Assembly: GCA_965203125.1 (NCBI GenBank)
Contig: CBDBBL010000018.1
Location: forward strand, 90,806 to 154,805
Reading direction: 5' to 3'
DNA length: 64,000 bases
DNA from: Gammaproteobacteria bacterium
Lineage (GTDB): Bacteria > Pseudomonadota > Gammaproteobacteria > CBDBBL01
Part shown: in pieces, positions 1-64,000 of the stretch
Position numbering within the stretch: the stretch's first letter is position 1
Layout of the letters: each line of letters opens with the position of its first letter
Program-made: the position numbers and the translations under genes
The notes under the pieces: model-generated
The model's input: only the letters and a program-made list of their open reading frames with translations
Told to the model about the DNA's origin: nothing
Databases searched by the model: none

Positions 1-2409
1 TTCCAATGCCTCTGTTAAATAAGTTAAATCAGACAGTCCCTTCTGCTGACTAATTATTCTTATTGTCGCACCGTTTAATAAAGCTCCCCAAATCTCAAAA
101 GTCACCGCATCAAAAGACAAGTTATGCATTTGTGAAAAAACATCAGTGTCTACAACTGACACATGGTTTCGATCTTTAACTAGCCGAATAATTCCTTGAT
201 CAGTAATTTGAACACCTTTGGGTTTACCAGTTGTCCCTGATGTATAGGTAATATAAGCCAAATCGGTTGCATGTCGTTTAACATCATTAACTGCATCACA
301 TAAATTGGAGGACAGTAAAGATTCCAGTTTAGTCAGTTGCAAGCTATATTTTTTAACTAAAGTAGCAGGAAAATTTAGCGTATCTGACAAAATAAAGCTG
401 ATATCACAACTTTCAACAATATTCTCTAATGTGCCCTCGGGGTAGTTTTGGTCTATATAGACGTAAGCACCTCCAGCCTTTAAAATCCCAAGCATTCCAA
501 TAATAACAAAAGCAGACTGTTTAATATAAATACCAACAGCTTGTTTCATACCACCTTGTGTTATAAGGTGATGCGCAACACAATCTGAATAATGATCAAA
601 CTCTTGATAAGTATAGCGCTGACTATCTTCTATAATCGCTATATTGTTTGAAAAACCAGTTACCATGTCCCTAAAATTACTCACGACATCTGTCATTTTG
701 TAATTGGTATGCACTGGATTCAAATTCAACAACTGTTCTTCTATGCTTGTCAGTAAAGGCAGTTTATAAATGGGCGTATAGATATTCTTACAAATCACCC
801 GTAAAAGGTTTGCTATTCTAAGTGATAGTGCGTGTAACTCTTCGTAATTCACTAAGTCTTCTTGTGCCGTCAAGCACAAAGAGCGTTCATCACAACCTGA
901 AGAGATGCCTAATTGATGAGCTTGCAAAAACACTTTATCTTCTGCTTGATTGGCATAGAATACTACAGGAGGATCAACGAGATTTGATCGATTTCCTAAA
1001 GCAGATAACTGAGGATAACGCAATATCACATCCCTAAGAAAAGGCAACTGAGAGTCTAAGTCATTAAAATAGTCATGTAGCTGACACACCAGATCTTCTG
1101 CTGTTGTATCATCATCAAAGCTCATAACACAAGGAGAACAAGTGGAGAAATGTGAAGAATAATCACTAATCCCACAGGACGCCCATACACCTATCATATT
1201 GCCATAATTATCATCACAACAATGCAAATAAATGAAACAAGCAGTATAAATCAGATCTTGTAATCTAATCTGTCTTCCATTAATCTGCAAATGATTGTGT
1301 AACTCAGCACTCAAAGGAAGAGATACCGAGTTTCTTTTTGGATTTTTACTATCTAATCGACAACAAGTGTTATATTTAATAGGAGAAGATTTTTCAAGTT
1401 GTTGAACAACGCCACTCTCTTTTTCTATAATACCTTTCACATACGTAGTAAAATAAGGCAACATAGATAAATCGATTGCATCTATGCTTATAGATTTGGA
1501 ATTACCTGAAAACAAAACCTCGTTTATGTTCTTTTCTTGTATTCTCTCTCCTAATACATCTAAAATCTTGGCAATCGTGATATCATAAGTTTTCGTCGCA
1601 ATATGAATAACACCAGCATCAATTTTCACGACAGTGCCAGCTGGCTTTGAGGACAATTTCTTCGTAACTGACATTTGCTTAAATGAATATAATACACCAT
1701 TAAGCATAAATTTAATGACACCTAAGCGATTCACATAATTCCCGAACGATAAAGCTCGATATAATGTATACATCTTAGCAGCATCACAACGAGCATCAAC
1801 CAACCCTAGATTAGGAGGCAGATCTTGATACCCATAATAAGTACGCTGATTAAATTTTTGAGGCAACGCAATATACGTACCTTGTGTTAGCTCATCAACT
1901 AACCCTCGAAAGCTTAAGAACGCAACATCATAACATTTCAGGTTTAAACTCAGTGCCGTATCATCAACATCAACTTTTACCTCACACTGCTTTAGTATAT
2001 CCCCTCCATCAACATCAGAAGTCATCACATGCCAAGAAATCCCATGAACTTCTTCACCATTCATAATTGCCCATGAAGTAGCATGCACACCAGCATAAGA
2101 TGGAAGCAAAGCGTCGTGATAGTTAATCGCTAAACCTCTTGGAATATTAAGCATGTCTTCGGACAACACATGAGGATTTGCAATGCTGAACAAATAGTCA
2201 GGCTGCTGATCAAGTAAACTTTGCTGAAATACTGATAAAGTCGTACAAACCTGTATGTTTAAATTCACTGATGTAGCCCATTCAATCAACTCAGCCTCAT
2301 CAGAAAAAACACTATGTATAACAAATCCTTGCGCCAGCAAATATTTTGCACATCGCACAGAAAGAAAGCTTTTTCCAATAATACAACACGAAAGGTTTTT
2401 TTTACTCAT
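1..2409 (-). CDS. NRPS-like synthetase, N-terminal 803 codons: formyltransferase-like domain, condensation-like C-terminal subdomain, start of adenylation domain (ORF continues past left edge)
   Basis: Manual minus-strand translation from ATG 2409 (absent from ORF track because no stop in window): MSKKNLSCCIIGK...; Fmt-type NYHDALLPSYAGVH and DVDGGDIL; adenylation cores LKAGGAYVYID, YTSGTTGKPKG, SFDAVTFEIW all in one frame. Confidence 0.8.
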   Translation of the reverse strand, partial: MSKKNLSCCIIGKSFLSVRCAKYLLAQGFVIHSVFSDEAELIEWATSVNLNIQVCTTLSVFQQSLLDQQPDYLFSIANPHVLSEDMLNIPRGLAINYHDALLPSYAGVHATSWAIMNGEEVHGISWHVMTSDVDGGDILKQCEVKVDVDDTALSLNLKCYDVAFLSFRGLVDELTQGTYIALPQKFNQRTYYGYQDLPPNLGLVDARCDAAKMYTLYRALSFGNYVNRLGVIKFMLNGVLYSFKQMSVTKKLSSKPAGTVVKIDAGVIHIATKTYDITIAKILDVLGERIQEKNINEVLFSGNSKSISIDAIDLSMLPYFTTYVKGIIEKESGVVQQLEKSSPIKYNTCCRLDSKNPKRNSVSLPLSAELHNHLQINGRQIRLQDLIYTACFIYLHCCDDNYGNMIGVWASCGISDYSSHFSTCSPCVMSFDDDTTAEDLVCQLHDYFNDLDSQLPFLRDVILRYPQLSALGNRSNLVDPPVVFYANQAEDKVFLQAHQLGISSGCDERSLCLTAQEDLVNYEELHALSLRIANLLRVICKNIYTPIYKLPLLTSIEEQLLNLNPVHTNYKMTDVVSNFRDMVTGFSNNIAIIEDSQRYTYQEFDHYSDCVAHHLITQGGMKQAVGIYIKQSAFVIIGMLGILKAGGAYVYIDQNYPEGTLENIVESCDISFILSDTLNFPATLVKKYSLQLTKLESLLSSNLCDAVNDVKRHATDLAYITYTSGTTGKPKGVQITDQGIIRLVKDRNHVSVVDTDVFSQMHNLSFDAVTFEIWGALLNGATIRIISQQKGLSDLTYLTEALE

Positions 2410-2459
2410 AGCATCCTATCATCTCACAATCCGATCTCTCTATAAAAAACCATATCCAC

Positions 2460-3323
2460 TCAAGAGGAGATCAAGCTCTCAAGCTTCCGCATAGCCTCTT
2501 TCTCAATCTGACGAACACGCTCTAAAGAAACACCATATTCAGCTGATAACGCTTGTAACGTTGGCCGTTTAACATCAGCTTCGATCAAGTGTCTTGCAGT
2601 CACAATACCACGCTCACGCTCACTCAGTTGATCTAGCGCAGAATTTAAGGTAGTTGCAAGCGACTGTTGATCATCATTTGCCTCTAATAAATTCGCTGGA
2701 TCACTGCTTTGATCTTCTAGAAAATTCGCAGGTGCTGGTATGCGCTCTTCATCATGGTCTGCTGGCTGATCAAATCCCATATCTACCGCACTCATACGCA
2801 TTTCCATCGTACGCACTTCTTTCTCAGTAACACCAAGATCTTCAGCAACACCCGTCACTTCTGACTGACTTAGCCATCCAAGCTTATTAGACGCCTTGCG
2901 TAAATTAAAAAACAACTTACGTTGTGCTTTTGTTGTTGATACTTTAACAATGCGCCAGTTCTTCAACACAAACTCATGTATCTCAGCTTTAATCCAGTGC
3001 AATGCAAATGTCACTAATCTCACACCTTTATTTGGATCAAAGCGCTTAACTGCCTTCATCAAACCAAGGTTCCCTTCCTGAATCAAGTCTGCATGATTGA
3101 GTCCATACCCCAAATAACCTCGCGCAATTCTCACAACAAAACGCAAATGTGACATAACCAGTTGACGAGCAGCCTCTAAGTCTTGCTGATAGTAAAGACG
3201 TCGAGTGAGATCTTCTTCTTCCTGTAGCGTCAACAGTGGAATTTGATTCACTTTATGGATATACGACTCTATGCTACCACTTGTAATCGCTGATGGCATC
3301 AGTTGTAACGTAGCTGTATTCAT
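2460..3323 (-). CDS. rpoH: RNA polymerase sigma-32 (heat-shock sigma factor)
   Basis: 287 aa; RpoH box QRKLFFNLRK; sigma-70 family regions 2 and 4; sits downstream of ftsYEX as in E. coli. Confidence 0.95.
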   Translation of the reverse strand: MNTATLQLMPSAITSGSIESYIHKVNQIPLLTLQEEEDLTRRLYYQQDLEAARQLVMSHLRFVVRIARGYLGYGLNHADLIQEGNLGLMKAVKRFDPNKGVRLVTFALHWIKAEIHEFVLKNWRIVKVSTTKAQRKLFFNLRKASNKLGWLSQSEVTGVAEDLGVTEKEVRTMEMRMSAVDMGFDQPADHDEERIPAPANFLEDQSSDPANLLEANDDQQSLATTLNSALDQLSERERGIVTARHLIEADVKRPTLQALSAEYGVSLERVRQIEKEAMRKLESLISS

Positions 3324-3457
3324 AACTTACTAGTCCCTTCTCAAAAATTGCATTCTCAATCGTGACTCCCAATTATAGCATAGTAATACTGGAGTTCAAC
3401 TTAGCTAAAATAGACTGATACTCAGAATCATTTCACTAAAAACTCGATATCTTCAAC

Positions 3458-3620
3458 TATACCCATCGCCTTTCAAGACGCCGGAGTTTTAACAAAATGA
3501 ATTTTAGAAAAATTAAATTTAAAAAATCGAGTAATAGCAAGCTATTACGAAAGTTTTTACATTTCAATTTTGCAAAATTTATGAAGTTAAAATTCGGTTT
3601 CTTGAATGGTGATGGGTATA
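3458..3620. mobile_element. MITE-like palindromic element, family A, full length (163 bp)
   Basis: Terminal inverted repeats tatacccatcgcctttcaagacgccgg... / ...ggtttcttgaatggtgatgggtata; AT-rich arms; central gtaatagc-aa-gctattac hairpin; related copies at 4604, 40792, 49519. Confidence 0.8.
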
Positions 3621-3638
3621 TATTAGGCATACATCTAG

Positions 3639-4598
3639 CTAAATCACCTTAAACAAATTATTTGATAAATAAGTTTTCACCGCAATCAATGCAGCCAACA
3701 TACCTAGAAAACAGCTAGCAATAAACAAGCACCCAGTCTCCGTTTGACTCAACGTTAACAAACGATAGTCACTCTGGTAAAGTATTGCTAAATGAGTAAC
3801 CGCACCATGTAATGCATAAAAAAAGCAGCTAGTAATCATCCAAGCGAATACAGCACCTATCAACCCATAAAGCAGACCAATATAAAGAAATGGTCGACGA
3901 ATAAAAGCATGACTTGCACCTATTAAGTAATAAACTTCAATCCTTTCAGTCGTTGCCTGCAACATTAACCGTAAGGTATTACAAATAATCAATAACACAC
4001 CTAGACCCAGCAGTAATGCAAGTGCAATAGTCAATCGATCCCCAACGGCTAATAGTGCATATAATTTTTTCACCCAAGCAACATCCAAATCAACTTGATC
4101 TACACCAGGCAATAATTTAAGCTGAGAAATCAAACCAGATAATTGATAGCTTTGAGACGTAACAGGAGCTTCTGGAAAAGCTGTCATTGCACGATCTACA
4201 TTTGGCTCAACCAAAATAACGCCTGGCAATGGATTTTTAGGCAGCTGATCCACCAAGTCCCCCAGTCCAGACTCTGATTTAAACTGTTTAAGCCCTGCCG
4301 CAGGAGAGATATAGCGGACTGCCTTCACTTGCTCAAATTCTTTAATTTGCTGCAATAGTTGCTGTACCTTTTGTTGTGCCACACTTGAAGATAAATAAAC
4401 AGATATCTGCGCATGATTATCCCAGCCAACCGTTGCCGTTCTTACATTCTTAATCAACACATAAAAAGCCGTTGGCAAAGATAAAGCAATGGCAATAACA
4501 AGTGCCGTCATTAAGCTAGACACTGGAGATCGAAATAATTCTTTGCCCGCATGACTAAACGCAAGCCAATGCATACCAAGAAAACTACGCTTCTTCAT
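3639..4598 (-). CDS. ftsX: Cell division ABC transporter permease FtsX
   Basis: ORF track 3639..4601 (TTG); ATG at 4598 preceded by GGAG (4606-4609, 7-nt spacer); 4 TM C-terminal domain; follows ftsE. Confidence 0.9.
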   Translation of the reverse strand: MKKRSFLGMHWLAFSHAGKELFRSPVSSLMTALVIAIALSLPTAFYVLIKNVRTATVGWDNHAQISVYLSSSVAQQKVQQLLQQIKEFEQVKAVRYISPAAGLKQFKSESGLGDLVDQLPKNPLPGVILVEPNVDRAMTAFPEAPVTSQSYQLSGLISQLKLLPGVDQVDLDVAWVKKLYALLAVGDRLTIALALLLGLGVLLIICNTLRLMLQATTERIEVYYLIGASHAFIRRPFLYIGLLYGLIGAVFAWMITSCFFYALHGAVTHLAILYQSDYRLLTLSQTETGCLFIASCFLGMLAALIAVKTYLSNNLFKVI

Positions 4599-4603
4599 CA
4601 AAA

Positions 4604-4767
4604 ATCTCCATCACCACTGAAAGAAGCGGTGGTTTAATAAAATGGTTTTGGGCAGAATTAAATTTAAAAATTTGAGGCATAGCAAGCGACTATTGAGAGA
4701 AGTTTTACATTTCAATTCTGCCAAAGACATGTAATTAAACCTCGCTTTCTTCAGTGGTGGTGGAGAT
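4604..4767. mobile_element. MITE-like element, family A, diverged copy (164 bp) bridging ftsE and ftsX
   Basis: Left end atctccatcaccactgaaagaagcggtggtttaat and reverse complement of right end atctccaccaccactgaagaaagcgaggtttaat are inverted repeats; interior matches copy at 3458 (..aattaaatttaaaaa..gcatagcaagc..tacatttcaatt..). Confidence 0.7.
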
Positions 4768-5406
4768 TAATCCCTCTTTCAGTGTAATCACACGATGTGT
4801 CACCTCCTGAATTAAATGCGTATCATGTGATGCAATAATCACGGTCACCCCAAATTGATTTAAACGCTCAAACAATGCCAAAATTTCTTGGGACAAATCT
4901 GGATCTAGGTTTCCAGTAGGCTCATCTGCCAGTAAAATTGTTGGCTTACGAACAATGGCTCTGGCAACCCCCAACCGCTGTTGTTCACCGCAAGAAAGAC
5001 TGACTGCTTTCACCTTTTCTTTTCCCAGCAACCCTACCATATCTAGAGCCGCTCGTGTTCGCTTCGCCAGCTCTTTACCTTTAAATCCAGCAACCAAGAG
5101 TGGCATAACCACATTTTGATAACAAGAATCTTGAAGTAGAAGTTTCGGATTTTGACTGGTCACACCAATTGCTCGACGCATTTCCAAACGTTCACGAGCA
5201 CTCAGACGATCAACATTACGTCCAGAAATCATAATTTGCCCATGAGTTGGCGTTTCCAGCAAGGCAATCAAACGTAACAAAGTGCTTTTTCCCGCACCAG
5301 AGTGCCCCGTAATAAAACAAAATTCACGGCGATCAATAGATAAAGAAACACCTCGCAACGCATCATGGTTCGGATAGTGTTTCACAACTGCATTGAGTTC
5401 AATCAT
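4735..5406 (-). CDS. ftsE: Cell division ATP-binding protein FtsE
   Basis: 223 aa; Walker A GHSGAGKST, ABC signature LSCGEQQR, Walker B ILLADEPTG; ATGA overlap with ftsY. Confidence 0.95.
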   Translation of the reverse strand: MIELNAVVKHYPNHDALRGVSLSIDRREFCFITGHSGAGKSTLLRLIALLETPTHGQIMISGRNVDRLSARERLEMRRAIGVTSQNPKLLLQDSCYQNVVMPLLVAGFKGKELAKRTRAALDMVGLLGKEKVKAVSLSCGEQQRLGVARAIVRKPTILLADEPTGNLDPDLSQEILALFERLNQFGVTVIIASHDTHLIQEVTHRVITLKEGLISTTTEESEV

Positions 5407-6566
5407 GTGACAACATCTTCATCTGTGTTAAGTATAGCTTTAACAAAATCACTCGCAGAAAACGGCAATAAATCATCTTCTGCCTCTCCAACACCAACAA
5501 ACCTAATCGGCAAAGGTAACATACGAGCAAGTGCAAATAAAACGCCACCTTTTGCGGTACCATCTAATTTTGTCATCGTAATACTATCCAAACCAATCGC
5601 TTCATGAAACTTCTTGGCCTGCACCAAGGCATTTTGCCCTGTACTACCATCTAGGACCAGCATGGTTTCATGTGGCGCATTAGGGAGACACTTCTGCATC
5701 ACTTTCTTAACTTTTTTCAGCTCTTGCATCAAATTATGTTGTGTGTGTAACCGACCCGCAGTATCAGCAATCACCACATCAATTGATTTGGCTTTCGCTG
5801 AAGAAATCGCATCAAACACAACTGATGCACTGTCTGAACCTTGCTGCTGTGCAACCACTGGAGCATCCGAACGTTCACCCCAAGTCTGTAATTGCTCAAT
5901 AGCCGCCGCTCTAAACGTATCTCCTGCTGCAAGTAATACAGACAACCCTTGCGCCTTTAACTGCTTCACCAGCTTACCAATCGTCGTTGTTTTGCCACTT
6001 CCATTAATACCTACCACGCAAATAACAAAGGGTTCTTTAGAGCTTGAAGTATTCTGCACCGAATTGATTTTTTCGACCATCGGCGGCAGTTCTAGTGGTG
6101 CAATCTGCTCCAACAGCAGTTGTTCTAATCGTGAAAATAATGCAACAACATCGGACAATTCAGAGCGCTGACTGGCTTGCTTTAATGAAGCAATGATAGA
6201 CTGTGTTGTTTCAACACCAATATCTGCAACTAACAGTTTTGTTTCAATATCTTCTAATAGTTGCTCATCTATCTTTTTATCACCTAACACCAACTGGGAC
6301 AAGCCTGCACCAATCTGCTGCCTTGTCTTTGTGAGCCCTTGTTTTAATCGCGAAAAAAAACGACTTGGTCTCTCAACAGAAAGCTGTGCTTGTTCTTGCT
6401 TTAATTTTGGCTCTGAGCATGACGATAAATCTTGCCTCAATACTTGCTGTGAAATGACTATATCACTACTTGAGGTTGGATCAGCCGTTGGGGTAGATGA
6501 CTGCAACACTTCCGAATGATCTTGAGATTTATTACGCCTAAAACGTTTAAACATGATAGAATTCAA
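5403..6566 (-). CDS. ftsY: Signal recognition particle receptor FtsY
   Basis: 387 aa; GINGSGKTTTIGKL, DTAGRLH, TKLDGTAKGG SRP-GTPase motifs; start uncertain (TTG 6566 or ATG 6554). Confidence 0.93.
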   Translation of the reverse strand: MNSIMFKRFRRNKSQDHSEVLQSSTPTADPTSSSDIVISQQVLRQDLSSCSEPKLKQEQAQLSVERPSRFFSRLKQGLTKTRQQIGAGLSQLVLGDKKIDEQLLEDIETKLLVADIGVETTQSIIASLKQASQRSELSDVVALFSRLEQLLLEQIAPLELPPMVEKINSVQNTSSSKEPFVICVVGINGSGKTTTIGKLVKQLKAQGLSVLLAAGDTFRAAAIEQLQTWGERSDAPVVAQQQGSDSASVVFDAISSAKAKSIDVVIADTAGRLHTQHNLMQELKKVKKVMQKCLPNAPHETMLVLDGSTGQNALVQAKKFHEAIGLDSITMTKLDGTAKGGVLFALARMLPLPIRFVGVGEAEDDLLPFSASDFVKAILNTDEDVVT

Positions 6567-6599
6567 CGATACCTTAAAATTGTAAGAATTCTAACGAGC

Positions 6600-7202
6600 A
6601 TGAAAAACAAACACAATGCCAACCAGTTAAATTCTCATAATAATACGATTCGTATTATTGGCGGCTACCTTCGTGGCACAAAAATAAAGTTCCCCAGTGA
6701 AACGGGGCTAAGACCAACCAGTGATCGAACAAAAGAGACTTTATTTAACTGGTTGACACCTTATATCCACAACTCGCATTGTCTTGATTTATTTACTGGC
6801 AGCGGCTCATTAGGATTTGAGGCACTCTCACGTGGCGCTAAAACAGTCACCATGGTTGATCAATCTAAGACCGTCTACCAACAACTGACATACTATCAAA
6901 CAAAATTAGCAGCTATCAAACCTGAGTCAACAGTCAACATCATACAGTCATCTGCCGAGAGCTTCATAACTACTGATCTTATGAAGTACGATATTGTTTT
7001 TCTTGATCCACCTTTTAATCAAGATTTATTACTACCTTGCTTAAATAAAATTTGTAAAAAAATCGCGATGCAAACACTCATATATTTTGAAGCAGAAAAA
7101 TCATTATCGCTAGATGAGTGCATTCAAGATAATGGCTTATTAACCACACATCACAAAACAACACGAGATGTGCAGTATGGGCTACTCTCAAAAGCAAATT
7201 AA
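6600..7202 (+). CDS. rsmD: 16S rRNA (guanine966-N2)-methyltransferase RsmD
   Basis: IIGGYLRG, DLFTGSGSLGFEALSRGA, VFLDPPF motifs; ATG 6600 chosen over upstream ORF-track start 6516, which overlaps the ftsY start. Confidence 0.85.
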   Translation: MKNKHNANQLNSHNNTIRIIGGYLRGTKIKFPSETGLRPTSDRTKETLFNWLTPYIHNSHCLDLFTGSGSLGFEALSRGAKTVTMVDQSKTVYQQLTYYQTKLAAIKPESTVNIIQSSAESFITTDLMKYDIVFLDPPFNQDLLLPCLNKICKKIAMQTLIYFEAEKSLSLDECIQDNGLLTTHHKTTRDVQYGLLSKAN

Positions 7203-7263
7203 TTTACATACCCAAACTACTTGGTATAATCCGCACTTTAACCACTGACCTGATCGACCACAC

Positions 7264-8655
7264 ATGAAAAAACTAGGCGCTTTCAGCCTGATTATGATCA
7301 ATATAATCGCCACTGGCGGCATCCGAGTTTTACCGTTTGGCGCCACTAATGGCTATGCAGTCATCACATTCTATCTCGTCGCGGCTTGCTTATTCTTTAT
7401 CCCCTATGCATTAGCAACGACTGAATTAGTCACCACCTTACCTGAGAAAGGTGGACTTTACGTTTGGGTTAGAGCCGCTTTTGGAACACGAGTTAGTACA
7501 TTGTTAGTTTGGTTTCAATGGATTTACAACTTGATTTGGTTTCCCACCATTCTCCTGCTGATCGTCAGTGTTGCGGCAGACATGATCAATCCATCTCTGA
7601 GCACTCACAGAGACCTGATGGTCTGCTGTATTTTGATTCTATTCTGGGCTATCACATTGCTTAACTGTTTTGGCATGCAGTTATCTGGACTCATTAGTGA
7701 AGTTGGCGCACTATTTGGGGTTCTAATCCCAATGTTGTTAATTATCATTCTCACTGGAGTTTGGTTATTCAAAGGCTACCCCTTGGCCATTCATTTCTCT
7801 TGGTCGCAATTACTTCCCAACACACATCAATCACATAACCTTGCCTTTTTCAGTGCTATTGTCTTTGGTTTAATTAGCTTAGATTTATCAACTATCCATG
7901 CGGACTCTGCAAAAAATCCAAGAAGAACTTATCCAAAAGTTATGTGTTACTCTGCCATACTAATCTTGCTCGTTCTGACCCTTAGTTCACTCGGGCTTGC
8001 GCTTGTTGTGCCCAGCAAACAGCTCAACCTAGTGACAGGCTCTATACAAGCGTTTCATATTTTCTTCACGCAATTTCATTTATCCGCATATAGTTACCTC
8101 ATCGACTTATTTATTATCATTGGTGGCTTAGGCGCAGTCAGCTCGTGGGTACTAGGTCCAGCAAAAAGTTTAAGTGTTGCTGGTCATGACGCCATCCTGC
8201 CTAAAATACTCACTCATGAGAATCGTCAAGGCGCACCTGTCGCAGCATTGTTGTTACAAGCCATCTTCTTCACATTACTATGTGCCGTGTTCTTTTTGCT
8301 ACCTAATTTAATGAGCGGTTATTGGCTATTCACCGCCTTAACCGCACAATTAAGCATGGTCGTATACTGCGGGCTTTTCGCCGCCTTGTGGAAATTGCGA
8401 CAACAACCACCCAACCAAGAAAAGCACTTTGTAATACCTGGAAAAAAATTGGGTTTAATCATTACTGTTGCACTCGGATTAAGTGGATGCCTACTCACTA
8501 TTATATCAGGCTTCATTCCACCTGAGCTTATCGGAAAGGCACACATCATGCGCTATGAGGTATTACTCTGTATTGGTCTCGGCGTGTTTACACTATTACC
8601 TGTACTATTAATGACCATAAGATCAGATAATGAAAACAGCTCCAATAGAAGTTAA
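7264..8655 (+). CDS. APC-family amino acid permease/antiporter (about 12 TM)
   Basis: 463 aa; N-terminal signature [15 protein letters not shown]...[16 protein letters not shown] typical of the APC superfamily. Confidence 0.8.
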
Positions 8656-9325
8656 AAAAAAAGCCATCGTGCTACTTTCAGGTGGGCTTGATTCAACCAC
8701 CTGCTTAGCCATTGCTCAAAGTCAGGGATATGAATGCCATACACTGAGCTTCGACTATGGACAAAAACATTGCGCTGAACTCACAGCAGCCCAACAGATT
8801 GCTAAACATTATCACGCTAAACATCATATCATTAACCTTTCTTTATCCGACCTAAGCGGATCAGCACTAACCAATCCAGAGCTCGATGTGCCTGATCATC
8901 AAGGCTCAACAGACATTCCCATCACCTATGTTCCAGCTAGAAACACTGTATTTTTATCACTAGCACTCGGACTAGCTGAAACTATACAAGCACACCATAT
9001 TTTTATCGGTGTCAGTGCGATTGATTACTCTGGTTACCCAGACTGTCGACCTGAATACATTGATGCGTTTCAAACCATGGCAAATCTCGCCACCAAAATG
9101 GGCATCGAAGGTAACGGCATCACCATTGAAACACCACTGATTCAATTAAGTAAAAAAGAAACTATCCAAAGAGGTATGGCACTCAACGTTGACTATCAGC
9201 AAACAATTTCTTGTTACCGGGCTAACTCTGAAGGTCTTGCTTGTGGAAAATGTGACAGCTGCATTCTCAGGAAAAAAGGATTTTCTGCCGCTAGTATCGA
9301 TGATCAAACTAAGTATGCAATTTAG
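8630..9325 (+). CDS. queC: 7-cyano-7-deazaguanine synthase QueC
   Basis: 231 aa; PP-loop [10 protein letters not shown]; C-terminal Zn cysteines [11 protein letters not shown]. Confidence 0.92.
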
Positions 9326-9355
9326 TTGGAAATCAACAATAACTAACGTTATAAT
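9326..9355 (+). promoter_or_regulatory. Putative sigma-70 promoter of the RRM-protein gene (long 5' leader)
   Basis: TTGGAA (9326-9331), 18-nt spacer, TATAAT (9350-9355); about 115 nt upstream of ATG 9472. Confidence 0.45.
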
Positions 9356-9471
9356 ATCAGCTCGAATCTACTGTGTCTCTTGGTGTGCTTCTTTTAGTTT
9401 TCCTGTGTTTCACTGCTAGATGTGTTTAATAACATGATAAGCGAAAGCTTTTCGTAGTGAGAAAATAAATA

Positions 9472-9846
9472 ATGAGTGAAGAAAACAAAAGCAATAATAA
9501 ATCCAGTGAAAATAAGATTTATGTTGGTAATTTAAGCTACAAAATGAGAGATAACGATCTAGAAGATTATTTCAAAGAATTTGGTGAAATCACTGACGCT
9601 AAAGTCATCATGGAAAGAGACAATCAAGACCGTTCAAAAGGGTTTGGATTTGTTACTTTTGCTGATGCAGAGTCTGCAAAATCAGCTGTTGAAAAAGCAG
9701 ATGGTGAAGAGTTAGACGGCAGAAATATGAAAGTGAGCATTGCCCAAAATAAACCTCGTGATAACAATCGTCGTGGCGGCTTTCGTGGTGGAAACGACCG
9801 TAGAAATAATGATCGCGGAAATGATAGCTACAACAAGCGTTGGTAA
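9472..9846 (+). CDS. RRM-type RNA-binding protein with Arg/Gly/Asn-rich tail
   Basis: 124 aa; RNP2 IYVGNLSY and RNP1 KGFGFVTF. Confidence 0.9.
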   Translation: MSEENKSNNKSSENKIYVGNLSYKMRDNDLEDYFKEFGEITDAKVIMERDNQDRSKGFGFVTFADAESAKSAVEKADGEELDGRNMKVSIAQNKPRDNNRRGGFRGGNDRRNNDRGNDSYNKRW

Positions 9847-9883
9847 CTATCAGCCCATCTTAAAACTGGGTAATCCTATTAAT

Positions 9884-9918
9884 AGCGACTCGAAACTCCT
9901 TCGAGCCGCTATTTTTTT
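9884..9918 (+). terminator. Rho-independent terminator of the RRM-protein gene
   Basis: Stem agcgactcgaa / ttcgagccgct (one mismatch), 5-nt loop, then T7 run. Confidence 0.75.
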
Positions 9919-9949
9919 AGCTTCGTATAGATTTTAAATCTGATTGTGT

Positions 9950-10484
9950 TGAGATAGTATTACCTGACTTGTCAATAGCTCGATATAAACAAGTCCATTT
10001 TCCACGCACCTTGATGCACGTCTCATCCATTCTCCAGTCTCCAGCTTTTGCCCACTTGTTTTTTACCTTTGCGAAATTCAGCTTCCAGTTGAGGTGCGTA
10101 TTTCACTACCCAACGTTGGATTGTTGAGTGATCTGGCGCTGCTCCTCGTTCTGACATCATTTCTTCCACATCTCTGTAGCTCAAAGAATACGCGACATAC
10201 CAGCGCACTGTGCATAAAACGATATAGCTAACACGGTTAAGTATTTGAACACTTTTAACAAAATGATTTTGAGTAGTATTCCATTGAACAAAATGAGTCG
10301 TAGCAAGCTATGGTGAAAGTTTTTCAATGGAATAATGCCAAAAACATGCGGGTAGAATGGTTGACACTTAATCTTGTTAGCTATAGCTTTTGGATAATGT
10401 CTTCCCGCAAAGTCGATCGCCCTCTGTTCACTCCAGTGATTTTTCACTCAGCTTAGTACATTCCCTCATGTTTGCGACAGAACT
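9950..10484 (-). mobile_element. IS6-family insertion sequence remnant (frameshifted, 3'-truncated, interrupted by a MITE)
   Basis: Terminal IR ggttctgtcgcaaa-like (plus strand tttgcgacagaact, 10471-10484); transposase pieces ..IDFAGRHYPKAI / VLCTVRWYVAYSLSYRDVEEMM.. / WRMDETCIKVRGKWTCLYRAIDKSGNTI in three frames. Confidence 0.8.
10225..10383. mobile_element. MITE-like element, family B (159 bp), inserted in the IS6 transposase gene with TA duplication
   Basis: TIRs tagctaacacggttaagta... / ...cttaatcttgttagcta; flanked by TA on both sides; excision in silico restores HYPKAIVLCTVRWY; second copy at 40631. Confidence 0.85.
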
Positions 10485-11378
10485 CTATTTTCTCCACTCC
10501 ACAACCTTAAATAGAACTGGATACTGTAAAGCCATAAGGGCATACTCTGCAGGAGCAACCAATCCACCTCGGCGTGCAACTTCTTGCTGAAATGGTATAA
10601 ACTGCGAATTCACTACACTTAAATACCCAAGAAGGTCATCTTTAGATGTGAGCTCAATTCCATGAGCAGCCATAATAGCACCAGCCTTTTTGTATAACGC
10701 TCTATTACCATTCGCTCTATTTATCATTTGCCCCAGTGCCTTAATCACTTTGTGAGCAGCATAAATGTACCGTGATATACAAAAGGCCGAACAATAGCTA
10801 ACATGATCCTCAGACCCCGAAGGAGATTTCTCCCAAAAATTCAGCGTCTCTCCTACTCCAAACAAACTGCGGAAAAGCGTCAAGAGTAAATCCTTCTCTG
10901 AAAAATTAACACATTGTTCTTCATGATCATGGAGCACACGATTAAGCTTATGCTTCATCAACAAACTTCCACCAAAAACAGGAATAACAGCAAACCCACG
11001 CTGTACATCAACCTCTCTGTGATAAACACATCCTGATGCGCCCGCAAGAACAGATTTGTCTTTTTGGTTCGGCAAAAGATCAATCATGCTAGTATCACTA
11101 CAATAATAATCATAACCAACATAGGTTGCCGCATGTGTACAAGATGCTATGAAATCAATGAATTCACCACCTAAGCTATACAACCACCAAATACAAAATT
11201 TTTGCGAATAAACAGTAAAACGATTAATCAACCATGCTAATTTATTTCGCTTAATGTAATTCCATTGATAATAATCCTGAAAAGACTCTTTTGTTGTACT
11301 CAAAAAAATATCACACCCAGCAGGTAAATCATTTAATTTTACCACATTAAGGCCTCTCATAAGATTGCACAAACACAT
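10485..11378 (-). CDS. Hypothetical protein (297 aa), no recognisable motifs; stop codon abuts the IS6 terminal repeat
   Basis: Long ORF in six-frame track; Cys/His-rich (ASCTHAATYVG, GASGCVYHREVD) but no family recognised. Confidence 0.5.
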   Translation of the reverse strand: MCLCNLMRGLNVVKLNDLPAGCDIFLSTTKESFQDYYQWNYIKRNKLAWLINRFTVYSQKFCIWWLYSLGGEFIDFIASCTHAATYVGYDYYCSDTSMIDLLPNQKDKSVLAGASGCVYHREVDVQRGFAVIPVFGGSLLMKHKLNRVLHDHEEQCVNFSEKDLLLTLFRSLFGVGETLNFWEKSPSGSEDHVSYCSAFCISRYIYAAHKVIKALGQMINRANGNRALYKKAGAIMAAHGIELTSKDDLLGYLSVVNSQFIPFQQEVARRGGLVAPAEYALMALQYPVLFKVVEWRK

Positions 11379-11581
11379 ATCAGAATCAAATAATCCACGA
11401 CTAACCCATCCTCTCTAAACTTTCCTTTATTCACAACCCCCAATAAACAGGTCATTTTATTCCCGTATGCTTTTAGACTAAAATACTCATGACACAAAAA
11501 CAAGGTTATTATAAAATAATATCAACTTACTTTCCTTGTTTGCGTCAAATTAGAGAGCGCATAGGCTAAAAAAATAACAGG

Positions 11582-12004
11582 TTAGTTTCTTTTCTTTTTC
11601 ATTTCATGAACAACCTTCAACTGCGCTACCGCCTCTGCAAGCTCAACCAATGCCTGCGCATACTCCAATTCAGACTGTTTATCTTCCAGCATTTTCTCTG
11701 CTTTTTCTTTAGCAGCTTTCACAGCAACTTCATCAATATCTTCCGCACGTATCGCAGTATCTGCAAGAATAGTGACGATATTTTTTTGTACTTCGATCAT
11801 ACCACCAGATATATAAACAAATTCTTTTTGTTCACTAGGTAAAGTTAACTCAACTTGCCCCGGCTTTAAACTTGCGAGCAAGGGGGTATGCCCAGGTAAA
11901 ATCCCCAATTCACCTGCTGTGCCAGTGACACTAATCATTGCAACCTGCCCATGAAACAAAGACTCTTGGGCACTAACAACATCAAGATTTATACTCGTTG
12001 CCAT
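11582..12004 (-). CDS. atpC: F1 ATP synthase epsilon subunit
   Basis: 140 aa; last gene of atp operon. Confidence 0.93.
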   Translation of the reverse strand: MATSINLDVVSAQESLFHGQVAMISVTGTAGELGILPGHTPLLASLKPGQVELTLPSEQKEFVYISGGMIEVQKNIVTILADTAIRAEDIDEVAVKAAKEKAEKMLEDKQSELEYAQALVELAEAVAQLKVVHEMKKKRN

Positions 12005-12010
12005 CGCAGT

Positions 12011-13408
<1,398 letters not shown>

Positions 13409-13433
13409 TTACTTATATCCTCTTTAAATATAA

Positions 13434-14309
13434 TTAGGCTTCAACGGCATTCGCACCGCTAACAATTTCTGAAATTTCTTGTGTAATCGCCGCCTGTCTT
13501 GCTTTGTTATACACTAACTGTAAGTTTTTAATGACTTCACCAGCATTATCAGTCGCACTCTTCATTGCAACCATACGTGCTGCTTGCTCACAAGCTACAT
13601 TTTCTACCACAGACTGATAAACTTGAGATTCAACATAGCGCTTCAAGACGACATCTAACAAATGTTTTGCATCTGGCTCATACAAATAATCCCAATAACC
13701 AGCTTGTGTCTCTTTTTCATCAGGGACAACTGGTAACAATTGCTGTAATTGAGGTTGCTGGCTCATCGTATTCACAAACTCATTACTTGCTATATATAAA
13801 GCATCTAACTCGCCTGACTCAAAGCGATCAAGCATTGTTTTAATGACTCCTATCATATCATTTAATAATGGAGCATCACCTAAGTGATCAGCCTGCGCCA
13901 ATACTTTTGCTTGCAAGCGACTAAACAACGCCATTGCTTTACGACCAATTAAGCAAGTTTCAATCTCAACATCCGATTCCTGCCACAACTGCATTTTTTG
14001 TATCGTTTTCTTGAACAAGTTGACATTCAATCCACCACACAACCCTCGATCTGTCGCGACAACAATTAAGCCTACTTTTTTGATATCCAACTCTGTTTTT
14101 TGCATCAAGAATGGATGCTGATACTCACTATGAGCCTTAGCAATGTGGCTAACCATTTGACGAATTTTCTGTGCATAGGGTTTTGATTGCTTCATTCGAT
14201 CTTGAGCTTTACGCATTTTACTCGCAGCAACTAACTCCATTGCTCGAGTAATTTTCTGCGTATTCTTCACCGATCCAATTTTACTGCGAATTTCTTTAGA
14301 GCCTGCCAT
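13434..14309 (-). CDS. atpG: F1 ATP synthase gamma subunit
   Basis: 291 aa; [31 protein letters not shown]. Confidence 0.96.
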
Positions 14310-14343
14310 GCCACCTATATCCTAACAATTTATCCTAAAAGTC

Positions 14344-15885
14344 TTACCACGTTTGTGTTGCCTTAAACTGCTCAACTGCTACTTTAATTTTCTGATCCAT
14401 TTCAGCTGTTAAGGCAGGGTTTTCTTCTATCGCAACTAAAACTGCTGGATGATCAGATTTCATATAAGCAATGAATGCTAACTCAAAACGACGTACTTCA
14501 TCCAGTGCAATTTCGTCTAACACACCTTTATCAGCAATATACAAACTAATCGCCATTTCACTTACGTTCTGTGGTGAGTATTGATGCTGTTTTAACATTT
14601 CCATTAAACGCTGCCCGCGTTCTAGTTGCTGCCTAGTTGTATCATCTAAATCAGAAGCAAATTGTGAGAAGGCTTCAAGTTCACGGAATTGTGCCAACGT
14701 TAAACGCATTCCACCGCCTAATTTCTTCACTATTTTAGTTTGTGCTGCACCACCCACACGAGAAACCGATAATCCAGAATGTATAGCAGGACGGAACCCT
14801 GAATTAAACAAATCAGTATCCAAGAAAATTTGTCCATCCGTAATTGAAATCACATTAGTTGGCACAAATGCAGACACGTCCCCTGCTTGTGTTTCAATAA
14901 TAGGTAATGCTGTTAACGAACCTGTTTTACCTTTTACCTCACCATGAGTGAATTTTTCCACATAATCTGCACTCACACGTGATGCACGCTCTAGCAAACG
15001 AGAGTGCAAATAGAACACATCTCCTGGATAAGCTTCTCGACCTGGTGGGCGACGCAGTAATAAGGAAATTTGACGATACGCCCAAGCTTGCTTGGTTAAG
15101 TCATCATATACAATTAATGCATCCTGACCACGATCACGGAAAAACTCGCCCATGGCACAACCTGAATACGGCACAATAAACTGTAATGCAGCCGCTTCTG
15201 ATGCACTCGCTACTACAATAATAGTATGCTTCATCGCATCATGTTCTTCTAGTTTTCTTACCACGTCTGCAATTGAGGACTGTTTTTGCCCAATCGCAAC
15301 ATAAATACATTTAACCCCAGTATCTTTTTGATTAATAATGGCATCTAAGGCAATGGCTGTTTTCCCTGTTTGTCGATCACCAATAATTAATTCACGTTGC
15401 CCACGACCAACAGGCGTTAAGGCATCGATGGATTTCAACCCAGTTTGCAACGGCTCATCGACTGATTGACGATCAATCACACCTGGCGCAATCGTTTCAA
15501 TCGGTGCAGTCTGTGTTGTTGCCAAAGCACCTTTACCATCAATAGGCTGCCCAAGGGCATTAACAACCCGACCCAATAATTCTTCACCAACAGGAACTTC
15601 TAATATACGCCCTGTACATTTCACTCGCTGCCCTTCGGCCAATCGATCGCTTTCACCAAGAACAACAGCACCCACTGAGTCTTGCTCTAAATTCAACGCA
15701 AGCCCATAAGTGCCATCTTCAAACTCAATCATTTCACCACTCATGACACTTTCCAGTCCATGAATGCGAATAATGCCATCTTTTAAACTAACAATTGTCC
15801 CTTCTGTACGCGCTTTAGGTGCTACATCTAGTGACTCAATCCGTGACTTAATCACGTTACTGATTTCTGATGGGTTTAACTGCAT
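14344..15885 (-). CDS. atpA: F1 ATP synthase alpha subunit
   Basis: 513 aa; GDRQTGKT P-loop. Confidence 0.98.
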
Positions 15886-15915
15886 GATGGTATCCTCTAA
15901 TCTCTATAATAGTTG

Positions 15916-16479
15916 TTATAAACTTGTACTTAATCCCGAATGTAAACTTGCCAATTTTCCACGTATTGATCCATCAATTACTTGATCTCCAGCACGAATG
16001 ACTGCGCCACCAATCAAAGACTTATCAAGCTGATAATCTAAGCTCACCTTACAAGAAAAACGTTTTTCAAGTGCTTGCTGCAACTTCTCTTTTTGTTGCT
16101 CATTTAACATTGCGACACTCGTCACAACACAAGTTTTTTCTTTATTCATTGAACTCAAGCGCTGTTTATATTGTACTGCAATCTCAGGCAAGATATGTAA
16201 ACGGTTATTTTCTGCTAATAAACTCATTAAATTAAGTATCGAACTTGACAACGTCATCTTTACATTTATTGCAATATCTTTAAATAATTCAAGTAACTGT
16301 TCTGAGCTCACAGCTGGATCTTGATAAACAGGTACTATTTGTTTATCCACAGCAACCATTGCAAGCAAATCCAAACTCTCGAGCCAAGATAATTGCAATG
16401 AATCATCATCACAACTTAATTCAAAAATAGCTTTCGCATAAGGTCGTGCTATTTTTGCCATCATCTGTTTATCAGACAT
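15916..16479 (-). CDS. atpH: F1 ATP synthase delta subunit
   Basis: 187 aa; position between atpF and atpA; ARPYAKAIFE N-terminus. Confidence 0.9.
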   Translation of the reverse strand: MSDKQMMAKIARPYAKAIFELSCDDDSLQLSWLESLDLLAMVAVDKQIVPVYQDPAVSSEQLLELFKDIAINVKMTLSSSILNLMSLLAENNRLHILPEIAVQYKQRLSSMNKEKTCVVTSVAMLNEQQKEKLQQALEKRFSCKVSLDYQLDKSLIGGAVIRAGDQVIDGSIRGKLASLHSGLSTSL

Positions 16480-16481
16480 GC

Positions 16482-16973
16482 TTACGCTCCACTGCCTTGC
16501 TCACTTAATTGGTCAATCAATTCATCCATTAAATCACCTTGCAATGCAGGATCAATCGTCTTGTGTAAAATTTTACTCGCACCAATACACGCCAACTCAA
16601 CTGTTTGATTCATCAAGTCTGTTTTAGCCGCTTGCTTTGCCAGCTCAATATCAGCTTGTGCTTTTGCATTGACCTTGCCTACCGCTTTCAGCGCTTTTTC
16701 TTCAGCGTCCAAAACAATCTGATTAGCACGCTGATTTGCTTTTTCAACAATATGATTTGCTTGCTGCTTTGCTTCGCTGAGCACTTTTTCTGTCTGAGCC
16801 TTTGCAAGCTCAAGACTGCGTTCACCTTGATCAGCCGCAGCAAGCCCATCTGCAATACGTTTTTCACGCTCTTGCATGGCTTGCATAATCGGTGGCCACA
16901 CATATTTCATGGTAAACCAAACAAAAATTGCAAAGGTGATCATTTCACCTATAAGCGTCGCATTAATATCCAT
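16482..16973 (-). CDS. atpF: F0 ATP synthase subunit b
   Basis: 163 aa; single N-terminal TM then long charged helix. Confidence 0.9.
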
Positions 16974-17015
16974 CGCCAGTTCCTAGGTTCATTTTAGTTC
17001 CTGTTTAAAAAGTGC

Positions 17016-17324
<309 letters not shown>

Positions 17325-17350
17325 TTAGTTAAACCCAAACGCTCACACGT

Positions 17351-18609
<1,259 letters not shown>

Positions 18610-18647
18610 CGCTCACAGTCCTCATGTCGTCAAAATAATTTCACAGG

Positions 18648-18676
18648 AGTATACTGATAACACAAACTGTATTCAA
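18648..18676 (-). promoter_or_regulatory. Putative sigma-70 promoter of the atp operon
   Basis: Minus strand TTGAAT (18676-18671), 17-nt spacer, TATACT (18653-18648), about 40 nt upstream of atpI. Confidence 0.4.
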
Positions 18677-19176
18677 CGAAATTCAGACAAAAAAATGAGG
18701 CCGCATCAACATCCTGTCAACGCGACCTGCTCCCCCAATTCGAACACATCTTGAAAAAGATGCCTAAATCACTACCGCTTTCTAATCGCCAATTGCTGGC
18801 TATTTCTGGTAACGGCAACCAGCCCCACTCCCAACGGTCAAACCTGAAATGCTCCCCTTTCAAACAAATCAAGTCATCCCTTAACTTGGAAGCAACTATA
18901 CATGAACAAAAACACAAAATCAACTATATCCTAAAAATAATTAAGATATGGATGATCATATGCGTAAGATATCAGCTACTTTATATCCAATCTATTGGCT
19001 TTATATTGACAAAGCAATAGTACAACCAAAGAAAAATAACAATTTAAATCAATGCACTATTAAAAGCCTTCCGTAGTAATAAACCACTAAGCCCACCCTC
19101 TAATCAATGCAATAAAAACAAGAACATTTTTTCACCCTACGATAAAATAGACAATACAAACACAAGAGGATATCCC

Positions 19177-19641
19177 ATGAAACACTGGCTAATGAAATCA
19201 GAACCAGAAGCATTCAGCATTGATGATTTAATCCAATCAGAGCAACAAACAACGCACTGGGACGGCATTAGGAACTACCAAGCAAGGAACTTGATGCGCG
19301 ATCAAATGGAGATTGGCGATCTTGCTTTTTTTTACCATTCTAACTGTAAACCACCCGCCATTGTGGGCATCATGCAAGTAATAAGCAAAGCCTACCCAGA
19401 CCACACCGCAATGGATCTTCATTCTAAATATTATGATCCTAAAAGCACAACAGAGAACCCGAGATGGATGATGAGAGATTTCAAATTTGTTGAGAAGTTT
19501 TCCAGTCCAGTTCCCCTAGAAACATTAAAGAATACTGCATCACTTGAGCAAATGAGAGTTGTACAAAAAGGATCTAGGCTCTCAATCACCCCTGTGACAC
19601 CACAAGAGTGGGAAATTATTTTAAAGCTATCGAAGCCATGA
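19177..19641 (+). CDS. EVE (PUA-like) domain protein
   Basis: 154 aa; MKHWLMKSEPEAFSIDDL...WDGIRNYQARNLMRD..GDLAFFYHSN typical of EVE/DUF55. Confidence 0.85.
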   Translation: MKHWLMKSEPEAFSIDDLIQSEQQTTHWDGIRNYQARNLMRDQMEIGDLAFFYHSNCKPPAIVGIMQVISKAYPDHTAMDLHSKYYDPKSTTENPRWMMRDFKFVEKFSSPVPLETLKNTASLEQMRVVQKGSRLSITPVTPQEWEIILKLSKP

Positions 19642-20270
19642 ACCAGAAAAATTGGATTATTATTGGCAACGGCGCAAACAATTGCCGACAGTTTCTATCA
19701 ACCCTTTCAAAAGAACAGTCTATCCTAGCACTTGATGGTGGCTATCAATGTGCCGAAGCACTGAAGATCAACACCTCTCTAATCATCGGAGATATGGACT
19801 CAGCCTTCACAGGAAACACACAGCAAACTCCAATCATCCAAAATTGTGATCAAGAAACAACCGATCTAGAAAAGGGGCTAACTTACTTGGCAAAAAAACA
19901 AGTAAAAACAGTGACCATCTGCTGTGCCACTGGCAACGAAGAAGATCACACACTTTACAATCTCTCACTGCTCAAACAGTTTCACAATCAATTTGAACAG
20001 TTACAAATTATCAATGACTTACAAAGCATTCGATACCATCAAGATACCACTTTAACACTTCACAACGAAGCAGGCAGAACAATTTCTCTCTTTGGGTTTC
20101 CTCATGGCTCAGTAAGCACAAATGCCCTAGCTTATCCATTGACTACTGCTCATCTAGATTACTTCTCACGCAACAGTGTTAGAAATCGAATCACAACCAA
20201 CCAAGCAACACTTAAAATAACAGGTAGCGTACTCATCTTCTTATCCACACTTGATTCACACAACACTTAA
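19638..20270 (+). CDS. Thiamine pyrophosphokinase
   Basis: GDMDS motif, about 210 aa; ATG 19638 forms an ATGA overlap with the EVE gene stop. Confidence 0.6.
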   Translation: MNQKNWIIIGNGANNCRQFLSTLSKEQSILALDGGYQCAEALKINTSLIIGDMDSAFTGNTQQTPIIQNCDQETTDLEKGLTYLAKKQVKTVTICCATGNEEDHTLYNLSLLKQFHNQFEQLQIINDLQSIRYHQDTTLTLHNEAGRTISLFGFPHGSVSTNALAYPLTTAHLDYFSRNSVRNRITTNQATLKITGSVLIFLSTLDSHNT

Positions 20271-20357
20271 CCTTTATGATATATACTCAAAATGCTTGAA
20301 GAAACCGTGCGCTAAACGCATGAGTTTGAGTATACACCCATCACACCTAGGGATAAC

Positions 20358-20948
20358 ATGTTAAATATCATTTGGCTAGGCCTTATCTTAAGCGCAATAT
20401 GCTTAAGCTTCGTTAATGGAACAACAGCCGCTGTAACCGAATCAATCACTAGTTCTGCAGGTCTAGCTGTTAAAACAGCCTTCAGCCTTATCGGCATCAT
20501 GACACTTTGGCTAGGGCTAATGAAAATAGCTGAAAAATCAGGACTTATTAAACAGCTTGCACGCTGTATCCGACCCATCTTAAGCTATCTTTTTCCAGAC
20601 ATCCCCCCCACCAACCCTGCAATCGGTGAAATGACCATGAACATGTCTGCTAACATGCTAGGGTTGGGCAATGCTGCAACTCCTTTTGGTTTAAAAGCAA
20701 TGAATAGCTTGCAGAAACTCAACCAATATAAAAGAACAGCAAGTAACGCGATGTGCACCTTTCTAGCAATTAACACTTCCAGCATCCAACTCATCCCTCT
20801 GACAGCCATTGCTATTTTAGCTGCCAATGGAGACTCTAACCCAACCATCATCATCATCCCCACACTACTAGCTACATGTTGCTCAACCATTGCAGGCATT
20901 AGCGCAGTCAAACTATTAGGGAAGCTCCCTTATTTTAGGATTCGCTAA
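20358..20948 (+). CDS. spmA: SpmA-like membrane protein (nucleoside-recognition/Gate domain)
   Basis: 196 aa; MLNIIWLGLIL... N-terminus; paired with spmB. Confidence 0.7.
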   Translation: MLNIIWLGLILSAICLSFVNGTTAAVTESITSSAGLAVKTAFSLIGIMTLWLGLMKIAEKSGLIKQLARCIRPILSYLFPDIPPTNPAIGEMTMNMSANMLGLGNAATPFGLKAMNSLQKLNQYKRTASNAMCTFLAINTSSIQLIPLTAIAILAANGDSNPTIIIIPTLLATCCSTIAGISAVKLLGKLPYFRIR

Positions 20949-21478
20949 TGCATTGGCTTAATCTAATTTCCTATAGTCTGATCTTATTATTAGTTGGAGG
21001 CATCCCTGCTTTCGCAACCTATAAAAAAGTTGATCTGTTTGCATCATTCACCGATGGCGCTAAAGATGGATTCCAACTCGCCGTAAAAATTCTACCACAC
21101 CTTGTTGCCTTCTTCGTCGCAATTGGAATGTTTCGTGCAGCAGGCGGATTTGACCTTTTAACAAAACTACTCGCACCATTATTAAATTTACTGGGCATTC
21201 CTAGCAAGCTAATACCGATGATATTGATTCGCCCATTCTCTGGCAGTGCTACGCTAGCAACGCTAGCACATATTGCTCATCAAAACGGCGGCAACTCCTA
21301 TTTAGCACACGCTGCTGCGACCTTAATGGGCAGTACTGAAACAACATTTTACATTTTGATGGTTTATTTTGGGTCAGTTGGTATTAGCCGCACTAGACAT
21401 GCTGTGCTTGCAGGTTTGATCGCAGACATGACTGGTGCACTTGCTGCAATCTACATGACACATTTGTTTTTTCATTAA
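20948..21478 (+). CDS. spmB: SpmB-like membrane protein
   Basis: 176 aa; 1-nt overlap with spmA; FRAAGGFDLL, IRPFSGSA motifs. Confidence 0.7.
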   Translation: MHWLNLISYSLILLLVGGIPAFATYKKVDLFASFTDGAKDGFQLAVKILPHLVAFFVAIGMFRAAGGFDLLTKLLAPLLNLLGIPSKLIPMILIRPFSGSATLATLAHIAHQNGGNSYLAHAAATLMGSTETTFYILMVYFGSVGISRTRHAVLAGLIADMTGALAAIYMTHLFFH

Positions 21479-21490
21479 CCGCCAAAGAAA

Positions 21491-21510
21491 AAAGCCTCCG
21501 AAGAGGCTTT
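21491..21510 (+). terminator. Hairpin terminator after spmB (A-tract upstream, weak T-tract downstream; possibly bidirectional)
   Basis: aaagcctc-cgaa-gaggcttt perfect 8-bp stem. Confidence 0.5.
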
Positions 21511-21745
21511 AATCTATCCTTAACATTCCAGCAAAACACTTGAGGGGGCAAAATGTTTCACGCTTCATGCCAACCTCACCAACACTTAGGGAGAATCAAT
21601 AGAACATCGTTGTCGTCTCTATTAATCAACCCCAAATTCATTTGAATCACACATATCACTCAATCCATTCATGGCATTGTCAAAATAGCAGTCAATCAAT
21701 TGGCAATTAAATTTGAACATTGATGCAATAATAAAATCTTCAAAA

Positions 21746-21806
21746 ATTTTGCATAGTGTCTTTTTTACATGCATTTTTTGCATGCAAAATGTGCACTATG
21801 CAAATT
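21746..21806. promoter_or_regulatory. Nested TGCAT-rich palindrome upstream of the methyltransferase-like gene pair (candidate operator)
   Basis: Outer arms tttgcatagtg (21748-58) / cactatgcaaa (21794-804), perfect 11 bp; inner cattttttGCATGCaaaatg; TGCA(T) core occurs 5 times. Confidence 0.5.
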
Positions 21807-21853
21807 CATACTATCTCCTATTATTGGTGCCAATAAAGTTTTCGGAGAGACAA

Positions 21854-22753
21854 GTGCCATCGATTTTGGATTTACGCGGTAGAGAGTTGGCTCGATTTAT
21901 TTTAAATGATCCTAAAATCACAAAGGACAATGCACCTTATTCAGCTAGTCTACTCAGGCAACAAACGACAACCACTGGATTCTCATCATATCCCGATTTG
22001 AAAGCCTTAAATAACGCCAGATTAATTCATGACTTGCCCACATTAGAAGTAGGGTGTGGCGTAGGTCGTGTGATGTCATTTTTAACCCAACCACAACTTG
22101 AAAAAAATGCAGATGGTCCAACTCACATTAAAAGCCCACTTGTCAGCCCACAACACCTCACTGGAATTAATTGTACGACAACATTTACGCAAGAGATATA
22201 TCAAAAAACACCAAGAACTGATATCCAAAGCCCACAAACCAGTCCCTCTTCTGGCACAATACAACCAGTATCTGATCAACCAATAGTCAGAATCATAGAT
22301 TTCAGAGAATTCGTTAATCTATGTCTACAAACAAATACTACCTACCAACAAATTTTTTGGCTATGGACTGCTATTTCAGAATACACATTTGAAGCACAAT
22401 GCCACTTATTACAGCAACTTTTTTCAATCGTACAGCCATCGATTCATCATCACGCATATCTTGCGGTTGATATATTGATTGATACTCATTATTATCCGAA
22501 CCGTGTTCGTTGCGACACAGGGTGGGGCTGGAAAATTTCACATATGACAGATAAAGGGCTTAAAGTTTTTTATATGCCAGATATAGAGACCATGGAAAAC
22601 TATAGTGCTGACATAGGCTGTCAACGCCTACAAAAAATACCTTATGTCACAGCAACACCAGAAGGAAGAGAGGTATTGCGCTGTATTATTGTGTATAATA
22701 AACCGATATTAAGACAACGAGCACGATCTGTTAGTTATTTTTGTCATATTTAA
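21854..22753 (+). CDS. Class I SAM-methyltransferase-like protein, paralog 1 (Pro/Gln/Ser/Thr-rich insert; degenerate post-I motif)
   Basis: Motif I LEVGCGVGR; WLWTAISEY...YLAVDILIDT shared with paralog 2; GTG 21854 preceded by GGAGAG; ORF-track start 21713 would read through the palindrome. Confidence 0.65.
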   Translation: MPSILDLRGRELARFILNDPKITKDNAPYSASLLRQQTTTTGFSSYPDLKALNNARLIHDLPTLEVGCGVGRVMSFLTQPQLEKNADGPTHIKSPLVSPQHLTGINCTTTFTQEIYQKTPRTDIQSPQTSPSSGTIQPVSDQPIVRIIDFREFVNLCLQTNTTYQQIFWLWTAISEYTFEAQCHLLQQLFSIVQPSIHHHAYLAVDILIDTHYYPNRVRCDTGWGWKISHMTDKGLKVFYMPDIETMENYSADIGCQRLQKIPYVTATPEGREVLRCIIVYNKPILRQRARSVSYFCHI

Positions 22754-22776
22754 TTGATTCAAATGAGGGAGAGATC

Positions 22777-32642: not shown

Positions 32643-35541
32643 ACTGACGAACCTCACCTTGACCATATAAATTGTCATCACAACGCTGACAAATGGTTGG
32701 ATGTTCAGCAATACTACCTACGGTTTCATTATGATGCCAACAGCGTTCGCATTTAGGATGTGTGCTTTTGGAAATAGTTACCGTGAACGGTTGACCATCA
32801 TGAAACTCACTACTATCTGCTTTGTCATCTATAGCTACTTCAGAAACAATGAAAAAGAACTTCAGTTCATCTTGCTTCAGCATATCATCAAATAACTGTG
32901 GAAGCATTTTGCTTTCTTTCATACAAGGGTTTAGTGAGATCATAGCCTTAGCTTCTAACGACGAACCAATAACACCTTCTGCACGAGCACTCTCTAGCTG
33001 CTTCATTACCTGAGGTCTCATGTCATCAAATAAAGTGCCTAAGTCACTTACCGCCCCTTCAACTTGAACAACTTCGTCATCTCGAGATAAAAAGACACTA
33101 TCCTGATAACCGATAGACTGCCAGATTTCTTCTGCAGTAAAGCTTAAAATCGGTGAGATTGCCCGTACTAATCCATGCAATATTATATTCATCACTGTTT
33201 GACAGGAGCGCCTAACCAAACTATCTGCTTGGCAAGTATACAAGCGATCTTTAATCACATCTAAATAATAACCACCCAGCTCATTGCGACAAAAACTTTG
33301 TAGCTCTTGACAAACCTCTTGAAACTTATGCTCCTGGTAATGAGTAGTAATGCGTACTGACAAAACATACCATTGTTGCAACATGTGTCGATCTAATATT
33401 AATAGATCATCTTCAGCAACCAAGTGCTGCTTAACATCAAAATCATACAAATTACCCAGCAAGTATTTTGCCGTATTGCGAATACGGCGATAGACATCAG
33501 TAGTGCGCTTTAAAATCTCGTCACTAACGGTCATCTCTTTACTAAAATTATTGGATGCTACCCACAGACGTAAAATATCTGCACCGAGCGTTTTACACAC
33601 CTTATCTGGCGAAATCACATTCCCTTGTGATTTAGACATTTTCTTACCTTGCCCATCCACTACAAAACCATGCGTGCTTGCTGTTTTATAAGGAGCATCC
33701 AGCCCCATCGCCAAAGCAGTCAACAATGATGATTGAAACCAACCACGATGTTGATCTGAGCCTTCAAAATATAAATCTGCTGGCATACTCATACCTTCAC
33801 GCTGCGCAGTCACCGCAAAATGACTCACACCTGAATCAAACCATACGTCCAAAGTATCACTCACCTTTTCATATTGATCCGCTTTGTCACCCAATAGCTC
33901 TCTAACATCTAAGTCAAACCACGCGTCTATGCCAGATTGTTCAATTTTTTGTGCAACCATTTCGATATGTTCAGCTGTTTCTGAATGCAGTTTTCCAGTC
34001 TCTTTATGAATCAACAGAGGCATGGGTGTACCCCATGCACGTTGACGTGAAACACACCAGCCGGGATGAGATTCAATCATATTACGAATACGTTCTTTGC
34101 CCCACGCAGGCTGCCAAGTTACTTCCTCAATGGCAGACAGTGCTTTTTCACGTAAGGTTTTACCGTCTTTTCCAACTTGATCCATGGCAATGTACCATTG
34201 TGGTGTTGCACGGAAAATTAATGGAGATTTGTGTCGCCAGCAGTGTGGATAACTGTGTTCAATCTGCTGATGATGAATCAAGGTATTGTTTTCTTTGAGT
34301 AGCGCTATCACTGCTTCATTGGCATCTTTAAGCACATGCTTTCCATTTAATGCTTCATGAGTGCCCTCGACATAAACACCATTGCCTTTGACTGGGTTGT
34401 TAATCGGCAAATTATTCTTCAATCCAGCTTGGTAATCTTCTTGCCCATGCCCCGGTGCGGTGTGTACTGCACCTGTTCCTGCATCCGTAGTGACATGGTC
34501 TGCACAGATAATTGGCACTGTTTTATTGAGGAATGGGTGTTTCAGCTTTAAACCTGCAAGCTTTTTTCCTTTCACCTCAAATATAGACCCATAAAGCTTC
34601 TGCCCTGCAAAGATAAGCTCACTACCTTTACCATTAAAATAAGTTTCGACAATATCCTTTGCATAGATCATACAATTTTCTGTATTCAACTCTCTACAAA
34701 ATATGTAAGTAATATCCTCACCTACTGCCACAGCTTCATTTGCTGGCAGTGTCCATGGCGTTGTTGTCCATACCCCCATGCTCAATCGCTTAACCCCTAC
34801 TTCTTGCCCTTGACTTAAACCGTTAATAGATGCTTTCTCAAAGAAGCATCCAGCTTTTCAATAAAATGTTTTAGTCAATTTCTCATCTTCCAAATCAAAC
34901 TCAAATATTCACATCAGACCGAATCAGAAATTTTATCACTGATACTCAACCTCAGCCTCAGCCAATGCAGAGCCACAATTCACACACCAATGTACGGGTT
35001 TAAACCCCTGCTGCAAATAACCTTGCTCGTAAATCTTACCTAGCGCACGTACAGTATTGGCTTCATATTTAAAATCAGAGGTAACATAAGGATTATCCCA
35101 GTCTGCCAATACACCTAAGCGCTTAAACGATTCACGTTGTCCATCGACTTGTTTAGCAGCATACTCTCGACACTTTTGACGAAAAGTCTTTGCATCAATT
35201 TTATGCCCTGCTTTGCCATGTTTTTTCTCAACATTCAACTCAATGGGCAACCCATGACAATCCCACCCAGGTATAAACGTCGCTTTCTTACCTTGCAACC
35301 ACTGGGATTTGACGATCACATCTTTTAAGATTTTATTGACCGCATGTCCAATATGAATATCCCCATTGGCATAAGGAGGACCATCGTGCAGGGTATAGCT
35401 TTCACCTGATTTAGTTTGTGCTTGCACACGCTGATATAAATCACCCCACTTTTTCAGCATTTGTGGCTCACGCTGTGCCAAATTAGCTTTCATAGGGAAA
35501 CTGGTCTTAGGCAAATTAACAGGGTATTTTTGTTCTTTCAT
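32635..35541 (-). pseudogene. ileS: Isoleucyl-tRNA synthetase interrupted into two ORFs (34936..35541, 201 aa with HIGH; 32635..34785, 716 aa with KMSKS) by a 150-bp segment holding 5 in-frame stops
   Basis: [12 protein letters not shown] in N-fragment; WTTTPWTLPAN, KMSKS, C-terminal Zn CERCWHH..CQRC in C-fragment; both fragments are in the same frame. Confidence 0.85.
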
Positions 35542-35542
35542 T

Positions 35543-36694
35543 TTAGCTACACAAACAAGTGAAAAATTGATGAGGATTTTCTACGAATTGACGATAATTG
35601 TCACGCGAAATAATAACAGGCTTTGCTTCAGGGAAACGTTGTTGAAAGACGTCCAGCCCACTTCTCCAAGTCTTCATGCGTTGTTGTTTCCCTGATTTCA
35701 CTTCAATCGCAATCAATTGATTGCGCCATTTCATCACGAAATCAACTTCGTATTTATCCTCACGCCAATAATAAATCGCATCAGCAACCTGCAACAATTT
35801 AGCTCCCACACTGCATTCAAAAACAAAAGGTAGCTTATCTTCACTCAGACTAAATAATTTATAAAAGCAGGGTGCCAACGGCAATAATTTTGGCGATGAG
35901 CTCTTGACCTTAAACGCTTGATTGCTATATTTCTGTAATGTTTTAATTAAAAAAGCACCTTCAAATAAACGCAAATAATATTTCACTAAATCGGTATTAC
36001 CTTTATCTTGCAGTTGTCCTAATAACTTTCGATAGCTGATCTCTTGTGCTGGATAAGCACAAACAATTTCAAAAGCTTGACGAAACAAGGCCGGTTTTTT
36101 TACCTGCGCATAACGCAAAATATCTTTATCAATGACGCTATCAATCACAGACATACGCAAATATTGTTGCCATCGTGTTTGATCTTGCAAAAAATCATAG
36201 CTTTTTGGATAGCCTCCATAACGCAAATAATCATCCACAGAAAGCCCTGCCAATTGCTCTGATTCGATATAATCCCAATGATATACAGGAATGATTTCCA
36301 TCCGACCTGCTAAACTCTCGGTCATTCCTTGCATCAATGATAAAGAACTAGAACCCGATAGAATGACTTTTATTCGTTGCTTCTTATCACTCTGCTCATC
36401 CCATAACTTTTTGATGCTTTCTGACCAATCAGGAATTTTTTGAATTTCGTCAATCACCAGTAATGTATCTTCCCCTTTGATTTTCGCAGCTTGCCATTGT
36501 TTCAAGATCCATGAGCTGTGTTCATTTAAAACGCGATCAGCACTCACATAGTGGTGCCCCCCTTGATATTCTTGGAGAAATTGCTTAATGCCTGTGGTTT
36601 TACCCACTTGTCGCGGACCAATCACAACATGAATCAATGGGTTGAGCTGTTGAAATCGCTGCAAAAGTTTCTGTATAAATTCCCGTTTAATCAT
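35543..36694 (-). CDS. AAA+ ATPase with C-terminal PD-(D/E)xK-like domain (AAA_14/DUF4143-type architecture)
   Basis: Walker [10 protein letters not shown], Walker [15 protein letters not shown]-terminal YEVDFV...IAIEVKSGK; ATG 36694 (MIKREF..) preferred over ORF-track 36739, which reads through the operators. Confidence 0.75.
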
Positions 36695-36720
36695 TGCATT
36701 ACTTAACCCCCTATTATTTA

Positions 36721-36760
36721 TGATAGGATAATCTATCATTTTTGATAGGTCAACCTATCA
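36721..36760. promoter_or_regulatory. Twin 18-bp palindromes (candidate operators) upstream of the AAA+ ATPase gene
   Basis: tgataggataatctatca (36721-38) and tgataggtcaacctatca (36743-60); shared 7-bp arms TGATAGG/CCTATCA-like, centres 22 bp apart. Confidence 0.55.
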
Positions 36761-36776
36761 TTTTTAATGGATCGAA

Positions 36777-37721
36777 TTAACAAAAATATTCCCGAGTCAT
36801 TTTTGCATCCATTTCAATTTGATGCTTTAATTTCTCCAGTGACTCGTAGCATTCTTCATCACGTATTTTATGATAAAAGATCACTTCGACCTGCTCACCG
36901 TAAACCTCACGATCAAAATCAAACAAATAAACTTCTAATAAACAACGTGTACCACCGACAGTTGGACGTGTGCCGACACTGGCAACTCCCAGAATTTTTT
37001 GATCTGACAATCCTTGTACTTTCACGGCGTAGATTCCCAACAAAGGAGCAACCGGTCGATTCAAATGAATATTGATGGTGGGAAAACCCAGTGTTCTACC
37101 TAATTTCTCACCATGCGCAACACAACCACATAGCGAGAATCGACGCCCTAACCCTTGTTGTGCAGAGAGTAAATCACCTCGTTGCAACGCAACTCTAATC
37201 GCTGTTGAACTAATACGCTTAGTATCATGCGATACGCCAGAGACTTGCGTTACCTCAAAGTCATCTCGCTCATTAGCAATGGTTTGCAATAAGTTAAAAT
37301 CACCCTGTCGATCCACACCAAAACGAAAGTCATCCCCTACCAACAAATGACGTACTTGCAACATCGCAATCAAATACTGCTCAATAAATTCACGTGGCGG
37401 GATCATCGATAAGAACTGGTTGAAGCGCAAGCAACACAATCGATCAACGCCCATTCTATCCAAATATTGCCACTTATCACGAAACCGCATTAGGCGTATG
37501 ACCGTATCTGCTTTATTTTGTTTCTTCAGAAAATAAGCTTTAGGGTGCGGGGTAAACATCATCACTAAAGTTTGAAAACCTGACTGTAAACCTTGTTCTT
37601 TCATTTGCTGCAGTAGTGCTTGGTGCCCTAAGTGCATACCATCAAAATTACCAATCGTAGCAATCACAGGAAACTGATCAGCCTGTGGCTTAAGCCTATG
37701 TAAATCACGAATCAACTTCAC
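36777..37721 (-). CDS. ribF: Bifunctional riboflavin kinase / FMN adenylyltransferase
   Basis: IGNFDGMHLGHQ; GTG 37721 in GTGA overlap with murJ stop gives VKLIRDLHRL.. 314 aa; the longer ORF-track start lies inside murJ. Confidence 0.9.
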   Translation of the reverse strand: MKLIRDLHRLKPQADQFPVIATIGNFDGMHLGHQALLQQMKEQGLQSGFQTLVMMFTPHPKAYFLKKQNKADTVIRLMRFRDKWQYLDRMGVDRLCCLRFNQFLSMIPPREFIEQYLIAMLQVRHLLVGDDFRFGVDRQGDFNLLQTIANERDDFEVTQVSGVSHDTKRISSTAIRVALQRGDLLSAQQGLGRRFSLCGCVAHGEKLGRTLGFPTINIHLNRPVAPLLGIYAVKVQGLSDQKILGVASVGTRPTVGGTRCLLEVYLFDFDREVYGEQVEVIFYHKIRDEECYESLEKLKHQIEMDAKMTREYFC

Positions 37722-39301
37722 CGTATAAGCCCTAAATTCACCCGACAACGTACGGCAAGATACAGCACACCAAGATACAGCGCACCACCCACACCAAGGT
37801 CTAACAACAACTGTAGTGCACGCCAGTGCCAGCTTAGCTGCAACCAATCACTTACTGGACGCCTGAGAAGCCATAACCATGCAACCATTAAAACACAAGC
37901 ACCACCCAACCAAAGCAAATAAAGCAACCATGCACGTTGCACTTTAATCACGCCTTTTCTATATAGACATACCCATAATAAAACGGCATTGACCCAAGAT
38001 GAAATCGACGTTGCTAACGCAAGCCCAACATGCTGCAAAGGACCAATCAACAACCCATTCAATATCAAATTAACTCCCAATGCGGTCGCCGCAATTTTCA
38101 CAGGTGTTTTGATATTTTGCTGGGAATAAAATCCAGATGCCAACACTTTAATTAGCATAAATGCTGGCAAACCCAATGCATAAGCAATTAAGCTTTGTGA
38201 TGACATTAAAACATCGTAGGCATTAAAGCGCCCATAATGGAACAATGTCGCTATCAGTGGCTGTGCCAACAAGCCCAATCCTAAGGCAGAAGGAACCCCT
38301 AACAACAACACCATCCTGACACTCCAATCCAAACTTTCCGCAAATGCTTGCTGGTCTTTTTCTGCATGCTTTTTCGATAAATGAGGCAGCACAACGGTCG
38401 CCAGTGCCACACCAAAAATGCCTAAAGGGAAATAAGTGAGTCGATCAGAGTAATACAACCATGAAATACTGCCTTGTGGCAAAAAGGAAGCAAAAATCGT
38501 ATCAACTAATAAACTAATTTGCGCTACGGAAACACCAAACAAAGCAGGCACCATTAATTTCAGAATACGCCGCACTCCTTCATTTTGCCAATCTCCTGTG
38601 AAATACTGATACCAGCGCAATTGCTTTCTGCCTATGTTGCTCTTTAAGTGCAACCTAGGTAACAACGCTCGCTTTTTTGCGAAATACCACTGACAAGAAA
38701 ACTGTAACACACCACCTACTAACACCCCCCAAGCGAGTGATTCAACGGGGTAATGGAAATAATGACGAAAAAAAACAGCCGCAATAATTAACGCTACATT
38801 TAACAGTACAGGGGTCAACGCAGGTGGGCCAAAACAATCATAAGTATTTAACACCGCAGCCAAAAAGGCAGTTAAGGCAATGAGCAATAAATAAGGTGCA
38901 GTAATTTTCAGCAAATGTGCTGCCAACAAGAAACGTGCACCGTCTTTAAAACCAGGCGCAAAGATATGAATTAAGTACGGCGCAAAAATCACTCCTAATA
39001 GAACAACCCAAAATAAAATAAACGCCAAACTACGAAACACATGATTGATCAGCTGCTGAATCTCTCCAGAATCTTGCTGTGATTTATATTCAGACAGCAC
39101 TGGCACAAAAGCTTGAGAAAATGCACCTTCTGCAAATAATCGACGCATAAAATTGGGTATTTTGAACGCTACTAAAAAAGCATCCAACCCAAACAAAGCA
39201 CCAAATACCTGAGCTAATACCATATCACGCACAAAACCCAAAACACGGGAAATGAGTGTCATGAGTGAAAACAAAGATGTGGATTTCAATAGTTTTTTCA
39301 T
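37718..39301 (-). CDS. murJ: Lipid II flippase MurJ
   Basis: MKKLLKSTSLFSLMTLISRVLGFVRD from ATG 39301; 14-TM MOP family. Confidence 0.9.
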   Translation of the reverse strand: MKKLLKSTSLFSLMTLISRVLGFVRDMVLAQVFGALFGLDAFLVAFKIPNFMRRLFAEGAFSQAFVPVLSEYKSQQDSGEIQQLINHVFRSLAFILFWVVLLGVIFAPYLIHIFAPGFKDGARFLLAAHLLKITAPYLLLIALTAFLAAVLNTYDCFGPPALTPVLLNVALIIAAVFFRHYFHYPVESLAWGVLVGGVLQFSCQWYFAKKRALLPRLHLKSNIGRKQLRWYQYFTGDWQNEGVRRILKLMVPALFGVSVAQISLLVDTIFASFLPQGSISWLYYSDRLTYFPLGIFGVALATVVLPHLSKKHAEKDQQAFAESLDWSVRMVLLLGVPSALGLGLLAQPLIATLFHYGRFNAYDVLMSSQSLIAYALGLPAFMLIKVLASGFYSQQNIKTPVKIAATALGVNLILNGLLIGPLQHVGLALATSISSWVNAVLLWVCLYRKGVIKVQRAWLLYLLWLGGACVLMVAWLWLLRRPVSDWLQLSWHWRALQLLLDLGVGGALYLGVLYLAVRCRVNLGLIR

Positions 39302-39398
39302 CGTCGATGAATATACATAACTCAAAACTGATTGACAAAGGAAAACAACACATTTAGAATTCGCATTCATTTTTTATGCATCGTAATGGAGAAACATA

Positions 39399-39668
39399 GT
39401 GGCAAATTCACCACAAGCAAGAAAACGCGCAAGACAATCAGAAAAGCGTCGCCAACACAACACCAGCTTAAAATCTATGATGCGTACTTATATTAAGCGT
39501 GTCATCAATGCGCTTGAAGACAAGCAAGCAGAAAAAGCAAAAGAAGCCTTTACTGTTGCAATACCTGTTTTAGACAAAATGGCAAACAAAGGCTTAATTC
39601 ACAAAAACAAAGCAGCCAGAACTAAAAGTCGCTTAAATGCTCAAATCAAAGCACTTGCTACTGCATAA
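39399..39668 (+). CDS. rpsT: 30S ribosomal protein S20
   Basis: 89 aa; [18 protein letters not shown]; divergent from murJ as in E. coli. Confidence 0.95.
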
Positions 39669-39694
39669 TAATACAGCTTAAAAAATTATTAACG

Positions 39695-39722
39695 AAAGAC
39701 ACGCATTTGCGTGTCTTTTTGT
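39695..39722 (+). terminator. Rho-independent terminator of rpsT
   Basis: aaagacacgc-attt-gcgtgtcttt perfect 10-bp stem followed by T-run. Confidence 0.8.
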
Positions 39723-39737
39723 TTGGAGACTATATCC

Positions 39738-40532
39738 ATGCCAATTGCACAACTCAACGACATCAATTTATTTTATAAGCTAGAAGGTAGTGGCGATCCG
39801 CTTGTACTTATTTCTGGGTTTGGTGCTGATCATTCTATCTGGAACAGCATCGTCTCCCGCCTAGCTGACACATATACTGTTTTGACTTTCGACAACCGTG
39901 GTGTGGGACAAAGTGATGTGCCATCAGAAAAATACAGCATTGAACAAATGGCAAAAGACACCGTTGCATTAATGCAATTTTTACACATTGATCGTGCGGC
40001 TATCTTAGGGCACTCCATGGGTGGATACATTGCTCAGACAGTCGCCCATCAATTCCCTAGCTTTACTAAATCTCTTATTCTCTCTAATACCGCAATGGCA
40101 ACAGAAACCTGCTTTCACTTTTTTATTAAAGCGTATTTCGAACTATTAAAAAATGGTACGCCTGCAGAGTTATGTGCAAAACTGATGTCACCGTGGGGTT
40201 TTTCATATCAATATCTTGAAAAACCGATGATGATCGATGGACTGGCAAAATATGCTGCAAACAACCCACACCCTACTTCGCTGACAGGCTATTTAGGGCA
40301 ATTCGCCGCCATTGGAGATTTCTCCTCAAAAACATGGGCAAAAGAGATCAACAGCAATACTTTGGTTATGAGTAGTGACCAAGACTTAATCTTGGACCAA
40401 CGACACACCAAGGCCTTAGCTCATGAAATTAAAGACTCGCAGTATTTTTGTTTTAAGGACTGCGGGCATATGCCTTATATTGAGCAACCACAGAAGTTTG
40501 TCACACAAGCACTGTCATTTCTAACACTTTGA
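39738..40532 (+). CDS. Alpha/beta-fold hydrolase
   Basis: Nucleophile elbow GHSMGG, C-terminal CGHMPYIEQP; ATG 39738 after GGAG; ORF-track start 39711 lies inside the rpsT terminator. Confidence 0.8.
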   Translation: MPIAQLNDINLFYKLEGSGDPLVLISGFGADHSIWNSIVSRLADTYTVLTFDNRGVGQSDVPSEKYSIEQMAKDTVALMQFLHIDRAAILGHSMGGYIAQTVAHQFPSFTKSLILSNTAMATETCFHFFIKAYFELLKNGTPAELCAKLMSPWGFSYQYLEKPMMIDGLAKYAANNPHPTSLTGYLGQFAAIGDFSSKTWAKEINSNTLVMSSDQDLILDQRHTKALAHEIKDSQYFCFKDCGHMPYIEQPQKFVTQALSFLTL

Positions 40533-40630
40533 ACAAAGAATTTATAGTCATGCTACTTCAACCACAATCACCAGAAGCTTTCAAACCATTTCTCGTGGAT
40601 TCAAGTTTGTTTTTTAATAATTCAATGCTA

Positions 40631-40789
40631 TAGCTAACACGGTTAAGTATTGAACACTTTTAACAAAATGATTTTGAGTAGTATTCCATTGAAAAAATTG
40701 AGTCATAGCAAGGCTATGGTGAAAGTTTCTCAATGAAATAATGCCAAAAACATGCGGTTAGAATGGTTGATACTTAATCGTGTTAGCTA
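40631..40789. mobile_element. MITE-like element, family B (159 bp), TA-flanked
   Basis: Near-identical in length and sequence to copy at 10225; flanking TA at 40629-30 and 40790-91. Confidence 0.85.
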
Positions 40790-40791
40790 TA

Positions 40792-40850
40792 TTACTCGAT
40801 TTTTTAATCATTTTGTTAAAACTCCGGTGTCTTGAAAGGCGATGGGTATA
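40792..40850. mobile_element. Family A MITE half-element (one TIR plus part of one arm)
   Basis: ..attactcgattttttaatcattttgttaaaactccggtgtcttgaaaggcgatgggtata = reverse complement of the left part of copy 3458; abuts family B copy. Confidence 0.7.
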
Positions 40851-40855
40851 CACAC

Positions 40856-41869
<1,014 letters not shown>

Positions 41870-41982
41870 TCAATTTCCACTCGACGCCATGCCCAAACCA
41901 CTTGAAGAAAAAAGTAGAGAGCACATAAAACAAAAAAAAGCCCAGTATCAAACTGGGCTTTTCGTAAATCTGTAGCAATCAA

Positions 41983-42249
41983 TTATACGTGAGCAATTTC
42001 TTCAATCATCACATAACGACGATTTTTCTCGCCTTTAACCGCAAACTTCACCACACCATCAATTTTTGCATGCAAGGTAAAATCTTTGCCCATATAAACA
42101 TTCTTTCCTGGGTGAAATTTCGTTCCTTTCTGACGAACTAAAATGTTACCAGCACGAACCTTCTCACTACCAAAACGCTTTACACCTAAATACTTAGGGT
42201 TCGAATCGCGTCCATTCCGGGTACTACCACCTGCTTTCTTATGAGCCAT
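41983..42249 (-). CDS. rpmA: 50S ribosomal protein L27
   Basis: 88 aa; [16 protein letters not shown]. Confidence 0.97.
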
Positions 42250-42252
42250 TAT

Positions 42253-42564
42253 TTACCCCTTAATTTCTTTGACTTGAACTTTTGTTAAATATTGACGATG
42301 ACCTTGTCGCTTCATGTGGTGCTTACGACGATGAAACTTCATAATACGAACTTTCTTATCACGATATTGCTCAACAACTTCTGCTATAACCGTTGCTCCA
42401 CTAATCAGTGGCGCACCTACTTTAATATCATCACCATTACCAATCATTAATACTTGATCAAAGGTTAATGTATCACCTTGCCCAGCCATTAGTTTCTCAA
42501 CGCTAATGACATCTCCCGCTTTAACGCGATGTTGTTTTCCGCCACTCTTGATGACTGCGTACAT
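42253..42564 (-). CDS. rplU: 50S ribosomal protein L21
   Basis: 103 aa; MYAVIKSGGKQHRV. Confidence 0.97.
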   Translation of the reverse strand: MYAVIKSGGKQHRVKAGDVISVEKLMAGQGDTLTFDQVLMIGNGDDIKVGAPLISGATVIAEVVEQYRDKKVRIMKFHRRKHHMKRQGHRQYLTKVQVKEIKG

Positions 42565-42591
42565 GGCATAACTCCTAAAAAATCGCTAAAA

Positions 42592-42768
42592 GGAACATGA
42601 AAGAAATAACTTTGATGGTTGGCGCATAGATTGGATTTATCTTTGGATGTTTTAATGAAGAAAAACCACAGTAATAGTCAGCTATTGCGAGGATTTTTCG
42701 ATTGCAAAACATTCATAAATGAATTCAACCTAGGTGATCAAGTATTAAAGTTATTTCTTTCATGTTCC
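42592..42768. mobile_element. MITE-like element, family C (177 bp) in the rplU/ispB divergent intergenic region
   Basis: Perfect 22-bp TIRs ggaacatgaaagaaataacttt / aaagttatttctttcatgttcc; central core about 90 percent identical (inverted) to family D core. Confidence 0.85.
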
Positions 42769-42879
42769 TAAATATTAAGGTGTCGGATTTTAGTTCATCA
42801 TGATAGTTATTTCAAGCTTTATCTCATCTTGAAAAGGTTCTACAATTAACATTCATAATCGTAAATAAAGATACTTCCG

Positions 42880-43845
42880 TTGAGCATAAAAAAAATTACA
42901 AAAACCGTCTCGAAAGACTTGGATGCCGTTGATCAACTCATTACCAGTCAATTGACCTCAGAAGTTGCTCTCATCAACGACATTGCAGACTACATCATTA
43001 GCGCTGGAGGAAAGCGTATTCGACCACTACTAGTACTACTAACTGCTCAAGCACTTGGAGAAATAACGCCGCACCACCATCGTCTCGCTGCGATCATCGA
43101 ATATATTCATACTGCAACCCTATTACACGATGATGTCATCGATGAATCAACATTACGCCGAGGAAAACCTTCAGCAAATCAAAACTGGGGAGATCACGCA
43201 CCCATTTTAGTGGGAGACTACCTCTATGCACTTGCCTTTGAAACCATGAATCAAATCGAGTCTCCTCTGGTCAATCAAGTACTTGCACAGGCAACTAAAC
43301 AACTAGCTGAAGGAGAGGTGTTACAATTAATTCATAAGCAAACTTTTATTTCTCAAGCAGAATATTTGCAAATTATCACAGCAAAAACAGCACGATTATT
43401 TGAAGCTGCAACCGAACTATCTGCTACCCTATCAACACAAGATGAGCCAACGATTCAAGCCTTAAAAAAATATGGTCATTATATTGGCATCGCTTTCCAA
43501 ATGATCGATGACATTTTAGATTACAGCACACAATCAAAAAAATTGGGCAAAAACACAGGTGATGATTTGCGAGATGGCAAGCTGACTTTACCATTAATCA
43601 TAGCCATGGAAAGTGGGTCAAGCAAACAAGCAGCCATCATTAGAGACGCGATTTCACAAAAAAATGGCGACCAATTAAACCCTATCATAAAGATACTCAA
43701 AGAAACTGACGCACTGAATGATTGTAAAGAAATCGCTGTATCTTATGCCAACAAAGCATTGCAAACATTAGAAACAGTAAACACTCGACAAACCACAACC
43801 ACACTACAGTCTGTTATCGAGGTTATTATTGATCGCATCCAATAA
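42880..43845 (+). CDS. ispB: Octaprenyl-diphosphate synthase
   Basis: 321 aa (TTG start); DDxxD motifs LLHDDVIDES and FQMIDDILD. Confidence 0.92.
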   Translation: MSIKKITKTVSKDLDAVDQLITSQLTSEVALINDIADYIISAGGKRIRPLLVLLTAQALGEITPHHHRLAAIIEYIHTATLLHDDVIDESTLRRGKPSANQNWGDHAPILVGDYLYALAFETMNQIESPLVNQVLAQATKQLAEGEVLQLIHKQTFISQAEYLQIITAKTARLFEAATELSATLSTQDEPTIQALKKYGHYIGIAFQMIDDILDYSTQSKKLGKNTGDDLRDGKLTLPLIIAMESGSSKQAAIIRDAISQKNGDQLNPIIKILKETDALNDCKEIAVSYANKALQTLETVNTRQTTTTLQSVIEVIIDRIQ

Positions 43846-43846
43846 C

Positions 43847-46193
<2,347 letters not shown>

Positions 46194-46901
46194 TTATTTC
46201 TTCAATTTTTTCATTCTTTCGATACAATCACCTAAAGGTTGATAAGTTACAAGCTGTTTATTTTCATGAAATCGATATATGATTTCATCAAATAATGTCT
46301 TTTTTGTCATGCGATCTCCATCAAGAAAACTATCACTAACTTCATCCCCTACCAATAAGTACGCCAACATCAAAAGATATAATGATTTTTGCAAATCATG
46401 AGGCACATCCGATATTGCACTTTGCACTAAAAAATTTGCATCATCAAAAATATTTTCACATATTTCTTGTAATCTATCTTTTAAATTATTTTCTTCATAT
46501 ACGAGCACATTGATACCAGCAAAATCTGATGGCACTAACTTCGCATCTGGAGTCAAAATATATACAGGCTTACCTTGAGCTGCAAACAAACCAACTTCAT
46601 AAAAAATATTGGCCAGTGTAGAGGAGCTATAATTTTCAGCTAAAATTACAACACCAAAGCCAACAGAGTAAATTTGCTGTACAATTTTTTGCAAACAACT
46701 TCCTTGACTATATTTGCTCGCATCAGTCATTTTAAATTTATTTTTGGTTAAAAAATTTTCTATCGACTTTTTGGACTTCCTCACTGCTTCAGTCTCACCG
46801 CCAATCTTCATCATAAAGAACCCAGTTCTCGGAGAAAATTTTAATCGTTTAACATTGATAAAATCACCTGGAAACTCACCTGCAGGATGAATGAACATCA
46901 A
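46194..46901 (-). CDS. Nucleoside 2-deoxyribosyltransferase/TIR-like Rossmannoid domain protein with helical C-terminal domain
   Basis: 235 aa; strand FFMMKIGG then ..ANIFYEVGLFAAQGKPVYIL resembling the D-x-G-T-x-(F/W)-E-x-G-x-A-x-x-x-G-K-P-V signature; stop abuts nif3 ATG (TAAATG). Confidence 0.45.
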   Translation of the reverse strand: MMFIHPAGEFPGDFINVKRLKFSPRTGFFMMKIGGETEAVRKSKKSIENFLTKNKFKMTDASKYSQGSCLQKIVQQIYSVGFGVVILAENYSSSTLANIFYEVGLFAAQGKPVYILTPDAKLVPSDFAGINVLVYEENNLKDRLQEICENIFDDANFLVQSAISDVPHDLQKSLYLLMLAYLLVGDEVSDSFLDGDRMTKKTLFDEIIYRFHENKQLVTYQPLGDCIERMKKLKK

Positions 46902-47065
46902 ACACTACCTTTGCGATGCCTAGCAATTGGAGTATTAGCATAAGGACCGGGGGATTTCTTTGTACTTAAAATTCTACCTGCTGTTCGATCTATTTTAACA
47001 TAACGTTGATTTCTCGGGTTCTTAACCTGTATCACATCATTTTTTTTTAGTATTTCAGCACTCAT
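46898..47065 (-). CDS. Small basic protein (55 aa), 4-nt overlap with the downstream NDT/TIR-like gene
   Basis: Below the ORF-track size cutoff; manual translation MSAEILKKNDVIQVKNPRNQRYVKIDRTAGRILSTKKSPGPYANTPIARHRKGSV; SD GAGAGG upstream of ATG 47065. Confidence 0.45.
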   Translation of the reverse strand: MSAEILKKNDVIQVKNPRNQRYVKIDRTAGRILSTKKSPGPYANTPIARHRKGSV

Positions 47066-47153
47066 AACAATAACCTCTCAAGCCTTTTGTTTTACTCACC
47101 ATTTTTATTGTATGGCATATACTTGAAGAAATCGACACTGTATTTACGCACAA

Positions 47154-47525
47154 TTAAGATAAGCACATACTCTTTGTACAAACTGCCTTCTTTTCTAGAA
47201 ATTCTTCCACACCATATACTCCACCTTCACGTCCAACTCCAGACTGCTTCATGCCACCAAAGGGTATATCTGGATGACTATATGCCGTAGTATTAACTGC
47301 AACAATACCTGTTTCTAGTCTTTCACTAACACGTGCCATTCTTGCCTTATCTTGTGTATATACATAACTGGCTAAACCATATTCAGTGTTATTCGCGAGC
47401 CGCACCGCTTCTTCACTGTCAAAACGGTAAACTACCAAGATAGGCGCAAATAGCTCTGCCTGGGAGATATCCATCTCATGAGTTGCATCAACAATCAACG
47501 TTGGTGCAAAAAAAGCACCTGAACC
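47154..47525 (-). pseudogene. Aldehyde dehydrogenase, C-terminal fragment (about 120 codons)
   Basis: ..GAFFAPTLIV..ELFAPILVV..EAVRLANNTEYGLASYVYT..FGGMKQSGVGREGG; upstream part of the gene is at 48966..49493. Confidence 0.85.
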
Positions 47526-47550
47526 TATACACCTATACACCTATACATAC
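47523..47550. repeat. Tandem 8-mer (acctatac x3.5) at the aldehyde dehydrogenase breakpoint
   Basis: acctatacacctatacacctatacatac read directly. Confidence 0.8.
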
Positions 47551-47555
47551 AGTTA

Positions 47556-47585
47556 TTGAAAATTAGATTGTTAGTGTTATATAAT
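47556..47585 (+). promoter_or_regulatory. Putative sigma-70 promoter of the inserted ATPase gene
   Basis: TTGAAA (47556-61), 18-nt spacer, TATAAT (47580-85). Confidence 0.5.
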
Positions 47586-47599
47586 GACAATGTTGAGGC

Positions 47600-48733
47600 T
47601 TGGAGTCTAATCAATTGCGCAAATTTATAATTAGAAGTGGTGAAGTGGATAGAGAGATTGAGATAGAGTCAGATCTCTTCAATGATCTTTTATCGAACGC
47701 AAAGATTCTTATTAATGGTCATCGAGGCATAGGTAAGACTTACTTCTTAGAGCATGTTTTAAAGAAATACTATGAAAGTTGTGGTTGGTTGTGTTTTTTG
47801 GAGCCATGTTATAGAGGGGTTAAACGGCATTCTGATTATTTAGCCGATAGGTTCAGGTATTGGGATAATGCTAGACCTTATACTACCCCTTTTACTTGGG
47901 CATGGAAAAAACGGCGCAGGAGAGGATATGAGCAAAGTAGGGCTATTGGGCTATCGGTAGCTGGGGTAAGTGCTTCAGTTGGTGCTGCAGAAAGTACACT
48001 AACAGATCGTCAAAATTTAGGGGATAGTTATGATGGTCATTTAGGCTTTGGGAATGTTGTAATACAATGGCTAAGAAATCACAAAAACAAGAAACTGCTT
48101 ATCGTTATAGATGAAATAAATAGGGTTGATCTTCATGATTCTAATTTTTTTGATAATTTAAAGCAGATATTTGATAGTTTTGACGTTAAAGGTAGAGTTC
48201 GTTTTGTTGCGTCGGGATCGAACAGTCATTTTATACATTATTTGTCATATCAGCATCGAATGTCAGAATACTTTAGTGAAAGGCATATGAAGAGTTTGCT
48301 CATAGATGATCTTTTATCTGAATGTATTGTGCCCAATTTTGACGCTGACGCCCCTCCAAATGAAGAAATCATACAATTGTTTAAAGATTTTTATTTGAAA
48401 GCTTTTCATGGAAACATTCGAGCTGTAAGAAAAATTTTGGTTGATGTTAGTTCTTCAACGACTGCGGCTGAGATTTGTAGTCTCATGAACGATTATATAA
48501 CCGCTGCTAATCATGCTAGATATCAATTTTCGATTTTTTTACAAAAACCACTAGAGGAAAGAGTAAATATAATAACAACTCTTAACGAAAATGCTGATGA
48601 CGGAGCTAGGGAGTTGCGTATTTCTGAGGGGGTAAGGGATCTTATCTACTACAATCAACTTCTTGTTGGTGGTGAGGTTGGCATTCTTGGACATAATCCT
48701 GGCATAATAGAACAGCTAAGCCTTGTCCGGTAA
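47600..48733 (+). CDS. ORC/Cdc6-like AAA+ ATPase (orphan), opposite strand to its flanks
   Basis: Walker A NGHRGIGKTY, Walker B LLIVIDEINRVD, sensor-1-like FVASGSN, lid FHGNIRAVRKIL; start TTG 47600 or, more likely, TTG 47615 (GGAG 9 nt upstream). Confidence 0.65.
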   Translation: MESNQLRKFIIRSGEVDREIEIESDLFNDLLSNAKILINGHRGIGKTYFLEHVLKKYYESCGWLCFLEPCYRGVKRHSDYLADRFRYWDNARPYTTPFTWAWKKRRRRGYEQSRAIGLSVAGVSASVGAAESTLTDRQNLGDSYDGHLGFGNVVIQWLRNHKNKKLLIVIDEINRVDLHDSNFFDNLKQIFDSFDVKGRVRFVASGSNSHFIHYLSYQHRMSEYFSERHMKSLLIDDLLSECIVPNFDADAPPNEEIIQLFKDFYLKAFHGNIRAVRKILVDVSSSTTAAEICSLMNDYITAANHARYQFSIFLQKPLEERVNIITTLNENADDGARELRISEGVRDLIYYNQLLVGGEVGILGHNPGIIEQLSLVR

Positions 48734-48847
48734 GATTATACTGGGCATGGAAATTACACTGGAAGCATGTCTATAAATTCGTGGATTTGCGTCAAATACT
48801 TAATATTGAAATACAGGCGACTTATTATACCTTTATTTGCTAGAGGG

Positions 48848-48964
48848 TTCTGTCGCAAACGGAAGATGATGTGTTAAACTGTTTGTAAAATCACAGGAGT
48901 GAGCAGATGGCAATCGATTTTTCAGGAAGACATTATCCAAAAGATATCGTGTTATGTGCAGTGC
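48848..48964 (+). mobile_element. IS6-family left end fragment (terminal IR plus first 19 transposase codons)
   Basis: ggttctgtcgcaaa IR; ATG 48907 MAIDFSGRHYPKDIVLCAV matching the remnant at 9950..10484; abuts the aldehyde dehydrogenase fragment. Confidence 0.8.
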
Positions 48965-48965
48965 C

Positions 48966-49493
48966 TTAGTATGTAGCACACCCTGCTGCCAACGCCGCCC
49001 CCAACTTTCTTAAAGCAAGCAACACTGGAAAATTCCAAGCCGTCACTAACAAAACAACACCCACTGACTGATAGCTCGTTTGATAACGCATACCGGTCTG
49101 ATTATTAACAATCACTTGATCATGAAGTTGGCCAACTAGTTGATTAATTGCATCTATCGACGATTGTAAACAAGCCATACCATATTTGATTTCTTTCTTA
49201 GCTTCTGAAAGAGGTTTGCCTTGTTCTTGAGTCAACAATCTCGCTAATGAATCACTATTGTTCTCAATCAGCAGCATCCACCGAGTTAACAACTCTGAAC
49301 GATCTTGAATAGTCGCACCTTGCCAAGCATTCAATGATGATTGAGCAGAATCAATTGCACAAATAGCATCATCTTCTGCCATATCAGCTACCTGAGCAAT
49401 TATTTTATTATTTGCAGGATCTTTAACAGTAAAGGTCTTACCCGAAAGCGAACCGACCCACTTCCCGTTGATTAATCCTTTCTTAGATTCCAT
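48966..49493 (-). pseudogene. Aldehyde dehydrogenase, N-terminal fragment (175 codons)
   Basis: INGKWV.., TAWNFPVLLALRKLGAALAAGC then premature stop at the IS6 junction; catalytic Glu/Cys region missing. Confidence 0.85.
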
Positions 49494-49518
49494 AGTTAAC
49501 CTGCATATCTCTACTCAC

Positions 49519-49621
49519 TATACCCATCGCCATTCAAGACGCCAGAGCTTTAACAAAATGAATTTTAATTTTGCAGAATTCATAAAGTTAAAATCCAGTT
49601 TCTTGAATGGTGATGGGTATA
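49519..49621. mobile_element. Family A MITE, short variant (103 bp, central portion deleted)
   Basis: tatacccatcgccattcaagacgccagagctttaac ... ccagtttcttgaatggtgatgggtata. Confidence 0.8.
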
Positions 49622-49646
49622 TCACTGAAGAAAACATTGACTAATT

Positions 49647-51095
49647 TTACCCTAAGAAAATCATGCGGCAGGCATTAAATAAAACACTAGGAAATATACC
49701 TAGGAACAATAGTAATATGCTATTGATAGCAATCGCAATTTGCACATCCAAAGGTAATTTGATTGGCATGGGATCAGTATCATTTTTTTCGAAATACATC
49801 ACTTTCACAAGATTTAGATAATAGTAAGCACCCACAATGGCAAATAAAAGCGCGACCACAACCAACCAAATCATACCCACATTGACCAAAGCTTCTAACA
49901 CGCTTAACTTAGCCATAAACCCAACCAATGGTGGAATACCAGCCATTGAAAATAAAATAAGCAACCATAAAAATGCAAACCAGCTATGTCGTTGATTCAA
50001 TCCTTTTATATCGTCAATGGTTTCAATACAAACACCCCGACGATTCATGATCGTTAACAGTCCCAACGCTGCTGTTGTCATCATCACATAACTAATCATA
50101 TAAAAAACAGAAGCAGCATATCCTTGCAATGTTCCTGCCACAAAACCTAACAGCATATAACCAATATGAGCAATCGACGAATAAGCAAACAGGCGCTTTA
50201 GATTTTTTTGGCTAAGTGCCACAATATTCCCTAGTCCAATAGAAAGCACTGAGATTAAAATCAAAATTTCATGCCACTGAATACTCAAACTCGGCAATGC
50301 ATCATCAAGCAGACGAAACAACATCGCCAATACAGCAAGTTTAGGAACACTCGCAACAAACAAAGTGACACTCATAGGCGCACCATCATAAACATCTGGC
50401 ACCCAAGAATGAAATGGAGCAGCACCTAGTTTAAATAAGACAGCAATCAAGATAAACACTAGCCCTATGAGCAACATGAGGTTATGCATTAACTGCTTAG
50501 TGGCTATGATGCTAGCAATTTTCGATAAATCCAACGCACCACAACTCCCATACACTAAAGAGAAGCCATATAATAATAGCGCAGAAGCTAATGCACCCAT
50601 GATAAAATATTTAGTTGCCGACTCTAAAGCTCGATCATCTTTTCGCCTCAACGCAACTAATGCATAGATAGGCAAAGACAACAGCTCCAATCCTAGAAAT
50701 AATGTGATGAGGTTTTGACCTGAAATTAAAACCATCATGCCCAGTACGGACAATAAAGAAAGCACATAATACTCACCAACGGCTCCCTGTTTCGTTGCCA
50801 CTCCTAGGGTCTCAATCACATAATCACGAGAATACACAAACACAAACCCAGTCAGCAATAACAGCATAAACTTTAAAAGCACCGCTAAATGGTCAACAAT
50901 AAATAAGTCATGAAAGGCTAATTGTTTATTCACGTTCATGAGTTGGCACACACTGAAAAATGCCAACACAAGTGTTAATTGAGCTAGGAGGTAAATCCAA
51001 CGTTGCACTTTCTCTTGGCAACAAACATGCAACATCAAAATGCTACAAGCACCGATTAAAATAATAATTTCAGGTAACGCGAGTAATCCATTCAT
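49647..51095 (-). CDS. nuoN: NADH-quinone oxidoreductase subunit N
   Basis: 482 aa, 14-TM antiporter-like subunit; last gene of nuo operon. Confidence 0.93.
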   Translation of the reverse strand: MNGLLALPEIIILIGACSILMLHVCCQEKVQRWIYLLAQLTLVLAFFSVCQLMNVNKQLAFHDLFIVDHLAVLLKFMLLLLTGFVFVYSRDYVIETLGVATKQGAVGEYYVLSLLSVLGMMVLISGQNLITLFLGLELLSLPIYALVALRRKDDRALESATKYFIMGALASALLLYGFSLVYGSCGALDLSKIASIIATKQLMHNLMLLIGLVFILIAVLFKLGAAPFHSWVPDVYDGAPMSVTLFVASVPKLAVLAMLFRLLDDALPSLSIQWHEILILISVLSIGLGNIVALSQKNLKRLFAYSSIAHIGYMLLGFVAGTLQGYAASVFYMISYVMMTTAALGLLTIMNRRGVCIETIDDIKGLNQRHSWFAFLWLLILFSMAGIPPLVGFMAKLSVLEALVNVGMIWLVVVALLFAIVGAYYYLNLVKVMYFEKNDTDPMPIKLPLDVQIAIAINSILLLFLGIFPSVLFNACRMIFLG

Positions 51096-51105
51096 TCAGT
51101 TATTC

Positions 51106-52626
51106 CTAACGCATACTTAAAGTTAAAATGTGTGCAACCGTTTTATGTAGCACCTCTAATAACGGCTGAGGATATAATCCTATCAGAAACACCATACCTG
51201 CCAATAAAATGAAGACAATCAGTTCAACACCACATATATCAGATAATCCAGCAATTTCTTGGGTCTTCACCTCACCAAAAAAGACTCGTTTAAACATCCA
51301 TAAAGTATACACTGCACTGATCACTAAAGTTGAAGCAGCCATTAGCGTCACCCAAAAACTCACATGAAAACTTGCCAATAAGATCATGAATTCACCAACA
51401 AAACTAGAGGTTCCTGGTAGCCCAACATTCGCCATCGCAAATACCATAAAAAATGCAGTAAAAATCGGCATTGACTTTGCAATTCCACCAAACGCATTAA
51501 TATCACGGGTTTTCATGCGTTGATATAACATTCCAAAACCAATAAACATCGCTCCTGCACCAAAGGCATGTGAAATCATTTGTACCATTGCACCCTCGAG
51601 GCTCATGTCTGCGTTGATTACACTCCCTTGATCTACGTGGAAAAAGATCAGATAGGCCATAAAACAACCCAGGGTTACAAAGCCCATATGAGCAACCGAG
51701 GAATAAGCAATTAATTTCTTCATATCTGTTTGCGCAATCGCAATCAATCCAATATAAACAATCGCAATCAGTGAAAGAATAATCATCATCCAAGCAAACT
51801 GATGGCAAGCATGCGGAACAATAGGCAAACTAAAACGTAAGAAACCATAGCCTCCAAGTTTAAGCATTAAAGCAGCTAGAATAACAGAGCCGCCCGCAGG
51901 TGCTTCAGTATGGGCATCAGGCAACCAAGTATGAAATGGCCACATCGGCATTTTCACCGCAAAGGCTAAAAAGAAGGCCAAAAACAACCAAAATTCTTCT
52001 CTCATCGTTAGATGTGCTTGATAAAATTCTGCAATATTAAAACTGCCCGTCTTGTAGTGTAAATACAACAGTGCCACTAACATGAACAATGAGCCTAGAA
52101 AGGTAAATAAGAAAAATTTAATAGAAGCATAGGAACGGTTCTTTCCTCCCCAAATTCCAATACTCAAATACATTGGAATCAACATCGCTTCCCAAAAAAT
52201 GTAGAACAACATCGCATCTGTGGCACAAAACACACCCACAACCATTGCCTGCATTAATAAGAAAATGGCTAAATATTGCGACACCTTCTCATGGACCATG
52301 CGCCAACTACCCAAAATAACCACAACAGAAGTAAAGCAAGTTAAGGTCACCATCGGCATCGAAATGCCATCAACCCCAAGTCCGTAATGAATGCCAAAAC
52401 TACTCAGCCAAGTGAGCTGCTCTGTATATTGCATATGCCAACTATGCACATTAAAACCATGCCACATAACACCACAAAGTGCTAAGGAAATCAGCGTTGT
52501 CATCAACGCTAAATAACGTGCATTTTGATGACGAGATTCTCCGCGAAACCCTAATAAGATGATACTACTACACACGGGCAACCAAATAAGCAAACTCAAC
52601 AAAAGATGATTTCCTAACGCATTCAT
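51106..52626 (-). CDS. nuoM: NADH-quinone oxidoreductase subunit M
   Basis: 506 aa antiporter-like; WLPDAHTEAP motif. Confidence 0.95.
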   Translation of the reverse strand: MNALGNHLLLSLLIWLPVCSSIILLGFRGESRHQNARYLALMTTLISLALCGVMWHGFNVHSWHMQYTEQLTWLSSFGIHYGLGVDGISMPMVTLTCFTSVVVILGSWRMVHEKVSQYLAIFLLMQAMVVGVFCATDAMLFYIFWEAMLIPMYLSIGIWGGKNRSYASIKFFLFTFLGSLFMLVALLYLHYKTGSFNIAEFYQAHLTMREEFWLFLAFFLAFAVKMPMWPFHTWLPDAHTEAPAGGSVILAALMLKLGGYGFLRFSLPIVPHACHQFAWMMIILSLIAIVYIGLIAIAQTDMKKLIAYSSVAHMGFVTLGCFMAYLIFFHVDQGSVINADMSLEGAMVQMISHAFGAGAMFIGFGMLYQRMKTRDINAFGGIAKSMPIFTAFFMVFAMANVGLPGTSSFVGEFMILLASFHVSFWVTLMAASTLVISAVYTLWMFKRVFFGEVKTQEIAGLSDICGVELIVFILLAGMVFLIGLYPQPLLEVLHKTVAHILTLSMR

Positions 52627-54590
52627 AATACGACAACTCCCACCAATAACAATAACAGCCCAAGCACCATAATCAATGCATAATGGTAAAGATACCCTGT
52701 CTGCAAGCGTTTCAGTTGTAGAGACATCTTATTAAAAACTCGCCCAGCTCCATTAATAATACCAGCATCCAACCATTTCATATCAGCCACATAAAATAAA
52801 TAATTGGCTAGCCGACTAATCGGTCGCACCAATACCAACTGATTGAAAGCATCAAAACCATACTTATGACTCAATAATGCATACCCCCACTGGCAATGCT
52901 TTCTCACTTTCGCAGGAATATCGGTGCATATACAGTAACTCAACCATGCCACAAAAACCCCTAAAAGCATCATCCAGAATGGTAGATGTTGCACACTTTC
53001 TAGAACAAGACTCCATACACCATGGAACTGCGCTTTAACATGTAAAAAGCTCGCATGAATTGGCAACACCATCACTGCATTTGCTAACCAAGCATGCTTA
53101 CTATATAACAAAGGAACTGCCCATATTACCCCTAAACCCACAGATAAAATCGCTAACACAATTAACGGCACAGTAATCACCCAAGAAGACTCCTTAATGT
53201 GATCTTTCACTGTATCATCACTGCGATTGACACCATGAAAAGTCATAAAGAACGCACGAAAAATATATAAACTTGTCACGAATGCACCCAAAGTTAAGCA
53301 CCAGTAAGCATATCCACTTGACCACAAGTGTGACACTGAAACAGCTTCAATAATCGCATCTTTAGAATAGAAACCTGCAAAAGGAGGTACAGCCGCTAGT
53401 GCCAACGCACCAATTAAGAAAGTAACATAAGTAATTGGCATTTTACGACGTAACCCACCCATCTTACGCATATCTTGTTCATGGTGACAAGCGACAATCA
53501 CAGAACCTGCTGCCAAAAATAATAAAGCTTTAAATGCCGCATGAGTTGCCAAATGAAAAATACCTGCCGAAAAAGCAGATGTGCCATTAGCAGCCATCAT
53601 ATAACCCAGTTGCGACATGGTTGAGTAGGCAATCACACGTTTAATATCATTCTGCACAATCCCTACCAAGCCTAAAAATAAAGCACCTGTAGAGCCCACC
53701 AGTAATATCATATTGAGCGCAGTCGTTGAATACTCAAATAGTGGTGATAAACGAGCAACCAAGTACACCCCAGCTGTCACCATCGTTGCCGCATGAATCA
53801 GTGCAGAAATAGGCGTTGGCCCTTCCATCGACTCTGGCAACCAAACATGCAATGGAATCTGTGCTGATTTTGCCATCGCACCAATAAACAACAAAATACA
53901 AATCATACTAGCCACTGACCAGTGCCAGTTCAGAAAGTGAGGAAAGATGGTAACAGTGAGATGTGCTAATTTTGGTGCAACGGTGAATAAATCGGTATAT
54001 TGTAATGAACCTGCATATTTCAACACAGCCGCAATCCCTAAGAGAAATGCTACATCACCAATTCTGTTGACAATAAAAGCTTTAAAGCTTCCCACCGCTA
54101 CAGAATCTTTGTGGTACCAAAATCCAATCAACAAATAAGACACCAAGCCAACCCCTTCCCATCCAAAAAACAGCTGCAAAAAGTTATCGGCAGTGACCAA
54201 TGTCAACATCATAAAAGTGAACAGCGACATATAACTGAAAAAACGTGCAAATCCAAGATCTCCACGCATATACCCCACACTGTATAAATGCACCAGCGTT
54301 GAAACAAGCGTCACCACCAACAGCATAATCACCGTCAGATGATCAACCAAAACTGCCGCACGTAGGTGGATATGTCCAACATCTACCCATTGGTACAATA
54401 GAAAACGATGTGCAGGCAAATTGTGGTGTGTGACCTGGTAGAAAAGAATAATGCTTGCCACGGTTGAAACAGTCATCAAGATGATGGTAATAACTGCCGT
54501 CAATGAATCTCCAAGTTTTTTACCTAAAAATCCTGCAATCACTGCGCTTAGAAGAGGTGTTAATAGCGCAATGAGTAGAAGTGATTTCAT
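52623..54590 (-). CDS. nuoL: NADH-quinone oxidoreductase subunit L
   Basis: 655 aa antiporter-like; WLPESMEGPTPISALIHAATMV. Confidence 0.95.
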   Translation of the reverse strand: MKSLLLIALLTPLLSAVIAGFLGKKLGDSLTAVITIILMTVSTVASIILFYQVTHHNLPAHRFLLYQWVDVGHIHLRAAVLVDHLTVIMLLVVTLVSTLVHLYSVGYMRGDLGFARFFSYMSLFTFMMLTLVTADNFLQLFFGWEGVGLVSYLLIGFWYHKDSVAVGSFKAFIVNRIGDVAFLLGIAAVLKYAGSLQYTDLFTVAPKLAHLTVTIFPHFLNWHWSVASMICILLFIGAMAKSAQIPLHVWLPESMEGPTPISALIHAATMVTAGVYLVARLSPLFEYSTTALNMILLVGSTGALFLGLVGIVQNDIKRVIAYSTMSQLGYMMAANGTSAFSAGIFHLATHAAFKALLFLAAGSVIVACHHEQDMRKMGGLRRKMPITYVTFLIGALALAAVPPFAGFYSKDAIIEAVSVSHLWSSGYAYWCLTLGAFVTSLYIFRAFFMTFHGVNRSDDTVKDHIKESSWVITVPLIVLAILSVGLGVIWAVPLLYSKHAWLANAVMVLPIHASFLHVKAQFHGVWSLVLESVQHLPFWMMLLGVFVAWLSYCICTDIPAKVRKHCQWGYALLSHKYGFDAFNQLVLVRPISRLANYLFYVADMKWLDAGIINGAGRVFNKMSLQLKRLQTGYLYHYALIMVLGLLLLLVGVVVL

Positions 54591-54671
54591 CGATTAACCT
54601 AACGTTATTATGAATTGGCGACAGTATCGCGAAAAAGTGGGGTTACTTCAAGGGTTGAGCTATATTGAACA

Positions 54672-55088
54672 CTATTTTGTTGCAGGAAAGAGGTATCTAA
54701 CCACTCCCATTAATAAACCAATGGTATTCACAACTGTTGTTCCTAAAAATGTCATCATGACGTTGTCGTCTATGTGAAAATACCAATGATGATTGACGCA
54801 CATTAAAGTCGTAGCAACTAATAAATAGCCCCCAACCAAATAAAAAATCTTAGATGTCCATTTTTTTCGAGCATCTTTGTTATCTTTGAATTGTTCATTT
54901 TCCAAATCAACTCTGGAATTTTCCATTTCTAAACGTTGGTTCTCTAACCCAAGCTTATCCAAATCATGCTTACGTACAGATTGCAAATACTCTTTTGTCT
55001 CCCTATCTGAGTCAACGCTAGCACTATCGACAATCGATATATGATCATCTAAAAGCTCCAATGATTGCCCTTTATCATTCAAGCTCAT
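54672..55088 (-). CDS. Small membrane protein (138 aa): acidic coiled-coil N-half, two C-terminal TM helices; candidate toxin partner of the DUF4065 protein
   Basis: LENQRLEMENSRVDLENEQF then IFYLVGGYLLVATTLMCV and TFLGTTVVNTIGLLMGVV; TAATG overlap with the upstream gene. Confidence 0.5.
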   Translation of the reverse strand: MSLNDKGQSLELLDDHISIVDSASVDSDRETKEYLQSVRKHDLDKLGLENQRLEMENSRVDLENEQFKDNKDARKKWTSKIFYLVGGYLLVATTLMCVNHHWYFHIDDNVMMTFLGTTVVNTIGLLMGVVRYLFPATK

Positions 55089-55621
55089 TAATCAGTTTTC
55101 TCCACATCATCTGGTTTCAAAAACTTGCTAAAATATCCAGCCAACTCACTATCATCAATTACCGTTGATCGAACATTCTTACCACCTTTTTTATTCCAAA
55201 ACTTATCCCAAGGACTCTCTTCCTCATGTGTCCAGTTAGAAAGTTGGATACCCGTATATTTACCAAAAGATCTCCATACCGCCTGCAATATCTTTATCAT
55301 CTTTGTATCCGTACTTGGCACAGTAGGGTCCTCATACTCGGTAACATCATCATCTAGCCCTATCAACATTTCATCCTGAGGTAATAATTTAGAAATAGGC
55401 CGATTTCCATTCACTTTAATTTCATGATATAAATCACGAATAACAGGCCCATATTTCCATGCCTCAACAACCGCATCACATATTGGTTCCTGAGGGTTTA
55501 TTGCCAAACTCAACCCTTGAGCAACATAAACCAGCTTCATTAGCTTCATCTGCTCAATTGGATTTCCTTCGAGAATTCCTTTCTGAATAAACCAATTCGC
55601 AACTGCTCTAACTTGATACAT
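55088..55621 (-). CDS. Panacea/DUF4065 (GepA/SocA-like) antitoxin-domain protein
   Basis: MYQVRAVANWFIQKG...QMKLMKLVYVAQGLSLA...EAWKYGPVIRDLY matches the DUF4065 signature from memory; ATG 55621 with AGGAG 6 nt upstream. Confidence 0.7.
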   Translation of the reverse strand: MYQVRAVANWFIQKGILEGNPIEQMKLMKLVYVAQGLSLAINPQEPICDAVVEAWKYGPVIRDLYHEIKVNGNRPISKLLPQDEMLIGLDDDVTEYEDPTVPSTDTKMIKILQAVWRSFGKYTGIQLSNWTHEEESPWDKFWNKKGGKNVRSTVIDDSELAGYFSKFLKPDDVEKTD

Positions 55622-55633
55622 AACCATCTCCTG

Positions 55634-55657
55634 CAAATGACATTAATTCGTCATTTG
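55634..55657. promoter_or_regulatory. Perfect palindrome abutting the RBS of the DUF4065 gene (candidate autoregulatory operator)
   Basis: caaatgac-attaattc-gtcatttg; TTGAAA -35-like hexamer just upstream on the minus strand (55668-55663). Confidence 0.5.
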
Positions 55658-55769
55658 ACAATTTCAATCTAACATAAACCAAAGAAAAAAGTAATACGGT
55701 AACATAACTACTCATTGTGTCATCCTGCGCGTAGCCCCAGAATCTATATTCACCCTAGAAACTTGAATA

Positions 55770-55814
55770 CTAGACTCCGCGATTTCGCGCAAAATAACGA
55801 GTGAGCAACTATAA
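55770..55814. repeat. About 45-bp repeat, copy 2 (see 31142)
   Basis: ctagactccgcgatttcgcgcaaaataacgagtgagcaactata; lies just downstream of nuoK, at the start of the inserted cassette. Confidence 0.7.
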
Positions 55815-55827
55815 ACTCGCAAGCTTA

Positions 55828-56157
55828 CTAACCTTTCAACAAGCTCAAATCTTTGACTGCAATGGTATGACGCTTGCGATATAACGTAACAATAATTGCT
55901 AACCCAATCGCTGACTCAGCAGCGGCTACTGTTAAAATAAAGAAGACAAAAATTTGCCCCATAATTTGATGTAATGACGCTGAAAAGGCAATAAAGTTTA
56001 AGTTCACTGCCAATAACATCAGTTCAATACACATCAACACACGTATCAAGTTTTCACGATTCAACAAAATCCCCGCTAAACTGATCACAAAAACAAGACT
56101 ACTTACAATCAGGTAAGCATTGATCGTTAGTGGTGCATTCAACCATTGATTCATCAT
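55828..56157 (-). CDS. nuoK: NADH-quinone oxidoreductase subunit K
   Basis: 109 aa, 3 TM; [19 protein letters not shown]. Confidence 0.93.
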
Positions 56158-56159
56158 AT

Positions 56160-56756
56160 TTATGGCTCCATATCCACTAAAGTTAAATGATCTTTTTTAT
56201 TCGCTTTTAACTGCTCGCTAATTTGCTGTGATTTACGCTTTCTTGCGCCACGAAAAGTCACACTAATCGCAGCAATCATAGCCACCAATAAAATCACTGC
56301 CGCCAGCTCAAAGGCTAAAACATACTGTGTATATAAAACATGCCCTATCGCCTGTGTATTACTATGGTGAACAGCAATTTCTGTAAAAATATTTTGCTTA
56401 ACTGCAAAATGGCTATGAGAGAAAACACCCAGTAAAATCCCAAAAATCAAAGCACACACCAATAGCACCACTGGCAAAGAAGCTGACCATTTTCTCGATG
56501 ATTCCTGACTACCTCCCATACTCATCATCATGACAACAAATAAAAACAATGTCATCACTGCACCCACGTAAACAAAAATCAATGCCAACCCTAAAAATTC
56601 AGCTTGTAATAATATCCACAGCACACTAGAGGCAAAAAAACAAAGCACTAAAAATAGAGCAGACTGCACTGCATGGCGACTAAACACAACCATAAAAGCA
56701 GCTACAATCAGAACGCTTGAAAATGTATAAAAAACGAGATTGGTAACATTTAACAT
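56160..56756 (-). CDS. nuoJ: NADH-quinone oxidoreductase subunit J
   Basis: 198 aa, 5 TM; position between nuoI and nuoK. Confidence 0.9.
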
Positions 56757-56778
56757 ATACTCACACTACCTTACTACC

Positions 56779-57270
56779 TTAACGATACTTTGCATCTATT
56801 TGATGATTTGCAGCAATCTTTGCTTCATAACGATCTCCAATTGCCAACAACTTTTCTTTAGTAAAAATATTCTCACCTCGATTTTCTAAGTGATAGTGAC
56901 TTTCATCAGTCAAGACAATGGAATCAACAGGACAGGCTTCCTCACAAAAACCACAATTAATACATTTGAAAACATCAATATCATATCGTGTTGTCCGTCG
57001 TGTACCATCATCAGCACGTGGTTCAGCTTCGATAAAAATTGCCTGGGCAGGACAAACTGCTTCACATAATTTACAACCAATACAACGCTCTTCACCATTC
57101 GGATAACGTCTCAACGCTAACATACCACGAAACCGAGGAGAAACAGGGGTTTCTTCTTCAGGGTACTGAACGGTTACTTTTGGCTTAAAGAAGTACTTCA
57201 ACGTAATACGCAGACCTTGAAATAATTCAAATAAAGTGAAACTTTTAATCCATTTTTTTATTGTATTCAT
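56779..57270 (-). CDS. nuoI: NADH-quinone oxidoreductase subunit I
   Basis: 163 aa; two 4Fe-4S motifs [12 protein letters not shown] and [12 protein letters not shown]. Confidence 0.96.
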
Positions 57271-57286
57271 AGTGATATCTTAACCC

Positions 57287-57465
57287 AGAAATATACACGA
57301 AATAAGTTCCACAATTGATCGCTTAAAATGTATTCATTTTTAAATTTTTTGCAATCAAAAAATCCGCGCAATAGCTGGCTATTTCTGTGGTTTTTCTCAA
57401 TTAAAAAATTCAAAACTAAACTCATTTTATGCACCAATTGCAGAACTTATTTCGTGTATATTTCT
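57287..57465. mobile_element. MITE-like element, family D (179 bp), overlapping the 3' end of nuoH
   Basis: Perfect 23-bp TIRs agaaatatacacgaaataagttc / gaacttatttcgtgtatatttct; central gcaatagctggctattt core. Confidence 0.85.
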
Positions 57466-58488
57466 AAACCACGGCGCTAAATGAAACTGAATCATCAATG
57501 TGACCACTACCAACCACACTAAGGTTACTGGAATGAGAACTTTCCACCCTAAGTGCATAATCTGATCATAACGATAACGCGGAAATGTAGCGCGAATCCA
57601 CAAGTAAATAAACAAAAATAGTCCTGTCTTCAAAACCAACCAAACAAATCCGGGCACAAATGAAAACAATACACCTAAGACAGGCACGTTGGTGAACGGA
57701 GATAACCAACCACCTAAGAACAATAATGCTGCAAGCATAGATACCAAAATCATACAGGCATACTCTGCCAAAAAGAAAACTGCAAACATAATTCCAGAAT
57801 ACTCAACATGGAACCCAGCGACAATCTCAGACTCACCCTCTGCCATATCAAATGGTGCGCGATTAGTTTCTGCCACCGCAGAGATCCAGTAAACAACAAA
57901 TAGAGGAAATAACGGCAACCAGAACCAATGAAGGAACCCACCTTGCTGTGCTAATACAATATGAGATAAATTCATACTACCAGCAGCCATCAGCACACCT
58001 ACTAATGCAAAGCCCATCGCAATCTCATAAGAAATGGTTTGTGCAGCCGCTCTCATTGCACCAAAAAATGCATATTTTGAATTAGATGCCCACCCTGCAA
58101 TTAATGTGCCATACACCCCCAAAGAAGTCATCGCAAACAAGTATAAAACACCTGCATTAATATTGGAAAGCACCACCCCTTTTGAGAATGGAACAACTGC
58201 CCATGCTGCTAATGCAGGAGCAATCGTCAATACTGGCGCAACAATAAATAAATAATGATTGGATGCCTTAGGCACAATCAACTCTTTAAAAAACAACTTG
58301 AGTCCATCTGCCAGAGGCTGTAACAAACCCTTAAAGCCAACGCGGTTCGGTCCTATACGCGACTGCATATAACCAATCACTTTTCTCTCGGCAAGGGTTA
58401 ATAACGCCACACACACCATCAATGGCACAACAATGCCAAGAATTTTAACTATAATCCAAATTAAATCCCACAACGCTGCTAGCGTCAT
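57427..58488 (-). CDS. nuoH: NADH-quinone oxidoreductase subunit H (last 12 codons and stop encoded by the MITE)
   Basis: 353 aa; [33 protein letters not shown] motifs. Confidence 0.95.
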
Positions 58489-58847
58489 ACCAACGACCTC
58501 TTGCTAATTTCTAGCCTATTCATTTGCGCCACATTATATACTCATCACACATGAAGATACAGGATTTTAGTATCATACTTTTTGCAAAATATCAGTTCGA
58601 AAGCTTTTGCAACAATGGTGCGAGCACTAAAACTCTCAAACATAATTTTGATAAAAACTATTGAGTTACCTTCCTCTAAATACAATAAGCAGATACTCAC
58701 CACAGACGAAAATGCCGAGTTTTTAGTAAACAACAGAAACTCATCCTCAATTCGCATTGCATCAAATTAAATGACACTATCTAGGGTCTGTTGCCTCATT
58801 TAAAATCACACTACTTGATTGAGTTTGTGTGTACTAAGGAGGCGCTG

Positions 58848-59237
58848 ATGGCAAAGCTGATGAGTCTACAAGCTCGGGAGAAAATGTTAGAAAGCATTAA
58901 AGAAAAATATCACTCTGGTGACTGGAAAACAAAGCATAAATTGATTGATGGCTTTGTAGCAACAACTCGATATGAGCATAAGCATGCTATTAAACTGCTT
59001 AATCGAAAGAAAGCTACAATAACAGAAGATTCCAAACATCACGGCAAAAGAGCTACTCGAGAAACTGATGAAAAAATATCCTAGACAGTTTTACGAAGGT
59101 CATATTAGAACATTGCAAAGGAGGCTTAGTGAGCTACGCAAAGAAATTGACCAAAGGGAGCTAAAGTATCAGCAGCTGATGATAAGCAAGAAATTCATGA
59201 CAACCAACCCTGTTGAAGGTATCTTAATGAGTGATCC
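58848..59237 (+). pseudogene. Degraded transposase (N-terminal and C-terminal pieces in different frames, core deleted), truncated by IS3
   Basis: MAKLMSLQAREKMLESIKEKY..LIDGFVATTRYEHKHAIKLLN and ..GHIRTLQRRLSELRKEI resemble the ends of integrase-core transposases (family not resolved). Confidence 0.5.
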
Positions 59238-60141
59238 TGCCCCCCAAAATGGGACATGAAAGTCACGCGACTTTATCAATCTGAATAATACGTTCAAATT
59301 GATCTGGAGTCACGTAATTAATGGCGCTATGACGCCTACGCGTATTAAAATAGGCTTCAATATACTCAAAGATGGATGATCTAGCTTGCTCCCTAGTGAC
59401 ATAATTTTCTTGGTAAACAAGCTCCACCTTTAAAGAATGGAAGAAGCTTTCACACGCAGCATTATCATAGCAGCAACCTTTAGCACTCATAGAAGATATC
59501 AACCCATGTCGCTCTAGCTTTAGGCACTAAACCCATTACTTGCATACGTTTACTCACTGTTTGGCGCTTGATCGGGAATGCATGGTCATCTTTCATTTCT
59601 TCCATAATTCTGGTTGAGCCGTAACGCCCTTTATGTTCAGCAAAGATCTTCATTATCAGGTGATCTGCTTTCTGATAATGCTTGTCTCTAGCGCTATAGG
59701 GATTGCGCAAACAACGATAGTAGGATGATGTGCTCACGTTTAACATCTGTGCCATCAGGTCTACACGACAGGCATGACGATTGTTTTTAATGAATGCGTA
59801 TTTCACAGCTTTTCGCTCGCAAAATACGCTGCCGCCTTTTTTAGTATGTCTCGCTCCTGCTCCGTGCGCTTCAGTGCTTTTCGCAGTCGTTTGACCTCTG
59901 ACTCTAGGGATTTGATTTTACTTTTCCCTGCCTGTGTGCTTGCTGTTTCTGGCATTGTTTTTTTCACCCATGCGTATAATGTCTTGTAATGAATACCTAA
60001 GTTCTTAGCTAATTTGCTGATAGGCTCATCTGATTCCAACGCCAGTTTAACGCTTTCTGTTTTAAATTCCTCGCTGTATGTTTGATATCGACTCATTTTG
60101 GTTCTCCTGTTCTATTTTTTGGAGTCCCATTTCGGGGTACA
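59238..60141 (-). mobile_element. IS3-family insertion sequence with internal deletion in orfB (904 bp)
   Basis: IRs tgccccccaaaatgggac (59238) and reverse complement of the other end tgtaccccgaaatgggac (15/18 match), TG..CA ends; orfA 59803..60096; orfB N-part 59480..59806 and C-part 59263..59502 (..SMSAKGCCYDNAACESFF..) with the DDE core missing. Confidence 0.85.
59836..59842 (-). promoter_or_regulatory. IS3 programmed -1 frameshift heptamer A AAA AAG at the orfA/orfB overlap
   Basis: orfA frame CTA AAA AAG GCG; -1 frame reads ..KKGGSVFCERKAVKYAFIKNN.. joining orfB. Confidence 0.7.
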
Positions 60142-60233
60142 AGATCATTTGAGTATTGGTACTGGTATTGGTGGATATGATCATGGTCAGAGCATGACAT
60201 AAGCTAAGCTTTGGTCAATAAGGGTTGAGAGGG

Positions 60234-60497
60234 TTAATGATAGCGACATCCAATTTGACAGTGTTGTTTAACCAGTTCTTTGTGGAGTTGGATCGCTCCT
60301 GTTACATTGAACTGTTGTATTAAGTGATGCTGAATCGATTGAGCATGCTGGGTATCGATCTCCATCGATTTTGCGATAATGGCTAAATTCTTCTCGGAAA
60401 GGAAATGCCATAAAAAATGACTTTGTTTGGCTGAGAGTTGGATGCTGGACTTGTCGATGATGGCATAGAATCTGTGATGTTGAGGTTGTGAGGGCAT
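60234..60497 (-). CDS. Small degenerate LuxR/GerE-type HTH protein (87 aa from ATG 60497)
   Basis: LSAKQSHFLWHFLSEKNLAIIAKSMEIDTQHAQSIQHHLIQQFNV fits the LS-x-(R/K)-(E/Q)..IA..(L/M)-x-I...V..H...I..K spacing; GGAG 8 nt upstream. Confidence 0.5.
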   Translation of the reverse strand: MPSQPQHHRFYAIIDKSSIQLSAKQSHFLWHFLSEKNLAIIAKSMEIDTQHAQSIQHHLIQQFNVTGAIQLHKELVKQHCQIGCRYH

Positions 60498-60679
60498 GCT
60501 GATTCTCCGAGTTGTGTGTTGATTGACGACCTCCACCCCGTCTATCGATTCTATTTATAGTGACATTCGTTGTTTGAATTGTGACAATTGCCTGGAAAGA
60601 CCCAAAACATGTCAGAAATCTCCTTATTCAGGTTCCGTTTGTACTTTGGCGAGGACGACGGAACTTGAGTTTTTATCGT

Positions 60680-61066
60680 TTAACCTGCTGTTTTTAAATG
60701 CTTTAATTGATCTCTATTGATTAAATCATTTACACCGCAACTCCACGCTACTTGTTTTAAATCTTTCAGTTTTGGCTGACTAAATTTTATTTTCACATTA
60801 TTTAGATAATACTCCACTGTTCGCTCTGATAATGACAGTTGCTTTCCTGTGTCTTTCATGCTCTTTCCTCTCATTACTAATAACAAACATTCTGCCTCTC
60901 TACGTGTTAGATGGATTTCTCTGCTTGCCATTTTTACGGGAAACAGCCCTTGCTCAGTTCTACAATAACGCCCACCTACTTTGTGAGCTATTTGATCCAA
61001 ATCAGCTTGTGATTCTTGCTTGTAATGTCCAGCTTCTACTGCTTTTACTAAATTATTCCAATACAT
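60680..61066 (-). CDS. LuxR/GerE-family transcriptional regulator (128 aa)
   Basis: LTRREAECLLLVMRGKSMKDTGKQLSLSERTVEYYLNNVKIKF; AAAGGAG RBS. Confidence 0.8.
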   Translation of the reverse strand: MYWNNLVKAVEAGHYKQESQADLDQIAHKVGGRYCRTEQGLFPVKMASREIHLTRREAECLLLVMRGKSMKDTGKQLSLSERTVEYYLNNVKIKFSQPKLKDLKQVAWSCGVNDLINRDQLKHLKTAG

Positions 61067-61116
61067 CTTTTGCTCCTTTTTGATTGCAATTTTTTAATCT
61101 CGTTTTCATAACTTGC

Positions 61117-61287
61117 TTAACTACCCATTGATTCCACTAACTGATATGCTAATCGACACTCATTCTGATATCTTACTGACCCTACATACTCACCAGCTCT
61201 GACTTTCTCCACTGCACCCAATACCACTGCGATGCTCTCGCTACTGCTGACTCCATGCTGTTGTAGCCACTTCATTTCTGTTCTCAT
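61117..61287 (-). CDS. Small ORF (56 aa) heading the LuxR gene string
   Basis: Below the ORF-track cutoff; MRTEMKWLQQHGVSSSESIAVVLGAVEKVRAGEYVGSVRYQNECRLAYQLVESMGS; AGGTGA RBS 5 nt upstream of ATG 61287. Confidence 0.35.
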   Translation of the reverse strand: MRTEMKWLQQHGVSSSESIAVVLGAVEKVRAGEYVGSVRYQNECRLAYQLVESMGS

Positions 61288-61638
61288 TTTTTCACCTGTT
61301 ACACTTGTGTATTATTTAGGTTGGACACGCTGTTCATTCTTTGGCTATTCCTTCTGCCTATATCATCCTTGCTCGCAACGTATCCAACGGTTTGTTGCTC
61401 CTTTCCCTGTTCATGCTCTTCTCACAGATTTGCAATGTGTGTAGTAAAACGTATGTGAAGATTTTTATAAATAGCATAATATATCTAAATAAATAGCATT
61501 GTTATTTTGTATCATGAATTCCATGTGTAAAAAATGATATATAAAAATATCTAGTTAAAATTGAGTTATAAAATTGCATCATCTTTAATGATGGGGTAAG
61601 GTGATATAAAATAAAGATTAGTAGTGGCTGTATCTATT

Positions 61639-63039
61639 ATGAAAAAAATACATCAAGAAAAAGTAGAACGCCTTTTTTGGAAAGATATTAGAAGCCAAGT
61701 GATGCAAGTAAATCCTGAGATTACAAAAATTATCGATGACATAGATCCTAGTGAAAATTTTCCTTTATACCGAGTTCGTTATTCATATGGGGATTTGATT
61801 GTTGATAAAGGTAAATTTAATCTTCCAAGCGCTGATGGCGAGATGATTGCAATTGATGACCCTTTAATTAGCAATTTATTACAAGAAGATTTGGGATATC
61901 CTGATAATGGGCAACCATCAGGGATTGTACTTAAAAATTCAATTCAAGAATCTTTAGTTTGCGGAGAAGAGTTGCTTCCGCTTTCTGTTGCCAAAGCAGG
62001 TAGTATTTGTGCATTATGGCATGAATTAGATATTGTCATGTCTTATCACCCAATAAAAATATTTAGTGTTACTGCAGGTGCCAATGCCATTTACATGCTC
62101 CCAAATATTGGTAATCACTTGAAACATAAAAAACTAAAGAGTCGTTACAATTTCATGGAAACCACTCCGAAAAGCCTTCAAGAACACTGGAGCCTCTTTA
62201 AGTCGATTGCAAAATACTCAGCCCGTAACGGAGATGGTTGGGAGGTGGAAATGCTGTTTTTCTCTAAGCATTGGATCACAAAAGTAAAGCAAGCACTCAA
62301 AAATAAAAAAGATTCTTCTTGGTTAGCCTTATATACATTTTTTATCGAAAGGGTGTGGAAAAGTTCCGCTGTAGAAAGAAACCAGATTTTCTACGATTAT
62401 GCGTTATCTCTTGCTCAAAGACAAAAACATTTGAAGCCAAATCCATATTTGACTGATACTGCTAAATATTTACTATTGATTGGGTTAGGTGTGGCTGTTG
62501 GTTTCGGTGCAGCAGTTGATGAGGAGCTATGTCCAACAAGCACAATTCAACAAGCATATTTAGAGAGCTATCATCTAGAGTCTGCTCCAATCATACTCGT
62601 ACCTAAACACTTCTCTTTGCTTGATGAGCTTGATAATTCTCCTGTTTACTACTCTTTACAAATGCCAACAACTTTCTTCTTTTCACCTAAATCACGCAAG
62701 CTATCAACCACCCTAGAAGACTTAGACGAAATTAAACATATACTCAATACGTTCTTAGCAGAAATACGTAAGAAGAATTTAGGTGTTGAAGGTACAGTGA
62801 TGGAAACGTTAGCGAATAATGTGAAATTTGAATACTTTCACACTAAACCAGAAATGAATGAAGATATTCAGTATGCGGGCAACATTCCAAATCTTGATCA
62901 AGACATACAATATGTTTTAAACAAATTTCAGCCTCATGGTTTTCCCTATACTGGTAGTTTTTCCCGAGGTTGTATTCGTTTGACAAAAAATAATAAAATC
63001 AACGACTATGAAGATAAAGCAACCGAGCCTACTGTATAG
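61639..63039 (+). CDS. Conserved protein of unknown function, family copy 2 (466 aa from ATG 61639; ORF-track start GTG 61624)
   Basis: Paralog of 23622..24953: VMQVNPEITKIIDDI, EMLFFSKHW, YYSLQMPT, SRGCIRL. Confidence 0.75.
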   Translation: MKKIHQEKVERLFWKDIRSQVMQVNPEITKIIDDIDPSENFPLYRVRYSYGDLIVDKGKFNLPSADGEMIAIDDPLISNLLQEDLGYPDNGQPSGIVLKNSIQESLVCGEELLPLSVAKAGSICALWHELDIVMSYHPIKIFSVTAGANAIYMLPNIGNHLKHKKLKSRYNFMETTPKSLQEHWSLFKSIAKYSARNGDGWEVEMLFFSKHWITKVKQALKNKKDSSWLALYTFFIERVWKSSAVERNQIFYDYALSLAQRQKHLKPNPYLTDTAKYLLLIGLGVAVGFGAAVDEELCPTSTIQQAYLESYHLESAPIILVPKHFSLLDELDNSPVYYSLQMPTTFFFSPKSRKLSTTLEDLDEIKHILNTFLAEIRKKNLGVEGTVMETLANNVKFEYFHTKPEMNEDIQYAGNIPNLDQDIQYVLNKFQPHGFPYTGSFSRGCIRLTKNNKINDYEDKATEPTV

Positions 63040-64000
63040 CCTCTCAGCATCGAATGTTTGGGAGCGCTATGCTTATTACACATTAAGTGCGTTAATAGTT
63101 TTATACCTAACTACTCAGCAACACTTCTCAGATGCTAATGCCTATCAATTATTCGGTGTGTTTTCTGCTTTAGTTTTTCTCACTCCATTAATTGGTGGTT
63201 ATGTCGCAGATAATATCATCGGTATTAATAATTCAATCCTACTGGGTGTTACTCTGCTTTGCGCTGGATACACAGGGCTTGCTCTCTTACCAGTTAACAC
63301 CATTCATTTATCGCTTGCCTTAATTATAACGGGTAGTGGTTTTTACATGCCTAATATTGCCAGCATTATCGGTGAACTTTATGAGAAAAATGACTCTAGG
63401 CGAGACGGTGGTTTCTCTATCTTTTATGCTGGCATCAATATTGGCGCATTTCTAGCCCCACTTTGCACTCCCTTTCTCATTCATTTGATAGGTTGGAAAC
63501 TAACCTTTCTTACATCAGCAATCGCCATATTATTCAACATCATCATCATTTTCACCATTAGAAAGAAACACCCTAGTTTAGGCAACACTGTTTCAATTTC
63601 TAATGGATTAAATACATTTTTGAAAAAGCTGGCGCTGACCATTATTATAACTTCAGCAGTATTTATATTATGCGATTATTCTCTACACTACGCTAAAGTT
63701 GCTAATATACTTCTCATCGTTCTCGGTGGTGGTTTTATTGCTTATGTCATCATGAGAATGATGCAACTGCCTCAAGAACAAAGCAGACCTCTGTTAATTT
63801 GTTTGTTTCTTACCATTGTCTCTATTGTGTTTTGGATGATCAGCGAACAAGCTGGGCTATCTATGACAATATTTGTTAAATACAATGTTGATAGATCACT
63901 ACATCACTGGGTTATTCCTGTCCAATTCTTTAGGTCACTTAATCCCATGTTTATCGTTCTACTTGCCCCCATCGTTTCTAAAATGTGGATAGGTTTAGAT
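63008..64000 (+). CDS. Proton-dependent oligopeptide transporter (POT/PTR2 family), N-terminal 331 codons; runs off the right edge
   Basis: Manual translation MKIKQPSLLYSLSASNVWERYAYYTLSALIVLYL..PLIGGYVADNIIG..FYMPNIASIIGELY..FYAGINIGAF; overlaps the upstream gene by 32 nt. Confidence 0.85.
   Translation, partial: MKIKQPSLLYSLSASNVWERYAYYTLSALIVLYLTTQQHFSDANAYQLFGVFSALVFLTPLIGGYVADNIIGINNSILLGVTLLCAGYTGLALLPVNTIHLSLALIITGSGFYMPNIASIIGELYEKNDSRRDGGFSIFYAGINIGAFLAPLCTPFLIHLIGWKLTFLTSAIAILFNIIIIFTIRKKHPSLGNTVSISNGLNTFLKKLALTIIITSAVFILCDYSLHYAKVANILLIVLGGGFIAYVIMRMMQLPQEQSRPLLICLFLTIVSIVFWMISEQAGLSMTIFVKYNVDRSLHHWVIPVQFFRSLNPMFIVLLAPIVSKMWIGLD

Follow-up and report, generated by a model that had tools for sequence, protein, structure and literature searches.

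Among described toxin-antitoxin systems, the closest to the locus presented here is the PanA-PanT pair of E. coli. Its Panacea-domain protein (WP_000287252.1) is a validated antitoxin (Table 1 in Kurata et al. 2022, PNAS; PMC8832971), and its toxin, a member of PanT cluster T3, causes both depolarisation and permeabilisation of the membrane, and the cognate PanA neutralises it (PMC8832971). Other validated membrane PanTs, which depolarise on expression, belong to the PanAT pairs of Bartonella apis (T12) and Helicobacter sp. (T4) (PMC8832971); eight PanT candidates were non-toxic in E. coli (Kurata et al. 2022, PMC8832971). Likely DNA binding has been ascribed only to PanAs with extra N-terminal domains (Kurata et al., PMC8832971). 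SocA, the antitoxin of the type VI SocA-SocB system of Caulobacter, works as a ClpXP adaptor, whereas toxin neutralisation by other PanAs requires neither ClpXP nor Lon (PMC8832971).

The window, a 64,000-nucleotide stretch of DNA from an uncultured gammaproteobacterium with a nuoL similar to the genes of Coxiellaceae and Legionella, carries a pair of this kind inside the operon for respiratory complex I. The locus comprises the following features:

55828-56157, minus strand: nuoK, 109 aa (PF00420, E 1.2e-29), the upstream flank of the insert
55829-55834, minus strand: AGGTTA at the end of nuoK, with a second copy at 54595-54600, just ahead of nuoL
55770-55827, minus strand: repeated element immediately 3' of the nuoK stop codon
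55634-55657: perfect inverted repeat CAAATGAC-N8-GTCATTTG, between a weak TTGAAA and AGGAG
55088-55621, minus strand: panA, 177 aa, Panacea (DUF4065) antitoxin-type, without an extra N-terminal domain
54672-55088, minus strand: panT-like gene, 138 aa, with an acidic helical N-terminal half and a predicted C-terminal two-helix membrane hairpin
54591-54671, minus strand: panT-nuoL spacer, 81 nt, containing a sigma-70-like candidate
52623-54590, minus strand: nuoL, 655 aa (PF00361/PF00662), the downstream flank
51106-52626: nuoM, intact, after nuoL (Pfam; tblastn against the subunits of L087, one of the nearest nuoL relatives)
49647-51095: nuoN, intact, after nuoM (Pfam; tblastn against the same subunits)

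The gap between nuoK and nuoL (54591-55827) measures 1,237 bp, in agreement with the 1.24-kb insert reported in the first-pass annotation of this DNA. Both inserted ORFs lie on the minus strand, co-oriented with nuo, and the 177-aa and 138-aa frames share one nucleotide (TAATG), again as described there. Translation of panA is assigned to start at the ATG at 55621, with the ribosome-binding site AGGAG at 55632-55628. The GC content of the insert is 37.3%, versus 38-40% in its flanks. No second copy of PanA or PanT was found in the window, which also contains no tRNA; no Rfam family is matched in 54300-56300 at E ≤ 1.

The 177-aa protein matches the Pfam family SocA_Panacea (PF13274) with 72.8 bits against a cut-off of 25.7 (E 5.6e-20). 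The match spans profile positions 1-112 of 113 and residues 27-138 of the protein, so that the DUF4065 identity, originally read from short peptide motifs that are indeed present in the translation, passes the HMM check that had been proposed for it. Pfam returns only the Panacea domain, with no N-terminal HTH. A match to the NCBIfam model SocA_antitoxin (NF047745) is also obtained, with 93.1 bits and E 1.5e-26, well below the equivalog cut-off of 190. Membership of the SocAB system was rejected on this score and on the nature of the partner: the Panacea domain is the same as in the Caulobacter antitoxin, but the window partner is a membrane protein with two transmembrane segments, unlike SocB. 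The window PanA is 31% identical (E 2e-27) to the PanA of Escherichia phage PhiR47_1, which RefSeq lists as WP_000287252.1 at the same E. coli chromosomal locus. Relatives of PanA or of its 138-aa partner were not found in a sequence search of the PDB.

The N-terminal half of the 138-aa protein is net-acidic (19 D/E versus 13 K/R), and hydropathy places hydrophobic segments at about residues 80-99 and 110-133. The AlphaFold model, of moderate confidence (pLDDT 71), predicts a helical hairpin formed by helices 28-100 and 107-132. The two analyses bear out the first-pass description of an acidic half followed by two C-terminal hydrophobic segments. Relatives of the protein fall into 519 representative clusters (50% identity) at E ≤ 1e-3, a large uncurated family with the motif LGTTvvNtIGLlmgVvRYLFP; despite its size, the T3-type PanT family has no Pfam or NCBIfam model. 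A family HMM, built with the 150 best-matching relatives of the 138-aa protein, gives 126 bits for that protein itself and 51.5 bits (E 3.7e-17) for the 182-aa partner of E. coli PanA, compared with a maximum of 7.4 bits among 500 region-wise, composition-matched shuffles. The E. coli proteins compared were the sister alleles WP_000019187.1 and WP_000019186.1 (depositor name 'PanT toxin'), which occupy the same locus in the four E. coli records examined, rather than the validated accession WP_000019185.1 itself. Because the profile matches the partner of WP_000287252.1, the 138-aa protein is placed by sequence similarity with PanT cluster T3, the E. coli-type membrane toxin family. Individual family members match E. 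coli PanT by BLASTP with E values down to 9e-10. Directly compared, the window toxin and E. coli PanT share only 34% identity over 29 residues (E 4e-4 in a single comparison), so the link to T3 is made through the profile. The toxin had initially been taken as apparently new, which is wrong in view of the 519 clusters of relatives and the profile match to E. coli PanT.

The window pair and the E. coli pair have the same antitoxin-first two-gene layout. Both PanAs are stand-alone Panacea proteins without an N-terminal domain (31% identical), and both toxins have a charged N-terminal half, two C-terminal transmembrane helices and a common motif, ...LGT(S/T)T..(N/S)..GL...V...LF. The pairs differ in the length of the toxin (138 aa in the window versus 182 aa in E. 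coli), in the spacing of the genes (a 1-nt overlap versus 22 nt apart) and in location, the complex I operon versus a prophage end; moreover, the E. coli PanAT has been tested experimentally, whereas the window pair is known from sequence alone. The T12 and T4 toxins are alike as far as the published description goes: transmembrane helices at the C terminus follow an N-terminal region that is charged or coiled-coil. Loss of membrane potential, the expected effect of the window toxin, is also that of Hok, TisB and HokB, the last being the comparison used by Kurata et al. (PMC8832971). These are type I toxins with RNA antitoxins, however, and much smaller single-helix peptides that have no sequence relationship to the window toxin. 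We find it likely that what separates nuoK from nuoL is a type II PanA-PanT module, fixed in the chromosome, with a membrane toxin of the E. coli T3 type. By analogy with the E. coli pair, its PanT would be toxic and its PanA neutralising.

A same-family partner lies beside PanA in six of the seven closest PanA homologues inspected (L082, L083, L084, L085, L086 and L100), the partner in L084 being frameshifted. L099 has a PanA without a partner of the PanT-like family. The adjacent, co-oriented two-gene arrangement used as the criterion for PanAT thus recurs across genomes. The family profile does not match the protein encoded beside PanA in a Helicobacter cinaedi prophage (E 0.2). Homologous pairs have unrelated surroundings: an E. 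coli prophage end, a neighbouring recombinase gene, or a copper ATPase gene on one side and cinA on the other.

One candidate for the biological role is phage defence or superinfection exclusion, with PanAT acting as an abortive-infection system whose position in nuo is incidental. Temperate phages often carry PanA homologues, which were found in 128 phage records; the window PanA matches phrog_1281 (E 1e-38) and E. coli PanT matches phrog_13343, and the E. coli pair adjoins PrtN and exonuclease genes at its prophage end; in the toxin-antitoxin literature, pairs of this sort are increasingly tied to defence (PMC10440598). Against these associations, no family in PADLOC-DB 2.0 matches PanA or the 138-aa partner at E ≤ 1, phage or further defence genes are absent from the vicinity of the insert, and tblastn of the window toxin against phage and plasmid collections gives no match. 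In the literature consulted on PanAT no defence phenotype was found for a T3-type pair. A defence role for the insert is on balance improbable, and since it concerns biological role it would be compatible with the type II PanA-PanT assignment; that role may be addiction, phage defence or another.

In all four of the closest available nuoL loci (L087, L088, L089 and L090), which are the nearest relatives at 59-60% identity to the window nuoL, nuoK and nuoL are separated by 2-5 bp and the pair is absent. The nuoK of the window is 65% identical to that of L087. Since the two genes are contiguous in the nearest relatives, the insertion is derived. Together with the Panacea HMM match, this contiguity, which the first-pass annotation had listed as a check, supports its reading of a PanA-type two-gene module inserted in the nuo operon. 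It also led us to reject the possibility that the two proteins are bona fide complex I subunits conserved in all relatives, as they are missing from the four loci and have homologues outside nuo. A scan of genome contigs with nuoK recovered distant relatives only (≤71% identity), the matches being swamped by the conserved FILTVAAA pattern. Scans of metagenome contigs with the toxin alignment and with the toxin alone gave no match.

A second occurrence is provided by L001, an 827-bp metagenome contig from another organism (ERZ23495531, scaffold_152512), in which PanA, the TAATG overlap, PanT, an 80-nt spacer and nuoL follow one another. The contig covers the PanT-nuoL junction, not the nuoK-PanA junction, and the case for vertical retention is built on this single contig. 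The position of the insert thus recurs, at least in part, in a second bacterium that is only distantly related. Between the window and L001, the fraction of non-synonymous sites changed is 0.30 for PanT and 0.28 for PanA, and that of synonymous sites, which are saturated, 0.74 and 0.82, respectively; this pattern indicates purifying selection on both cassette genes. The pair has apparently been long retained at the nuoK/nuoL junction.

The two organisms could instead have gained related cassettes independently, the junction being an insertion hotspot. The pair is generally mobile, a repeat heads both the nuoK insert and another lineage-specific gene after ispH, and AGGTTA is present at both borders. 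This hexamer may represent a duplicated junction, a duplicated ribosome-binding site or microhomology; in the relatives, the junction reads AAAGGxTxA, followed by 2-5 nt and the start codon. Independent gain is nevertheless very improbable. The PanT-nuoL spacer is conserved in length (81 versus 80 nt) and in sequence, with 43 of 71 positions identical in an ungapped alignment anchored at the stop codon, compared with 18.4 ± 3.6 identities, and a maximum of 33, in 5000 shuffles. (A gapped alignment gives 48 identities versus a shuffle mean of 39.9, as gaps inflate random scores.) The spacer is absent 3' of PanT elsewhere, and on its absence from six other loci the idea that its motif is a generic part of a mobile cassette was discarded. 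The closest relative of the window toxin is by far the protein P0002, with 113 bits versus 68 for the next. Lastly, the divergence of the cassette (52-56% amino-acid identity between window and L001) is in step with that of nuoL, for which 35 of 49 N-terminal residues are identical.

The same observations bear on whether the module has been domesticated. The pair would then no longer be a selfish toxin-antitoxin system but would serve complex I or membrane-potential biology, perhaps as a proton-motive-force brake, or as a factor for assembly or quality control that is co-expressed with the subunits of the membrane arm. A complex I-linked role would explain retention at the exact site, and is consistent with a PanT-nuoL junction common to two organisms with saturated synonymous sites, with purifying selection on both genes, with a conserved pre-nuoL spacer specific to the nuo-embedded copies and with an insert GC content that has converged on the host value; the toxin family, furthermore, acts on the membrane potential, the product of complex I. 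Yet homologous pairs reside in the unrelated contexts named above, the nearest nuo operons are without the pair, and it is known from only two lineages. An addictive module whose loss is lethal would be retained just as readily, as would any insert whose deletion damages nuoK or nuoL. Domestication accordingly seems unlikely. We would give as little credence to a more specific version, in which a vertically inherited pair has been co-opted with a dedicated nuoL control region, the pair is expressed in step with the proton-pumping membrane arm, and the toxin, in a bacterium of intracellular type, serves as a regulated brake or checkpoint either on the proton-motive force or on the assembly of complex I.

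For the favoured type II PanA-PanT module, the following course can be envisaged. The module would have entered the nuoK/nuoL junction in a common ancestor of the window organism and the L001 organism, with purifying selection keeping both genes since the insertion. PanT is expected to enter the inner membrane through its C-terminal two-helix hairpin and, when free, to dissipate the membrane potential, and the stand-alone Panacea protein PanA would neutralise it by direct binding. The TAATG overlap probably couples translation of panA and panT, in which case the toxin would be made only together with its antitoxin. As no terminator is predicted, transcription from nuoHIJK probably continues through the pair, and expression of nuoLMN is probably secured by read-through, by the conserved promoter-like element of the spacer, or by both; this transcription pattern is likewise inferred. 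Proposals in the first-pass annotation that the module is coupled to complex I expression, and that its position in the operon stabilises it, are speculation; one fact that bears on them is the conservation of the PanT-nuoL junction in a second organism.

Both protein families have already been described, and tested for the E. coli relatives, so that the genes themselves add little: the kind of module and the PanA and PanT families are known, and it is the location that is unusual. It is uncommon for a toxin-antitoxin module to be wedged between two genes that are translationally adjacent in an essential respiratory operon. Here it has apparently been retained under purifying selection across a divergence that saturates synonymous sites, and a conserved leader has apparently arisen before the displaced nuoL. 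The locus offers a clean natural case for studying the ways in which operons tolerate insertions and repair them, and whether the machinery that makes the membrane potential can come to be linked to a toxin that dissipates it.

Several signals had been proposed around the cassette head. The palindrome at 55634-55657 is a perfect repeat as claimed, but such palindromes are not rare: perfect inverted repeats with arms of 8 bp or longer and no more than 14 nt between them occur in 21 of 319 200-nt tiles of the window (6.6%). With this chance frequency, and with no comparable inverted repeat upstream of other PanAs, a common PanA operator was rejected. Palindromic autoregulation of the module is unsupported, though not refuted, as the window PanA lacks an N-terminal HTH and no repeat is common to the regions upstream of other PanAs. 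The TTGAAA-type promoter exists as a weak hexamer (TTGAAA at 55667-55662, 16 nt, TAATGT) that agrees with the consensus at 8 of 12 positions; a consensus scan of the minus strand over 54400-56300 returned no promoter-like and no terminator-like site, and the promoter claim, like that of an operator, is unsupported. The sigma-70-like candidate of the panT-nuoL spacer, TTGAAG (54646-54651), 17 nt and GATACT (54623-54628), falls below the threshold of the same scan. The repeat after nuoK was also considered as a terminator or structured RNA and rejected, its folding z-scores of +0.8 and +0.4 not being significant. The repeat itself, reported as 45 bp shared with the ispH site, is real, with a different extent: BLAST aligns 36 bp at 89% (55770-55805 versus 31142-31177), and once a 3-nt indel is allowed the alignment reaches about 55 nt. 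Its 21-nt core, ATTTYGCGCGAAATCGCGGAG, has exactly two copies in the window, where 0.01 would be expected; the core ATTTTGCGCGAAATCGCGGAG occupies 55775-55795, and the second copy of the repeat (~31140-31195) separates the ispH stop codon from a 370-aa gene without a known family.

The interval that separates nuoK from nuoL holds two genes of an already described type, one relative of which has been validated; together they probably form a functional PanA-PanT module of type II, its toxin being a membrane toxin of the T3 kind. The genes of this insert (hereafter, the cassette) and of the surrounding nuo operon are arranged as follows.

57427-58488, minus strand, nuoH
56779-57270, minus strand, nuoI
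56160-56756, minus strand, nuoJ
55828-56157, minus strand, nuoK
54591-55827, minus strand, nuoK to nuoL interval of 1,237 bp, with two co-oriented ORFs
55621 (ATG) to 55088, minus strand, 177-aa ORF (PanA), with AGGAG six nucleotides 5' of the start codon
55088 to 54672, minus strand, 138-aa ORF (PanT-like)
52623-54590, minus strand, nuoL
51106-52626, minus strand, nuoM
49647-51095, minus strand, nuoN

The stop codon of the 177-aa ORF overlaps the start codon of the 138-aa ORF (TAATG). The coordinates, peptide motifs, gene overlap and palindrome (55634-55657) described in the first-pass annotation were all verified in the window sequence. The GC content of the cassette, 37.3%, is in line with that of the flanking nuo genes (38-40%).

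The 177-aa protein covers the full Pfam SocA_Panacea profile (PF13274; 72.8 bits, E 5.6e-20), which upholds its earlier assignment to DUF4065, and also matches phrog_1281 (E 1e-38). Its score against the NCBIfam SocA equivalog, 93 bits, lies far under the 190-bit cut-off, and the protein is therefore a Panacea protein and not a SocA orthologue. It carries no additional N-terminal domain.

For the 138-aa protein, no family was found in Pfam, NCBIfam or PADLOC. When 1.84 billion cluster representatives were searched exhaustively with phmmer, 519 relatives were returned at E <= 1e-3, ranging from 93 to 190 aa among the matches listed; with these, and with a validated relative of its kind, the protein is not the novel toxin it was initially taken for. 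The family members aligned or read share a variable charged or coiled-coil N-terminal half, a conserved R-x-x-Y/W and a first hydrophobic helix, followed by the motif D-x-V-(L/M)-x-x-(L/F)-(L/I)-G-(T/S)-T-x-x-N-x-I-G-L-x-x-x-V-x-(R/K)-Y-L-F-P. Hydropathy analysis places membrane segments at residues 80-99 and 110-133 after a net-acidic N-terminal half, in agreement with the two C-terminal transmembrane helices and acidic half originally proposed. In an AlphaFold model built from nine sequences (pLDDT 71), a long helix (residues 28-100) is folded back on a second (107-132).

The window PanA was used to search phage genomes by tblastn, and 128 records were matched. Among these is Escherichia phage PhiR47_1, in which the depositors label the match 'PanA antitoxin' and the following gene 'PanT toxin'. 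The same locus recurs in the chromosomes of 79 of the 5,426 complete genomes of E. coli. Its PanA is RefSeq WP_000287252.1 in three of the four chromosome records examined, the fourth having other alleles of both genes, and is 31% identical to the window PanA (E 2e-27). The partner of WP_000287252.1, 22 nt downstream, is WP_000019187.1, WP_021563277.1 or WP_000019186.1. WP_000287252.1 is the antitoxin validated with toxin WP_000019185.1, a pair listed with a 22-nt spacing under toxin cluster T3 (Kurata et al., PNAS 2022, PMC8832971). The shared PanA accession, shared spacing and adjacent accession numbers suggest that WP_000019185.1 is another allele at the same E. coli locus. The E. coli T3 PanT brings transcription, translation and replication to a halt simultaneously; it also depolarises the membrane and allows entry of SYTOX Green (PMC8832971).

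The window 138-aa protein was combined with its 149 best relatives in a family HMM. This profile matches the E. coli partner with 51.5 bits (E 3.7e-17), in an alignment that spans the coiled-coil region and both membrane helices; 500 shuffles in which the N and C parts each kept their own composition scored 7.4 bits at most. Several family members also match the E. coli partner directly by BLASTP (best 9e-10). The pairwise match between the window protein and E. coli PanT is weak (E 4e-4 over 29 residues), so the relationship between these two toxins is distant and profile-based. The two systems differ in gene spacing, with 22 nt between the E. coli genes as opposed to the TAATG overlap in the window. 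E. coli PanT corresponds to phrog_13343 and is without a Pfam family. Its locus (L091 / L095) is at the end of a prophage of lambdoid type, where it adjoins genes for a PrtN-family protein and an exonuclease and a fragment of tRNA-dihydrouridine synthase; Kurata et al. (PMC8832971) class the validated pair as 'NotPhage'.

We infer that the 138-aa protein is toxic and neutralised by its neighbour. The C-terminal hairpin of PanT would bring about membrane depolarisation, PanA would bind PanT directly and so neutralise it, and the two genes would be translationally coupled. The role of the module could be addiction, phage defence or one linked to respiration.

The pairing recurs elsewhere. Seven contigs with the closest PanA homologues were examined, and in six of them the gene directly 3' of PanA encodes a same-family partner.

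L082: 136-aa partner, 82 bits; between a response regulator and typA
L083: uncalled ORF, 82 bits; adjoins an IS1-like gene
L084: frameshifted copy; directly upstream of the atpI-atpB operon
L085: P0154; adjoins a serine recombinase
L086: P0150
L100: P0147; between a copper ATPase and cinA

In the seventh, L099, PanA is present and a partner of this family is absent. By the family HMM, the PanA partners in Halomonas, Pseudomonas and Helicobacter cinaedi phages also fall outside the family, which fits the known promiscuity of Panacea. L084 (1-1420) carries the closest PanA homologue (43% identity), in a host whose atpA is 70% identical to that of the window; here again the pair borders a bioenergetic operon, which may be coincidence. 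The resolvase-type neighbour of the pair in L085 (1013-1534) fits mobility of the cassette.

The insertion between nuoK and nuoL is derived. A search of 5.8 billion proteins returned nuoL relatives of at most 59-60% identity, those named being Coxiellaceae, Legionella or unclassified Gammaproteobacteria. In the four loci examined among the nearest relatives (L087-L090), nuoK and nuoL are 2-5 bp apart, bearing out their presumed contiguity, and nuoG stands before nuoH. The insertion is apparently also an old one. The window toxin has a single close relative, P0002 (52% identity, 113 bits; next best 68 bits), encoded on an 827-bp metagenome contig from a second organism (L001; ERZ23495531). This contig has the order PanA C terminus, TAATG overlap, PanT, 80-nt spacer and the start of nuoL, whose N terminus is identical to that of the window nuoL at 35 of 49 residues. 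It stops short of the nuoK side, and the junction shown to be common to both is the downstream, PanT-nuoL one. Between the two organisms, synonymous sites are saturated (proportion differing 0.74 for PanT, 0.82 for PanA) and the proportion of differing non-synonymous sites is 0.30 and 0.28, which shows that both genes have been under purifying selection. Co-option of the module at this position of the operon would be compatible with its conservation, but the same is equally expected of an addictive module, or of an insert that is not excisable without damage to nuoK or nuoL, and we regard co-option as improbable.

The 81-nt spacer between PanT and nuoL is kept much better than synonymous sites. 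With the spacers of the two organisms aligned from the stop codon without gaps, 43 of 71 positions agree, versus 18.4 +/- 3.6 in shuffles (maximum 33 in 5000). Independent insertion of the two cassettes at a hotspot is unlikely, given this conserved spacer and a cassette divergence that matches that of nuoL; a single retained PanA-PanT insertion is preferred. The best-kept blocks, CTTGAAsTAA and ATTTTTsGCGATACTrT, combine to TTGAAG/TTGAAC, 17 nt and GATACT (54651-54623). The motif is absent 3' of PanT in six other loci, and so looks like a locus-specific adaptation. Judged by its conservation, it is most simply a putative promoter or leader for nuoL; it agrees with the promoter consensus at 8/12 positions and was not reported by a promoter scan. 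No description of a toxin-antitoxin module at this position of the complex I operon was found in the literature, and this location, the apparent long retention and the candidate conserved leader before nuoL are the uncommon features of the cassette.

Several signals flank the cassette. The palindrome is real; comparable repeats occur in 6.6% of 200-nt tiles and it is not rare. The window PanA has no recognisable DNA-binding domain, likely DNA binding having been tied to PanAs with extra N-terminal HTH or PAD1 domains (Kurata et al., PMC8832971), and no inverted repeat is shared among the upstream regions of the PanAs compared. A role as operator is therefore conjectural. Of the TTGAAA-type promoter proposed earlier, the hexamer is present, but the consensus match is weak (8/12). 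No terminators are predicted on the coding strand from nuoK to nuoL, and read-through from nuoHIJK into the cassette is plausible.

The repeat said to be common to the cassette head and the ispH insertion is present as two copies of ~55 nt in the window (31140-31195 and 55770-55827), with core ATTTYGCGCGAAATCGCGGAG around the near-palindrome ATTTCGCGCGAAAT. One copy comes directly after the stop codon of ispH and the other directly after that of nuoK, both conserved genes; what follows is lineage-specific, namely a 370-aa gene without known family and panAT, respectively. The repeat has no significant RNA fold. It may serve as a binding site for a protein or be a marker of the junctions of insertions. 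Both ends of the insert carry AGGTTA (55834-55829 and 54600-54595), and the junction in relatives reads AAAGGxTxA, 2-5 nt, start codon; the two copies are consistent with the old junction and its ribosome-binding site having been duplicated or retained, though six bases prove little.

Upstream of nuoH (58489-61100), the following stand in place of nuoA-G.

60234-61066, LuxR/GerE-type regulator genes
59803-60096, IS3-family transposase remnant: orfA-like gene, intact
59263-59806, IS3-family transposase remnant: orfB, broken pieces

A tblastn search with a relative's nuoG gave no match anywhere in the 64-kb window, and the nuo operon is thus split at at least one further place. The nuoH-nuoI gap (57271-57426) is 156 nt of non-coding sequence, versus ~200 nt in L089 and only 23 nt in L087. 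Pfam gave no match for the 370-aa ORF (30027-31139) or for a 471-aa ORF (61624-63039); in an organism of Legionellales type, these two may be effector-like genes specific to the lineage. Just 3' of nuoN, a 175-aa ORF (48966-49493) matches only positions 1-156 of the 461 of an aldehyde dehydrogenase profile and is thus a truncated pseudogene, which together with the IS debris suggests a genome in decay or rearrangement.
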